Positions 1 through 64,000 of a DNA stretch of 64,000 bases are shown here, piece after piece; the stretch's first letter is position 1, and the number at the start of each line of letters is the position of its first letter. This DNA is from Lytechinus pictus (Eukaryota). The stretch covers positions 13,084,001 to 13,148,000 of the forward strand of contig NC_087245.1 in the NCBI RefSeq assembly GCF_037042905.1, written 5' to 3'. The notes under the pieces are model-generated. The model was not told the origin of the DNA, ran no database searches, and saw nothing but the letters and a program-made list of their open reading frames with translations. Made by a program: the position numbers and the translations under genes.

Positions 1-736
1 GTTTCTTTAGGAAGCAAATGTAAATTGTATTCTATTGTGTATGTACATTGCGTACATCTCATGTATTCAATTCATCGTTCATCTTGCCGAAGATGAATAT
101 GTTATATGAATTAATTATTTTTGCATGTGAAATCACCTTTTTATTGTAAATATATTTATGATAATTTGTTCATAGCTTGTTATACTTGTGACTGAATGTA
201 CTTTTTTAAAGCTCAGAGCGCACACCACATTGACAATTGTTAAAGGTGTTGAAATCTTTGAGAAACCATAACAAAACGTCATTAGTGAATATAACTCTTT
301 TGAAAAAAAATTTAAAAAAAAACCCAGTAATTAAGTTGATATATATAGGTGCACAATCAACAGAAACGGGTGGGTTAAAGTTTCAGATAATTCTACTTCG
401 ATGTGAGAAACTGGTAAGTTATTTTCAGATGCAAATTAACAATGTGACTTTCAATTCGATTTTTTTTTCTCTACTTGTATTTTAGTATTTAATAAAGTAC
501 AATTTCTTAGATAATGATGATGCAAGTGATAATTGCCTCCCTTATAAGGGTAAAAAGTAACATAATTTCATTTTTTAAATAATCATAGAGAGCCAGTATT
601 TGTTTTTATTAATGGCGTATCTTATGGGGGGCAGAAGTGCCACTCGGAGGAAGCACAAAGCAGCAAAAGAAAAAAAGGGAATAAAAAGGGGAAACATTAA
701 TTAGATTGTAGTGTGCATTTTTGTGCCTGTCATTAG

Positions 737-1235
737 AGGATAATTTCACTCTGACGAATATTTTATTGTAGAAATAGCAGAAAAAATTATTCAAAGCATC
801 GGTCACGGTTTGATGAAAATCCATTAAAGATTAAGAAATTTATTGGAATTTAGGTTTTTGATTTGTGACGTCATATGCGAGCAGCTGCATAAATGTCAAT
901 TTATAATGGTTCGTGATGACTAAGATCTTTCTTCTTTCAGGAGCGGGTGTGAAATAATATTTTGTTTTGTAGTAATATTTATTATTCATTAATAATATGT
1001 TGCACGATATGCTGTACGATAAAACCCATTATCAATTTTTGCAGAAAATGACAGTTCATTGATTTTTTTTAATTCACGATACGTGTGAAGCTGCTCGCAC
1101 GTGACGTCACAAATAAAAAAATCTAATAACTGTTTAATATTATTCTTTGTTGGATTTTCATCAAACAACCAATATTTTTAAATTATTTTTCTGCTATTTT
1201 TACAATAAACTTTTTATCAGGGTGAACTTTCCCTT
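737..1235. mobile_element. TTAA-flanked (Kolobok-like) MITE with long TIRs
   Basis: Diverged inverted arms of about 160 bp (tttgtgacgtcatatgcgagcagc / gctgctcgcacgtgacgtcacaaa; tgatgaaaatcca / tggattttcatca). The right end is tcagggtgaactttccctt-ttaa and the left flank is ttag. Confidence 0.75.
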
Positions 1236-3628
1236 TTAAAAAATGCATCAACATTTATTTTAAGGGTGTAAATTACGAAAGCTTTTGAAAGCCCGGTCAC
1301 TTTGCTCCCTTGCATTTTTTTTCCTGTTATAATTTTGTACTTCGCTTCCCATTTGCCGTAAGCGTTCTTATGGGACTCTTCTATAGATACATTATTTTTG
1401 TGAGGGGCTTATTGTTTGCTCCAAGACAAAACAATGCTTATTTAATACTAAGCCACAGTGTAAGGCAGATGGTAAATTTGTATTTCTTGTCTCTCATATA
1501 TGAAAAGTAGGATTTCATCTTTATCCCCCAAAATTATCATAAAATGTACATTGATTAATAATACTGGGTGTTGCCGATTTAAGTATTTCCACCATGATCG
1601 ACGGGGACGCCCTTCATAAGTTATAAACTCCTGAAATCCTTCAACCTGATCGTGTTTCAGCGAAAATCGCTGTTAAAGTTTTTTCATTTACTCCTAAGAA
1701 TTCGTCACATTCGGATTTTCACTTTTGTGATTGTGACCGGGTTCACAAGAAGCTTCTGTAACATTGTTGAGCTTCGTTCTGTATTGTCATGATTGTTATG
1801 TAATGCAGTTTTTATTCATAACATTGACAGCGCATGTAATGTGTTTTGTGTATGGAGTACAGCCCGAGCTTAACTTTTTTGTCCGATTTTCTGAATAAAA
1901 CAAAATGTTCAGCCAAAGAAACAGCTTTTTTTCTCATATTATTGTGAACGTCTTTATTGTGATCTGTTGTCAAGTTTAACACAGGGGCATGGTTCCTACC
2001 CAGTTCCCCTGGTATAAGGGGCAGGGGCTACGTATACACTGTCCCCTATGATTTTTCATGCGATAAAACTGTAAGGGGGAAATGGGAGAGGGAGAAATAA
2101 ACATGATGAAGAAGAGAGAGAGATATCATCATAAAACGAATATCATCTTTGGGTCGCCTTGTCCTCGTCTTCCAAAAAGCTACCCTCTTGACGACCCTGG
2201 ATAACATGGATAAGAAACGTTAAATCCCAACAAAGACATGATTGTAATAAAATGGACAAAAATGAAACAGGCAGAATGCTTAAATTTTTTATTGGATTTA
2301 AAATAAGAAAGTAATTACGGGATAATAAAAGTTTCGCTACGCACACACACACACTCCCTCAGAAACGTCCTTTCTACGTCTGAATTTAAAACGGGGAGAG
2401 ACTAGTTCTAAAGCCTATGATACAAAAGATTGCCATCCCTTTCTCCGCTGTCATGATCAATTTCAAAGGCTGGTCTTGAAGGTTTTCAAATTAACAGACA
2501 AGTGATTTAAAAGAGATTCTTCTTTGGCTATCCATTTTAATGCAAAGTAATCCGTTCATTTACTCCATGTAATGACAGCAGGTGATTACCATCAGCCGTT
2601 GATAAAGAGCAAAATTACGGACACTTCATTTTGACTTGGTTAATAGTTTAGCCATGTTAGCCTCATCATTTGGCTGGAATTTTTTTTTGATCGAGATACT
2701 TTGAATTCAGCTTTTATTCTATTTAATGGATAATATAATAAAATATGAATTCAAAGCATCTCCATTAATAAAAACATTCCAGCCCAAATCGTAAAACTAA
2801 TGCTATAAACCATTATGACGGATATTCACGTAAACTTCAATGAAAATGTTGTCAAGTCAACGATCACAGGTAGCTGTGAGGGTATACTGCAAGGTCCGTA
2901 CCGTCGATTCGCTTTGAGTATGAGAAGAAAATTGACATGAAAGATCACCATAATCGACACCTCAGGAGCTAAACCTATTATTCGCCATTTCAATAGGACC
3001 ATATCATGAATCATCAGTTCACTTTCTTCACATGTCCTGTTCTACGTAGGAACTCCTTATCCATCGGTCTCAAGTCTCGTTTCATCTTAAATCAAGTAAG
3101 ACAATCTTACTACATATTTATGACGTTTTTATAATTTATGTCAGTGGGATGGTTTCGCTGAATAAAAATGATCCAATCTATTATCATTGGCCAAAATAAC
3201 CAATTTGTTTGACTTGTGTATATATGACCCACCAAAGTATTGGTATAGATTGACAATAGTGTGATGGTTATTGTTGAAAATAGTTGGATAAAACATAAAA
3301 GAATCTTGGATGATTCTGACCCTGATTGGGGGCGGGGCACGGACAAATATTTTCTCTTTTTTTTGGGGGGGGGGGAGTCGTCAGAAGTTTTCAGGAGACG
3401 AAATTCCTTTCATTTGTAAATGATGACCCCTTTTTGTCAGGGATAAAGTAATTTCAACCTTTAACATTATTCCTCTGTTAACAAAATCTCATCCGACACC
3501 CATGACTAAAGGGTACCAGTGAGGTATTAAAAAAAAACGCGATTATATATTGATGGCGCTCTTTCAAAACCGATATGAGGGTCCCTTTAGTAGAAATAAT
3601 GAAATTGAAGATGAGCCATTGGTCATGA

Positions 3629-3785
3629 TGAGAGAGAGAGAGAGGGGGGTGGAGGTAGACGCACACATACACTATAATCATGACAGAGAAAGAGAGGGAG
3701 GAGGGAGAAGGGGGAGATAGGCAGACATGTAGCAGAAGTGTGTGTGTGTGTATGAGGGTGTGTGGGTGTGTGTGAGAATGAGAGA
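3629..3785. repeat. Compound (GA)n/(GT)n low-complexity repeat
   Basis: Visible ga and gt runs. Confidence 0.8.
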
Positions 3786-3955
3786 TGGAATTTGTTTTGA
3801 TGGGAGAGTGTATGCACCATGAATGCTCTCTGGGGCCTGGTTTGCAATCTGAACTGGTCAATTTTCGTTCTAAAAATTTTGAAATTTAAAACATCAATTT
3901 TGAAATTTTCTGATTTATTTGTGGAAAACATTCGGTTACAACTTCTAAATAATAC

Positions 3956-4076
3956 CTACAGTAATAAATCAAAACTTGTACAAGTGTATATTGTTTCTCT
4001 GCCTCATCTCCCATCTACAGTAATAGACCAAAACTTGTACAAGTGTATATTGTTTCTCTGCCTCATCTCCCATCTA
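3956..4076. repeat. Near-perfect tandem duplication of 2 x 59 bp
   Basis: aaaacttgtacaagtgtatattgtttctctgcctcatctcccatcta occurs at 3971 and 4030. Confidence 0.92.
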
Positions 4077-6189
4077 AAACGAAAGAGCGCCATCATAAAT
4101 ATTTGTGGCCAAATTATTTCATTCAAGCTAGGGGTATCCTCATCCCTCGTGACATTGGAATGGAAATTGCTCATATTGTTCGTTTCCTTCATTCTCCTTT
4201 TCTAACAGTTCACACTTTAAACTGTGTTAATTATAAAGGGCCGGGAAATATTTTAATACCAGAGTAAAACTGTTTAAATACAATACTCATGACCTTCATT
4301 TTCCCTTCCATCTCTTTCTTCATTCTATGTTCCAGCATTTCCCTTTACTTTTTTTTTAATTCCTTTCCCATTTTCATGTCCATGTCATCATTAAAATAAA
4401 ATAAAAGATATTGCCGAAAGCAACTTGTGTGAAGTGTCATACCGTTTCTTTCAAATAATTATATCTGCTTTAAAACTGACCTACCAAAGGTATGAATGAT
4501 GCCTATCATTAAATCGGGAAAATTACTTCCCATCTCCAATGAGTGAACGCCAGTGCCTCGATCTGACACGTTACATTTCCTATCTCTTTTATTTATTGCA
4601 TTGAAGTAGTATTGCATTTTACATTAATGATTGACATGATACATTCAGATTGCGGTAATAATAACGCAACATTGGAAGGGTAGAGGTCTCGAAGTCTGAC
4701 CACCAGGGTTCAAAACCCCGACTATCCGTCTCTCTCCCCCTCTCTCTCCCTCTCTCTCTCTTGTATCCTACCTAGACGTTTAATAAGGTCGGATATCATT
4801 TTCTTTGGTATTGATTTATCACTAAGTTCTTCCGGGCAAACTATGATTCATCTTCAGTCCAGTAAAAAATAAAAATAAGCGACAAAAAATTGCCGTTTCA
4901 CAAATTTGAAAAGAAAAAAAATCAAACTTGCTATGACTTTGTAATTGTAAGACACTACGACGGAACTGACCCTTTGCCCTACCATTCTCAAAATAATGAT
5001 AGTGAACCAACTCAAATCTGCAAAGTCATAGAAAAGAAGAGTGTTCTTAATTCGCGACGATTATGAAAATTAGGTCTACAAGAAATTAACCAAAGTGGGA
5101 AAAAACAACAAATTGCTAAGAGTGGTTTTACGACTCATACTAAGCCTGAAGGAGGCTGGGTCCTCCGTCATCTCTTGTGTAAGTCATATCTCTTTCCAAC
5201 GGGCTCCTCTCCCGGGAGATCATCTCCAAGTTTTCGGACAACCTCCAAGTTGTTCAACTTGTCATTTAATTAGCGTCCAACACGAGCGTGCACTTTCTGA
5301 GGTCAGGACCTGGTCTCTGAACAGGGGAAGTCTTGAGGTTTTTAATTACATGATTTTCTGTTCCTCGCCGCCAGTCATTATTTTCCTAACGTCTGCGAGT
5401 TGATACTACATAGATACAAAATTCTGTTTAACTCCTTTTCTTTTAAGCCCGCCTTCCATCGCCGCCATTGCTATGATTCATCACGGAGTGCGATGCCTGC
5501 TTGGCTGCAATCCAGGGCAGTGCCGAGACACGGAGAAAAATAAAATCAGGAGATAAAAAAAAATGAGACACAATATCCTAGAAAAGGCATAAATACAAAT
5601 CATGGGTAAAAGGTTTATGGATACTGACTTTTAAAAAGAGTAGACTAGATTATTTTTAAGTTCAATGCAGAGTAATTTGAAATTTTGATTTTTTTCTTTT
5701 ACTTCAACAGCATTACGAGTTACAATATATTTTATGACCGCAACTTTTTAAATTGACCTGCACAACAAAAGACTTTTATAAGGATGTGACAATATTTGAA
5801 TATTTATGAGAAAAGTGGACTCGATAGGCCTATTATTTGTTTTTTATATTTTGATTTTCTTGTAGCTGTTTTATTTGGATTGTATATAATTTTTTAATTT
5901 ACTCAATTTGTGGAAATGAATTTGAAGCTTTTGACAGAAATAACACATTATAGATGAAAATAGTAGAGAGCAAGTTAATTTGAAAAAAAAATTGTGTTTG
6001 TAGTATTCACTAAAATTGTTTTTTTATGCCTTCTTGTTCAAAGGACAATAACATAGTGAATGAAACGATGTAGCTCTATTAGTATTTCATAATTGGCTTT
6101 CATATATACTTTCACATCTCCGGAATAATTTGAAAACTTTTCACACGATTATAACACACCGCCTCACACTCTCACAGTCAGTATTATAA

Positions 6190-6608
6190 GGCAACCGCAC
6201 ACCTTATCACTAGTCTACAATCCGATTTTGGAACAAATCGCATTTTGCTCATTTTCGAAAAAAAGGGTGAATAAAAAAAGTATCTTTTAATTTGAGGTTC
6301 AAATTAACTAAAAGGATATTAATATAACAATTTTGGATGATTGCAAGCCTTCACTTTGGAGTAACGGCCAAATTAGTTTCAAATCGCAGCCAATCGTACG
6401 ATTGCTATGACGTCATTACGACTAGATATTAAATTCGCTTTTTATTCTAATAAGGATGATAGCATAGTCACAAATTTGAACAAAGGTATTCGTACGATGA
6501 TTTTGAACATTACACAGAAAGATATTTCATTATTCAATATTAGCATCAAATTCTACTACGATTTATCCCACATCGAGTCGCAGAGCAATCGTAAGGTGTT
6601 CGATGGCC
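6190..6608. mobile_element. PIF/Harbinger-like MITE
   Basis: Termini ggcaaccgcacaccttat / gtaaggtgttcgatggcc are imperfect inverted repeats in a TAA/TTTA context. Confidence 0.6.
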
Positions 6609-6981
6609 TTTATGTGTCTCGTGTCTTACCCTATTATATCCCCCTCCCCGGATTATTCCCTTAATTACCCTTCAATTTCGGTAATTGTTACTTAATCCAC
6701 ACCCACTATCAGTTTGGTCGAATAGCCACTTGGCTCATTTACATGTACCTTTTCGTCCAATTCTTATTTGGGTTTATACACACACTTTGTAACTGTTTCG
6801 CAACCAAGTTTCATTTGATAAAGTGCAAAAAGTAAGTAGACATAAGGGTAGACCTGGTCATTAATCTAAAGGACAGAGCAAATGACCGAGGGACGGTTGG
6901 ACCGTAGGGTCCATGGTTGGACAAAAAAAATCGGTTTAGTCCAAGTGGTGTTCGACATTTTGAAAATTAGACCAACTACTA

Positions 6982-7194
6982 CACTCTAAAAAAGGTGTAC
7001 CCAATATTGGGTAAAATGGGAAAATGCTTGTTTGTTGGGTAAAAAGAAACCAAATACTTTGTAAATTTTACGCAATGTTGCGTTGAAATTTACCCTTCAT
7101 TTTGCCCAACATTGGGGACAAAAATTACCCAACGAACATGCATGTTCCCTTTTTACCCAATATTGGGTAAATTTTACTTTCTGTTTTTAGAGTG
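6982..7194. mobile_element. Palindromic CACT-ended MITE
   Basis: Ends are cactctaaaaa / tttttagagtg, and both arms carry tacccaatattgggta. The element is a near-complete fold-back. Confidence 0.8.
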
Positions 7195-7594
7195 TTCTTT
7201 TTTTGTCCTTCTATGATTCATTCGTTCTGATCCCTAGTTCCCCCCTTATATTTTGGGACTTCTTTCTCTTTATCTTCCTTTCTCATTTCGTCTCTCTATT
7301 TCTCCCTCTGTCGATTTTCTCTTTCTGTACTCGATAATTTCCATTGATATCCAATCGCTGTGTTTGATATGCATTTGTATACTTTCTCTCTCAGCAATAC
7401 AAGTTGGCAAGATCTAGTAATCACAACTTTCGTCCCTCTATAGTATGCTTTCTCCAGTTCTCTTTCTTACTTTCATTTTTTATTCCTTCTTCAATGTCTT
7501 GCTCTCAGTTTCTGTCACCCGATATTTTTTTATCCGATTATCGATTCATCTTTCAATTCCTTGAATTACATACATTTATACATTTTGTCTCTTA

Positions 7595-7808
7595 CACTGT
7601 TAAAAAATAATTAAGACAACGCTGTTTACTATATGAATCGCACAGAAGTTGTTTTTAACATTTAAAAGAAGTGTTAAAACTCTTAAACAACAAAAATATT
7701 GAATTATCAATACTTTAAGCATGGTTGCGTAAGATTTTAAACTGTTTAAACAACTACTGTGCGATTCACATATAGTAAACCGCGTTGTTTTAGTTATTTT
7801 CAACAGTG
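7595..7808. mobile_element. Palindromic CACT-ended MITE, TA-flanked
   Basis: cactgttaaaaaataattaagacaacgc...gaatcgcacag pairs with ctgtgcgattc...gcgttgttttagttattttcaacagtg. TA lies on both sides. Confidence 0.85.
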
Positions 7809-7899
7809 TAGTAATAAATATTTGAATATAATCCTTTCTTTTTGATCGATCTTACTTTAAGAAATCATACAATACAAAATAATTTTTGTTAGTATTCAA

Positions 7900-10825
7900 T
7901 CGCATATTTAATGCTTCACAAACCGGCAAGTGGTTTCTTTTTTTCATACAAATATTTACAATATTTTCAGCACTTATTTTCATTGTTTCATTAACTTGCA
8001 CACAGTACGTTTATTTTAAAAATTTTATCATTTTTCACATTTGTTTCCATTTCGATGCCAAAACAAACGTTGACAAATAATACGACAAATATAAAAAGAA
8101 CTCTTTACGAAAATATATATTCAACTTTTACTTATCAGCCTTGTGTGAACTATATACATATACAATACAAAATAATCACAATTCGAATACATTTAAAAAA
8201 GAATAAGGTTTAATAACGATAATTATTTCATATTTTGGCTTGCCTAAAATCAATACATGGGAAATACTGAATACTGTTAAATAAATTTTGACAAAAATAC
8301 TTCTGAATAACGAATCAAATTCATATCAATAGTTGATCGATATCTTTTTATATCGATCAAATGCCATTAAGATGTAAGTTTTGTGAATAATAACTTGATA
8401 TTTATCTTAACATCTGCCCGACACTCTAAGCTTTATATTTAGTTCAATTTTAGGATAATATATTCTGATCCAGGGAACTGTGTAGATAAAAAAAGATTAA
8501 ATGTTAAGGATGCAGACTATAATATTTTGCAGCATAAATTCATGTCAGGCCACATGACACGTAATAAAGAGAAATCTATCACGAGCAGGTGCCGGCCCAG
8601 GAGTAAATGGGAGGGGGGGGGCTCAGATAACAGGAGCTCGTCCAATTTTATTGTGCCCCTTGCCAGATTAGTACTTTGTCCATATTTCTTCTGAAAAGAT
8701 ATTTCATATTCGGTGATACTTTTGTCTTTTTATTTTCATAAAAATCAGAAATATGAAGAAAAAATCTGTCCAATTTAGGTCGGGGGGGGGGGGGCGCAAT
8801 ATGATAATAAAAAAATTCCCAGTTGTTTGTGTGTCTCGTTTTTTTTTTGCGGGATCTTCTGGATCCACCTCAAGTCATATACTAAACGGAAAATCGAATT
8901 TTGTTAGCTATTCTTTGAATTTGATATGAGCAGTTCTGTAAAGTCCCAAAACAAATCATGCCTATATACTTCCTCTTTCAAAAGTTTACATCTGAAATTA
9001 CAGATTATTCACCAAATGAGATTTTGTTTCAAGAAATAGTGGATTTATCAACTTTGTTCCAATAGATTAAGACTTACATTATATATCAATCGGACAAATT
9101 GAGAGTAGTTAACACTTTGTCATGTTTGTTGTTGCATTTATTGATTAACATAAAAATACTGTTTTTCAGGAGGAGAGCAAGGTGAGCTACTGAAGTCCCG
9201 CCATCATGGATTTCTTGAGACAGAAAAGCGAAATCAAGGTTTATTACAGTATGACGATTGTAAGTATCAAAATTATCTTAATGACTTCAAAATGTTGAAA
9301 AAGAAGCAGAAAAGTTGTTTTTATTTCAAATCCATTTGATCTACTACTATCATGATGGATGAATGAAATCTTTCTGAATTTCACTGTGTCCCTTTCTGTC
9401 GCCAAAGGGAGTCTTGAGTGGTTTCTCCGATCAATTCTATGTAATCATGGTAACTATGACCAAGCAACATTTCCTACAATTATCGGATTGTTTCAGGGTT
9501 TCAGTGTCTTCTGATAGCCCAATATACCCCGACTATGCCGATAGTTATAAAAGTTTAATAAAGCAATGTTTATCTTCGTAGATTTCGTATGAACCATTTC
9601 ATGTCGGCATAAAATGGAAAATATTTGGCAATGAATTAATAATCTTTTCAACTATCTACTATCAGCACCAAAAAAGATAAACAAATAAGTCATGATAATA
9701 CTGTTCTTTACATCATATATAGCACACGTCGCGATATAACACCACAAAAGTGGTTGCACGCCTGGAAAAAAATTTTGGCTAAAGCGTTGTATATAATAAT
9801 TTATACAATTTTTTATACGAAATTGTATATTACTATATCTTTCGAGATCTGAAGATTGTGAGTTTTACGTTGTCATTAAGATACATTACACCCAGATTAA
9901 ATGATATCACTGTCATTGAAAGTGAAATAATACCAACATGGCAAATGAAAACAAACATGTTCTTCATTAAGTTTTTAAGAAACAATTAATATTTTGTATC
10001 ACCAATAAGTGGAAAAGCTGTCTTTTTTCATTATTAATCTGTTGATAAGCTTTCTACATTGATCAGTTTCTTGTTTTCCTTTCATAAGAGAAATTTCCGT
10101 TCAGTAATCTAAGACTTCTCTGAATTTACTCTTTTTATCAATAGTACTGTAGTACCACATAAATCGTTATACATGAACCATTTTCCTTTCCACATTTATC
10201 TGTGGTAATCACTTTATACACATATAAACACAAACAAGGAAGCAATGCAAGTATGAAAACATTCGTCATAAATAATAACTATCTTAGATACATTGTCATG
10301 CAATTATATACTATTAGCGTCACAATTGAATTCACAGCAGATCATATTAATAGAGTGGTGCTATTGAATACGATGGCGCCTTCCACTTGCACACGCCACT
10401 CTTTGATTGGCTTAGACAAAATGTCACATGATACTGTCTCACAGCCAATCACCTGTTACGATACACCAGAACTCTTACGTGGTATTGTCAAACAATATCA
10501 ACAGAGTCTAGTTATTTGGCACACACTTCAAATGCCCGTTTATTGAAAAGTTCTTAAAGAACAAACTCCCATGGAGTTCATTCACAATCAGGTATTTCAG
10601 GCTTTAAATGGACAGTAAATATTCGCTGATTATTGAAATCATAATAATGACCTGTCCAACTAGAAATTGAGATCCACTTCGAAGTTTTCCGAGTCTATGA
10701 TTTGAAGTGCCGTCGCATTAAAGAAAATAAAATCAAGATTTCATAATGCTCCTCTGTTCAGTCATTAACCAAGTTCATCATCACGCCTGGTTCACCTACA
10801 TGGGAGCCAGACATGGTTACCTTGA
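7900..10825 (-). other. Presumed long Wnt1 3' UTR (end uncertain)
   Basis: Lies downstream of the stop and is U-rich on the minus strand. Candidate AATAAA signals (tttatt on plus) include 10539-10544, 9240-9245, 9137-9142 and 8010-8015. Confidence 0.4.
8586..8871. mobile_element. Degenerate G-rich hAT-like MITE
   Basis: Starts caggtgccggcccagg, ends ctggatccacct and contains poly-G tracts. No clear TSD. Confidence 0.45.
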
Positions 10826-11311
10826 CTACAAACATCTATGCACGTTCCGATACGACGTACACTCTTCGCATTTAACTTTACAGCACCAGTGAAAGGTGCA
10901 ACTACATCTTTCTTTTACTTTGATTTCAGTTGTTGTCGAACCTCTTTGACAGCACAAAAGATCGCATCCATCCACGCCCAATGACGTGGCGTTGCATTCC
11001 CGCCCTCTCGTTCCTGGCGTGCCGAACTTGTGATTCGGCTCGCAAAAATCAGGCGAGTTTTCAAAATACACCAGATCTCGTGAGGAAGGTTGCTTATGAG
11101 ATGGGTTGTAAGGCACGAAGCTGGATTCGGTTTCGCGATCGCTTGGATTGCCGTCGTTTCTCATTGTAACTCGGGAGGCGCCGTCGAAACGGTCCTTGAT
11201 TAGTTCTCCCACCGTTCTAAAGGTCGGTAATCTCATCCAACACGTCTCTATGGTACAACTGCCAGACATCCCGTGGCATTTACATTCTCGACGCATCTCA
11301 CTGGAAACGGT
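10826..11311 (-). CDS. Wnt1: Wnt1 coding exon 4 (C-terminal, with stop)
   Basis: Acceptor ttcactttag. Encodes [19 protein letters not shown] (the lipidated Ser motif), [25 protein letters not shown] (Wnt1-type) and [13 protein letters not shown]...RCL*. The spliced CDS is 369 aa with 23 Cys. Confidence 0.97.
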
Positions 11312-12381
11312 CTAAAGTGAAAAATGGGGGGAAAATAAGAATGTGTGAATATTGAACTTCGAAAAGTAATAGTTAAAAAAAATCATTTCCAATTCTAGAG
11401 CAATTTAACATTGAAACCAACACTGGATCCTTAAACATATTGTAATATCCAAAATCTGTCACGATTACGACTTCTTATCGTCATGGCTACTTTCAGGCAT
11501 TTGATGTGACTCTTGAAATGGGTATTAAAAGTTACTCAGGCTCTCATTCCCCTGAAATAGTAAATTCATATTCCACCAATGTCATTAGATTTTGTCCCTA
11601 TTCTACCCCTCTTGTGTGGGTCCTACGTGTTTTTTTTAACACGACAGAATACACCTTTTACTATGTTGGACGAAGGTCTAAAACTTAATATTAGGTTGCA
11701 TTATTAGTAATGATTGTGAGATCATGGCATTTCTTAAAATGACATTTAATAGAAAACCAACCCAATATTGAAAGTAGAGGTTGTGATGATGGTCGAGAGC
11801 CATAAAGAAACACTTGGCATGCGGTTCCAATCATTTCAACTACAGACCACCATTCAGAAAGCTAAGGCGGCATCCTCTCAGACTTCAGAGAGATTTTACG
11901 ATCTCTTCAAGTCGAAACTGGTGAAAAGAAGCACCGTTTTAAGAGCGTTTTCGTTTTAAAAGCGGTCCCATTCGCTTTAGTCACTTAGCCCATTTCATTT
12001 CTCAATAGCCGCTTAGTAAACACCGTCAATTTGGAATACGGGTTTGCTTTTGTATAAAGTTATCCGTGTTTCTTTTATTTCTTATTTTGCCAAATTGCCT
12101 CCCGTTTCATGAGAAAAGTTTCAAGATTTTAATTTCCTTCCCCTCTGACCGACACCCGAGCAAGACGAACGAGGCAGTAAAATAATAATAAAATAATGTT
12201 CTGTACGGTATGAGCACCAAGTCATAAGAGTACATAAGTAGCGACCTCCCATGTTTTTCTTTTATTGACTTTGGTTACATGTTGACATAAGTGCAGTCAT
12301 GATAGTCAACATTGAAGCCTACATTCCCTTTTTAATAGCTATGTAGTTTGTTATAATCTGTATTAGTTTTTTGAAACTATA

Positions 12382-13368
12382 CAGTGCGTATCAAAAAAAA
12401 GTTTACACTTTGAAAAAGCCCTGGGAATTAAAAAATATACAACATGTGGGTAATTTTTTTACATATAATTTTGGGTTTGTGTCTCATCTATCCAATGAAA
12501 GTAAAAGTTTTGACTGAGTGTTACACTTGAGTGAGCACTGTCTATTTTTGTAAAGCTCGCATAAATCTGTTTGCGCAGAAATGCTCGTTTTCACGCTGTG
12601 TCAAGGGGAAAGGGCGAAATCAAACTTACCCTGCGAAACATTTCTCATACATATCCCTTGCACTTTTAGTCAATTGAAATAAAATGGATACATTCAAGCA
12701 TTTTGTAACAATTTTGCCACCCAAATTGATATTTCAACACTTGATAAGCACAACCATTACCCTTTTTGTGCCAGCTGGATCTCAGGACATAACTAAATCT
12801 GAACAAAAGTTTATATCATACATCTCCAGCATTTTTTCACTAAGTTTTTATCATTTAAAGTGGGTTTACATTTCATTTTTCATTTAATACTTGTTTCTCC
12901 ACACTTTTCCCAAGCTTGACAATGATTAACAAAATGAAAATAAAGCCTAAGCAATTTCATGTAAATCACAACTCAGTGTAAAGCAAATATCGTCACAATG
13001 GCCTCGGTGTGTGGGGGAGTGGGATGGGGCGCAATGCACGCTTCGAAGTGTTTTGGGCAAGGAAACAAGTTAAAAAGGGTCAAAGATATCTTCAAATCAA
13101 TTTTACTAGCTAAATTCCACGTGTTCTTCGTGATTAAGTTTTACTTTTATTCGCATAACTTTTTCAAAGTTCTGCGCAAATCATTTTTCACTAATTTTTC
13201 AAAAGTAAGTGGTGCTCACTCAAGCGGAAATATTTTTCGACAGTTATATCTTCATTTGCTTAAATGGAGCTGTACCAATGTTGAAATGTGGAAAAATCTT
13301 CAGGATATTACAAATGTATAATTTTACAGGATTTTTTCTAAGTGTAAACTTTTTTTTGATACGCACTG
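12382..13368. mobile_element. Non-autonomous Tc1/mariner element in Wnt1 intron 3
   Basis: Perfect 29-bp TIR CAGTGCGTATCAAAAAAAAGTTTACACTT, extending imperfectly to about 42 bp. It is flanked by TA on both sides, is 987 bp long and has no transposase. Confidence 0.92.
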
Positions 13369-13613
13369 TATACACAACAAAAAAAGTTTGACTTCAAAAT
13401 AATGAATTAAATGGCCAAGGGAACATATATTATTTCCAATACTAATAAATTGACGTTAGACAAATATGTTTGTATGTGTCATTAACTCACTAGTGTTATC
13501 AAATGATTATGGTGATTTGTGTACTAGAAGGACTTAAATTTAATCAATTGCGCTTCATTCTAAATCGTGTAGTCCAATGCTATCGAGTATCGACAGAAAT
13601 AATATATTCTTAC

Positions 13614-13879
13614 TTTTCTCCCTGCTTCATTATTATGCAAGTTCATAGCATGTCTGAGATCTCGTCCTTTTTCGCCCGAGTCCACGAACTTCTTGCCGAA
13701 TCGGTGGCCGAAGTCGACGTTGTCACTGCAACCGCCCCATTCCCAGTCATTTCCACTGTCACCGCGGTACTTGTAATCACACGTGCAAGATTCGATTGTT
13801 CCTTCACTACACGATCTCGCCACCGAGTGCGTCACTGCTGCGCTGGTTATTGAGTAGATGAACGCAGTTTCTCGGCAAC
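13614..13879 (-). CDS. Wnt1: Wnt1 coding exon 3
   Basis: Acceptor ttctgaacag after a pyrimidine tract, donor gtaaga. Encodes [27 protein letters not shown]...[13 protein letters not shown]...[11 protein letters not shown]. It is 266 nt, phase 1 to phase 0. Confidence 0.97.
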
Positions 13880-16800
13880 CTGTTCAGAAAAGAAAGAGAA
13901 AAAGCCAAAGTTAATGTATCATTAGAAAATCGAATTGATACGTCTCTTTTATTTGATTTTCATTATTTCAATGTTATTTCTGTATTTCATCTCTTTGGTG
14001 CTGTTTTGACAAGCCCATACTGTTCTATAAAATGTTGCCAACAAAGTTCGTCATTTTTTTATAATCAGTTCATATTTCATACGAAAAAAATGGTGAACAA
14101 ATCCGACAATGGTATTTGCGCTATCTTTATATGATTTTAATCATTTTTTGTCGATGTATAAACCAAAAACAAAGGAAAATCGAAAAGAACCGTTCATTTC
14201 ATTTCCATCCATAAAATCCAATCATAACTTAATATAAATTTAAATTGGGAAATGCGTGTGACGAAAGTGAGGTGATAAATAAATTAAGACGATAAGCCTA
14301 TCAAATATGTTCATGTAGTTTGATATCTTTCATTACATGCTGAACCTTGAAATCTCGAACAGTCACGTGACTTTTCATCAATGACCGAGCATTTTTTTTA
14401 CATGATTGCTTTCATCATTCTGCGACGAAGGCGTGGTGATGGTTATGCTGACACCATCTTGATGAGCATGGGTTACAGGAAGATACTACTTCCGGGTCAA
14501 GGAGGGGTGAGTCATTGAGACTTGCCTTTCACCGTGGCACTTTAACCATCCTTACTCAAGATTATAACCTCCAAAAAGCGGGTTAAGAGATTCCCTCCCC
14601 GTTAGTCATTCGAGATGACATTGGACAGACATGAGTTACAGGTATCAATAGCAGCTTAACGGAGCTTAAGGTTATTAAGTAGTGAATTAGGCATTAAGAG
14701 CAATCGAATTTCTTTGCGGGTTGCGGAATACCCGAACGCGCGGGCAATAGGCAATTCTTTACTCACCAATTGTGTTAACTTCTATTCAATCAGTCAATAG
14801 CATTTAAAGCGGGTAAGATAAATAGTCAAAAGCGATATTCAAGTGTCAAAAATGTGGATGATTATGAAAGGATTTAATCAAATCAATAGATACGTTGGTT
14901 GTTTGGACAGTTGGGCCGATTTTCACACGTACGTGTTTTTGAACGTCGATCGCGTTATTCTCCGAATGCGTTCAGGCATGCGTGCATGGACTATGCATTG
15001 ACTCTTGCAGGACAAGATGTCTCAATAAACTCCACTTTTTCACGAACAAAGAGATTCAACCACGAATCAATGAGATTGATAGGATTTTAAGAAAAAGAGG
15101 GTAACCTCTTGTGGGATATTAAGGTACTCGTAAGCTTTGAACATGTTCTGTGTGTAGAATGAGATGATTCTTTGGTCAACAATATCAGAGGAAGAAGAAT
15201 CTTTAAAAGTATCATTTGCAATTCGAGAGACACGAACTTTTGAAAATGATTATTGTTTATTGATGATTGGTATTTCCTTAGGTCATCGATCGTCATTAGT
15301 GCTACGCAATATCCTTTTCCCTGTAAATATGATAATCATATGGGAATTGAGAAGTTAATTTTAATGTGTAAATAATAATCATGCTCGCATGAAAATGCTA
15401 CCTATTTGATTTTGCAATTTTATTTTTCGTCATATTTATTTGATTGAAATCATGTTTATTTGAGACCAATCAGCAGGTCAGAGGATAGACAAAAGTCTTC
15501 TTCATGCGTGATAAAATCATGACTTAATTGTATTGACATAAATGAGCAGCAAGTTTAGATCCGTTCTATAATTTTCGAGAACATAGATTTAGTGTGCGAT
15601 AAGACTATGAAGCACTAGGGAGACGTTCTTGGGGGAAACATGAAGTTATTTCGAGAAAAGATGGAAATAGGGTCGGAAAACAGAACATTTGAACGAGGAG
15701 AATAAACACTATCAAAAATGTGGTGAGAGAAAAGAAGAACAAATCTCTGAATGATATATCAGAACGAGGCATGGGATAGACAGCTTAAACTGCCTTTGAC
15801 TTTCATTAACTCTCGTTTTGAAAATTAAAAGATCTCGTGTAATGTATCGTCTGATCACCCATACCATTTATTCGTTCTGTTCCTCATCCTCTCTGTTCAA
15901 TTTATATTTTAGAATTTTACCTCTTCTTTACCTCTTCTTATCTTTCTTTATTCAAGAAGGCTTCATCTCCGTCGGGACATTAACCCGTCTTTCCGTTTCC
16001 CCCTCCCCATCTTTTGACACTGAAGTTAGCCGCCAAATAGTAAACAAACTTTTCGACTGAAGTTTTCCCCTCTCGCTCCGCTTTGTCTACGGTGTCCTCG
16101 AAGACGGATTAGGGGTATACCATGCTCTATTTATTTCCCCAAGCCCCATGCGCGTTGATGTATTCCTTCTATGCGTATGTTGCTAGGACACATGAGGTCC
16201 ATAAGAGGTATTCAAATGCTTGCATGTTCATCAAATGCACTAACGTTTAGGGTTACGACGACTGAGGTTTAAAATGTAATACAGATTACTAACTTTTGAA
16301 AGTGCCGTGTTTACAAATAAGTGAATAAATCATATGCGCAAAAATCGTGTATACATGTCTTATTTCGTCATTTCAGAGAACAATGGTGATTTCTTTACAT
16401 CAGCAGTATAATTTCGTTCGAATTTTATCATATCCACATCAAAATGTCTTACTTTCTTACTTTTCCGCCTACTCATCAAATCTGAAGAACTATAAAAAAT
16501 GGTCTCTCTGAATTTAGATTATTAATCGGTGTTGACAGTTAAAACACTGTTTCCCTTTTCGGTTTCTCTGTCGTTCCTGTGTTTCACAGTCTTCCCTCGA
16601 TGAGTCGTACATGCACACTTCAGCAGCTTAAATTGAGCAGATAATTGGGAAACGGGTGAATTCCATTTGCCTCGGGGTTCAACAAAAGTCACAAACGCAC
16701 AAGAGAGGAAACACATTAAAATGTTTTTTATGTCATTTGTAAATGTGGTTAAACATTTCCGAGTTTCATCGGATATTTTAGACGGAGTGAAAGTGCATTG

Positions 16801-19063
16801 CATGGTCATACAAACGAGTGGTCCGCGTGAACCCTCTTGAAAAAATAAATACCCAAAAATATAGAAATGACGACCGTGTTTAGAGTTATAAATATTTTAT
16901 ATTTGCTTGCCAAAAAAATCAACACATTCCTCCTTAATGGTAATATTTTTCCGATCACCACCAAATCCTTCACAAGTGAATCTCTCTTTTGAAAGTTTTT
17001 ACAGGCTTGCAAGGTGTATAGCATGGTGACTTACGACATCTATGTGGTAAAGGAATATCCCTAAATCAGTCTTGCAAATATTTGTCCTATTTGGGCTTTA
17101 AAAATATGAATGACATTATTGGAATGGGAAATATCTAGAATTGATAATGATTAGGACATAAAAGCCATTGAACACGTTAATCTTCTATCCTTTCTTTCCC
17201 GACTCAGAGATGGTTTTAATCCTGACAATTTTTCGTTGTTAAATTGTATGACAGCTGAGGGAAACTTTGGTTTAAGCTAATAAGAATAAAGTATATAACT
17301 AGATAAAACTTTTTTGAAATATTTTTTTGGTCATACAAGCAGATGTCTTGAACACGTAGAATAGACATTCCTAACTAAGGATACGTTTTCGACAGCTGCG
17401 ACTGACAGGATATATCATAACACCTTCGCAAGTTTCGTCCATATCAAAACATTTTTGCATGAGTCATGCTCACGAAAACCTATCCTGGCTAAAGTGTCAC
17501 ATTATCTCTTTCCAATTGCGAAATGGTTTCTCAAATGCGTCCAGTCTTAACGTGGACCAACGCGTAGTAGGTCCTTAGGATTCGTTGAGATTAAGCGGGA
17601 TAACACCCAGAATTTCGGAATGGTTTTTGAACGGTAACGACCAAGGCGTACGATACCGGCGTGTTGACGAATGGGTGACGAAGATAGGTCGGTACTGCCT
17701 GAAGACGTTTGACCATGAACTGAACGCGCTCCACTCTTTCAGGGTTTTATCGACAATCCTCCACTCTCTTCTATGAATGTCAAGAGCAAAGTTGAGACAA
17801 ACATATAGAATAAGGGGGAAAAACATTGAACCCTCAAAGGCGTGAAAATAATATTTGGTCTGAAGCGTTGAGCTAATTGTTTTCCGGTGGTAACTAAGAT
17901 TGCCGAAAATCCTATCAAATAAATTCACGACCCCCTATCGATCGCCAGCGACCATTCCTCGACCAAAGAAGCAAGATTCCCTAAGATTTGCTACCTTCCA
18001 CCTTCTTATCCGTCTAATTCTTCTGTTTCTTCTTGATTTGGAATCCCGGCGGGAGCCCGTAGCAGACGGCAAGGCGCCAGAGTGGACTCCTTTTCCGTTT
18101 TATACGGGGTTACGGCGCGAGCACTGTGCTTTTTCATTGGTGATGGCGATGACTGAAGAGAGTAGCTTAGGTGGAGAAGGAATCAAGTCCGACAAGCCCT
18201 CCTTAAACCCCACTTTGTAGAACAAGAGGGTCGAATGAAGGGTGTCAGCATAGGTTAAGCGGCAAAGGATTGTTCCTCTAAATTTCAACCCAAACGTCTT
18301 TGAATCAGAGACATATGTGACGCGTTAACGCACTCTGTGACATCTATCGTCATCTCTTTATGTTATTGATGTTTCTTCATCTGAAGAAGAAAACGAGACA
18401 TGAAATACCATTGATCTTTCTTTCTACATGTTCTATGATATTGAACGGAATATTTCAAGGTATATGGACATTCCATTATAATGATTTGACTGTAAGATTG
18501 TGTTTGCTTTAGTTTTAAAAAACACATTTCATCTCATGATTATCGAACAAACTAATAATCTTTTATTCTGCTCCTAGACCATACAGGTGCAAAGTAACCC
18601 AACATGCACCTAGGTGCTTTCAGACCAAAAAGGTGCAACATGCACCCATAAAAACGTTACACGTATCATGATTATTCGTGAATTATATGAAAATATTGAC
18701 AATCCCTTATTCAGAAGCATGGGTTTAGGGTGATAAACAGTTTTCAGGTGTAAAGCGGTCCCTCTAACGCAAAATGAGGTCAAAGGAATGGATATATTTC
18801 AGTCACAGTTCGCTCCTAACCACAAAGCCGATGAGAAAAGGGGTGTAGAAGGGATAGAGTGTTGTGGTTGCTATGTCATTGCATGGAGTGAGTCTCCCAA
18901 AGGATGCCAAGATTTTGCGAAATACTTCAATATTCCCCTTCGTCATCCTCCCCCAACTCCTAAACATTTTGACATCGACCGCGCGGGCAAACGATAAACT
19001 TTGGCCAACTCTCATAAAACTTGTAATCGAAAAAAAAAAAAATCATCTTTTCAAGAACATCTA

Positions 19064-19170
19064 GAGGTTCGAGTTTCGAGGCCTTGTTACGTCTTTCGAA
19101 TTGTCATGTTAAAGGGGTTCGAGGTTCGAGCCCTGGTCACGTCTTTCGGATGGCATGTTAAAGGTCGGTG
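19064..19170 (+). repeat. Tandem duplication of 2 x 50 bp, SINE-like
   Basis: ggttcgag...cgtctttcg.at...atgttaaagg is repeated with period 50. It contains the B-box-like ggttcgagccc. Confidence 0.7.
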
Positions 19171-20975
19171 CCAGACGTATCACTCGGATTGATAAACATC
19201 TGTAAAATCACACACATCCTCACACACACAAACACTCCCACAATGGCCACTCACACCCCGTCACCATGCAAGGATGTTTCTCACACCATGAAGGAGGTTC
19301 CTTCTCCCTTTTTTCTTTGTTTCATTCATCACAATAAGCATGATAGATCGACTTTCAGGTGACGATCTGCTTAACAGTTTCACTGCCAAACGAAATGAAA
19401 AGCTCGTTAAGAACTATGTAGCGGACTCTTTCAGCGCGGCTCTCTATCTGTCTTCTTTTGCGACTCAATTACCACAACCCAGGCCGCTGTTCTCCGGGGA
19501 AGCTGCCCCGTCACATTCTTTAATCGCTAGGGGTGGTCGCCCGCATCCTTCCATCCTTTGCTAACTCTTCCCCCTAGCAACCTCTTTTCAAGACTTTTCT
19601 TTTCGTTCCTCATATTCTCTCTATTCCAATCTCTCTCTCCTTATCACAGCTTCTCCCGTTTATCTCTCTTTTTATTGTCATGTACACACGCACATGCACG
19701 CACTCCCACTCATCCTCACACACATACAAGCTAACACGACATAGGATCGAGGAAAAAAGCAAAGAGGTATCTGAGAAAGAAAAGAGTGATTGAGCACAAC
19801 AGGTGAATAGGAGCTTGCTACAGTGTACAAATTGCTTTTCACTTCCTACGATGTCAGAATGAAATTGAAACTTTTTAAAGGGCCATCTTGCCAGTCGTGG
19901 CCTATCTCGAGACGTGTCGAAGGTAATAAGCTCTGAATGTCTAAGTAACTATTTTCGCAACCGAAGATGACGAGGCATTAAATTTGCCTGCCCCCTTTCA
20001 GATATCATTCCCTTATGCCAAAGAACAGTCGATGTGAAATATTGCATCAGCTTAAAAACTTCCTCTTTCATGTAGCAGGTATAGATGCGTAAAATAAGTC
20101 TTTGAATAAAATTGAAACACCCGGCAAACACTTTTTTTCTGTTTCATTAGTAATGCATAGTGTGTGTGACACATTAAAGTTAAACACACTTGGAAAATGG
20201 TCTTTAGTTGTTTCTGTGATTATGTAGTGATTCTCAGTTTTTTTTTTTAGATTTCTTTATATTTGTGAGGATGTATGCTTGTGTCCATGAAGGTGTGTGG
20301 ATGCGTGTGTACTCCTGTGTTCTGTCGATATACACATTATGAAATATTGATAAGATCACAAGCCCACTGTTGATAGATTACAGATATCCTCATGCAGTAA
20401 AATTATGCAACAACGTACACTAAATTGCTTTATTTTACATATCACGAGACGTGATAGGGAGACGGGCGCCACGCAACAGGGCAGGGCAATACTTAAAGCT
20501 TAGCAAGTAGTGTACCGATGATAATACACCAATCGATAAATTTGTAAACCAGTTAATGTTCTTTAAAATTGAAATATTGGATCATTTTATCTGAACTATT
20601 TTTAAGCAGTCTTCTTTTGAGACATCTTGGTGATAATAGCTACCATCAAACGGGAGTTCCTTTCATCGGTCTATTAAAATGTTGGCATCTGCCTGAAACA
20701 GACTTATCAAGCCCGCGCAAGTTGGTGTTGACATAAGATGTAACCAATAGAAGGTGAATATTGAGACACCAGTTTCACATTCAAAAGAGACAATCTTTAC
20801 TGTCAGGTTTAATAAGAGATTGGGCAAGAGGGTCCATCTGTGAATTTAAGTTGTTATACATCAGTCAAATGACGCATGTTCTCGACAAATATTACTAGAT
20901 TCGCCAATGAAGGTAATTTCATCTCAAGAGTACTTTGTCAAGCTAATGTGGCATAACACGTTTATTCAACTTCTG

Positions 20976-21133
20976 GGGCCTGTTTCACAATGATATATAC
21001 TTATGGTAACATTGTTTTTATTGTATCTGCCATGTATTACTTGATTGTGATTGGCTACTTAGCCCCGTTACCGTGGTAGTTGCAATATAAAGCCAAAGTT
21101 GCCATAGTTGTATATCTTTATGAAACGGACGCC
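20976..21133. mobile_element. Short Harbinger-like MITE
   Basis: gggcctgtttcacaatgatatatac / gtatatctttatgaaacggacgcc form inverted ends. A related internal fragment (gattggcta...gttaccatggtag) lies near 49660-49745. Confidence 0.6.
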
Positions 21134-23956
21134 GTGAACAACATGGCTAATGTCACTCCTGATAAATGAAATTAATAAATGACGCGAATGACATAATAAT
21201 AATCACTATTCCTGTTTGTTTTCCTTCAAACTTTTACACTTCTTTAAGTATGCTTAGTGTCGTATTCTTGAAGGGAATTCATCTTTGTTTAGATAGATTA
21301 TACAAAGTTTCGAAACATGCCTTGACAATTTTGTCATGATTATGTAGAGATGTTTTCGACTTGTCCGACGCGGTAGGTCTATCGTCTTGAAATCGATGAC
21401 ATCCAATGAATAAGCTGGTTTTGTGAATAAAGAAGGAAAGAAATATGAAATATCTCTAATTTTTCGATGCAGTGTAATAATGATAATAATTGCAATGATG
21501 ACAGTGGATGTGTATGTTTTGTAAGAAGATAATAGTGGCGATTATCATGACTGTCATCATTTTATTATTATCATCATCTTAAATAATACTGATCAGCAAT
21601 GATGATGGAATCACCCTTAAACATATCAAAATCAGAAAGCGGACATTTTCTTTTTCTCTTATTGAATATAACTCGGACGGCTTGATTCTTCGATAAACAA
21701 AGCTCGTCAAAAGACTGCTCAAAATGTGAAATGAGATTTTTGCTCATAACGTTATCTGACGCTTTCGTTTTTTTGCCAATTATTTTAGGAGAAGATGACA
21801 AGTCTTGACATTTTGAAAACTTACCCACATTCTCTTTCAAACAGAACTAGATCAATTTCAATAAATGTTTGTACAACTGTTACATCACAGATATATTGAA
21901 CCTGACATAATGATTTTCTCTTCAAGACTCTTCCATGGGGTGTCTGAAGTACACCTCAGGGCGTGGCTTAGCCCCCTTTTCGGTTCAACCTTAACTGGTC
22001 GGGATAATATAACTAGGTAACATACGTGAGAATAAGCACGTAACAACTTTGCCGATGAACACTCCACTATAAAAATCATTATGATCATGATGATTTTAAG
22101 TTTAAGTTTAAATCATTTGTGTCAGGTGTTTTGTTAGGTTAAGGCCCATGGTGTATGTCACTCATAATCGTCATAGGTGTCGGATGCATTTTGTACTTTT
22201 CAGGTCACGTGTTACGACGAGCTGGGCCTTCATCGAAATACTCATTAAACACATAAAAACAGCAACAATAAGAGAATTATTATCTCTTTTTATTCTAATC
22301 GCACGCAAGTCCTGAAGTATACTACAACCCCTTTTCCTTGTTTATTTTGTATTAGATTTCATAAAAATACATAATGTCACAATATATTGTAGCTCTTGTT
22401 ATCGAATTCCAATTTGTAAAGTGCCTAACCCAATGAATTTATCTCCTTTCGTTCAGCTTATCTCTCCCTTCTGTCTGAAGTCACATAGTACTGAACATGT
22501 CTCGCTCTAACTAAACCTGTCTTCCTTGCGACATAAATCAAAGTCATTGCCGCTGGCTGACTTAATAAATTCACGACATGGACTCTCCCCGAAAATTAGA
22601 TTTTGGCAGGGGTTTTTAATGTCATTTTCAGCGAAAGGTTCGGCAGATTTCGCCGGGGAGCGCCCGGCGCGATCTCGCGCTGGGTTGATGGGTTTTTCTC
22701 ATAAACCCCGCTGCGGTGGGCTTGGGACGATGGCAACAGATGAGCAATGGAGGCAAGGAGAAAAAATGAAAATGGAAAGTATGACACAGTAACAATTTTT
22801 GTTTTGGAGAGGATGTCTTGGTGGGGTTTTTCCTTAGGGTTGTTTGTCTACTCTAAGGCTCGGATGAATGCGTGTTTGTAACATGGCCTAAGTGCCATAG
22901 AGAAAGTTCAACGTTAATTGGACTGCTACTGCTTGTTTTGCATTGAGGATTGCCATACATTCTTTGTGGCATTCAATGTTCATCCAGTCTCATTAACTAT
23001 ATTATGCTCACTTGGTATGGTGCCATCTGTTGGTGTGAAGACGGCCATTTCAAAAGTCTTTTAGGAAGAGATGTTTAATAATTATTTCCATTTGTGCTTT
23101 TTATGCTGAATAAAACTCTAAACTTGAAAACAACGATTTTTTTTTATAAAGGCCATAAGGACTAGAGAAAGAAACAAAAGGAATACTTTACTGACAAAAA
23201 AATCTTAGATAAAGCAAATAACATCCGTGGTTTTATACAATAATTTTTTTTCAGCCAGAATATTGCACAATGATTTCATCAAAACTGTGAAAATAGTTGG
23301 CCTATCAAATTCAGGTACGTTACTTTTGTTTTTGCTTGTGTATCAAGGAACTTGATATAACTCTTTTTCTCATTTTAAGGCATTGGTACATTTAAATGCC
23401 TGTGTTTAAACGAAAAAATCTAAAATGTATAAGAAATTAAGATAACAATTTTAAAACAAATATGATCATTAATAAAAAATGTTTTGTGCAAATTGCGGAA
23501 TTTGAAGATTAAGAAAAGAACTCGGTATGTATACTTTAGACACACATGCTGTTTAACATATATTCATCTGTCGATTATTATACGAAACTCCAAGATAACT
23601 GAAAGAAGAAAAGAAAATTGTGATAACGACAGACAACTCGGGGGATGAAGGCTGGTGAGATGATAGAAGAGAATTTGTCGACTGATGTCAAGAAACTTGT
23701 TCTCTCTAAGGACGAAACTAGACCTCTGATTTTCCGTTCACATACAAAATGAACACATGTCAGATATCCTTTCGAAAAACAAGCAGAGAAGTCTAGTTTA
23801 GAATGTCACGGACTCCTAAGGAGGAACTAGTACGGAGGAGTGAAGAGAAGGAACAAAGGACAGGGGTGTCGAGGCGCATCCCTCAGTTTCGTCCGAGTTT
23901 AGCTGGCTAAATGTTCATCATTATGTTAATTCTATTGGCGTCCAGTAACATTGTCA

Positions 23957-23957
<1 letters not shown>

Positions 23958-23998
<41 letters not shown>
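23958..23998. repeat. (AT)n microsatellite
   Basis: About 20 perfect AT units. Confidence 0.95.
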
Positions 23999-24000
<2 letters not shown>

Positions 24001-24046
24001 CAAACAGAGAGAATTAAACTGGCGGTCCCAACTTTACCCATTAGAA

Positions 24047-24171
24047 CACTCTTAAGAAATATTTGTCAACTAGGCACCATAACCATTTTTTCATCTCGAA
24101 AGTCAGGATTATATTAGAAGCACAATAATTTGACTAATAATATCAAACAAAGGTACGCTTTATTTAGAGTG
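24047..24171. mobile_element. Degenerate CACT-ended MITE
   Basis: cactcttaagaaa ... tatttagagtg termini resemble the elements at 6982 and 29903. Confidence 0.4.
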
Positions 24172-25430
24172 TAGTCATCATAACGATGGTCTTTTTATAC
24201 ATCATAATATACCCTCTGAAAAAGATAAATTAGATTTTCTTTACCCCCCCCCCCACCAAAATAAGACGTAAGAATCCTGAAGCATCCTCCCAGATTCCTA
24301 ATGTTCCTACTATACCTCTATTGTTTTAAACGACACAGATGGTCTACGTTCGTTTACGTTTTCATCATGACAGTCCAAGAGTCACGACGTAAATTCTAAA
24401 AATACCATACAAATATTTCATAAAGGAAATTAGCCATTGATATTTGATTTTTCTTTAAAACAAATTTTCTCCATGATTTAGGATTAAACTCATGTCAGCG
24501 TATTCAGCATATTTTTTTACCTACATAATACTCAAATTATAAAAACAGGATTATTGTTATTGTTGCACAGAGCTGTGTATATATTTTTCAAACAACTAAC
24601 CAATACATGCATTGTTATATTTACAAAAAAAAAACAATTTATAAATCTGTAATCGAACTCCCAATTTCAGTGTCTTTTTATGCTTGAGATTCATTACCCA
24701 TTTTTGTTCAATTGATATTTCAAAATTACAATCATAAATATTATTTTGCTAAAAATACATTACATTTAAAACAGGCCAAAATGGAAAATCAAGCACGACA
24801 AAAATAGTTTTGAAACTGGCAACATGTATTGTCGTATGTTTTGTAACCATCCTTTAAGTTTTAATTATCATTATCATCATGATCATCAATGTTCATGATA
24901 ATAATAATTAAAACTTGAGGGTAAGATTACTTACATACAAACAACGAGTTTATTTGCTGATTTAATTCCGATTTCTGAAAGAATGAGATTATTATTCCAA
25001 AATAATTTAATTCACCTTAATCCTCATCCAAACTATCATTAAAATAACACTGTGGTCACAACGATATCAAATTAATGTTAGAGTCGTAGTCACTATTGCC
25101 TAAAGGGAATGAATGGTATTGCTCAGAATATGACTATGTTGTAGTATGTACATATATATTAAGAGAAACGGTAGACCAGCGCTGTTGCAATGATATGCCG
25201 CCCGGGGGAGGATGTAACATGAAAAATAGATCCATATCTTTCGTCATAAGTATTTAAGACCCCTACCATTTTTCAAAAAAATCATCAGGCAGACGATGCA
25301 ATCAAAACCCATTCAATGGAAAGCATGAACAATAATTGAGGACGAGAATATTGCTTGTGTCATGTGATGTTGCAATGCTGTCATTGCATTTCTCGGACAT
25401 GGAAAAATAGCCTCACTCTGAACCAATATA

Positions 25431-25935
25431 ATGATGTCACAATGATGAATGATGAATTATGACGTCACAAATGTCAATCGATATGGAGAACCGCGGGAGT
25501 TTCCAAGTAACCTCTGGGTAATTTTCTTTTGAAAATCTTTAGTGCAATAATAATCATGTTAGGATATATCTTGCATGTCGATCTAATGTAGATGGATAAC
25601 TGTGCACCATGCAGTGGTCCCAATAATATCGAAATGCGCCTAGAATGTCCTAATACACTAATAACACTATACTTTCTCTCATAGAAAAACACAATCACTT
25701 TGACATGTTCAACCAGCATTATGACGTCACAATGATGAATTTTGACGTCACAAATATCAATCGATGTGAAGAACTGCGGGAGGCCCTAAGTGACCTCTCG
25801 GTAATAATTTTTTTATAGAACAATAATAATCATGTTAGCATGTAGTATTTAGCATTCAAGTAGAGATGACTATTTCTGCACTATGATTATCGCAATGCCA
25901 ATTGAATGCCCTATTACACATTATACATATTCTCT
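25431..25935. repeat. Diverged tandem duplication of about 290 bp
   Basis: Units start at 25431 and 25721 and share tgacgtcacaaat.tcaatcgat, gcgggag and caataataatcatgttag. Confidence 0.8.
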
Positions 25936-26310
25936 TGAGACACATACCGGACCATGCATATAGTCACATACATGGATAAAACATAATTTTCATAAGGATT
26001 CGTAACACTGATTCTTCTTTAAACTTGAATTCTTTTGAATTTTTGCTTAATTTTGATTAAGTAATCTTTGGTACCAGTGTCAATACCCATGGAGGATTTT
26101 GTTCTTAAATATTTACATCTGTAAGTGACTGTTTTTATAGAAACAAACTCTTGAATATTGAATATCAAATCTCGATTTACGGATCCAAGAACAATTATTC
26201 TACATGTATAATGAAAGAAATGTTAATTTCGTTCATTTTGTCGTTTTCAGTTGGGTCTCAATCTTGTTATAACCAAGACTACAAAGACAAATAAAAACTT
26301 TCACACTTAC

Positions 26311-26576
26311 CACTATTCAAAATCTTTCCAAAGAGACTCTCTGGACCCCTATCTTTGTTGAAAGTCGGGCAGTTCCATCTTCTCTCTTTAAACTGATATC
26401 GACATTCTGAAACGGCCATCTTGACTGCTCTGTTAATGGCGGCTAATGCCCCTCGATTCTGAGAGACCAACCTTCTTTGTCGTTTGTTTAAAATCTTCAA
26501 TTTGTTATCTATGATGTTTATGATGCCTTGTGTGTCTGTCACACTGTTCGTCATACTCGGTGATAGCACCATACTC
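26311..26576 (-). CDS. Wnt1: Wnt1 coding exon 2
   Basis: Acceptor ttttgttaatag, donor gtaagt. Encodes ...LNKRQRRLV...AVSECRYQFKERRWNCPT...LFGKILNS. It is 266 nt, phase 2 to phase 1. Confidence 0.96.
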
Positions 26577-27065
26577 CTATTAACAAAACCATAAAGACAA
26601 ACAAATTAGAGAAAAATCGAACTTCCAAACTGAAATCATTTATTATAAGTATTACAGATCTCTCTTGACCAATCAAATGATATCATTTCAGTATGACAAT
26701 ATTTTGTTATCATGTTTTATTATGGATATCTATTGTTCGGTAATATCAAATAAAGTAATTAGAAATTTAACACACGTATTTCAACATTATGTTCACATTA
26801 TTGTCTGTAATGTCTATAGTTTTCTGTTTTAAGGCATATGGAAATACACAAAGAGAAATTTAATTATGAAATATTAAACGAATATATTTTGAAATGAATA
26901 AAGAAGATTGCTTACAAATGAATAAACAAACATAATTATTAATGAAATAAACGAATCATGTATGAACCAACACAAGAACAGATTAATGAGGCATGTTAAG
27001 ATTTCTCTTTTATTTCATAGAATAATCCACTAAACTGAAAAAAAGATTACCAACACCGAAACAAG

Positions 27066-27160
27066 ATAATAATAATAATAATAATAATAAGAAGAAGAAT
27101 AATAATAAAAAAAAAAAAACAACAACAATAATGATAATGATAACAAAAACGATAATAATT
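27066..27160. repeat. (TAA)n/A-rich low complexity
   Basis: taa, gaa and caa triplets plus a poly-A run. Confidence 0.8.
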
Positions 27161-29902
27161 ATTATACTAGATTACTGAAAGATAAAAAAATATTACATTC
27201 AGTCTCGATCACTGAAATTTCCAGATGAAGCGGAATATTTTGTTTATACCAAATAAATAATCTGACAGTGTTGTACCTCAATCGCCATACATTGTTGTCA
27301 TGTAACTTAACATTGCCAATATGATTCCTTATACAATGTTTCAAGGAAACATTGACTGAGTCATAGAACAGGTACACGATGGAAAGACGGCAACAGCAAC
27401 ACAGTCAGACTGGTTGCCAAAATATCATCATCGACGTCTGCAATCTACCTCCTAATTGTGCCTCTATGATTGCAAAAAGATTACGAGTTAATCTTTTAAG
27501 CCTAATGACAGGTAATAAAGAGGTTTTGCACTAGCTTATTAAAGTAAGTCGCGAATGCATTTTTTATGAAGGGAAAGCTTGCCGTTTCCATGGGAGAGAG
27601 ATGCTTTCGATTACAATAGTGAATGAACACCTTCGTCTTCATTTACCGATTAATTGCAAAAATGGATCTAGTCATTTTTTTTATTTTGATGTTTTAATCT
27701 TAAAATTTTGGTTATCGATTCTGTTTATTGGTAATACTCCAAACTTCAGTAATCAAGATTTATGAGTAAATGACCCCTCCTGCTTGATTTGCTTAAAGAG
27801 AGTATAGTTATGGCAAAAGTGGACATAATTATTAAGAGCTATCACAAAATTTTTATGACATTTAGGAAGAAAGTAATGGAAAGATATCTTTAGCACAGAA
27901 CTTGAACTTGAAGATGCTTTCATTATTTCTTATCATAGATTATTGTATAATTCCCTTAGTCCCTCGTGTCATTCTCAAATTCCATACCACTATCCCTATT
28001 CTAGAATATCCTCCACCGCAAAGGTCAAAACCGACATATTCGAGGATTTTCCAACAAATCTTTCCGGTTTGTACAAATCACAGTTTTGACACAAAACAAA
28101 CCTCAAACTATCTACCCTTTGAAAGCAACAACACACAGAGGAGCTCATCGAGATATATTGAGAAAAAAATGAGGGAAAAGAAGGATATTTCAGATATTTT
28201 AAATCTTTCGACAAAAATAATCCCCGGGTTTAAGCAAGAAACAAATGGCAATGTTTAGTAGAAAGTTAGTTATGGTGTCACATGCAAGGAACCGCGTCAT
28301 TTTTCTTTCTGATCTCTTTGGATTTCATGGATTTGTTGGGAGAGTGTGACGTTGAGACAGGATCATACAATGAACTTTCTCAACGAGGTGATCGACTTGG
28401 AAGAAATCTTTAGAGGTTTGGACGAAATACAAGCCATGGATTTGAACTCATAGAAAAGGCATTGTATTTATATAAATCTAAGGATATATGTAGGAAAACT
28501 TCTCTGTAAACGTTCCCCACTTTTCGAAATCACATCCCTTTTTGATCACACATTAATGGGTATTTCAATTAAATGCCTTAGTTACTAATGGTCCATGGAT
28601 CGATGTTAAGCATCCAATGTCAACTCAGTACATTAGTTCTAATAATCTTGTCAATATTTTACTATCTCATTTGTGATTTAGCATTTCACTCTAGGCCTAA
28701 ACATTTTCATTCTCTTTCACTCTCTAACATTAATCATGATAATTATATTCATGGCTGTAGCGTTCGCATGTATGTCTAATTAGAACTAATTTCAAATCTA
28801 ATGAATTGATGACTATCTATAATATGTGCAATTCTTACCTTATTTTCGACCCAATATGCGACATACAACCGCCCCTACGGTTTTAAGGGCAATAAACTTT
28901 TCGACAGATTTGGGCAAAAACTTAACATTTAATAATTAGTTTTATTTAATTGTCGATGATTGCAATTATAATGTTCAAAATAGGAAAATTCCATGCACGT
29001 ACATTCTTCCCAAAACTATAGTTTATAATGTGGTATTATGAGTTGCTATCCTAAGTATTATTTTCATAGTTTTGATTCTTCTGGCCTTGACATGAAAAGA
29101 GAATCTCGTTTTTCTTGCCGTATTTTCATGTTTTCAAGTATCACAGACCGACTGAGACAATGGTCTTGATTTTGATGAAAGACTTCCATTTTGACGAGCC
29201 CATGGGACTCTCATATCGACGAGCAAAAATGTTAGAGGAAGGAAAAATATGACATATCGGAAGTTCTCTACTTTTACACAAGGACTTGATACCTAAAAGC
29301 TGAGGGGGAGAGGGGGATCACGACAGAATTTTTTTTATTTCTCTAGTTCTTTTGTGAATGCCCTATGGGAGAACGTCTTAGTAGGCGGTATGCCACTTAG
29401 AAAAGTTACAGATCTACTTACTAATAGGAGATCGCACAGGTTAAGACTATTTGAGGTCGATAAAATGTTGAAGAAATATTTTAGAAGTTTTAGTGCCAAT
29501 ATTGGTTTAGCAGTCGTTTATTTTTCGAAGATTTGTTTCATCGTGCATAATTGACCGTTATAAAAGATCAAAGTCTAAAAATTACGAAAGACAAAGATAT
29601 GAAGTAGATGTCAATTTGGGGTATTAGTTATGTAATTTGAGGGATTACATTATGGACACTTATACCAAATGATTACACTCACGTTCACAAGCCCAATGAA
29701 AAGATCGTAATCAAAACAAAACAGCGCTTTGTTTTCGTTAAAAAGAAAAGAAAATCAACATCTACTCTCCAATACATATTGGATAAAAGGAAAGAGAAAA
29801 TGGTGAAAGAGTACTAAACAGAATAGAAAAGACTTTTAAACATAAGGAGACTGTAAGCTAGGATTTTTTTTACTAAGTGAGAAATACCCTCTCCCCCGTC
29901 CA

Positions 29903-30145
29903 CACTGTAAAAATATTGGATAAAATTTTAACCAGCACGAGGGTAATCATGATTGTGTCCAACCAATTTGGGGCAGTATTTTACCCAATGTGGGAAGCAT
30001 ATTGCCCAGTAAGATTACAAAATAAGCAGCAATTACTTGAGAATGGGCAAAATGTTCATCACACTGGATAAGTAAAAATGCCAAAATGTTGGTTGGACAC
30101 ATAATTACCCTCATGGAACATTTTTACCCAATGTTTTTTAGAGTG
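29903..30145. mobile_element. CACT-ended MITE with 2-bp CA TSD
   Basis: Termini cactgtaaaaa / ttttttagagtg. Internal inverted arms are gagggtaat...tgtgtccaacca / tggttggacaca...attaccctc. CA lies on both flanks. Confidence 0.82.
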
Positions 30146-33100
30146 CATCACCCCGCCCCCTCTATAGCTGCATGGGCCCACTGTACGCCTCTTGGCCTAT
30201 TTGCGGACTGTGTGTATTGTCAAGGTGTAATCTGGTTTCTTGAACCAAGGGCATGTAAGGTCACGGTAGCCTTTTCGTCACCTAACAAGAATCGGGTATC
30301 CATCTAACCGGACACGTGCTGATAAGATAATAGAATAAGTATTTTCTAACACTGGACAGTTTCACGTGTTCTCTGACCTAATAACGAGGTCGGCCACTAG
30401 AACGGATGAATATTGGTTTTGCCAATTTAGCTTCAATTAGATGGGTACAAGAAAACACCGTTGCAAATTGGCAGCGGCGCGTCCGATGCTTATTGGTGAT
30501 TAAACTCACGCATTCTTGGACGGTTTTGTAACCTGCGCAAGCAACGCGACTATCAGACTGCGTCTCGAATGGAAATTTTGAAATGAATTGGTGATGCGTA
30601 AGACGCGTGCGTGTCAAAGAATGAAGGAACGTAGGCTGTAGGTGGAAGTGAGAGTACATAAAAAGTGCATAGTGGTTCTCGGAAGCGCGTCATTATTTAC
30701 GTTGCCGTCTTGGGCTGATCCTCAAGCAGCTGAGCTGATCGCACCGAGACAAGAACTTAGAAATTGGTCTAATTATTTCACCCAGCCTCGAGGAAATATG
30801 CAATGACCGTCCCCCTTCCGCCAGAATTTTCTCATCCTTCTTCGCTTCCACCTACACGTTTTAGCAACGCGCTACTGGTCTTGGAAAACTCCTTAAGCCC
30901 TCCAGCAAAGTTTCACTACTTTTTTTTTTTTGCCTGTAGTATACCCTATACAGAGAAGGTTATAGGTATTGAGCCTACATGAGGGTTAAGTTATATTGAC
31001 CAATGTAAAACCTTCATGATCCTTCCAATCGATAAATACGATTCAAACATTAGCCTTACCAATTCCCAAATCAAAAAGGGCCAAAATTAAGAATAACAAA
31101 GTTGAAATCTTCAAGGAGTTTTGCTATCGCATGGCGTAAAAACTGGCGCACACTTCGACGAACCATGCATGAGTGACGTCACATAAATCATGTCGAGAGA
31201 AGAAGTGAAGTTATGAACTGAACATTGAAAGTATCGCATTGAGTCTGAATTATGTATTCCCCAACAGACTTGATCACTTGGAATTAGCAAAAGAAAATGT
31301 GCCTGTGCGATTGGCGTATATTGTTTTATTTAATAGCATCACCTGATTGGCACCATTAAATTACATTCAATATGATTAATAAGATAATCTAAAAATAAGT
31401 TATCGGTCTATACTTTAAAAACATGATTATTGAGTAACTTACTAAGATTACTTTGTCTCAACACAAAGACAATATTGTGGCCGAAATTATCACGAGGGGC
31501 AATAGGGCTGACAACAGGTGCCAATTTAAATCTAAGGAAGGACGGAGGCAGTCTGTTTGCCTTCGACAATTATGTCTCCATATCACAGTTGTATACGATC
31601 GTCTCGACATCGTCATTCTGACATTTTCTAGACCTAGATAAAACAATGCTTCTCAAAAATCAGCCATGATCCCATTGTATCTGACAACCTAATTCACGAT
31701 TAAAAGTTGAGAAAGTCACCCTATTTTGATTGTTAAACTGCACGCACGGTCTTGCAAGTCTTATTCGATTTGTGTTTGAGACTGGTAAGTAGTGCCAAGC
31801 CTAGTCTCGACAATCATCTTCTCTTGGAAAGGTAATTTGAAATTCTGGCTAAATAAGGAACAATTAAATTTGGATATCCCAGAAAGAAATGCACAGCCAA
31901 AAATACCGACTTTATAAAAGGAATAGATTATAATGACGTCACCCCAATTTAAAAGATCTTACCCATCATCTTTTTTATGATATTTTTCTCAAATTTGATT
32001 GGATATCACTTTTGTTTTAACGCCACTTTAGATACTAAAAAAATCTTTCGTTATTTGTTGGGCTGATTTGATTAAAGATCTTGGTAATTATCATCTCAGT
32101 TGAAATGCAACAAGATGAATATTCATACACATTGCATCTTTATCATTAATGTAATTATGTCATATTGAAACGAACCATTAATGATAAATCAACGTAATAC
32201 TTCAATCAGTGATATAAATCTTGCAAATTACATATTCACCAAATTATCTAAGCACAGGGTTTTGTTCTTGTACCATGAACTTTTGAATAAACCCAACAAT
32301 AGATCATTACAAAGGGAAGCACAATTTAAGTGCTTTAAATCTTAAGCAGATATGAACGTGTTATTTTCTCAATAATTAATTTGAACTTATTCATTCCATT
32401 GAAGCAACTTCCCATAAAAAATGTAGGGCCTAAGGCATTAGTGCAAGAAATTAATAGCTGTTTAGAAACATCATCATTATTGGGAACAACTAACTCTGCC
32501 ATTAACCCTGCCATTACAGTGCATCACTAAGATTGCCGTCAAATTATCTAATGAAATGGGTGATTTAAAGGCTATTTTAGTGTAACTCAAAAAAGTGCAC
32601 GCATTTTTCTTTAAGTGTACATGGCATGAAAACAGGAACATTTAACAAGTGAATACGGTAGCTATAAGTGCATTGGCAATGAAAAGGGGACGTGAACTTC
32701 TACCCAGACAATATAGAAGCGAGGCTGAATCAGGCAGGAACAAATTGAAACAATTTCAACTCTAAGAAGTACACGAGAACCCAGGCTTTATGATAACAAT
32801 ATCTACAACAATATTTAACAGTATCTTTTCCCTCTCCAAGATTAAACTCTCTGAGGAAGGACAAGCAAGTATCAATCAGACATGACCAGAATCCCTACTG
32901 CGTGTTAAATAGGCAACGCCACAATGGGGTCATGCTGCCACAAACGTTGCTCTACGGGGTGAGCCCTTCGCGCCGTGCGGATAATAGGCCGACAGCTCGG
33001 GGGGCACTTACGAACTCTCCGCGCTCTATCCCTTGATCGTAGCCGCATGTTTATCGCCGTAAGCAGAGGGTAAGCGGGCGGTCTGAAGGCAAACTCTGAA

Positions 33101-35142
33101 GGATCATTTAAGAACAATTTAGCCGCTGACAGAAGCCTGCTTAGGAGTGGGATAAGAAGAGAAATGTACTGATTGTAATTGAGATAGAGGTGATATGTGG
33201 TCAGGGATCAAAGTAGGGTGTTCTGTAAATGAAGAAGTCAAATTCTGATAACCGAACGTTGTAGTTACCAGTCATGCTTAACGATTATTAACTTGTTATA
33301 GGCCTATATAATTATATGTACGCATGATGAGACACTAATCATTAAAAATATTGTAAAACAAAATATATATAGTAACCAATAAATCAAGGTTAACACTTTT
33401 AAAGCGTTTACAAGATTGACCATTTTTATTTACAAGTCCAGATTAATTTATTGAACTTTATAAATAGGTTAAAAGTATCTGGGGTAAATGTGAAATGAGC
33501 AATGATCGATATAAATATTGGATAAAAAAACAGTTATCAAATATTGTTTTACATAAATATGAAATTACTTCACGTTTATGTCATTCAACTTTAGATTCTT
33601 CCTCTTTTTAAAAATTTTACCTCGTTATTCATTATTCATAGTTTTTTTTTATTTGTGTCACAATATAAAAAAAGAACATTAAAAGCAAAGGACCCAGACT
33701 TGAACCTTGAGGTATCCCTATAACAAATACCGGTCGATGTTTTGCCATTGAGGCATGGTGGTAAATCAACAATACTCTGAATGGCGGTAATTACTGAAAT
33801 AAATGATATTTATTACTCTATATTGCTCAAAGGTTTGTAATTAATCGCTAAATCGCACTTTCGAACAATAGCAAAGCGATTGAGATAAACGATGAATATC
33901 ATAATCATGTATAATTACTTTTATTTTAATCCACAGGTCATGCTTGATTTATTAGCCTACTCCTAGCATGAATAGGTTAAGATTGATGTTATTTCCATTT
34001 GTTTTATTTCCATCATACTAGTAGCCGTAAACCAATGTTCAACTATATAGAAAAGACAAACATTAAGACCACGATATCATCGCCTAACTTCAAGAAAATA
34101 CATCGTTCAGAATCTTAGGAGAATGTTTTAAGATTTGATCCATATTTTGTAAACAGCTACTGATTTTTAAGATGTTTTAACCCATCTTAGAATCTACACT
34201 TTATAATTGATAAATTTTCAAGTCGATGTTCAATGACCACATGCAACCCGAAAGAGCGCAAGTAATCTTCTGCTGTTGTAGTGTGTGCACTGTGTATGTA
34301 CAGTATGTACGTGCAGGTGTGCCTATGTCTTAATTACTAGATAATTTAGAGGCTAATCGAATGTGACTTGACTTGATTACCCCCTTGATCATGTTGATCC
34401 ATATTCATTTTTTTCTGCTATGCTTTTAAGAAGACAGTGACAAAGACAGATGAGTTTAGGAGCAGTGTACGCTAAGTTATACATTGTAGCGTGAGTGTGA
34501 GTGTACTGTGGATGTGCGTGTCCTGTGTTTGTGTTTCGGAAGTCGAATATTTACGGCGGTTGCCTACTTTCAATCTGCATGAACTGGTTGAAATAATCGG
34601 CAAGTGTTACTTTATTGACCAATTACATCACGATGAGTGTATGGTCACCTGTCGATGTGGTTTTAGAATAGGTGCTTACTTCTGCTCATTGAAGGAACAG
34701 TGTAGCCTTTAATCCGCTCATTCTCGTTTACGACTTTCCAATAATGTAACGCCAGAATTCAGTCGCCATAGATGTCTATGGCGAGCATAGCCCAAGGACG
34801 ACTAGAATCTGTCATATTTAGATGTTTCGCTAATTTGACGGATAGTCTAAATTCATAAAACCTTGTTTGACCTTAATTTTACCAATCTTTCCTGTTGTTA
34901 CCTCGTTACCTTAATTACCCCCTCCTCGATCCCCCCGATCGATTTTCTTTATTACACTTTCAAATCATCAACGGCGCTGACCCCAGTTCTTTCTTTTAGA
35001 CAATGCTCATGAATCAAAATGATGTTCCTTTCATGTCTCTTGTATTTATGTATAATTATTTGAATATTTAAAACTCTACAAATTTCTCTCCTATAAGACA
35101 ATTAGAAACTACTTATAAGAACAAAACCATTTTCTCTACAAT

Positions 35143-35204
35143 ACTACTGCTGCTGCTGCTGCTGCTACTACTATACCACATGACAGGCCTACTGCTACTA
35201 CTTT

Positions 35205-35263
<59 letters not shown>

Positions 35264-35407
35264 TTGCTACTATACTACTTCTACTACTACTACTACTTCT
35301 ACTACTGCTGCTACTACTGTACTACTACAACAACAACTACTACTACTACTACTCCTACTACTCCTACTACTACTACTACTACTACTATACTACTACTACT
35401 ACTACTA

Positions 35408-35455
<48 letters not shown>

Positions 35456-35630
35456 TACTACTACTACTACTTCTACTACTACTACTTATACTACTACCAC
35501 TACTAAAACTACTACTACTTCTACTACTACTACTTATACTACTACCACTACTAAAACTATACTGCTACTACTGCTGCTTCTACTACTACCTATATACTAC
35601 TACTATCACTATACTACTGCAACAACTATT
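35143..35630. repeat. Long imperfect (CTA)n microsatellite
   Basis: About 490 bp of cta/ctg/cca triplets in Wnt1 intron 1. Confidence 0.97.
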
Positions 35631-38600
35631 ATTCATACATGTATACTTTTGTAACTCTCCATGCTATCCAATCATAATATACCACATCTGCTTGAATTAA
35701 ATCGATTAATTTTATAACTGAAATGTTACTAGTGTGCATGTGGATTGAAGAGGATTGCTAACGAAGGACTGACCCATTGAACAACCAAAATTGCAGTTAT
35801 GACGTTAAACATAATTTAGGAAATCATTTCCTTTGATGACGTCACATAATATATCTCAAGAGCTCTATTAATTTAGAAAGGCGTTATCGCCTTTCAAGTA
35901 ACCAAACTATGAAATATCAAGCTCTCCTTTTTATTATCGACACCTTAAAGGTGCCATTATGGTTTATAATTGGACGGGACATACGAGGAAAGGTCACCAG
36001 GATCAGTAGCAACCATTTGTAGCAATTTGTTTTAAGGTCAGGTACAACCTAATTGAAAGCGTGAGTATAATGCTGTTCTTGACTCCCGCGTACTCATGCC
36101 CCAGTGAATATATAATGGTCACTGGTGTATATAATATGCTATCTTTCCCCTTTCACCATACTCTTAAAGTATGAATGCAAACATCTATACAATTTATAGT
36201 AGGATATATTAGAAATTAATTACCCATTTACGACATTATTGTAATACCAACCAGTATTTCCTCACTCAACCCATCTGATAGCACTTTCATTTCCACAATG
36301 TGTTTAACAAATAATAGTTAGGTAGGAATACAAATATATTTTTACAAAATTATTTCTGATAATTTTGGTAATTTCAAAATCTTACAGCATATTACAATAA
36401 TTATAAAAACTCTAAAGTGAACAATATTTCCCGAAAACAGTGACATACTTTCTTCCACAGTTCTATATCATGGCCAAAACTATCTTTATCAAAGAAGAAA
36501 TGAAGAGGGCAAGAATGATAGTAATGTTTGATGTCACATCTCTGAGCTAAATAACCCATGTGACCTAGTTTTGGAGAGTGGTATATTATAAGGGGACAAT
36601 TCGATTTAATATAAATTAAATGCTTTAAGGTAAAGTGCATGAGTCAACATGTTCGTATGTTTTTCCTATCATCGAAAATTGCCTTGCGCACACCTGAGAT
36701 AAACCTTATACTTTACTACGAAACCGTGTCATAATGGAGAGACTATTTTTATGAAAGATAACAAACACCTTTCCTATCGAAAGGGACTGTTCGTAGAGGT
36801 TCTCATGTAGTATGCCTATGTACCTGTATAATCATAATCCGTCTCATAATTAGGTCATCATCGTACTAAAATTAATCTTGACTTTCATTATAAGTTAATC
36901 ACACTGACTGTCGATCAAATTTTCACCTCTTGTCCCGTATTGAAGTGTCTTCTTCCTTCACACATGGTCATGCTTGTATCGTGTGCCTTACTAGGAGATC
37001 GCCTATGATATTAATATCATGTACGGGCGAAATTAATCCAATTTTGTGAAATGAGATTAGGATCTTATGGCGAATGTTGCGTGTACTCTGCTAGAATGAA
37101 TCGTATTAAGACATGCTAACTCGGATCGTCTTGTTTTCCTATTTCACTCTTCTTTGCAAATGGAGTGTGATATTCCAGACAGTGCTCATATCGTAAGGGC
37201 AATATCAAAATAAATTAGAATGAAAGAAGGTTTCAAGCCAGAATGTGGCCATGATAGATACATATTTGTATTAAAAATTGGGAATGATTTATAGTCAAAT
37301 GGAAAGATGGTTGCCATCATCGTAATGACAACAAGAAGTTTGGTAATATTGCATATTGATTACTGCCACCATGATAGCTGAGATGATGCGAGAGATGACT
37401 GGTATATAGACAATACATTGATAATTAAAAGTGACAGAAATGTAAAAATTAGTTTATATTTTCAAAAACTTAAAATTGTGAACATTAATAGAAATGAGAA
37501 GACAGTTTTGAGCTGTACTAGTAACTGAATGAAATCAATTAGAAATATTATTCAATAGTAGTAAGATGATGTGTCGAAAATCTATTGATATGGCAATGTA
37601 AACTGTAGCTTTCATTCTTAAATGTTTATATCGAAAAGTAATAATCATAAACTTGATTAAAGAAAAAAAATGATTCTAGACCCACAACTGTTATTGAATG
37701 ATTTAAAACTCCAGTCAAATAGCCTGTTTATATTCAGTTTTTCATGTTCTTAAAACATTGTTAACATGGACTTTCTTTGAGAAATTATATTCCAATTACA
37801 TAGTCGAAGAGTATGAGGCTCTCCCGTGGATGACAATTAAATGAAATGAAATCCATGCAGATAATCAAGGATCACTTCCTTTTCCAATTATAAGGTGATA
37901 CTGATAATTGTTCGGGATAGAAGAAAGTGATTTTACAGATACGCCCATGTTACAAATAATTTTTTCAACATATTTTATGCAAGGGTGGGGGCAAGGACGG
38001 TTTATCTGAACGCAATGGTGTACGCTGCACTTTTCAAAACAATAATATACTCAAATAATCACCAGACAGACACTAAATTGAATTAATATTATTAAACACA
38101 CCATTCTTGTCAAAATAGAAATCTAGAACGAGTCATTTCGACAAGATTCTACGGTCAACTTAGTTGCAGAAATTCTGTAAAATGTTCTTCTCATAATGCT
38201 TTTATTGAAATTACTATGAATTGTTTATAAAGTACTTTCGTAAGTGTGGTGAATTCTTAAGTGTCACTTTTGAAAATTCATTCACATTCACGATGATAAT
38301 TCATTATCATCACCTTTCTATGCCTTCATGAAACTTAATCTGTGTATTTGTCAATACATACATTGACATTTCTCTTGGATATTTGAATACAAAACACTTT
38401 TATTTCTCAATTAAATTAAATTATTCTATCATTCAGAATAAACGAAAATGTATTTAAGAGTCTTTCTTCTTTATATTTTGTGATCACATGTACACATTTT
38501 GAAAAAGTAATTAAGGTATTAATCCATGTTTTATAACTGCATTTCATCATTCCGACGACTTGAATATTAACAGGAAGAATATAATGCCTTGTTACACGGG

Positions 38601-41600
38601 AAGTTTTGGATATTGTTGGCTACTATAGTTTTTATCATGAAAAGTGACTTCATAATGTACCTGTCATATCATTTTAGATATTCCAGTTTGACGTAACATG
38701 TATGCCACACGTACAAGATTGCCATGGATCGCTTTCAAGGTAAATTACTTCGTGTTCACATTTCATCTTTCTCTAGTAGTTTGATATCATCATTATGTGA
38801 TAATAATGATGATGATACTAGTAGTAGTAGTAGTAGTAGTATATTGATGGTTTTATTATATGATGATGCATGACGATTATTACTATTATTGTTATTATCA
38901 TTATTATTATAATTACTAAATAAATAGGCATTTTACTTGGGACATCCTGCTACTCCTATGTCGAGTCCGGTAAGTTAACACAGAATAATGCCTCACCAAA
39001 GTCATGGTATTGTGGCAGATATAAAACCACGGTATCATATGCTCTGTCCATTTCCACTAGATTCCATGATGAAAAGCAAAAATATGATCATGTCCTCAAA
39101 TTCAAACGAATTCCACTCTCCATGGATGTGTTCACACTGGCACCATCTTCGTGTTTTTCCTCTTCTGACAACAAAATCTGTATACAAAATGTGCTTAGAT
39201 TGAGGTCATGCACTTGCTATACGCGGATAAACTTAATTAGATATTAAACATGATTCATAGATAATGCATTTACCATGGAATTATGCCATGCCTGAATGTA
39301 CTTGACATGTATGTGTGCTATTTGGCGTTTGTATGGTTTGTGTGATAAATGAAGTGCAGAAATATCGTTAGGTGTATCATCAAGCAACAATACAATATTT
39401 CATCATCATTTGAACATTATTTTGGTTCTTTTAATATTGGAGAATAAAGCGTGAAGGGTATGAAGCAATTACCGTTGGTAAAAGTGGATATATTATATGC
39501 GATATAGTTATATATCTGAGGCAAAGATAAGGAATTATAACATCTACCATCCACATCGCCCATGAAGCGATAGTTTGTACCATCTACTAAAACCAAAGGG
39601 TGATTTGTATTCCGCATCAGAACTGCCATAATTATAGAATATCCAAACTTTTATCTAAAGCGAAGAAGTTAATTCTCTTCGTATTTGTCCTTATTGTGTG
39701 ATTGTCTTACTCCACATTTCTTCAAGATTATTTTTTTATATTTACTCTGGAAATGAATCTGTGACAAGAAGCATGATCTAGAATCTTATCAAGATGTTGA
39801 AGTATCCGGACCATTATTATCCCCGATTGCATGGTTAGCATAAAACAGCTTATTTATTAAAGCCTGTGTGTATCATAAACCCTGATCAGTTATACTAATT
39901 TCTACAATGTTTATATGCCTTCTACTCTTTATTCTTCCTTACGTACACTTTCGTTTGGCTGTCATCACTGCCAATGGAAGACTAGCTGTCACTGTGTCTA
40001 TGGTTGTGCACCGCACTGAATTCATTAACTCTTTCTTTTTTAGTTAACATTGAGGATGCAGAAGATGACAGTTTATGCTGATGAAATTGTACCTGTAAAC
40101 AGTAGGGACTTGGAGATTGCCAACCCGTCTGCCGTTCTTTATGACATCAGGCGTTGCCACAGCAACGTAAACATTTATCCTACTTTCATCGCACGTTTTA
40201 TATAGCCTGTACCTTAGACTGTGGATAAACTGGAAAGTTTTATGAGAGCAGATAAAAAACGATGGGATATTCAAAGAAATTTGATAGACCCTGGAAATAT
40301 GAAGTAAAAAAATGACGGTCGATCTCTGAAAAAGAGAAGCGAAATTGGACATAAGAACTTTTGTGCACTCGGTGTACACTCTTGGGTAATTTGAATTTAT
40401 TTCTTTAAATGTTTTTCTAACCAGATTATTGACAGCTACAATAATGGCAATGGTCTGACAGAATGTGCGCTTTATAAGAGCCCTCTATTGTCATTATCAT
40501 TAATGTATTGGGAATCCTATTCAATTAACGCTTGTAACTATTATTTTGGCTTGAGCCGCACGACATACCAAAAATAACGAAGAAAAGGTGGCGATTAAGA
40601 AAACTCTCATTTGGCCAAGAGTTTACCTGCATAAATGCCAAACACTTTGGAAAAGTAAACACACATGATATCGATATACACCCTGATCATATAATCATTA
40701 TTGAACACTGAATCATCCATAATGAATTGATATTCAATTAACATAAAAACAGATGCCCTGATGGCTCACTACAAGACGTATTTAATCATGGCGTAAATGT
40801 ATTTCAGGCGATACTGCCGTCATGTCTAACAATCCCAAGGCAGCATATAATCTTTCATGCTAAATGATTCAAATAGGGGGGATGGGGTGATTGTTATAAA
40901 TATAAACCATGTTGTATTGAATCATGCTATTGTCTGAAAGGAACGATCCGAACGGACAAAAAGTGGAGGACTGAGAACTTAAAGAACCGGAGTAAAAGCC
41001 GGTCCCTGAGGGCTCCTGCTGAACTTTTTGTCGCTTCGAACCACATGTTGCCGTATTTGATTCAAAGTTCCGGAGGGGTAACGCAAGAAACCGCCCCGTC
41101 CGTGAAGGCTTATTGAAAGAATGCGCCACTAGTGATATTTATATCCTGCTTCTGGGGCTTTAAGTTCAAGTTTACCTGCTGTTCCCATGTCCAGGCAAGC
41201 AAGCTTGGGAAACTAGCGGATATAGATCCTCATGATGACGAAAGTCAGCGGGGCCAAACGTCGTGCCAGCTATTGATAGCTACGCACCACCACGAGAGCA
41301 TGTTTTACCAGTCGGGGCACTTCCCCGGTCGAGTTCATGTAACGCCTCGGTGAAAAACCCGGCAAGGAGCTGATGGACATGAGCGGTGATACGTACAATA
41401 CATACCTCCTGTTTTCATGGAGGGGGTGTGAGAATATGTACGGTTAGAAGGTGAAATGAGCCAATAGATCCTGTAGGCCATCTCTGAACTTTACAAACGT
41501 CTGCAAACATCCAGATATGGATGAATAGCATGAAAAAGAATGGCAGAGGAACCTCATTCCCTAATGACTTGAGGTCATATTTTGGCATTTATCTTTGATG

Positions 41601-44600
41601 AATTTTATTTCATGGGAGGAGGGTTTTAAGTGAACTTGAAAGCAAATTAAGATATACACACATAAAAATCCCCTTAACCCTCATAATAATATCCATGTAT
41701 ATCATTCCTATTGTTATCATTATGGTCACATAATCGGCAATAGAATTATTCAATTTCCTCGAGTAAACTGATTTACATGTAGATGTTACATGTAAAATAA
41801 TACACAATTTTATTGTATGGATAGTGCCTACACAAAATCAATATCCACCCCAAAGAAATGCGATAAAGAGGGGTTTTTATACTATATATAGGCCTATTGA
41901 ATAGCCATTTATATAGATAAAATGGATATACATACATGCTAAAATAACCTTCGAACCATTGATAATTACTGCTTCTGTATTATACTTACTATACTCGGTA
42001 TATCTGGTATATTTTCATATTTCCTTTTATTTAATGAGAATTATGGAATAAAACTTTGAAACTATATATCAAACGGAGAAAAGAAGAGTATGTGCCACTA
42101 ACGCCCTACAAATACCTATTCAATATTCCCTCCCCCTCCCGAAATATGTACATTGTCCCCATTTTACCCATAATAGTGTAAATTATTTTCAATCAACCTT
42201 GTTATTGTGTATTATGTCCCTTCTGTCCCGTTACCCCTCTCCCCGTTACACCGGAAAAGAATCTGTTGAATATACGCAGGCCACGGCGTCAAAATCCATG
42301 TCAATTTTCCTAATTCGATATGATATGGAGGACAGGCAACCGGCATGCCCTAATAATATATTCTTTCACACCGACTTGAAGCCAAAAAGGAGCTTCTCAA
42401 CTGCACGAAACACGGTGTAATGGCCAAATTACTTACTTATTTTGACGACTTCCGCGCGCTCATAAAACAAGGCGTTGAAATTATGAACATCATAATGTTT
42501 TTCACCATGATAACGCGATTATAATTCTTTCTATTGGCACGATTGGTCTGCCAACTGCTACCATTTTGAGCAGGAGTCTGATACTGCAAGTTCATACCAC
42601 AAACGTGACACAAACGTGACACAAAAGTGTATATAACGCTATTTTTCCAAAAAAAAATCAAAGATAAATACATACTGCGAACTTAAACAATGATAATTTG
42701 TTTAATATTCTTTACATAATTATATTGAGTTTGTTTGACAAAACATTTTGTTTTATATATTTCTGAAGTAGAAAAATATCCATTTAAGTTCTATCATAAT
42801 TCAAATAAAGGAGTAAAATTTGTTCATGTTTTTTTTATAAATATATTTAAGAGAAGATCTTGATATATAACATGAACATAACAATTATAATAAATTACTC
42901 TAAGCATTTAGTTACGAATATAACCACATAGTGAGTTTTAATAATCACTCTATTTCTAAACACTATCGACTGACCAATACGTATATAGGCCTACACTAAC
43001 TCAAGAGTATTGCTAATTAAAACACATTTTGGTTGAATTTGTACCTTTGCTGTAGAGCATAAGCAATTAAAATAAATGTATGAAAATTGGTTTATAGGAA
43101 TATTAAGAGATGATTATAAAAATAATAAAATATATATCTACAAGTATAAATTATGTGTCATTCTTTACTGCACGTATACTGATTGTCCCCCTCCTGATAT
43201 TCGACTTAGATGAAATTAGTTAAAAACAGACTGATCCAGTTGAAAATGACCCACTTCGTTCGGCAAATGACCGAATTGTGACAAGAATAGAATCTATATT
43301 ATTTTTGTATCATAACTGTCTAATCAGAGGGGTATGGGATTTCATATATGAGTGCAGACGAAAAATTGGTACAAAATAATGTTTGTGCTTTCTGAAAATG
43401 AAACAATAGTATAATTTGGTGATATAATCATCATACTTCACTTGCTTTTATTAAAGATAATTGATATTTTTTTCTAATAACATTCCATGTACATGATATA
43501 TGAATGTATGATATCATATTATACAAGCTCTTTATTTCAAAAGATAATGTAATCACTTTTGTAAGAAATGCTATGTTCTGTGAACTACAATGTGAATCGA
43601 AAGTTTATTCAACAAGGGGACAGTGACAAATATAGTTATCAATTCTTAGCATCTCTGAAGTATCCTATTCCAACCCGCCTTGGATTCATTAGAAGCAGGA
43701 AAGGGGCAAAACTTGTAAATCGGAAAAGAAAAATTGTCATATTTCCTATTCTTCAATCATATCTTTATTGTCGTGAATTGATTGAATTGCCATGCCTAGA
43801 CGTGTGAAAGAGAAGTCATGTGGTTTGTGTAAGGAACAGACGTTTAAATTGACTAAAACATATCATCTTTGGTGTTTAGGGGTTGTACCTTACAAAGAGG
43901 TGTTCTTGAACATAATTTATACATGATAATCTATGATAATGATTCCCATATCAAAACTTGTTTTTATCCAGTATTTTTTCGTTTCTTGATTCACGTTTGA
44001 TCATACAATCTTGTTTATTCTTTCTTTGCATTTTAAATGTTTTTATTTAATATCAAATTCAAATAAATGTAAAGCGTAAACATTAAAGTTCAGTATATCA
44101 ACGTTTTTGGACTCTCTGGAAATATTACATCATAATTTGGGGGCTTGAACAATTGAATCAATTAACATGATTAAGAAGAGTGTGAAGATGACAACAATAT
44201 CCACTTTCTGGATTCCCATACTCATGATACTAGAAAATTGTTATTTATTCGCTTTTTCTATAAAATTTCACTACAGATATGTTTACATCTCCCTAAAAGA
44301 AGGATGACCTAACAATCGAAAATTAAAGTAAAACAGAGAAAAGATAAATCTATCAATATGTACCCAATATGGCAAATATTGTATAAACCATGTTCAATAA
44401 AATGATGTTTACATGATAGCTAAACGTCGTTTTAGCCAAAGTACAATGACCTTATCTGATTTTGAAGAGAACATGAATTATTGAATTCTAAGAGATTATA
44501 TTGGGTTCCTTATAATGTATATTTTAAGTAACATTCAAATCATACGGGGTCTACATAAAATGCTTTGATATTATGTCAGAATCGTTATATAATTATATTG

Positions 44601-46764
44601 TCATTTTGGGAAAAAAACACGGAACCAGTTAGATTCCTGTATTGGATTCTTTAACAGATGTTTCTGACAAACGCCCACGAATACATAATACAGCGTTTTA
44701 TTGAATCAACGTTTAATTGTGTTCACTTGTTAATCTGTCCATCGTTTGACTTACATATTTAGTTGAATTATATAATCAAGAAAATTTTGCATTAAAATCA
44801 CTAAATCGACATTAGAAAAACCAAGTGATATTCCAAAAATTGTATTGGTAGATTTCCCCTTCTTGTTGAAATAAGTGATGTTCCTTGAACCAACGTGAAA
44901 TGTGATTTAACAGCATTTATTCAAATTAAGTTACTCGTCATCCGTTTCGAATGCTCATAAATTTTAAGTATCTCTTTTCGGGATTATTATCGTTGTGCAT
45001 AATTGTCCTTGAAAACCCTTAAGCCTGTCTATTTCAAGCTCATTCCAATTTAAATATTATCCTCGTTGCGATAATTAAGAAAGGTCCATCATTTTAAACA
45101 ATACTTCACATGGGCTTTGCCTTTCTTGTATTCTCTGTAAGTTTGATTTTGGATGAAAGAGATGATTAAGGCTATGCTGATATATCTGGCACGGTTCATA
45201 CATACAAGTCTTTATGGATTAAATGTTAGTTCCCCAGAAAGTTTAGTAGTGCCGGAAAGAACAAGTGTTCGGTGGTAGTGTCGTGTTTACCTCAGCTGCT
45301 TGGAATTATTCGTCGATGTTATGAGGTTATGACAGGTAGCAGTCAACACGTATTGTAATGAGGTATCTTTTTGCACTCTTTTATGAGCTCATCGCCTAAA
45401 ACACACGTGTTCATAGACCAGTCAACTTCCGTACACTGTTGGCAAGCTATAATTATTATCCGTAAACGAGCTGCAATGCAAAAATGCATGTCGTTGGCAC
45501 CTATACGAACATGCATGCACGAACATAACTTCTAAGCCTATATTAAAGAATAATATACTAACATCTGAAATGAAATTTGTTCGTCTGATTGAAATAAATC
45601 AATATCACTGCCATACTTTGATATCATATTCAGCACACTGTATCTGATGACAACAATCATCCCATATTTTATTATGTTCTCAACGCATTATTCAAAGCAG
45701 CAATCATGTACATAATATTAGGCAGATGACTTCACCTTAATTGAAACGAATGTTTGGTTCCAATAAAGCACTTCGAAGTGAATGTAATTAAGGAATATAT
45801 GCTATTATGACTCCATGAAATGATAACAAAACAGAGTTTGATTACATCTCAAACTGAGTTTTAGTTAAGTTTTTGGAAATGTGAACTATATATATTGCAC
45901 CTTTCATAGATACAAGTAACTCCCCATTTATTTCGTCTAGTTTCAAATAAGTCTCTCTCAAGCTTCATACTTTTCTTATGAAGTTTCCTCGTATAGGTGA
46001 TATATTGAAAGACTGAAAGCAGATACAATAGTGGCTTTCAACGATTACTTTATTCGAACAGGAAGACACGGAATGCATGGCATTGAAGAAAGGAGTATCG
46101 TGTAGATAGGGTCAATTAATGTCTAGAAAACCTCCCCAATCTTTGGCGCCATAATAGTGTGGGCCTCTTATACCTATGCTGGTTAACATGACTTGTAATT
46201 TTCCTTTCATTTATTTAGGCTTGATTATAATTTAGTACTGCATGCAATCATAAACTTTACATAGTTTATTGGTATTTGATATCTATATATCTACATGTAC
46301 ATTTACCTTTCAAACCAAGTGGGACATGTTTGACTGAAATGATTGTCATTGAAATAAATTACAGCAGTTTGCTGTAACGATCCGTCCATAAAGCTAAAGC
46401 CGGGGTAATAATATTCAAGTCCTTTGGAAGTGCATAGAGACGTTATATTCATAATGTGGATATGCGCTATACAAGAAATGTTTATTATTATTATTAAATA
46501 TCGGATACTTTTTTTCTTCAAGAATTCAACGAGGCATCAGTTCGAGTTTCACAAATATAAATGATAAATCATTTAAACTAACACGAGAGACAAATGTTTA
46601 TGTAGGTGATATTATATTATCTGCCTTTTCATGGTGTAACGTGAATTATCGTTTGATATTGCACACGCGGAGACGCAAGCTTTAAGCGTAAATCCATTAA
46701 CGGTTTACAAGACAATTGCCGGTGATGCTGAGAACGAATTAGAAACAATCGAGGGATAACTTAC

Positions 46765-46856
46765 CACCATTTTGTACTAGATGCCGCTGTTGTCTTCTTA
46801 GCGAGTAAGCTGGCAGTTGGAATGAAGAAAAACGCTACAAACCACTCAAGTTTCAT
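46765..46856 (-). CDS. Wnt1: Wnt1 coding exon 1 (signal peptide)
   Basis: Hand translation gives MKLEWFVAFFFIPTASLLAKKTTAASSTKW-TG, followed by a canonical gtaagt donor (46764 downward). It has a hydrophobic N-terminus. The phase-2 end completes the WW motif with the single leading G of exon 2, matching the typical Wnt1 exon 1/2 junction. The exon is 92 nt. Confidence 0.88.
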
Positions 46857-46870
46857 CTCAATATTCTCAT
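46853..46870 (-). other. Upstream micro-ORF MRILR* overlapping the Wnt1 ATG
   Basis: The minus strand reads ATG AGA ATA TTG AGA TGA. The TGA overlaps the main ATG (ATGA). Confidence 0.6.
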
Positions 46871-47819
46871 CTAAACTAACTCCAAGAAAAAAGTGTAAAG
46901 TGTAACAAAAGAATGTAAGAATCCGGCAAAACACGAAGATGAATTGAAGCGTATTTCCAACCTTGTCTAGCTAGCCCCCTCAGGGGTACTGTGCCGTCAA
47001 GTAAGGTTTATAAACTCGGTCCTTCTCCTCCTTCTAATCCTCAAGCTGATATTAGCAATCCTCCAAAATGAAAAATAGAATATCCTCAGTTTCGGTCTTC
47101 AATTCGAATAGAAGTATGTTACGTCCAGTAGAATCTTGTCATTTCCTCAGGTTGATTTGGGCATATGGAGAGACTGCTGTAGGTATCCAAGAATTCAAGA
47201 TGCTCATTCTCTTCCTCTATATATCCTAGATAGGTTGACGATTCATCCCGATGAAGGTACTTCTTTAGTTGCCTAGCAATATTGTGGCAATCCTTCTTGC
47301 GGGTTATGACACAAATGCCAACAGATGAAAATGTTGCTTAGAAATAAAGGGCACCGGGTAGATTGAATTCCGTTACCGCGAGTATTTAGCTTGGCAGAAC
47401 AACTGGATATTGCACCAAACTAACTCCCACTTCTTACTCAATCATGTCCGGAACCTGTTTCAGTATTCAACGTGCTGAGGCCAGACGGAACAGCAATCTT
47501 TCCTTTTCATGACCATGAGAAGTTATTGATCAAATTATAAAATGATACGAAGAGAGAGAGACAACGGAAAATCCGCCAATAAGACAAACGAAAATACAAA
47601 AAAGCCAAACTTTCCTGTCTTCGTTCATATAACTAAATGAGCAAACAATTTTTGACGGACGGAGACAACAAAAATAAAAAGTGACAGTTTCGAAGTTACA
47701 GAATCCAGATACCGCTGAGAGGCGGGGATGGTGAGGTTTGTTCTCAGCTATTTGCTGTGGATTAACTAAACTCTAGGTGAGATTAATGACCCAGTATTTA
47801 CTGTCTATCGATACGTATT

Positions 47820-48070
47820 AGAGTATGATGCCTGTTTGATACACCCGGTCACTTTGTCGTGGTCGCTTATAGCTTTTGGGGCTATTGATACAGTTTTAAC
47901 GGTGCGAAACAATAGCTTACAAACCGCGCGCCGCATTCACGTCGACAGCAGTGTAGTAATTGGTCAACTTCTCGCCCAATCAAAAGCTTCCATTTTTCTT
48001 TGCCTTCTCAAAAGCCGGGTCGAGCATGTACTTATCGTTCCACTCCTGACACGTCCCGTGGGAAATTGCG
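47820..48070 (-). promoter_or_regulatory. Putative Wnt1 core/proximal promoter
   Basis: Locally CpG-rich. It has TATAAG on the minus strand (47866-47871), an Inr-like TCATACT near 47823-47829, CCAAT boxes near 47960-47980 and CGTGGGAA at 48057-48064. This implies a roughly 1 kb 5' leader. No transcript data are available. Confidence 0.4.
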
Positions 48071-49424
48071 CATCTTCTTTACAAAGTTTTGTCTCTCTTT
48101 TCTTTTCCTTTTCTTTTCTCTCTTCTGTCTATTTCATTTTCAATGTTCTAATCGCTTAAGACTTGTAAGAAACTCTGCCTCGACCTTATAATGAAATAAA
48201 TGGACTGAAGTGTTAAGTTTTAAATCAAGATCGCGCAAGTTCACACGATCATACAATAGAATGGCTTTGTTTGTGTTGAAACTTGAAACAATTTTTAATC
48301 AACTTTGATATTTTTTCTGTCCAACTTTCAGTACACACCGTTTGATACTGCCCTGTTTTTTAGCAGTTACTTTTATCATGATATACCAGTAGTAGGCTTA
48401 AGTAGAGTATTTGTCAAAATATATTTTTGTTTACTGTTTACATTGTTAAAGGGTTTGGACAGTATGTCATTTTGATTCACACAGTTTAGATGACAATCAC
48501 AGTGTCAGTTTATCAGGAAAGAATACAATTTATCACTATGGAATTGATTATATCTAATGCCAAGGACACGAGGCTAACACAATTATATCTTGTATCTTAT
48601 TATTTCAATAATATCATAAAATTTGAAGCCAATTAGTGTTCAATCGTTAGATTCTGTTGATGAAAAGAGTTAATCAAGTATTTCTGACCGGCTTTCGAAA
48701 TTTTGGAAGTCAGTGGCTTTATTCAAGCGGCATAATTATTGAGCACATATCACATTTCTGGGCATCGAATTTGTCCACGTCCACTATATTCATTTTGTGA
48801 AAGTTTTCTTTCTCTAAAAGGAACATAACATATACAAATTCATGGGCCGAAATTTCAGATTATGTACAATAAGGAGGAGAGCACTCGTGTCTGTTGCAGG
48901 TAGAATTATCTTTCTAAAATAATTTGAGGTTTGTAGAATTTATTCGATAAAAATCATTATAGTTAACGAATAATCAAACACAGGAACTACAGTAGATGTA
49001 ACAATGCCAAACGCAGGTCACAAATACGTGATTCTGGTTAGTTTAAACTCAAGTTATGATTATTTTTGTTTATTTGTGTTTGTTTGATAGTTCTTTCAAG
49101 TGGCCTAAACTTTAAACCACAGAACATTTTTAAAAGTAAATTGATATTATACATGTAGGTCAATGTAGATCGAATTAAGTTCAAAATGACGAACACAATA
49201 AATTAATTTCATATAAGTTGCAAGTTCCAAAAAAAAATCTGCCAATCTGGAACCTTTCTTGAGAAATAAATGAATTGCTTAAATCCAATCTATATCTGAG
49301 ATTGATCTCAAATAAGAAATTTAATAGATCTCAAGTTAAACTTGATTTGATATGATCGCAGCTTGGGAATCATTGCATAAAAAAGTTACAGTGCCTTATA
49401 ATTGGTCACTATTATAGTTCCTTA

Positions 49425-49633
49425 CAGTGGCATAATGAGCCCCGAAACTTAGGGGGACAGACATGGCTAATGAGCGAAGCCAGAAAGAAAAGTTTTTTAC
49501 ATGATATAATATTTCACCCTTTTCCCTTTTTTCTTCTTTTTTCTTAGCCGTGATATTTTTATTTTGATTATTATTTTTTTTTTTTTGGGGGGGGGGGGGG
49601 TCCATGGCCCCTCCCCCTTTGTGCGCTATAGTG
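49425..49633. mobile_element. hAT-like MITE with 8-bp TSD
   Basis: Starts cagtggcata and has a poly-G/C interior. The flanks gttcctta / gttcctga are 7/8 identical. Confidence 0.72.
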
Positions 49634-50754
49634 GTTCCTGACATTATTATTACTTCATTGCGATAACTTTCGATAGCAACTATTCCATCGTGTAATTTGA
49701 TTTTGATTGGCTATGAAGCTTGTTACCATGGTAGGTACTTTTAATAACAAATGAAACTTAATAGTAATATCTGTGCAACGGTGTCCTTTGCAAATAGCGT
49801 AAAGAGGCAAACAAGAGGGAGTTTCGTTTTAGATAAGGTGCAGTATTTTGAAGGGGAATTTGAAAGTGAGCTAACCAAGTGAGCATCACAATCGATATTT
49901 TTGGTAAAATTTGGTGTGTAAAATAAATCAAAGCGACCAGATATTACAGGAAGCTCGATTAAAACTGATGTTGAAAAAAAAAATACAATCGATAAACTAC
50001 ATAATAATGTGTATTTTGATTTGAGAGAATACAATAAAAACATCCTTAAAACAATAAAATATATTTTTTTTTAATTTTGGCAACAGCATACCCCCACACA
50101 CATCATAGTTCTGTCATTATCAATTCCAAAGTGTGATGTTCAAAATTCAACACAAAACTGAACAATATCACCCTTTTTTATTGAAATTGGGCAGCAGCCC
50201 CCATCCCCGACGCACAGCCAAATATTCCAGTGGGTCCTGATATGTCCTATAATTTCCACCACATGATTTACTCGTTATCAATGTCTGATAGAATGAAACA
50301 AATTATCGAAGTACATTATTCAAAAGTGGAAACACTTCTTAGAAGAGTCTATTCTCTTGTAGCTTGGGAAGCATTGTTAGTGGGTTCATTGTTCTGGTGA
50401 GTTTTGCCTTCTCATCGTGGTGAGTTTTATGAGAATGATATTTCATGTTTCCTATGTTACATCACGTGGGAGACGATGGAGTTGACTCAATTACCTGACG
50501 GGAAAAATGGCGCGAAAAAGAAGATGATTCTGAGCCACAACTAGAAACGTCATAAACAAGGGGCGGGGCCGAAGTATTTTGATAGGGGGCAACATTTTTT
50601 TCCTTCAGTGTAATAACGGGTAATCTATTAGAGTTGAACAAACCAGATTCCTATTCGATAATCTTCTTTATTCTGTTTCCCCTTTTCTTTCTGTTTTTTC
50701 TTAGTTTTTTTACTACTTCAAACCTGATCAACACCCATGCCCCCCCCCCCCTGT

Positions 50755-50882
50755 CATGGCCCTAGGAAGCGGGTGTGCTGAAGATCAAAATGACCTTCAT
50801 TTTCTTTATTGCAAACTTTTTGGGGGCTTGTCAAATTTAAACCAGCACCCCCTATTTAAAAAAAATCGTTCCAAGGGCCCTA
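50755..50882. mobile_element. hAT-like MITE (same family as 59362-59612)
   Basis: catggccctaggaagcggg ... cagcacccc...aaaatcgttccaagggcccta. The flanks ccccctgt / caccgtgt match at 6/8. It sits inside another G/C-tract repeat (about 50560-50910). Confidence 0.68.
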
Positions 50883-52007
50883 CACCGTGTAGCCCCCCCC
50901 CCCTGTGCATAAATCTCTTGACATTCTAGATGATTATTGTATTTTATTCTTTTGTCTCTAGAATGAAAATGCATTTGTTGCATCATCATCATGATCATTA
51001 GATTCTTTATGAATTTTACGCTATGTGTGGTTACGTGAAATCTGTCTAAACGGTAAAAATTGAATTTTCAAGACTAAGAAACTCTTATGACATGTTTCCA
51101 TGCCTCTGTATCTATTCCTTTTTTGTTTTTGTTTTTTAATCAACGCATACTCAAAGATAATAGAGGACTATTCTAAATTAATTTGTCCTAAAAACATAAT
51201 CAGTTGTCATGATTAATTCACTATTAGAAAATAGTAAGCACGTTTTCAAATGTTACATACACTTTTCCTGTGTCAAAAGAAAACTGCATTTATGTATTTA
51301 TTTATAAATTAATTCATCTATTATGTTGAATCTTGTATGATCAATATTTTATCTTGATTTGATTATTTCGTTCTACATTCAGTGTGCACTATTTTCATTA
51401 CAAAAACAAAACATGGTTATCATATTTTCAGAACTGATTATCATTATTCCGACAAAGGAAATAATGAACTGTAAAATTGTGATAATATTTAGAGGAAAGA
51501 ATATAATGTGACTACTATTAATACAATACTTTGAACAATGGTCATTTTAACCAGTTTTTCATGCACGTGTTTATGCTGAATGTAGATGAAAAAGATTTAA
51601 CGAAAGAAATAGTGCTGCATCATCGAGGGTCTTGTTCCATCAACGTCCTACTTTTTTATATTTTTCCTGCCCGATTTCTTCAAATTTGTGTGAGGTCGTA
51701 AAATGCTATACACTAGACAATTTGACTCTTCCTGAAGAAAATAAGACATGACACAGTTTATAAGTCTTGTCTATGTTGTGATGATGTCACATTATCGATG
51801 TACTGATCTTATCTCGTGATTTGGTTCGTTATAAAGCGTAGTTTTAATTATCGGCTTCAATCAGAATATTTAAGGTCAATTTATGGGACTTTTTTAAAAA
51901 GTATTTATCGCATTGCCATCCTTATAAATATCCTCTTATATCATAAAAACCATCGTCGTCATCACAATCACGGTCATCGTTAGAAAAGTAACTTCAACAA
52001 TTATCCT

Positions 52008-52078
52008 AACCATCATCATCACCACCACCACCACCACCACCACCATCATCATCGTCATCATCATTATCATTATCATCG
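52008..52078. repeat. (CAC)n/(CAT)n microsatellite
   Basis: Visible triplet run. Confidence 0.85.
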
Positions 52079-53596
52079 GCAACATGCTCATCACTATAAC
52101 CAACATGTTCAACAAATCATTGTTTTTCTTTTTAAAAGTTTTGTTTGAGATTGTAGTTCATTTTCAAGCCATTTACAAGGGCGGACATCTTTTCTGAAAT
52201 AATTTTTAACCAAAATATTGTAATGTTCAAATAATTGTCCTAACTGTTTAATAAAATATATAAATGTAACTTAATCGCTTCCTGTCATGTGTGTCTTAAG
52301 GCATATGATTTCAAGAGCTAACTTGTAATTTGTACTGTGTCCTATACTACGCTGCAATGAATAAAGACCGTAAACATGCACGCCTTTCCAGAAAATTAGT
52401 TCTTAGCTGTTGTCCTTTTCTTATTGATCCAACGTTTTATATCAAAAGGAAGTGACGATTACGTATCAAAAGACATTGACACCTTATTTAGGCAGTAACA
52501 GTAGAGAATGTTTCAAAAGAACTTCTCTTTGTAGTTCTTTTTTTATTCTTCGGCGCATTTCCGTTTCTCATTACATGTCACGTTGGACAATCCGCGGTTT
52601 GTTTTAAGTGTTTCAAAGATCATAACAAATCAATGTAAATTCTGGTATGATTTGAATTCTCAACATTCTGCTTATTTCACTCTTTAGGGTTAAAATGTGA
52701 ATTTGTTTAGTTGTAATTGAAGGTTTTTTTTCTACTAATAAAACTGAGAATTATGATCTGGCACCCAACAAAGGTTGAGTAAAAAATCACCCAATATTGA
52801 GTAAAAAATAATGTTATAGGAGTGAAATATTAGGTGACAAAAAATGCTTTGATAGGGACAAATTTCACACAACGTATGTTTAACAGGATTTACCCAAGAA
52901 CCTGCTATTTGTAATATTTGGTAAATGTATTCTGATATTGTGTTAATAGACTCGAGGGTTCCTGTTCAATTTGAGTTAAAGATTGAAAAGAACGACAATG
53001 GGAAATGATTATCATACATTCTGAATGAAAACAAATGATGGAAAATCTAAGATGCAATTTGCAATGTGCATCTTTGATTATTCATGAACAATCGAAACAT
53101 TAATGGTAGTTCCAGGATTATTTTCCATTATAATTGCAATGGCTGGGATGCTTAAAATTGATAAGGCTGACAACGACCATTAAATATCTTAATTTTTATT
53201 TTTCATGAGCACTACATTTCAGGCTGGCTAATGTCGGGTATTAAGTTATAGTGGCGCGCCAGATAAGTCAATTTTAACGGACATTAAGGTACTATTTTAT
53301 GTAGGCATAATTTATATCCCCATTTTGTCATTTCTTCTGCATAATTAATAATTTTAGTGTAATGGTTCTAAAATAACTAGTTATATTGCAGGCATGAATC
53401 GTTTATTGCTAACACTGTTCATTATATATAGTGTAAAACATTTTCCGTGTATTGGACAGAAGAATGAAAAACAAAATGAATGCAAAGCAACTTTTCATTC
53501 GTTAATACAAGGATGGAAATCGTTTTAAAGAAACGAAGAATACATGTAAGATACTATAGATTGAGTCCTAGCGAAAGTAACATACGGTACCACTTA

Positions 53597-53787
53597 CACT
53601 GAAAAAAAAAAGTTTACCCATTATCTCGTGGAGAGGGAACACGCATATATGCATTTTGGAAAATAATGCAAAATCTTATGTGAATATTACCCCCAAAATA
53701 TGATTTTTATCTAATACTTGAACTAGATAACCATGCATATTCAATTTTTATCAAATTGCTTGTTTTCCTGAACTTTTTTTTACAATG
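53597..53787. mobile_element. Degenerate CACT-ended MITE
   Basis: cactgaaaaaaa...tttaccca start and ttttttacaatg end. The interior resembles the element at 6982-7194. Confidence 0.4.
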
Positions 53788-56700
53788 GAAAGCTGTATAC
53801 GGTAGCCATCCAATATAATTTTTGTCGGCGCATGCATACGAATCACTTCTCACAATAATGACTACGTCATCAAAACTCGGAAACTATCCTTTACTTCAAA
53901 GCTATTATAGTATCCTCAACTATTCTAATTGGTCAGAAGGAGTATAACCTATTTTCATTATTTTCACTGACCACAATTAAACTAGCCGGGTGGTTCTCAA
54001 CACAAATTACACTGTTATAATGGTCAATGTTTGACCACAATAAGTTTCGGATATTGAGGGTGTTTCCTTGTTAGGCTAGCCATGGAAGACCTTCATTCGA
54101 CCTCTAAAAGGGAGAAAGGAAAAGAAAGAAATTCTGATTCAGGAATGGATTGAATTATCAATAATAATGAGGGGTTTTTGCAATGATTTTGCGGAGATGT
54201 CCACGCTATAATCTGTTGGTACTATTTAAAATGACATTTTGAATACGAATTAGTAAACCTCCGTTTAAATCCATGTGAAACTTAAATTGTTTGGTTTTCT
54301 AGTTTTGCTCTCTTTTTTTTTTCATTTTTTTTTGTTATAATTTGTGTTTTTCCGTTATGCATTTCTTTTGTTTTGTATTCATATATGTGTTTTTTTTTAC
54401 ATTTGTTCTTCTTATGTAATTTCATATAAAGGATCCTGCTGTACAAATTAATGTCTAAAGTTATAATTAAATGAAGGAAAAAAATATTGCCTTCTTTCAG
54501 ATCTTTGGAAATTATCAATTGAAAACGACGAGTTTTCAAAGATTGGGGTCTGCAAAAACTGAACGTGCATCACACTTGAAAAATTTCTTGAATGGAAGTG
54601 CGTTGAACTATAGGTACTATCTTGGACATATAAAGTCTATGATATGCAATAAACATGAGAGGCTGTCTATCATGTTAATTGCATAGCGAAGACAGACATG
54701 GCTCTGATAAAAGTATTGTATTGTTCTTTCTGACATGATTTTGATTTATTCAATTAATGTCTTTTTCGTAGAGAAATTAACATTTTATTTCTTTCAGTAG
54801 AATATAGAGCAAACAATCAAAGTTTCAGGACTGGTTAGTCTAGTAATTTTAATTGGTTTGTTCTCGAAGTAGACTTTTCAATGAAATATGGCAAGAACTT
54901 TTTTCCCCTTATTTTACTATTCATGCCCGCTCTCACCTCTAACACATTAACTTCCAAAGTATCTCAACTACTATTTTAATTCTGTCAATGCCCCATCCCT
55001 TTGCCCCATACCAACGCATGTGGAAGGTACAAGACATTCCCCATCAAAACCAAATAAAGGATAATCCAACAATTTAAGTAAGTACTACGCACGAGCCTTA
55101 AATCCTCCAACCACTTAATTAACCTTTTCAAACCTAAACCTAGCTACTTCCAAGCCCACACAAAAGGCATTGTACATCTCTAGTTAGCCTTATCCGGATA
55201 AAGGTTTGACAATAAAACCCTTCGACCCCTGCAAAGAGCCTACGAACAAAAGTCATCTACCGCTTTGACGCGCGCGTCTTTGCCCGAAGAGGAAACGCAA
55301 AATATTTTATATTCTCTCGAAACATGTTTGAAATCGTCCTTAGTTTTAATCTTGTTTTGGATTTCCATGAAGTGAGAGAAGTTTTATTCATGAAATTCAT
55401 AGTTCTCTACTAACTCACCAAAAATGCTTTTATCAACTACATCGTTAAAGACGGCACTCTGTAACGAAAACATACATTTATATTTTACATATTTTCGTTG
55501 TTAAATTTACTAGAGTTAGAAGCCTCGATTTTTGCTGAGTTTTTTAAAGTAAACATTGTTAATTTATAAACTATAGCTGAAATTTATGTTTCCCGAGTGT
55601 TCCCCAAGAAAACTGTGATATAGACAACATTATAGTAATCATACATTTATATTGCGTCTTGTGTTTTCAGGTAAACATATTGTATTTGTGTGTGTGGGGG
55701 GAGAGGTTACATGCCTACTTGGAGTTCACAAATTTCGTTATCGATGCATAACTGCATACAACTATTACGGTTAGATATCAGTTACAAACACCGTATTGAT
55801 ACAAGGTGGTCTTAAATAAGGATTATCAAAAGTAGTTGATTTGACTTTTTATTGACGCTTTCAGAAGCTTCGCTGTCCAGTGATCTCGCCCCGTTTTTCG
55901 TTCTCTTTTCTTTCACCGAGTCAAGTTATCCGAGATTAAGAAAAAAGAGTGTATAGAGATGTACAATAAGCCTAAGACACCCCGATACCTCACCATCAAG
56001 TATGTGATACTTTAGGTTTATTGATTTTTTTTAGAATAGGCTATTTCTAGAGGTACCATTTTGCTTCATGAAAAAAAAGTGGCCGAGAACTTGGGGGCGG
56101 CATTGATGAGTCATAAAGGGTTCTTAACATGTTAGAGCATGACAAACAGGACAGGGATCCCTCCTTTCACATGATGCAGGTGGGAAACTTTCTTTTTGAA
56201 GACGAAAATTGGAAAGCTAGCTGTATCTAATTGTACTCATAAATGTGAGTTATGCGTGCTCAATCATTTATCTCAATTTGTCTGAGATCCGAAATCGTCT
56301 TGCATATACCATCCTGTTTATGTCGTGTAATAATATATCAGACTGGGCGAAACGAGCGAGAAACACCCTTCTCTCATAGTATAAACGATAATTCTTTAAT
56401 CACACCATATTGTCACAGGCTTCTCTGAAAATAATGTATATAAGAAAATATATGGTCACCTCGCTTGCTCAATTCGTTTGCTTTCCAATCATCCTTAGTA
56501 TCAATACGAGTCTATAGCGTATATAAGAAAATAAGCGATTTAGTTAAAGAAATGTAATTTCATGATCAAAATACAATATAAGCCAAATATATTTGGTAAA
56601 ATATATCTGCTGAATATCGCTTTACTCTGGAATTTTGTCACGATGCTGACCAAAACTATTTCATTTTACTAGCGAGCCGAGCGACCGACGGATAAAAGGA

Positions 56701-59036
56701 ACATTTTTTTTCTAGAACATTATTCGATTCGCATCTTGAATATATTAGATGCGTTTTTATACTAGTATATTGTCTAATAACATATCGTTTCCCACACTCT
56801 AATGATAATCTGAATCAAGTAGCTAGAATGATATGAGTGGCTCAGATTTTATGAGCAAGCGTAGTGAGGGGAATAAACACTTTAAAATTAGAGAACAATT
56901 AACTATTGTGATTATGTGGCAAAGTCGAACCCGTTATACGTAATAGAAGAAAGACTTTAAAAGATTGGTGATATGTTAATATAGATATCTGTGCAAATGA
57001 GGGGATTAACTGAAAAGTATGAATAGATCAAGAAAAAAAAAACATATGAATGAATAAATCATGTTATAATGGATGAATTTGATAGATGATTACATAATTA
57101 ATATAGACGGAAAGAGGAGCAATATGAAAATGTGAAGATCATGACAACAAAATGCAAAAATTAGCGAAAGCTGGCAGCAGACAGAATAAGAAAAACGTGT
57201 CGTTTATCCAGAAGACAAATAGAGGTATTCACCAGTTGCCCCGTTTTAATTTCATCTGACACGATGCATTCATTATTACTCCTTAGTGTATTTACATTTA
57301 GCTGTTGAGGATAATTTTTAGAATTCATGAAAATGAAGAGAAAGTAAATGAAAGAAAGTAAAGGCAAAGTAAGTTTACCGATTTTTTTTAATATGCTAAA
57401 GCGATTCGGTTTAGACCTAGAAATCACCTATATAAGAGCAAAATTTGATTTCATTCTTCTCATTTTTCTCATATTTGTTTACCTTGCCTTTCGTAGAACA
57501 AAGTAATTAACATTTTATTGTGGCTTAATAGCAATCTCGCTTTCTTGTATTCCTGATGTTAAAGGTTCATCGTGGTCATCGCATTTTAACACATCTTAAC
57601 AGCCCTGCAAGCCTTCCACAAACGGCTTCTCTGCAACATAAATTTTGCGGTATTTACCGTCTCATCTTAACTCATCCCACCGCTTTATATTCTTCTTTTC
57701 TTTGATGAGAACACCAATTGAGGATAATCCATCTTTAGAGTGACACTGATTGAAGCCGTTTTGTCTGATGAAACATCGCTTCAAACTCATCAAAACATTA
57801 CCAATATCCTAAGGTTTTTCGATGTCAACTTCTGATTAATTCTTAACCATCATGATTAAACGAGGGTGTCAACGAACTGCACAACCGACTTGGAGATTTT
57901 CTTTCCCCTTGTCACCTGTCTTCCGTCTTTTGATATCCTGATTTGTTAATTCTATACCAGTAAAGAACCTTAAATGGTTACTACGCGTCATTGTCCAGAC
58001 ACTAACGCAATTATTTAGCCCAAAACATCGAAGTATAAGAGAGGTTTTATATAAAAGGTCGTAAAAAACGCGCTGTTATCCCCCGCCTCTTGCCCCTTTT
58101 TTGTTCCTTAGAATTTCAACAATTTAGGTATATTTTTTAAGCACTTTGATATCGAGTTTTGTTTGTATTGTGGATTGGGAAGTGATGTCTTCATCAAGTA
58201 TTTACTGGGAGAATAAGTGATGTCCGGGAAATCACGAAGAATACGACCGATAAACAAGTTTGGTTTATCCTGAAAGTATATTATGGGGGATGAAAATGTT
58301 GGAATATTGATAGAAGTTAAAATGGAGGAGAGGCTTAGAAACTTTTGAAAAAATACTTAAAAGGTGTTTAATCGGAAAACTAATATTTCATGATTATGTT
58401 TCATCTCTTTTGCAATACACAAATCGATAACGAGACATAATATAGAAATGATAATAAACATGATGATGCTGCTGGTGATGAGTTGAAAAAAGATGGACAT
58501 CGTTTCTGAAGTTTAGATTTGATAAAGAAAATACATTACTTAATCGTATTATGATGATGACGATATTGAAAATCAAGGCAACGATGGTAGTGGCGAGGAT
58601 TCCAACAATAATGAAATGGATACAACTTGACATTAAAAAATGTTAATAAATGCCACAAACGGAAATAATTTCCAATTTGTTGCTGAAACAAAGCTCAATT
58701 TTTAGATATTCTACTTTCAAAACCACCAAACCTACTCCCTCTCGACACTAAGATATTGATCGCCCGATTGATAGAAGGTTTTAAAACTAATTTCTCGCTT
58801 CGGTCTCTTTTTAAGTGGTTTAGATCGATTGCTCAAACGTTTGAGAAAGAAAGTGAAAAGAATAAGTTAAATTCCGCTAAATCGCGGATTACTGAATGCA
58901 TTGGGACCACACAATGTGGAAAATATCCCTATCATCAGAATCATCAACCTTTTCCAGCCGACCTTTATCCGACGAAAGAGGGGGCATAGTCCGTTACAGG
59001 CAAATGCAATGTGCATTTTAGAAAGTGTTACATAAA

Positions 59037-60068
59037 GGGAAAGTTCACCTGAACGTCAACTTTGTTAAAACGGAAAACATTCGAGAAACATAATGGCGAA
59101 AATCCATCAAATAATAAAAACGCTATGCGGTTTGCAACGTCACACGCAAACAACTCCCTTTTTATTTCATGTAGAAATTTAATCAAATTCCATTTTCGCA
59201 TAAAACTAGAAATAATTTTACCAAAAAATAAATTTGCAATCAAACTTATTATTTCTCTTTTACAATTTCATACACACTTGATAAGACCCAAAATAAATGT
59301 AAATTATTTTCAGTGATCATGAGCCATTTTGAAATAGAATTTTATTGAATGTCTACACATGCATGGCACTCGGAAGCGGGGGTGCTGCATGTATTATTCT
59401 CCATTAGCAGCACCCCCTGGAATTCTGGTAGGTGTTTAAAAAAAAGAGAAAATGTAAAAAAATAAAATAAACTTCACTTTGTAGTGAATTTTTTTTTGCT
59501 TGTCAAATTTCTTGAGACCAAAATAACTTTCATTTTGTATTGAAACTTTTGTTTTGCTTGTCAAAATTTACATCAGCACCCCCAGTAAAAAAAAATCGTT
59601 CACAGGGCCCTGGACACATGGGGGCAGCTGCTCGCATGAAATGTCACAAAATCATGCAAATGAGACAGTTGATGATGTCCCTCACTATTTCTTTTGTTTT
59701 TTATTGTTTGAATTATACAATATTGCATTTTTTTTTTATACAGATTTGACAATAAGGACCAACTTGACAGAACCATATAGTATTGAACAATGGTAATTCT
59801 ACATGCTCAGGGAGGAATTAATCGCCTTTTCACTTGACAATGAAGAGAAAATTATAATATTTCACATAATGAAATACAAAAGAAATAGTGAGTGGATGAC
59901 GTCATCAGTTTTCTCATTTGCATACCTACCAGGATGTGCATATTACTGTGTTGTGAAATTAAGCGAAACTTTGAAATATAACTTTCTTATTTTACATCCG
60001 ATTTTGATGAAATTTTCAGTATTATGCTTGTTGGTTTTTTTTTCTTTTTATTAAAAAAACTTGTCCTT
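59037..60068. mobile_element. Composite TTAA/Kolobok-like element with nested insertion
   Basis: The left end agggaaagttcacctga matches the 737-1235 family. The right end is acttgtcct-ttaa. It has internal inverted arms (atgcaaatgaga...ctcactatttctttt / aaaagaaatagtgag...tctcatttgcat). Confidence 0.68.
59362..59612. mobile_element. hAT-like MITE nested in the TTAA element
   Basis: catggcactcggaagcgggggtgctg ... aaaatcgttcacagggccctg. The 8-bp flanks tacacatg / gacacatg match at 7/8. Confidence 0.78.
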
Positions 60069-61588
60069 TAATTCTTGAAAATCGTAGCTGTTTACGCCTC
60101 TTCTCAGCCCGATACCTTTCATGTTCAAAATACCATGTGACCATCTGAACATTATATTATGAACCCTGAAGCTCAACCCTTTTACATTATAAATTGAAGC
60201 TATATTTATGAGGCTTATGAATTATACATTTTGTACGAGGCTCCCCCATGTTTAGAAGCATCAGGGTATGTGACAAACGTCAACTCGGTTAAATTTATGG
60301 ATTGACGGTTATGTATTCATTTTGTTGCAAAGGAAGGAATGATTCCTCAAATTTGACATTGCACTATACATGATCATGGAAATTTGCCTGAAATTGATTC
60401 GTTCTCTTCGAGCCAGGAACTTTCATTCGTCATGTAACGAGGAGGGAAGCGGTCTAGTAATTCGGACACACATTGCCATGTAACAAAGTGCTGAAAGATT
60501 AGCGATGTTTCTAGGTTATGCCTTGATCAACCAGTAGATTCCAGTAAGAATTCAAATCAAATTGGTATCATTTGGTTGATTATGACTATTTATATATGGC
60601 CAAATAATATTTTTCGCTTTTGATATTTTTGGCCCAGGTAACAGAGAGTGAAAAGACTATTCTGTCAGTCGGGCGACTGCTTTCACATAATGACCAATGC
60701 AACCAATCGTAATTATAGCGCTCGGTGTAACGTACAACATGCAGATTTCTTGATGTGTTTCATGGTGTTTGGGGGTAACTAGCAGACCTATACTACTTGA
60801 GTGCCAAGCAAGCGAATGGGGCGATCGAGCGCATGAAGGGTATATATTTTTACTTTCTGAAAGTCTGATTGCACGTTCAACAAGTCTCTTGTACCCTGTA
60901 AATTGATTCTGCTTTGTTATGACAGTAACGCAGAGACATAATTTCATTATATACTAAAAGTACCAACATTCTTAATCTCTAGAACTAATTGAAAAAAAAA
61001 GTTCACATATCATGCACGTTTGGAGGGTAAATGTTTTTGGGTAAACTAGAAAGCGTAATGGTAAATGTCCACTCAACATTGTGTTAACTTTACCAGCAAA
61101 CATGCAGACACGCCCCCTCTTTACCCAATATTAAGGGGGGGGGGTGGTTAGACTGTGACGGATCATCGCATTTACACATTATTTTCTTTTCTATACCAAG
61201 TTATATAAAAATACAAGCATTCTATCAAATCATTTACGGTCATCACAACCATGGTTATTGATATTTAGATTAATTACTGTTTCATTGGTTGTCGCGATAA
61301 TTGACCACCCGATTTCATGCAGGTCAATCAAGATAAAACGCTTGCATCTGCGGCCGTTACTGAACAACATTTAATGATGTTATGACAGACAAGTTCCCAG
61401 TACATGAATTATGTAATCAAGGTAAAGGGAGTATTTTCCCGTCCATTGACCTTTGTCAGCAATTATGTGGGCAAATCTAGATACATGAGTAATTGAGTAT
61501 AAAAAAAGACTATTTAGATGACGAATAATATGACGTAATAAAGGAAAATATACATTAAAAAATATTTTTTATTGTACGAATGGCGTCG

Positions 61589-62815
61589 CACAGTGGGCCG
61601 GGGCGAAACAAAAGTGCGCCAAAAGTCATTTTGGGCAATTTCAGATTTTTATTTTTTGTTATGCCCAGCTGAAAGACAACACTTTGAAGAATACTTCAGC
61701 AAAATATTTAATTCCGAAATTTGCATAAAGGTTGTTAATTTCCAACCTCAAATCGTAAAATGTGACATTTTGCGAAATGCCGCGTATATGACAACTTAGT
61801 TGAAAAACAGGCAATTTCCCAGGAGGTTTTTCATGTAGGAATCTGAAATGGCTCCAACATAATCCTGATATATTCTTTTTTTGTGTGTGAAAGGGTTCAA
61901 AGTAGATAAAAGACACCTTTCAGGAGGTTTATAGTATGATTATTCCTCGAAATAGGCTGAAAATCCATGTTTTTTGCATTTACATTAGAAACGTTTGGAT
62001 TTCCGTGGATTTCCGTCTAATTTCTATCATCATCATTTTTTCTGATGTCTAAGCTTTAAGACGATACCAAATTTAGCTGCCCGTTTTTGCCCGTTGCCAT
62101 GTGAGAGCCGATTTTACTTGACACAACACCCCCAAAACCTGTTCAAAAACGGTAATTTTATACCGCGCATTCATTGTAGCGCACCGTATGGGTGTACATT
62201 GCCGTTCGCTTTTGCACGGCGAGGACGATTCCCCTTCCATTCCATGAAAATGACATGAATTCCGGGCAAAATGTAAACAAAATAAAGGTTGCTAACGCAA
62301 ATAAGGGCTATACTCACAACTCTTCCAGAGTTAAAACTTACTTGTAGAATAATTTCAGCCAAAAACCCTCCTCATAGTAATACATTCTTGGTGCTAAATA
62401 CACTACATTTTACACAAGTAAACACAGCTTCATAAAGCACGGTTAATATTTTTCAGATTTTCTTTTTTCTTTTTATAAATCTAATTAATGATCATTTTGA
62501 TGCTATAAAATTATTTTCAGGATCTCATACACACTTTTTAGGCATGTGAGAAGCCTAAACCAACATTCACTCTGGTCAATCTTAAAGTAGCACATAACAC
62601 AAAATTTATATACTACACATTGTCTAGCGTAATTTGTCTTCACAGATAGGTTTTAAGTAGCCAATCAAAATTTGGTATCAAGGTGACGTCAAATCGGCTT
62701 TAGATTATGTTCAGTCGATTCTACGCCAAAAATTACCCATAGTCACCTTGTTAAAGTAAAAATCTAACGCGGAATATAATTTTGGCGCACTTTCAACTCA
62801 TTCTGGCCCACTGTG
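61589..62815. mobile_element. Non-autonomous Transib/RAG-like DNA transposon
   Basis: Both ends read CACAGTGGGCC...AAAGTGCGCCAAAA inward, an imperfect TIR of about 36 bp. There is a perfect 5-bp GC-rich TSD, CGTCG (61584-61588 and 62816-62820). No transposase ORF is present. Confidence 0.88.
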
Positions 62816-64000
62816 CGTCGTTGAGGACTGGGGGAGCCAAATCTTCTACTTTGCCTACTTCTAACCTATGAACTTTTTAGAAATACATGTAGAATGAATC
62901 TTAAATCAATGAATCAATAAGTTCAACGATGATGACAATTCAAAGGCGATGAAATGCATACGCCATCTAGTGTGCTTCATTTTCGTAGATACATATTCAG
63001 AAGGCTTTATGAAAGGGCAAAAAATAAAAAATAAAGATCAAAGTATACCTTACGAACAAAAATACATATGTAAAAAATATAGCTTTGAATTACATCAACC
63101 CTGTTTAAAACCTATCATTAATGATTGCATCATTTTCTAAGTAAGTGGTGCATGTTCGAATAAATTTTTCCTCTTATTGAATAATTACCAACCATGGAAA
63201 CGGATCATTAGATAATGGTGGCTTAAATATCGGATAAGAAAGAAAGAAAGAAATATATATAAGACATGTAAAAGAAAGAATTAAACAATGTGAACAACTG
63301 AGGAAAAAAGAAGGGGATAATGATGAATATGCTGGATATGATAAGCATATGAATCTACACCCCAAAAGATAAGGACAGAAATACAAAAATATACACCTGT
63401 TCTGTCGCAGTCTCAACGAGCCGGACTAAAACGATCGATATGCTAAAGAACCCCAAAACCAATCGTTTCGATCGGTATTAAGTATTTTTTGTTCGTGTGA
63501 CTGTGACACTAGCTGTTGCCTAAATCTTGCCACACACGATTTCATTAAAAACGACAATGTTTTTTTTTCCTTTTTTAAACTTCAGCATGTCCTAGTTTCA
63601 TTTGCAACAAGTACGTTTGATAGAAAGATTCTCAAATTTCTACAAAAACAAGATTCGTTTAGCGAAGTCGCAAGGTGCCACTTATGTCTTTAAAGTCATA
63701 AAGTATCGCCCTTTTTTAGCCAAAGACATAATTTGAATGGATGTTCGTTCTTACTGCGGAATGATATCTTTACTTTTCATCAATCTTGTTAAAAAAAAGA
63801 GTTGATTCAATTTTTAGTCATTTTATAGGTCAATTATTAAAACAAATAAATTGAATAAAGGTACTGCTTTACATTTCAAAGTTAACACATAAATGTACTA
63901 AGATGTCTTTTGTAAAATTCCTGAAATAGTATAAAATTGATTTTACTAATTTCTTCATTTATCTATATTGTTTTATTCATTCATTCATTCATTCAAGACA

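Follow-up and report, generated by a model that had tools for sequence, protein, structure and literature searches.

A 1227-bp non-coding element with CACAGTG tips

The sequence between positions 61589 and 62815 of the window (the whole stretch of 64,000 nucleotides that was analysed) starts at both ends with CACAGTG, the heptamer of V(D)J recombination signal sequences (RSSs). This raises the question of what kind of mobile element it is, whether its ends are a 12/23-spaced pair of signals, and which enzyme would move it. A preliminary description had reported this heptamer at either tip together with an exact CGTCG target site duplication (TSD), and all of its sequence statements were correct. 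The heptamer lies at 61589–61595 and its complement, CACTGTG, at 62809–62815, and the CGTCG duplication on either side is perfect. The features are as follows.

61584–61588, no strand: left TSD copy CGTCG, identical to the pentamer on the opposite flank
61589–62815, plus strand: whole non-autonomous element, 1227 bp, non-coding, delimited by CACAGTG tips and the flanking duplication
61589–61624, plus strand: left 36-bp terminal inverted repeat, whose two blocks are those of Transib-N1_SP
61589–61599, plus strand: heptamer block CACAGTGGGCC of the left terminal inverted repeat
61600–61610, plus strand: variable spacer GGGGCGAAACA between the blocks of the left terminal inverted repeat
61611–61624, plus strand: distal block AAAGTGCGCCAAAA of the left terminal inverted repeat
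62780–62815, minus strand: right 36-bp terminal inverted repeat, reading CACAGTGGGCC, spacer AGAATGAGTTG, AAAGTGCGCCAAAA
62816–62820, no strand: right TSD copy CGTCG, identical to the pentamer on the opposite flank

The arms of the element form the longest inverted repeat found in the region by an inverted-repeat search (41 nt including the duplication, 78% complementary). Exact matches to CACAGTGGGCC in the 64-kb window are confined to the two element ends, with a one-mismatch site at 30175; the chance expectation is 0.28, and at least three matches were obtained in 0 of 100 shuffles. The G+C content of the window is 34.9%. The longest stop-to-stop frame of the element is 86 aa, so the element must move in trans, as had been proposed. 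An Rfam scan of the element returned nothing reaching the gathering score, and a tRNA scan of it found none. An inner CGCCAAAA at element position 1136 was considered as a subterminal binding site and rejected, being poorly kept (16.8% differing cells).

The element is one copy of a young and abundant family

Copies with the same termini were found genome-wide (281 left and 346 right ends with up to three mismatches; reversed-pattern controls gave 0), confirming the multi-copy family that had been predicted. Since the same boundaries recur across the genome, the structure lies far beyond chance. All 40 scored of the 565 first-look candidates match at 91–100% identity, and 38 of the 41 rows span at least 1199 of 1237 bases at 91–100% identity. 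Among 30 copies, the heptamer CACAGTG is intact at 27 left and 28 right ends, and the distal block of the left end shows 0 differing cells of 406 over 29 other copies. Divergence within the family is 2–4%; the element itself differs by 1.47% from the consensus of its own 9-copy subfamily and its nearest copy is 98.6% identical, in agreement with the earlier suggestion of a fairly recent insertion. The element is one copy among several hundred of a young, abundant, mobile, non-coding family.

The end blocks occur exactly at 709 ends in the genome. A second family, of ~2.0 kb, has only these end blocks in common with the family of the element. One of its ends is G-rich, with the spacer AGGAGAGAGCA giving GCAAAAGTG, and the other is of the AGAATGA type (AGAATGAACCC).

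Insertion duplicates a CGNCG pentamer

The 5-bp GC-rich duplication seen at the element recurs among the copies, as the preliminary description had anticipated. Perfect 5-bp duplications flank 26 of 30 copies with the consensus CGNCG (CGCCG 9, CGACG 6, CGTCG 4, CGGCG 4, CAGCG 1, CATCG 1 and CCTCG 1), and mismatched left/right pairs of pentamers, used as a control, agree in 146 of 870 cases. The four exceptions comprise two truncated left ends, one two-base deletion and one single mismatch. In three copies the second base of the pentamer is other than G and both flanks co-vary, which establishes a duplication of 5 bp and excludes one of 1 bp next to a CG belonging to the element. In a host repeat, all 7 of 7 paralogous sites that are unfilled have exactly one pentamer between the flanks (CGTCG 6, CGTAG 1). 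The preference extends into the flanks, 19 of the 26 sites having C at −1 and 17 having G at +1, which gives c|CGNCG|g. This very strict target, together with a clean, young and abundant family, would make good material for the question of Transib target choice.

Many copies sit within (CCG)n tracts or at CG-rich pentamers in older repeats. Such older repeats took repeated insertions at one and the same pentamer, in both orientations.

Among public sequencing runs, which were kept as contigs and each hold at most 0.19 of the words sampled from the stretch, contigs from three studies of one organism end exactly at 61587 and 62817. At that coverage no contig was found to bridge the insertion site, and the listed joints included none spanning the element from end to end. 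The left-flank contig of two runs breaks at 61548 and continues into unlike sequence.

The ends match a published sea urchin Transib family block for block

Transib transposons are defined by GC-rich targets, an end of 38 bp and a duplication of 5 bp, the last of which sets them apart from all other superfamilies (Kapitonov and Jurka, 2005; PMC1131882). Their end consists of a heptamer, a spacer of ~22–23 nt and an A-rich nonamer, with A at consensus positions 34–35 (PMC1131882, section 9). The element has the CAC heptamer, the 5-bp TSD, the GC-rich target and an A-rich box; AAAA stands at positions 33–36, inside the conserved block 23–36, at both ends. The initial assignment to a non-autonomous Transib type, made from inverted ends that start with CAC and from the GC-rich duplication of 5 bp, is upheld, and the remark that the family might already be catalogued was apt, the end type having been published as Transib-N1_SP, a non-autonomous Transib of Strongylocentrotus purpuratus (PMC1131882, Fig. 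S4g). We consider it very probable that the element is a non-autonomous member of the Transib superfamily of DNA transposons and that, by end type, it shares a lineage with Transib-N1_SP. Sea urchin Transibs whose ends resemble RSSs and whose 5-bp duplications are GC-rich have been in the literature since 2005.

The comparison with N1_SP is one of ends, which the published figure prints without the interior. Blocks CACAGTGGGCC and AAAGTGCGCCAAAA are identical and the 11-nt spacing is equal. Both elements are non-coding and multi-copy and have a CGNCG target and duplication, perfect CGNCG-type duplications being present in 8 of the 11 listed N1_SP copies (PMC1131882, Fig. S4g). Unlike the element, N1_SP is a perfect symmetric repeat with the spacer AGGGAGGAACC at both ends, which agrees with the left spacer GGGGCGAAACA of the element at 7 of 11 positions, the right spacer being AGAATGAGTTG; its listed copies measure ~560–990 bp, as against 1227 bp. 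In the present genome the N1_SP spacer was found at 0 of 12 exact-block ends with A at spacer position 5. A full-text literature search with the 11-nt end block gave nothing relevant among the matches listed.

The autonomous Transib1_SP has been reported flanked by CGGCG (PMC1131882). The element resembles Transib1_SP and HzTransib of Helicoverpa zea in its 5-bp duplication and GC-rich targets, its CAC heptamer ends, the ~22–23-nt spacer and the A-rich nonamer-like box, and presumably shares their cut-and-paste chemistry; those transposons are 3–4 kb long and encode a ~700-aa transposase, whereas the element is gene-less. CAC...GTG tips are not exclusive to Transib, and another cut-and-paste superfamily with CAC-starting ends (CACTA/CMC, P or hAT) could in principle have supplied the element. 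Such an origin is extremely improbable, given the 5-bp duplication, seen in 26 of 30 copies and at all seven empty sites, and ends that match a published Transib family block for block.

As a Transib, the element would be bound at its 36-bp ends by a Transib-type DDE transposase encoded elsewhere. In each end, the heptamer block CACAGTGGGCC and the distal block AAAGTGCGCCAAAA would be separated by 11 nt of freely varying spacer, and the A-run of the distal block would occupy the place of the Transib/RSS23 'nonamer'. Excision would follow the nick-hairpin route, as for HzTransib and RAG, and re-insertion with a 5-bp stagger into the near-palindromic c|CGNCG|g would duplicate the pentamer. The enzyme and its chemistry in this scheme are taken from the literature.

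The two ends are equal in length and differ in a spacer

The preliminary description had read the ends as an asymmetric pair with 12/23-spaced nonamer-like motifs. The left end consists of CACAGTG, GGCCGGGGCGAA and ACAAAAGTG, the last of which matches the nonamer ACAAAAACC at 6 of 9 positions. At 23-nt spacing, CCAAAAGTC on the left scores 6/9 and CCAAAATTA on the right 5/9; moving to 12 nt, one reads TTGAAAGTG in the right end (3/9). The nonamer match alone is weak, because a score of 6/9 or better is reached by 1.9% of the 9-mers in the window (2454 of 127,984).

No gap is needed to align the two ends: they agree throughout positions 1–11 and 23–36, and their differences are confined to the 11-nt spacer at 12–22. 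The nonamer-like box is not shifted by 10–11 bp between the ends, and the distal block occupies 23–36 in both. The A-A positions, essential according to Kapitonov and Jurka, are present at both ends and at both spacings. The left ACAAAA straddles the variable spacer; the symmetric N1_SP reads ACCAAAGTG at the 12 position, and two older relatives have ACC (L057) and ACT (L058) in place of ACAAAA. Since N1_SP and the older relatives differ there, ACAAAA is a recent change within an unconstrained spacer. With ends of equal length, the distal block at 23–36 in both and a symmetric N1_SP, the 12/23-spaced asymmetric pair was not borne out. According to the preliminary description, the resemblance was to be taken as coincidental if the consensus proved symmetric and lacked ACAAAA at the 12-bp position; the ends are of equal length, but the consensus of the family retains ACAAAA at the left end. 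This conservation carries no weight, because the family is only 2–4% diverged.

The unlike ends might still work as a functional pair if the transposase had to synapse an end of the 'G-rich ...CA' type with one of the 'AGAATGA' type, a sequence-coded analogue of the 12/23 rule in which ACAAAAGTG on the left would serve as the 12-spaced nonamer. Between left and right, 8 of the 11 spacer positions differ, both spacers are preserved among the copies, and the ~2.0-kb family also has one G-rich AGGAGAGAGCA and one AGAATGA AGAATGAACCC end. Several Transib families, moreover, have RSS12-like and RSS23-like ends (Kapitonov and Jurka, PMC1131882), namely Transib5 of D. melanogaster and Transib2, N1, N2 and N3 of Anopheles gambiae (PMC1131882 and PMC8355894). 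These belong to the same superfamily and likewise combine RSS-resembling ends with two unlike ends per element, but the distance of the box is described as differing between their ends, whereas in the element the distance is equal and the spacer sequence alone differs. The A-A positions of the element are satisfied at either spacing in both ends, N1_SP arranges the same blocks in a perfectly symmetric repeat and has ACCAAAGTG at the 12 position, and L057 and L058 have other bases where the element has ACAAAA. A 6/9 match is, as noted, found in 1.9% of 9-mers, and conservation in a family diverged by 2–4% reflects descent. We therefore judge a functional pair unlikely. Across the three versions of the end (the family of the element, the 2-kb sister family and N1_SP), positions 1–11 and 23–36 are constrained and 12–22 are free, a comparison that argues against inferring 12/23 signals from a single copy.

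Longer copies and host RAG1L/RAG2L loci as possible sources of the enzyme

It had been suggested that longer copies might encode a transposase with a Transib/RAG1 core. Longer copies do exist, but those opened lack such a transposase. Pairing drew on a listing of 100 of the 709 exact-block ends and covered contigs from C1 into the early part of C3, and in part as far as C7; neither the pairs listed nor the long copies opened included an autonomous element with these ends. A LINE encoding endonuclease and reverse transcriptase is nested in one 4.6-kb copy (L042). Three copies of 1.5–2.9 kb (L043, L044 and L045) have no open frame of at least 120 aa inside the element, the single frame of that size in L043 running across the right end. 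A 4.2-kb copy of the sister family (L056) contains a 370-aa frame with a weak GIY-YIG match below the Pfam cut-off and no match in PDB. Two further candidates for the autonomous partner were rejected, L057 as a truncated older relative and L058 as an end variant of low copy number that a LINE has interrupted.

A genome search with the Pfam RAG1 model (PF12940; E up to 10) gave 22 candidates, all in RAG1L-type loci. Four RAG1 frames had amphioxus RAG1L (6b40) as their best match in PDB, and a fifth matched Pfam RAG1 only. HzTransib scores 25 bits against the local RAG1L, and on this account the Pfam RAG1 model would probably miss a canonical Transib transposase. The genome contains two intact convergent pairs of RAG1L (612 and 624 aa) and a kelch-PHD RAG2L-like gene, as well as further RAG1L fragments. 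The 9.9 kb fetched around each RAG1L locus share no sequence with the element and contain no pair of a CAC inverted repeat and a duplication.

As the RAG1 search gave RAG1L-type loci and the two intact pairs lack ends of their own, host RAG1-like/RAG2-like proteins, rather than a single-gene Transib transposase, could be imagined to move or cut the element in trans. Both pairs lie in the same genome, no canonical Transib transposase was detected with a model that probably misses such proteins, and RAGL transposons likewise have 5-bp duplications and CAC heptamers. The element resembles RAGL-B (amphioxus ProtoRAG and the echinoderm RAG1L-RAG2L loci) in its CAC heptamer, its 5-bp duplication and the RAG1-fold enzyme family. 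However, the RAGL-B heptamer is directly followed by a conserved A-rich TR2, without an A-rich nonamer (PMC10462144), and RAGL-B has two convergent genes. None of this is present in the element, which has GGCC and then a variable stretch after the heptamer, a conserved A-run only at 33–36 and no frame above 86 aa. The RAG1L loci share neither sequence nor ends with it in the 9.9 kb around each, and recombinant sea urchin RAG1L with RAG2L gave no recombination activity, according to PMC8355894. We regard mobilisation by RAG-like proteins as highly improbable and prefer a Transib-type transposase.

Were RAG-like proteins nevertheless responsible, they would recognise, cut or move the ~700 ends of this lineage, which we likewise rate as highly improbable. 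This would amount to a sea urchin in which RSS-like signals are served in trans by a RAG-like enzyme. Yakovenko et al. reportedly put forward in 2021 a 'guardian of the genome' idea that comes close to this. A milder version, in which the enzyme would need one G-rich and one AGAATGA end, is suggested by the fact that both families of this end type keep the pairing.

The neighbouring Wnt gene

Taken alone, the element matters little, being one of several hundred copies of a known kind of transposon. Its insertion near a Wnt gene is likewise one of several hundred, and no evidence ties it to Wnt regulation. The preliminary description had placed the element about 14.7 kb upstream of the Wnt1 start codon. 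This is plausible, the gene being placed at the level of Pfam wnt: exons matching that family lie on the minus strand at 26291–26500, 13611–13889 and 10832–11311 of the window, and an ATG-started, signal-peptide-like open frame on the same strand, at 46761–46856 and 14.7 kb from the element, is the putative first exon.

Structure of the element and its assignment to Transib

Direct reading of the sequence bore out the ends and the CGTCG duplication delimited in the preliminary description. A 1227-bp element that starts with CACAGTG and ends with CACTGTG stands between two CGTCG copies:

61584–61588, unstranded, target-site duplication, left copy, CGTCG (direct sequence reading)
62816–62820, unstranded, target-site duplication, right copy, CGTCG (direct sequence reading)
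Left end of the element, tip inwards: CACAGTGGGCC-GGGGCGAAACA-AAAGTGCGCCAAAA
Right end of the element, tip inwards: CACAGTGGGCC-AGAATGAGTTG-AAAGTGCGCCAAAA

The 11-nt and 14-nt blocks have the same letters at both ends, and the 11 nt between them are alike, left versus right, at only 3 positions. No inverted repeat in the region is longer than the one formed by these arms. Within the 64-kb window the exact 11-nt block occurs only at the element's two ends, with one further site at one mismatch; at least three matches were reached in 0 of 100 shuffles. The element contains no stop-to-stop frame above 86 aa, an Rfam search of it gave nothing at the gathering score, and a tRNA search found none.

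As described by Kapitonov and Jurka, Transib transposons are defined by 5-bp duplications, reported there for no other eukaryotic superfamily, and by GC-rich targets; in the 38-bp end, a heptamer of the CACAATG type is followed by a variable spacer (∼22–23 nt) and an A-rich nonamer (Kapitonov and Jurka, 2005; PMC1131882). Figure S4g of that paper gives eleven copies (∼560–990 bp) of Transib-N1_SP, which is non-autonomous and occurs in the purple sea urchin; both ends read CACAGTGGGCC-AGGGAGGAACC-AAAGTGCGCCAAAA, and the duplication (CGGCG, CGACG or CGCCG) is perfect in 8 of the 11 copies. The autonomous Transib1_SP of the same source is 4132 bp long, with a 676-aa transposase and CGGCG flanks. 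When the ends were compared, the element equalled Transib-N1_SP in both end blocks, block spacing and target, and differed from it only in the 11-nt spacer and in length. These identities suggest that the element belongs to the Transib-N1_SP end-type lineage of sea-urchin Transibs, and window 61589–62815 is very probably a non-autonomous Transib transposon of that lineage. The earlier Transib assignment is thus upheld by the 5-bp duplications, the GC-rich target and the end blocks, and the remark that the family may already be catalogued holds for the end type and target, in print since 2005.

Copies and target choice

A search of the genome (811.7 Mb, 368 contigs) with the element yielded 565 first-look candidates. 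All 40 that were scored had 91–100% identity, and 38 of 41 rows covered 1199 or more of the element query's 1237 bases. End patterns with up to 3 mismatches were counted 281 times (left) and 346 times (right); reversed-pattern controls gave 0. The window's copy is a young member of an abundant non-coding family.

Duplications were analyzed at 30 loci, the window's own copy among them. All 30 had unchanged boundaries and kept both unlike spacers, and the expected 5-bp duplication was perfect in 26 (CGCCG 9, CGACG 6, CGTCG 4, CGGCG 4, CAGCG 1, CATCG 1, CCTCG 1). Of the four imperfect loci, two (L003, L029) are damaged at the left tip, L011 lacks 2 bases at the right tip and L022 has a single mismatch. 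Left and right pentamers agreed in 87% of cases, against 17% (146/870) when randomly re-paired, the latter because the target is very constrained. Three copies have a second pentamer base other than G, and the change is present on both sides together. The duplication is therefore five bases long, and the alternative of a 1-base duplication next to the element's own CG was rejected. The target is a near-palindrome, c/CGNCG/g; position −1 is C in 19 of the 26 sites, and position +1 is G in 17 of them.

The host of copy L009 is an older, abundant repeat with 2904 first-look candidates in the genome. Empty sites with a single pentamer, envisaged in the preliminary description for other individuals, were found at paralogous positions: in all of the seven other host-repeat copies that were fetched because their match reached the insertion point (L049–L055), exactly five bases lie between the flanks, without the element (CGTCG in 6, CGTAG in 1). 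The same host-repeat CGTCG was struck repeatedly and in both orientations (L009, L012, L030, L043); identical bases beside the site extend only 25–33 on either side between L030 and L009, and L012 has the opposite orientation. A second host repeat, with a (CCG)n tract in it, was also entered both ways (L006, L007 and L022 versus L018, L024 and L026). The empty sites and repeated hits are characteristic of an element that inserts by cut-and-paste and selects its target strongly.

Divergence of the copies from the 30-copy consensus is 2.0–4.6%. The window's copy falls in a younger subgroup (L001–L009), from whose consensus it differs at 18 of 1226 positions (1.47%), and its nearest relative among the matches listed is 98.6% identical, which supports the fairly recent insertion proposed earlier. 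In public runs, stored as contigs, at most 0.19 of the stretch's sampled words were present in any run, and none of these contigs bridged the insertion site. In three studies of one organism, many contigs that match the element lose the match exactly at 61587 and 62817, so that independent data confirm the boundaries as well as the target's shared CG.

A sister family and rearranged copies

A second non-autonomous family of ∼2.0 kb has only the two end blocks in common with the element's family; it has AGGAGAGAGCA and AGAATGAACCC as spacers and a CGCCG duplication. It comprises L056 (C2:43151391–43155663), a 4.2-kb copy whose insert has a weak GIY-YIG match, and ten pairs ∼2.0–2.3 kb apart among the ends listed.

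Head-to-tail tandem copies of the element were found at L047:554–2053 and L048:501–2956. At L047 the same CGACG precedes the first copy and separates it from the second, as expected if the second had inserted into the first one's duplication. The two copies at L048 are joined by CGGCGGCG between outer flanks that are both CGCCG, and it looks as if the dimer moved as one unit. L046:501–2316 is a rearranged copy with a right-type end on either side. It consists of one complete inverted element fused to positions 630–1234 of another, has CGGCG on both flanks and occupies the host-repeat site in which L021 and L028 also lie; a renewed insertion into that pentamer and a subsequent deletion may explain it.

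Spacing of the conserved end blocks

The preliminary description had likened the ends to a V(D)J RSS pair with nonamers at 12- and 23-nt spacing. The left end does carry ACAAAAGTG at 12-nt spacing, which agrees with the nonamer at 6/9 positions; the opening ACA belongs to the spacer, and the six letters after it are where the block common to both ends begins. Matches of 6/9 occur at 1.9% of all window positions. The window's seven remaining CACAGTG sites have none at any of six spacings. The distal block is conserved at positions 23–36 from the tip in both ends, with no length asymmetry, and the A-run at 33–36 of both stands in the place of the nonamer A's of Transib and RSS23. In RSS terms, this layout makes each of them a 23-type end.

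Table. Letters at end positions 20–22 in the element family and its relatives
Element family, left end: ACA
Element family, right end: TTG
Symmetric Transib-N1_SP, both ends (PMC1131882, Figure S4g): ACC
Older relative L057, 76% identical over 488 bases: ACC
Relative L058, 70% identical over 704 bases: ACT
2-kb sister family, two ends: GCA and CCC

This variation across relatives indicates that the spacer is free to vary and that the fourth A of the left ACAAAA is a recent change. With the distal block equally placed at both ends and positions 20–22 variable, the 12/23-spaced pair was not borne out. One observation favors some functional difference between the ends: in each of the genome's two families with these end blocks, one spacer is G-rich and ends in CA and the other starts with AGAATGA. 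This pairing is most simply explained as the two ends of a common parent element, and a functional requirement for two unlike ends appears unlikely.

Candidate mobilizing enzymes

Longer copies with a Transib or RAG1-core transposase had been anticipated, but the long pairs opened, with 100 of 709 exact-block ends listed, held nested retroelements and no autonomous partner. A Pfam RAG1 profile search of the genome returned 22 candidates, all in RAG1L-type loci. Four frames from such loci were compared with PDB, with amphioxus RAG1L as the best match; a RAG1L query scored only 25 bits against HzTransib, the autonomous Transib of Helicoverpa zea. Two loci hold intact, convergent pairs:

L031:3997–5832 (+), RAG1-like frame, 612 aa, Pfam RAG1 E 8e-75, best PDB match amphioxus RAG1L
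L031:7543–8415 (−), kelch-plus-PHD RAG2-like frame
L032:4018–5889 (+), RAG1-like frame, 624 aa, Pfam RAG1 E 8e-68
L032:8914–9765 (−), kelch-plus-PHD RAG2-like frame

The L031 pair was found twice, on contigs C182 and C233, with identical scores. In the 9.9 kb fetched for each RAG1L locus there was no sequence in common with the element and no ends with a duplication; the L031 and L032 pairs likewise had no CAC ends with a duplication.

In RAGL-B ends, as described in PMC10462144 and PMC8355894, an A-rich TR2 directly adjoins the heptamer and there is no nonamer. This layout is absent from the element's ends, which makes RAG-like proteins a highly improbable mobilizer. Given this difference, and if the Transib assignment holds, the element would probably be mobilized by a canonical Transib transposase.

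Further RAG1L-type fragments, some with stops, lie at C2:5168566–5171867, C5:41523465–41524425, C2:34085467–34086045, C13:17286199–17287544, C10:30964928–30966099, C9:18143020–18173215 and C2:26719286–26739687. Five weak, evenly repeated matches on C9 from 18154072 to 18173215 look like a tandemly duplicated fragment. L040:3423–3920 (−) is a frame of 166 aa that contains a PC4 transcriptional-coactivator domain (E 3e-16); a C-terminal RAG1L fragment lies ∼0.9 kb upstream of it on that strand.

The Wnt neighborhood

The following wnt exons and putative first exon lie in the window:

10832–11311 (−), Pfam wnt exon
13611–13889 (−), Pfam wnt exon
26291–26500 (−), Pfam wnt exon
46761–46856 (−), ATG-started, signal-peptide-like frame ending KWW

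Measured from the last of these, the putative first exon of a Wnt-family gene, the element lies 14.7 kb upstream, as originally placed. Nothing links the insertion and the gene. Three Wnt-family genes occur within ∼135 kb (C1:13066042–13199037), one just before the window (+), one inside it (−) and one ∼39 kb after it (+).
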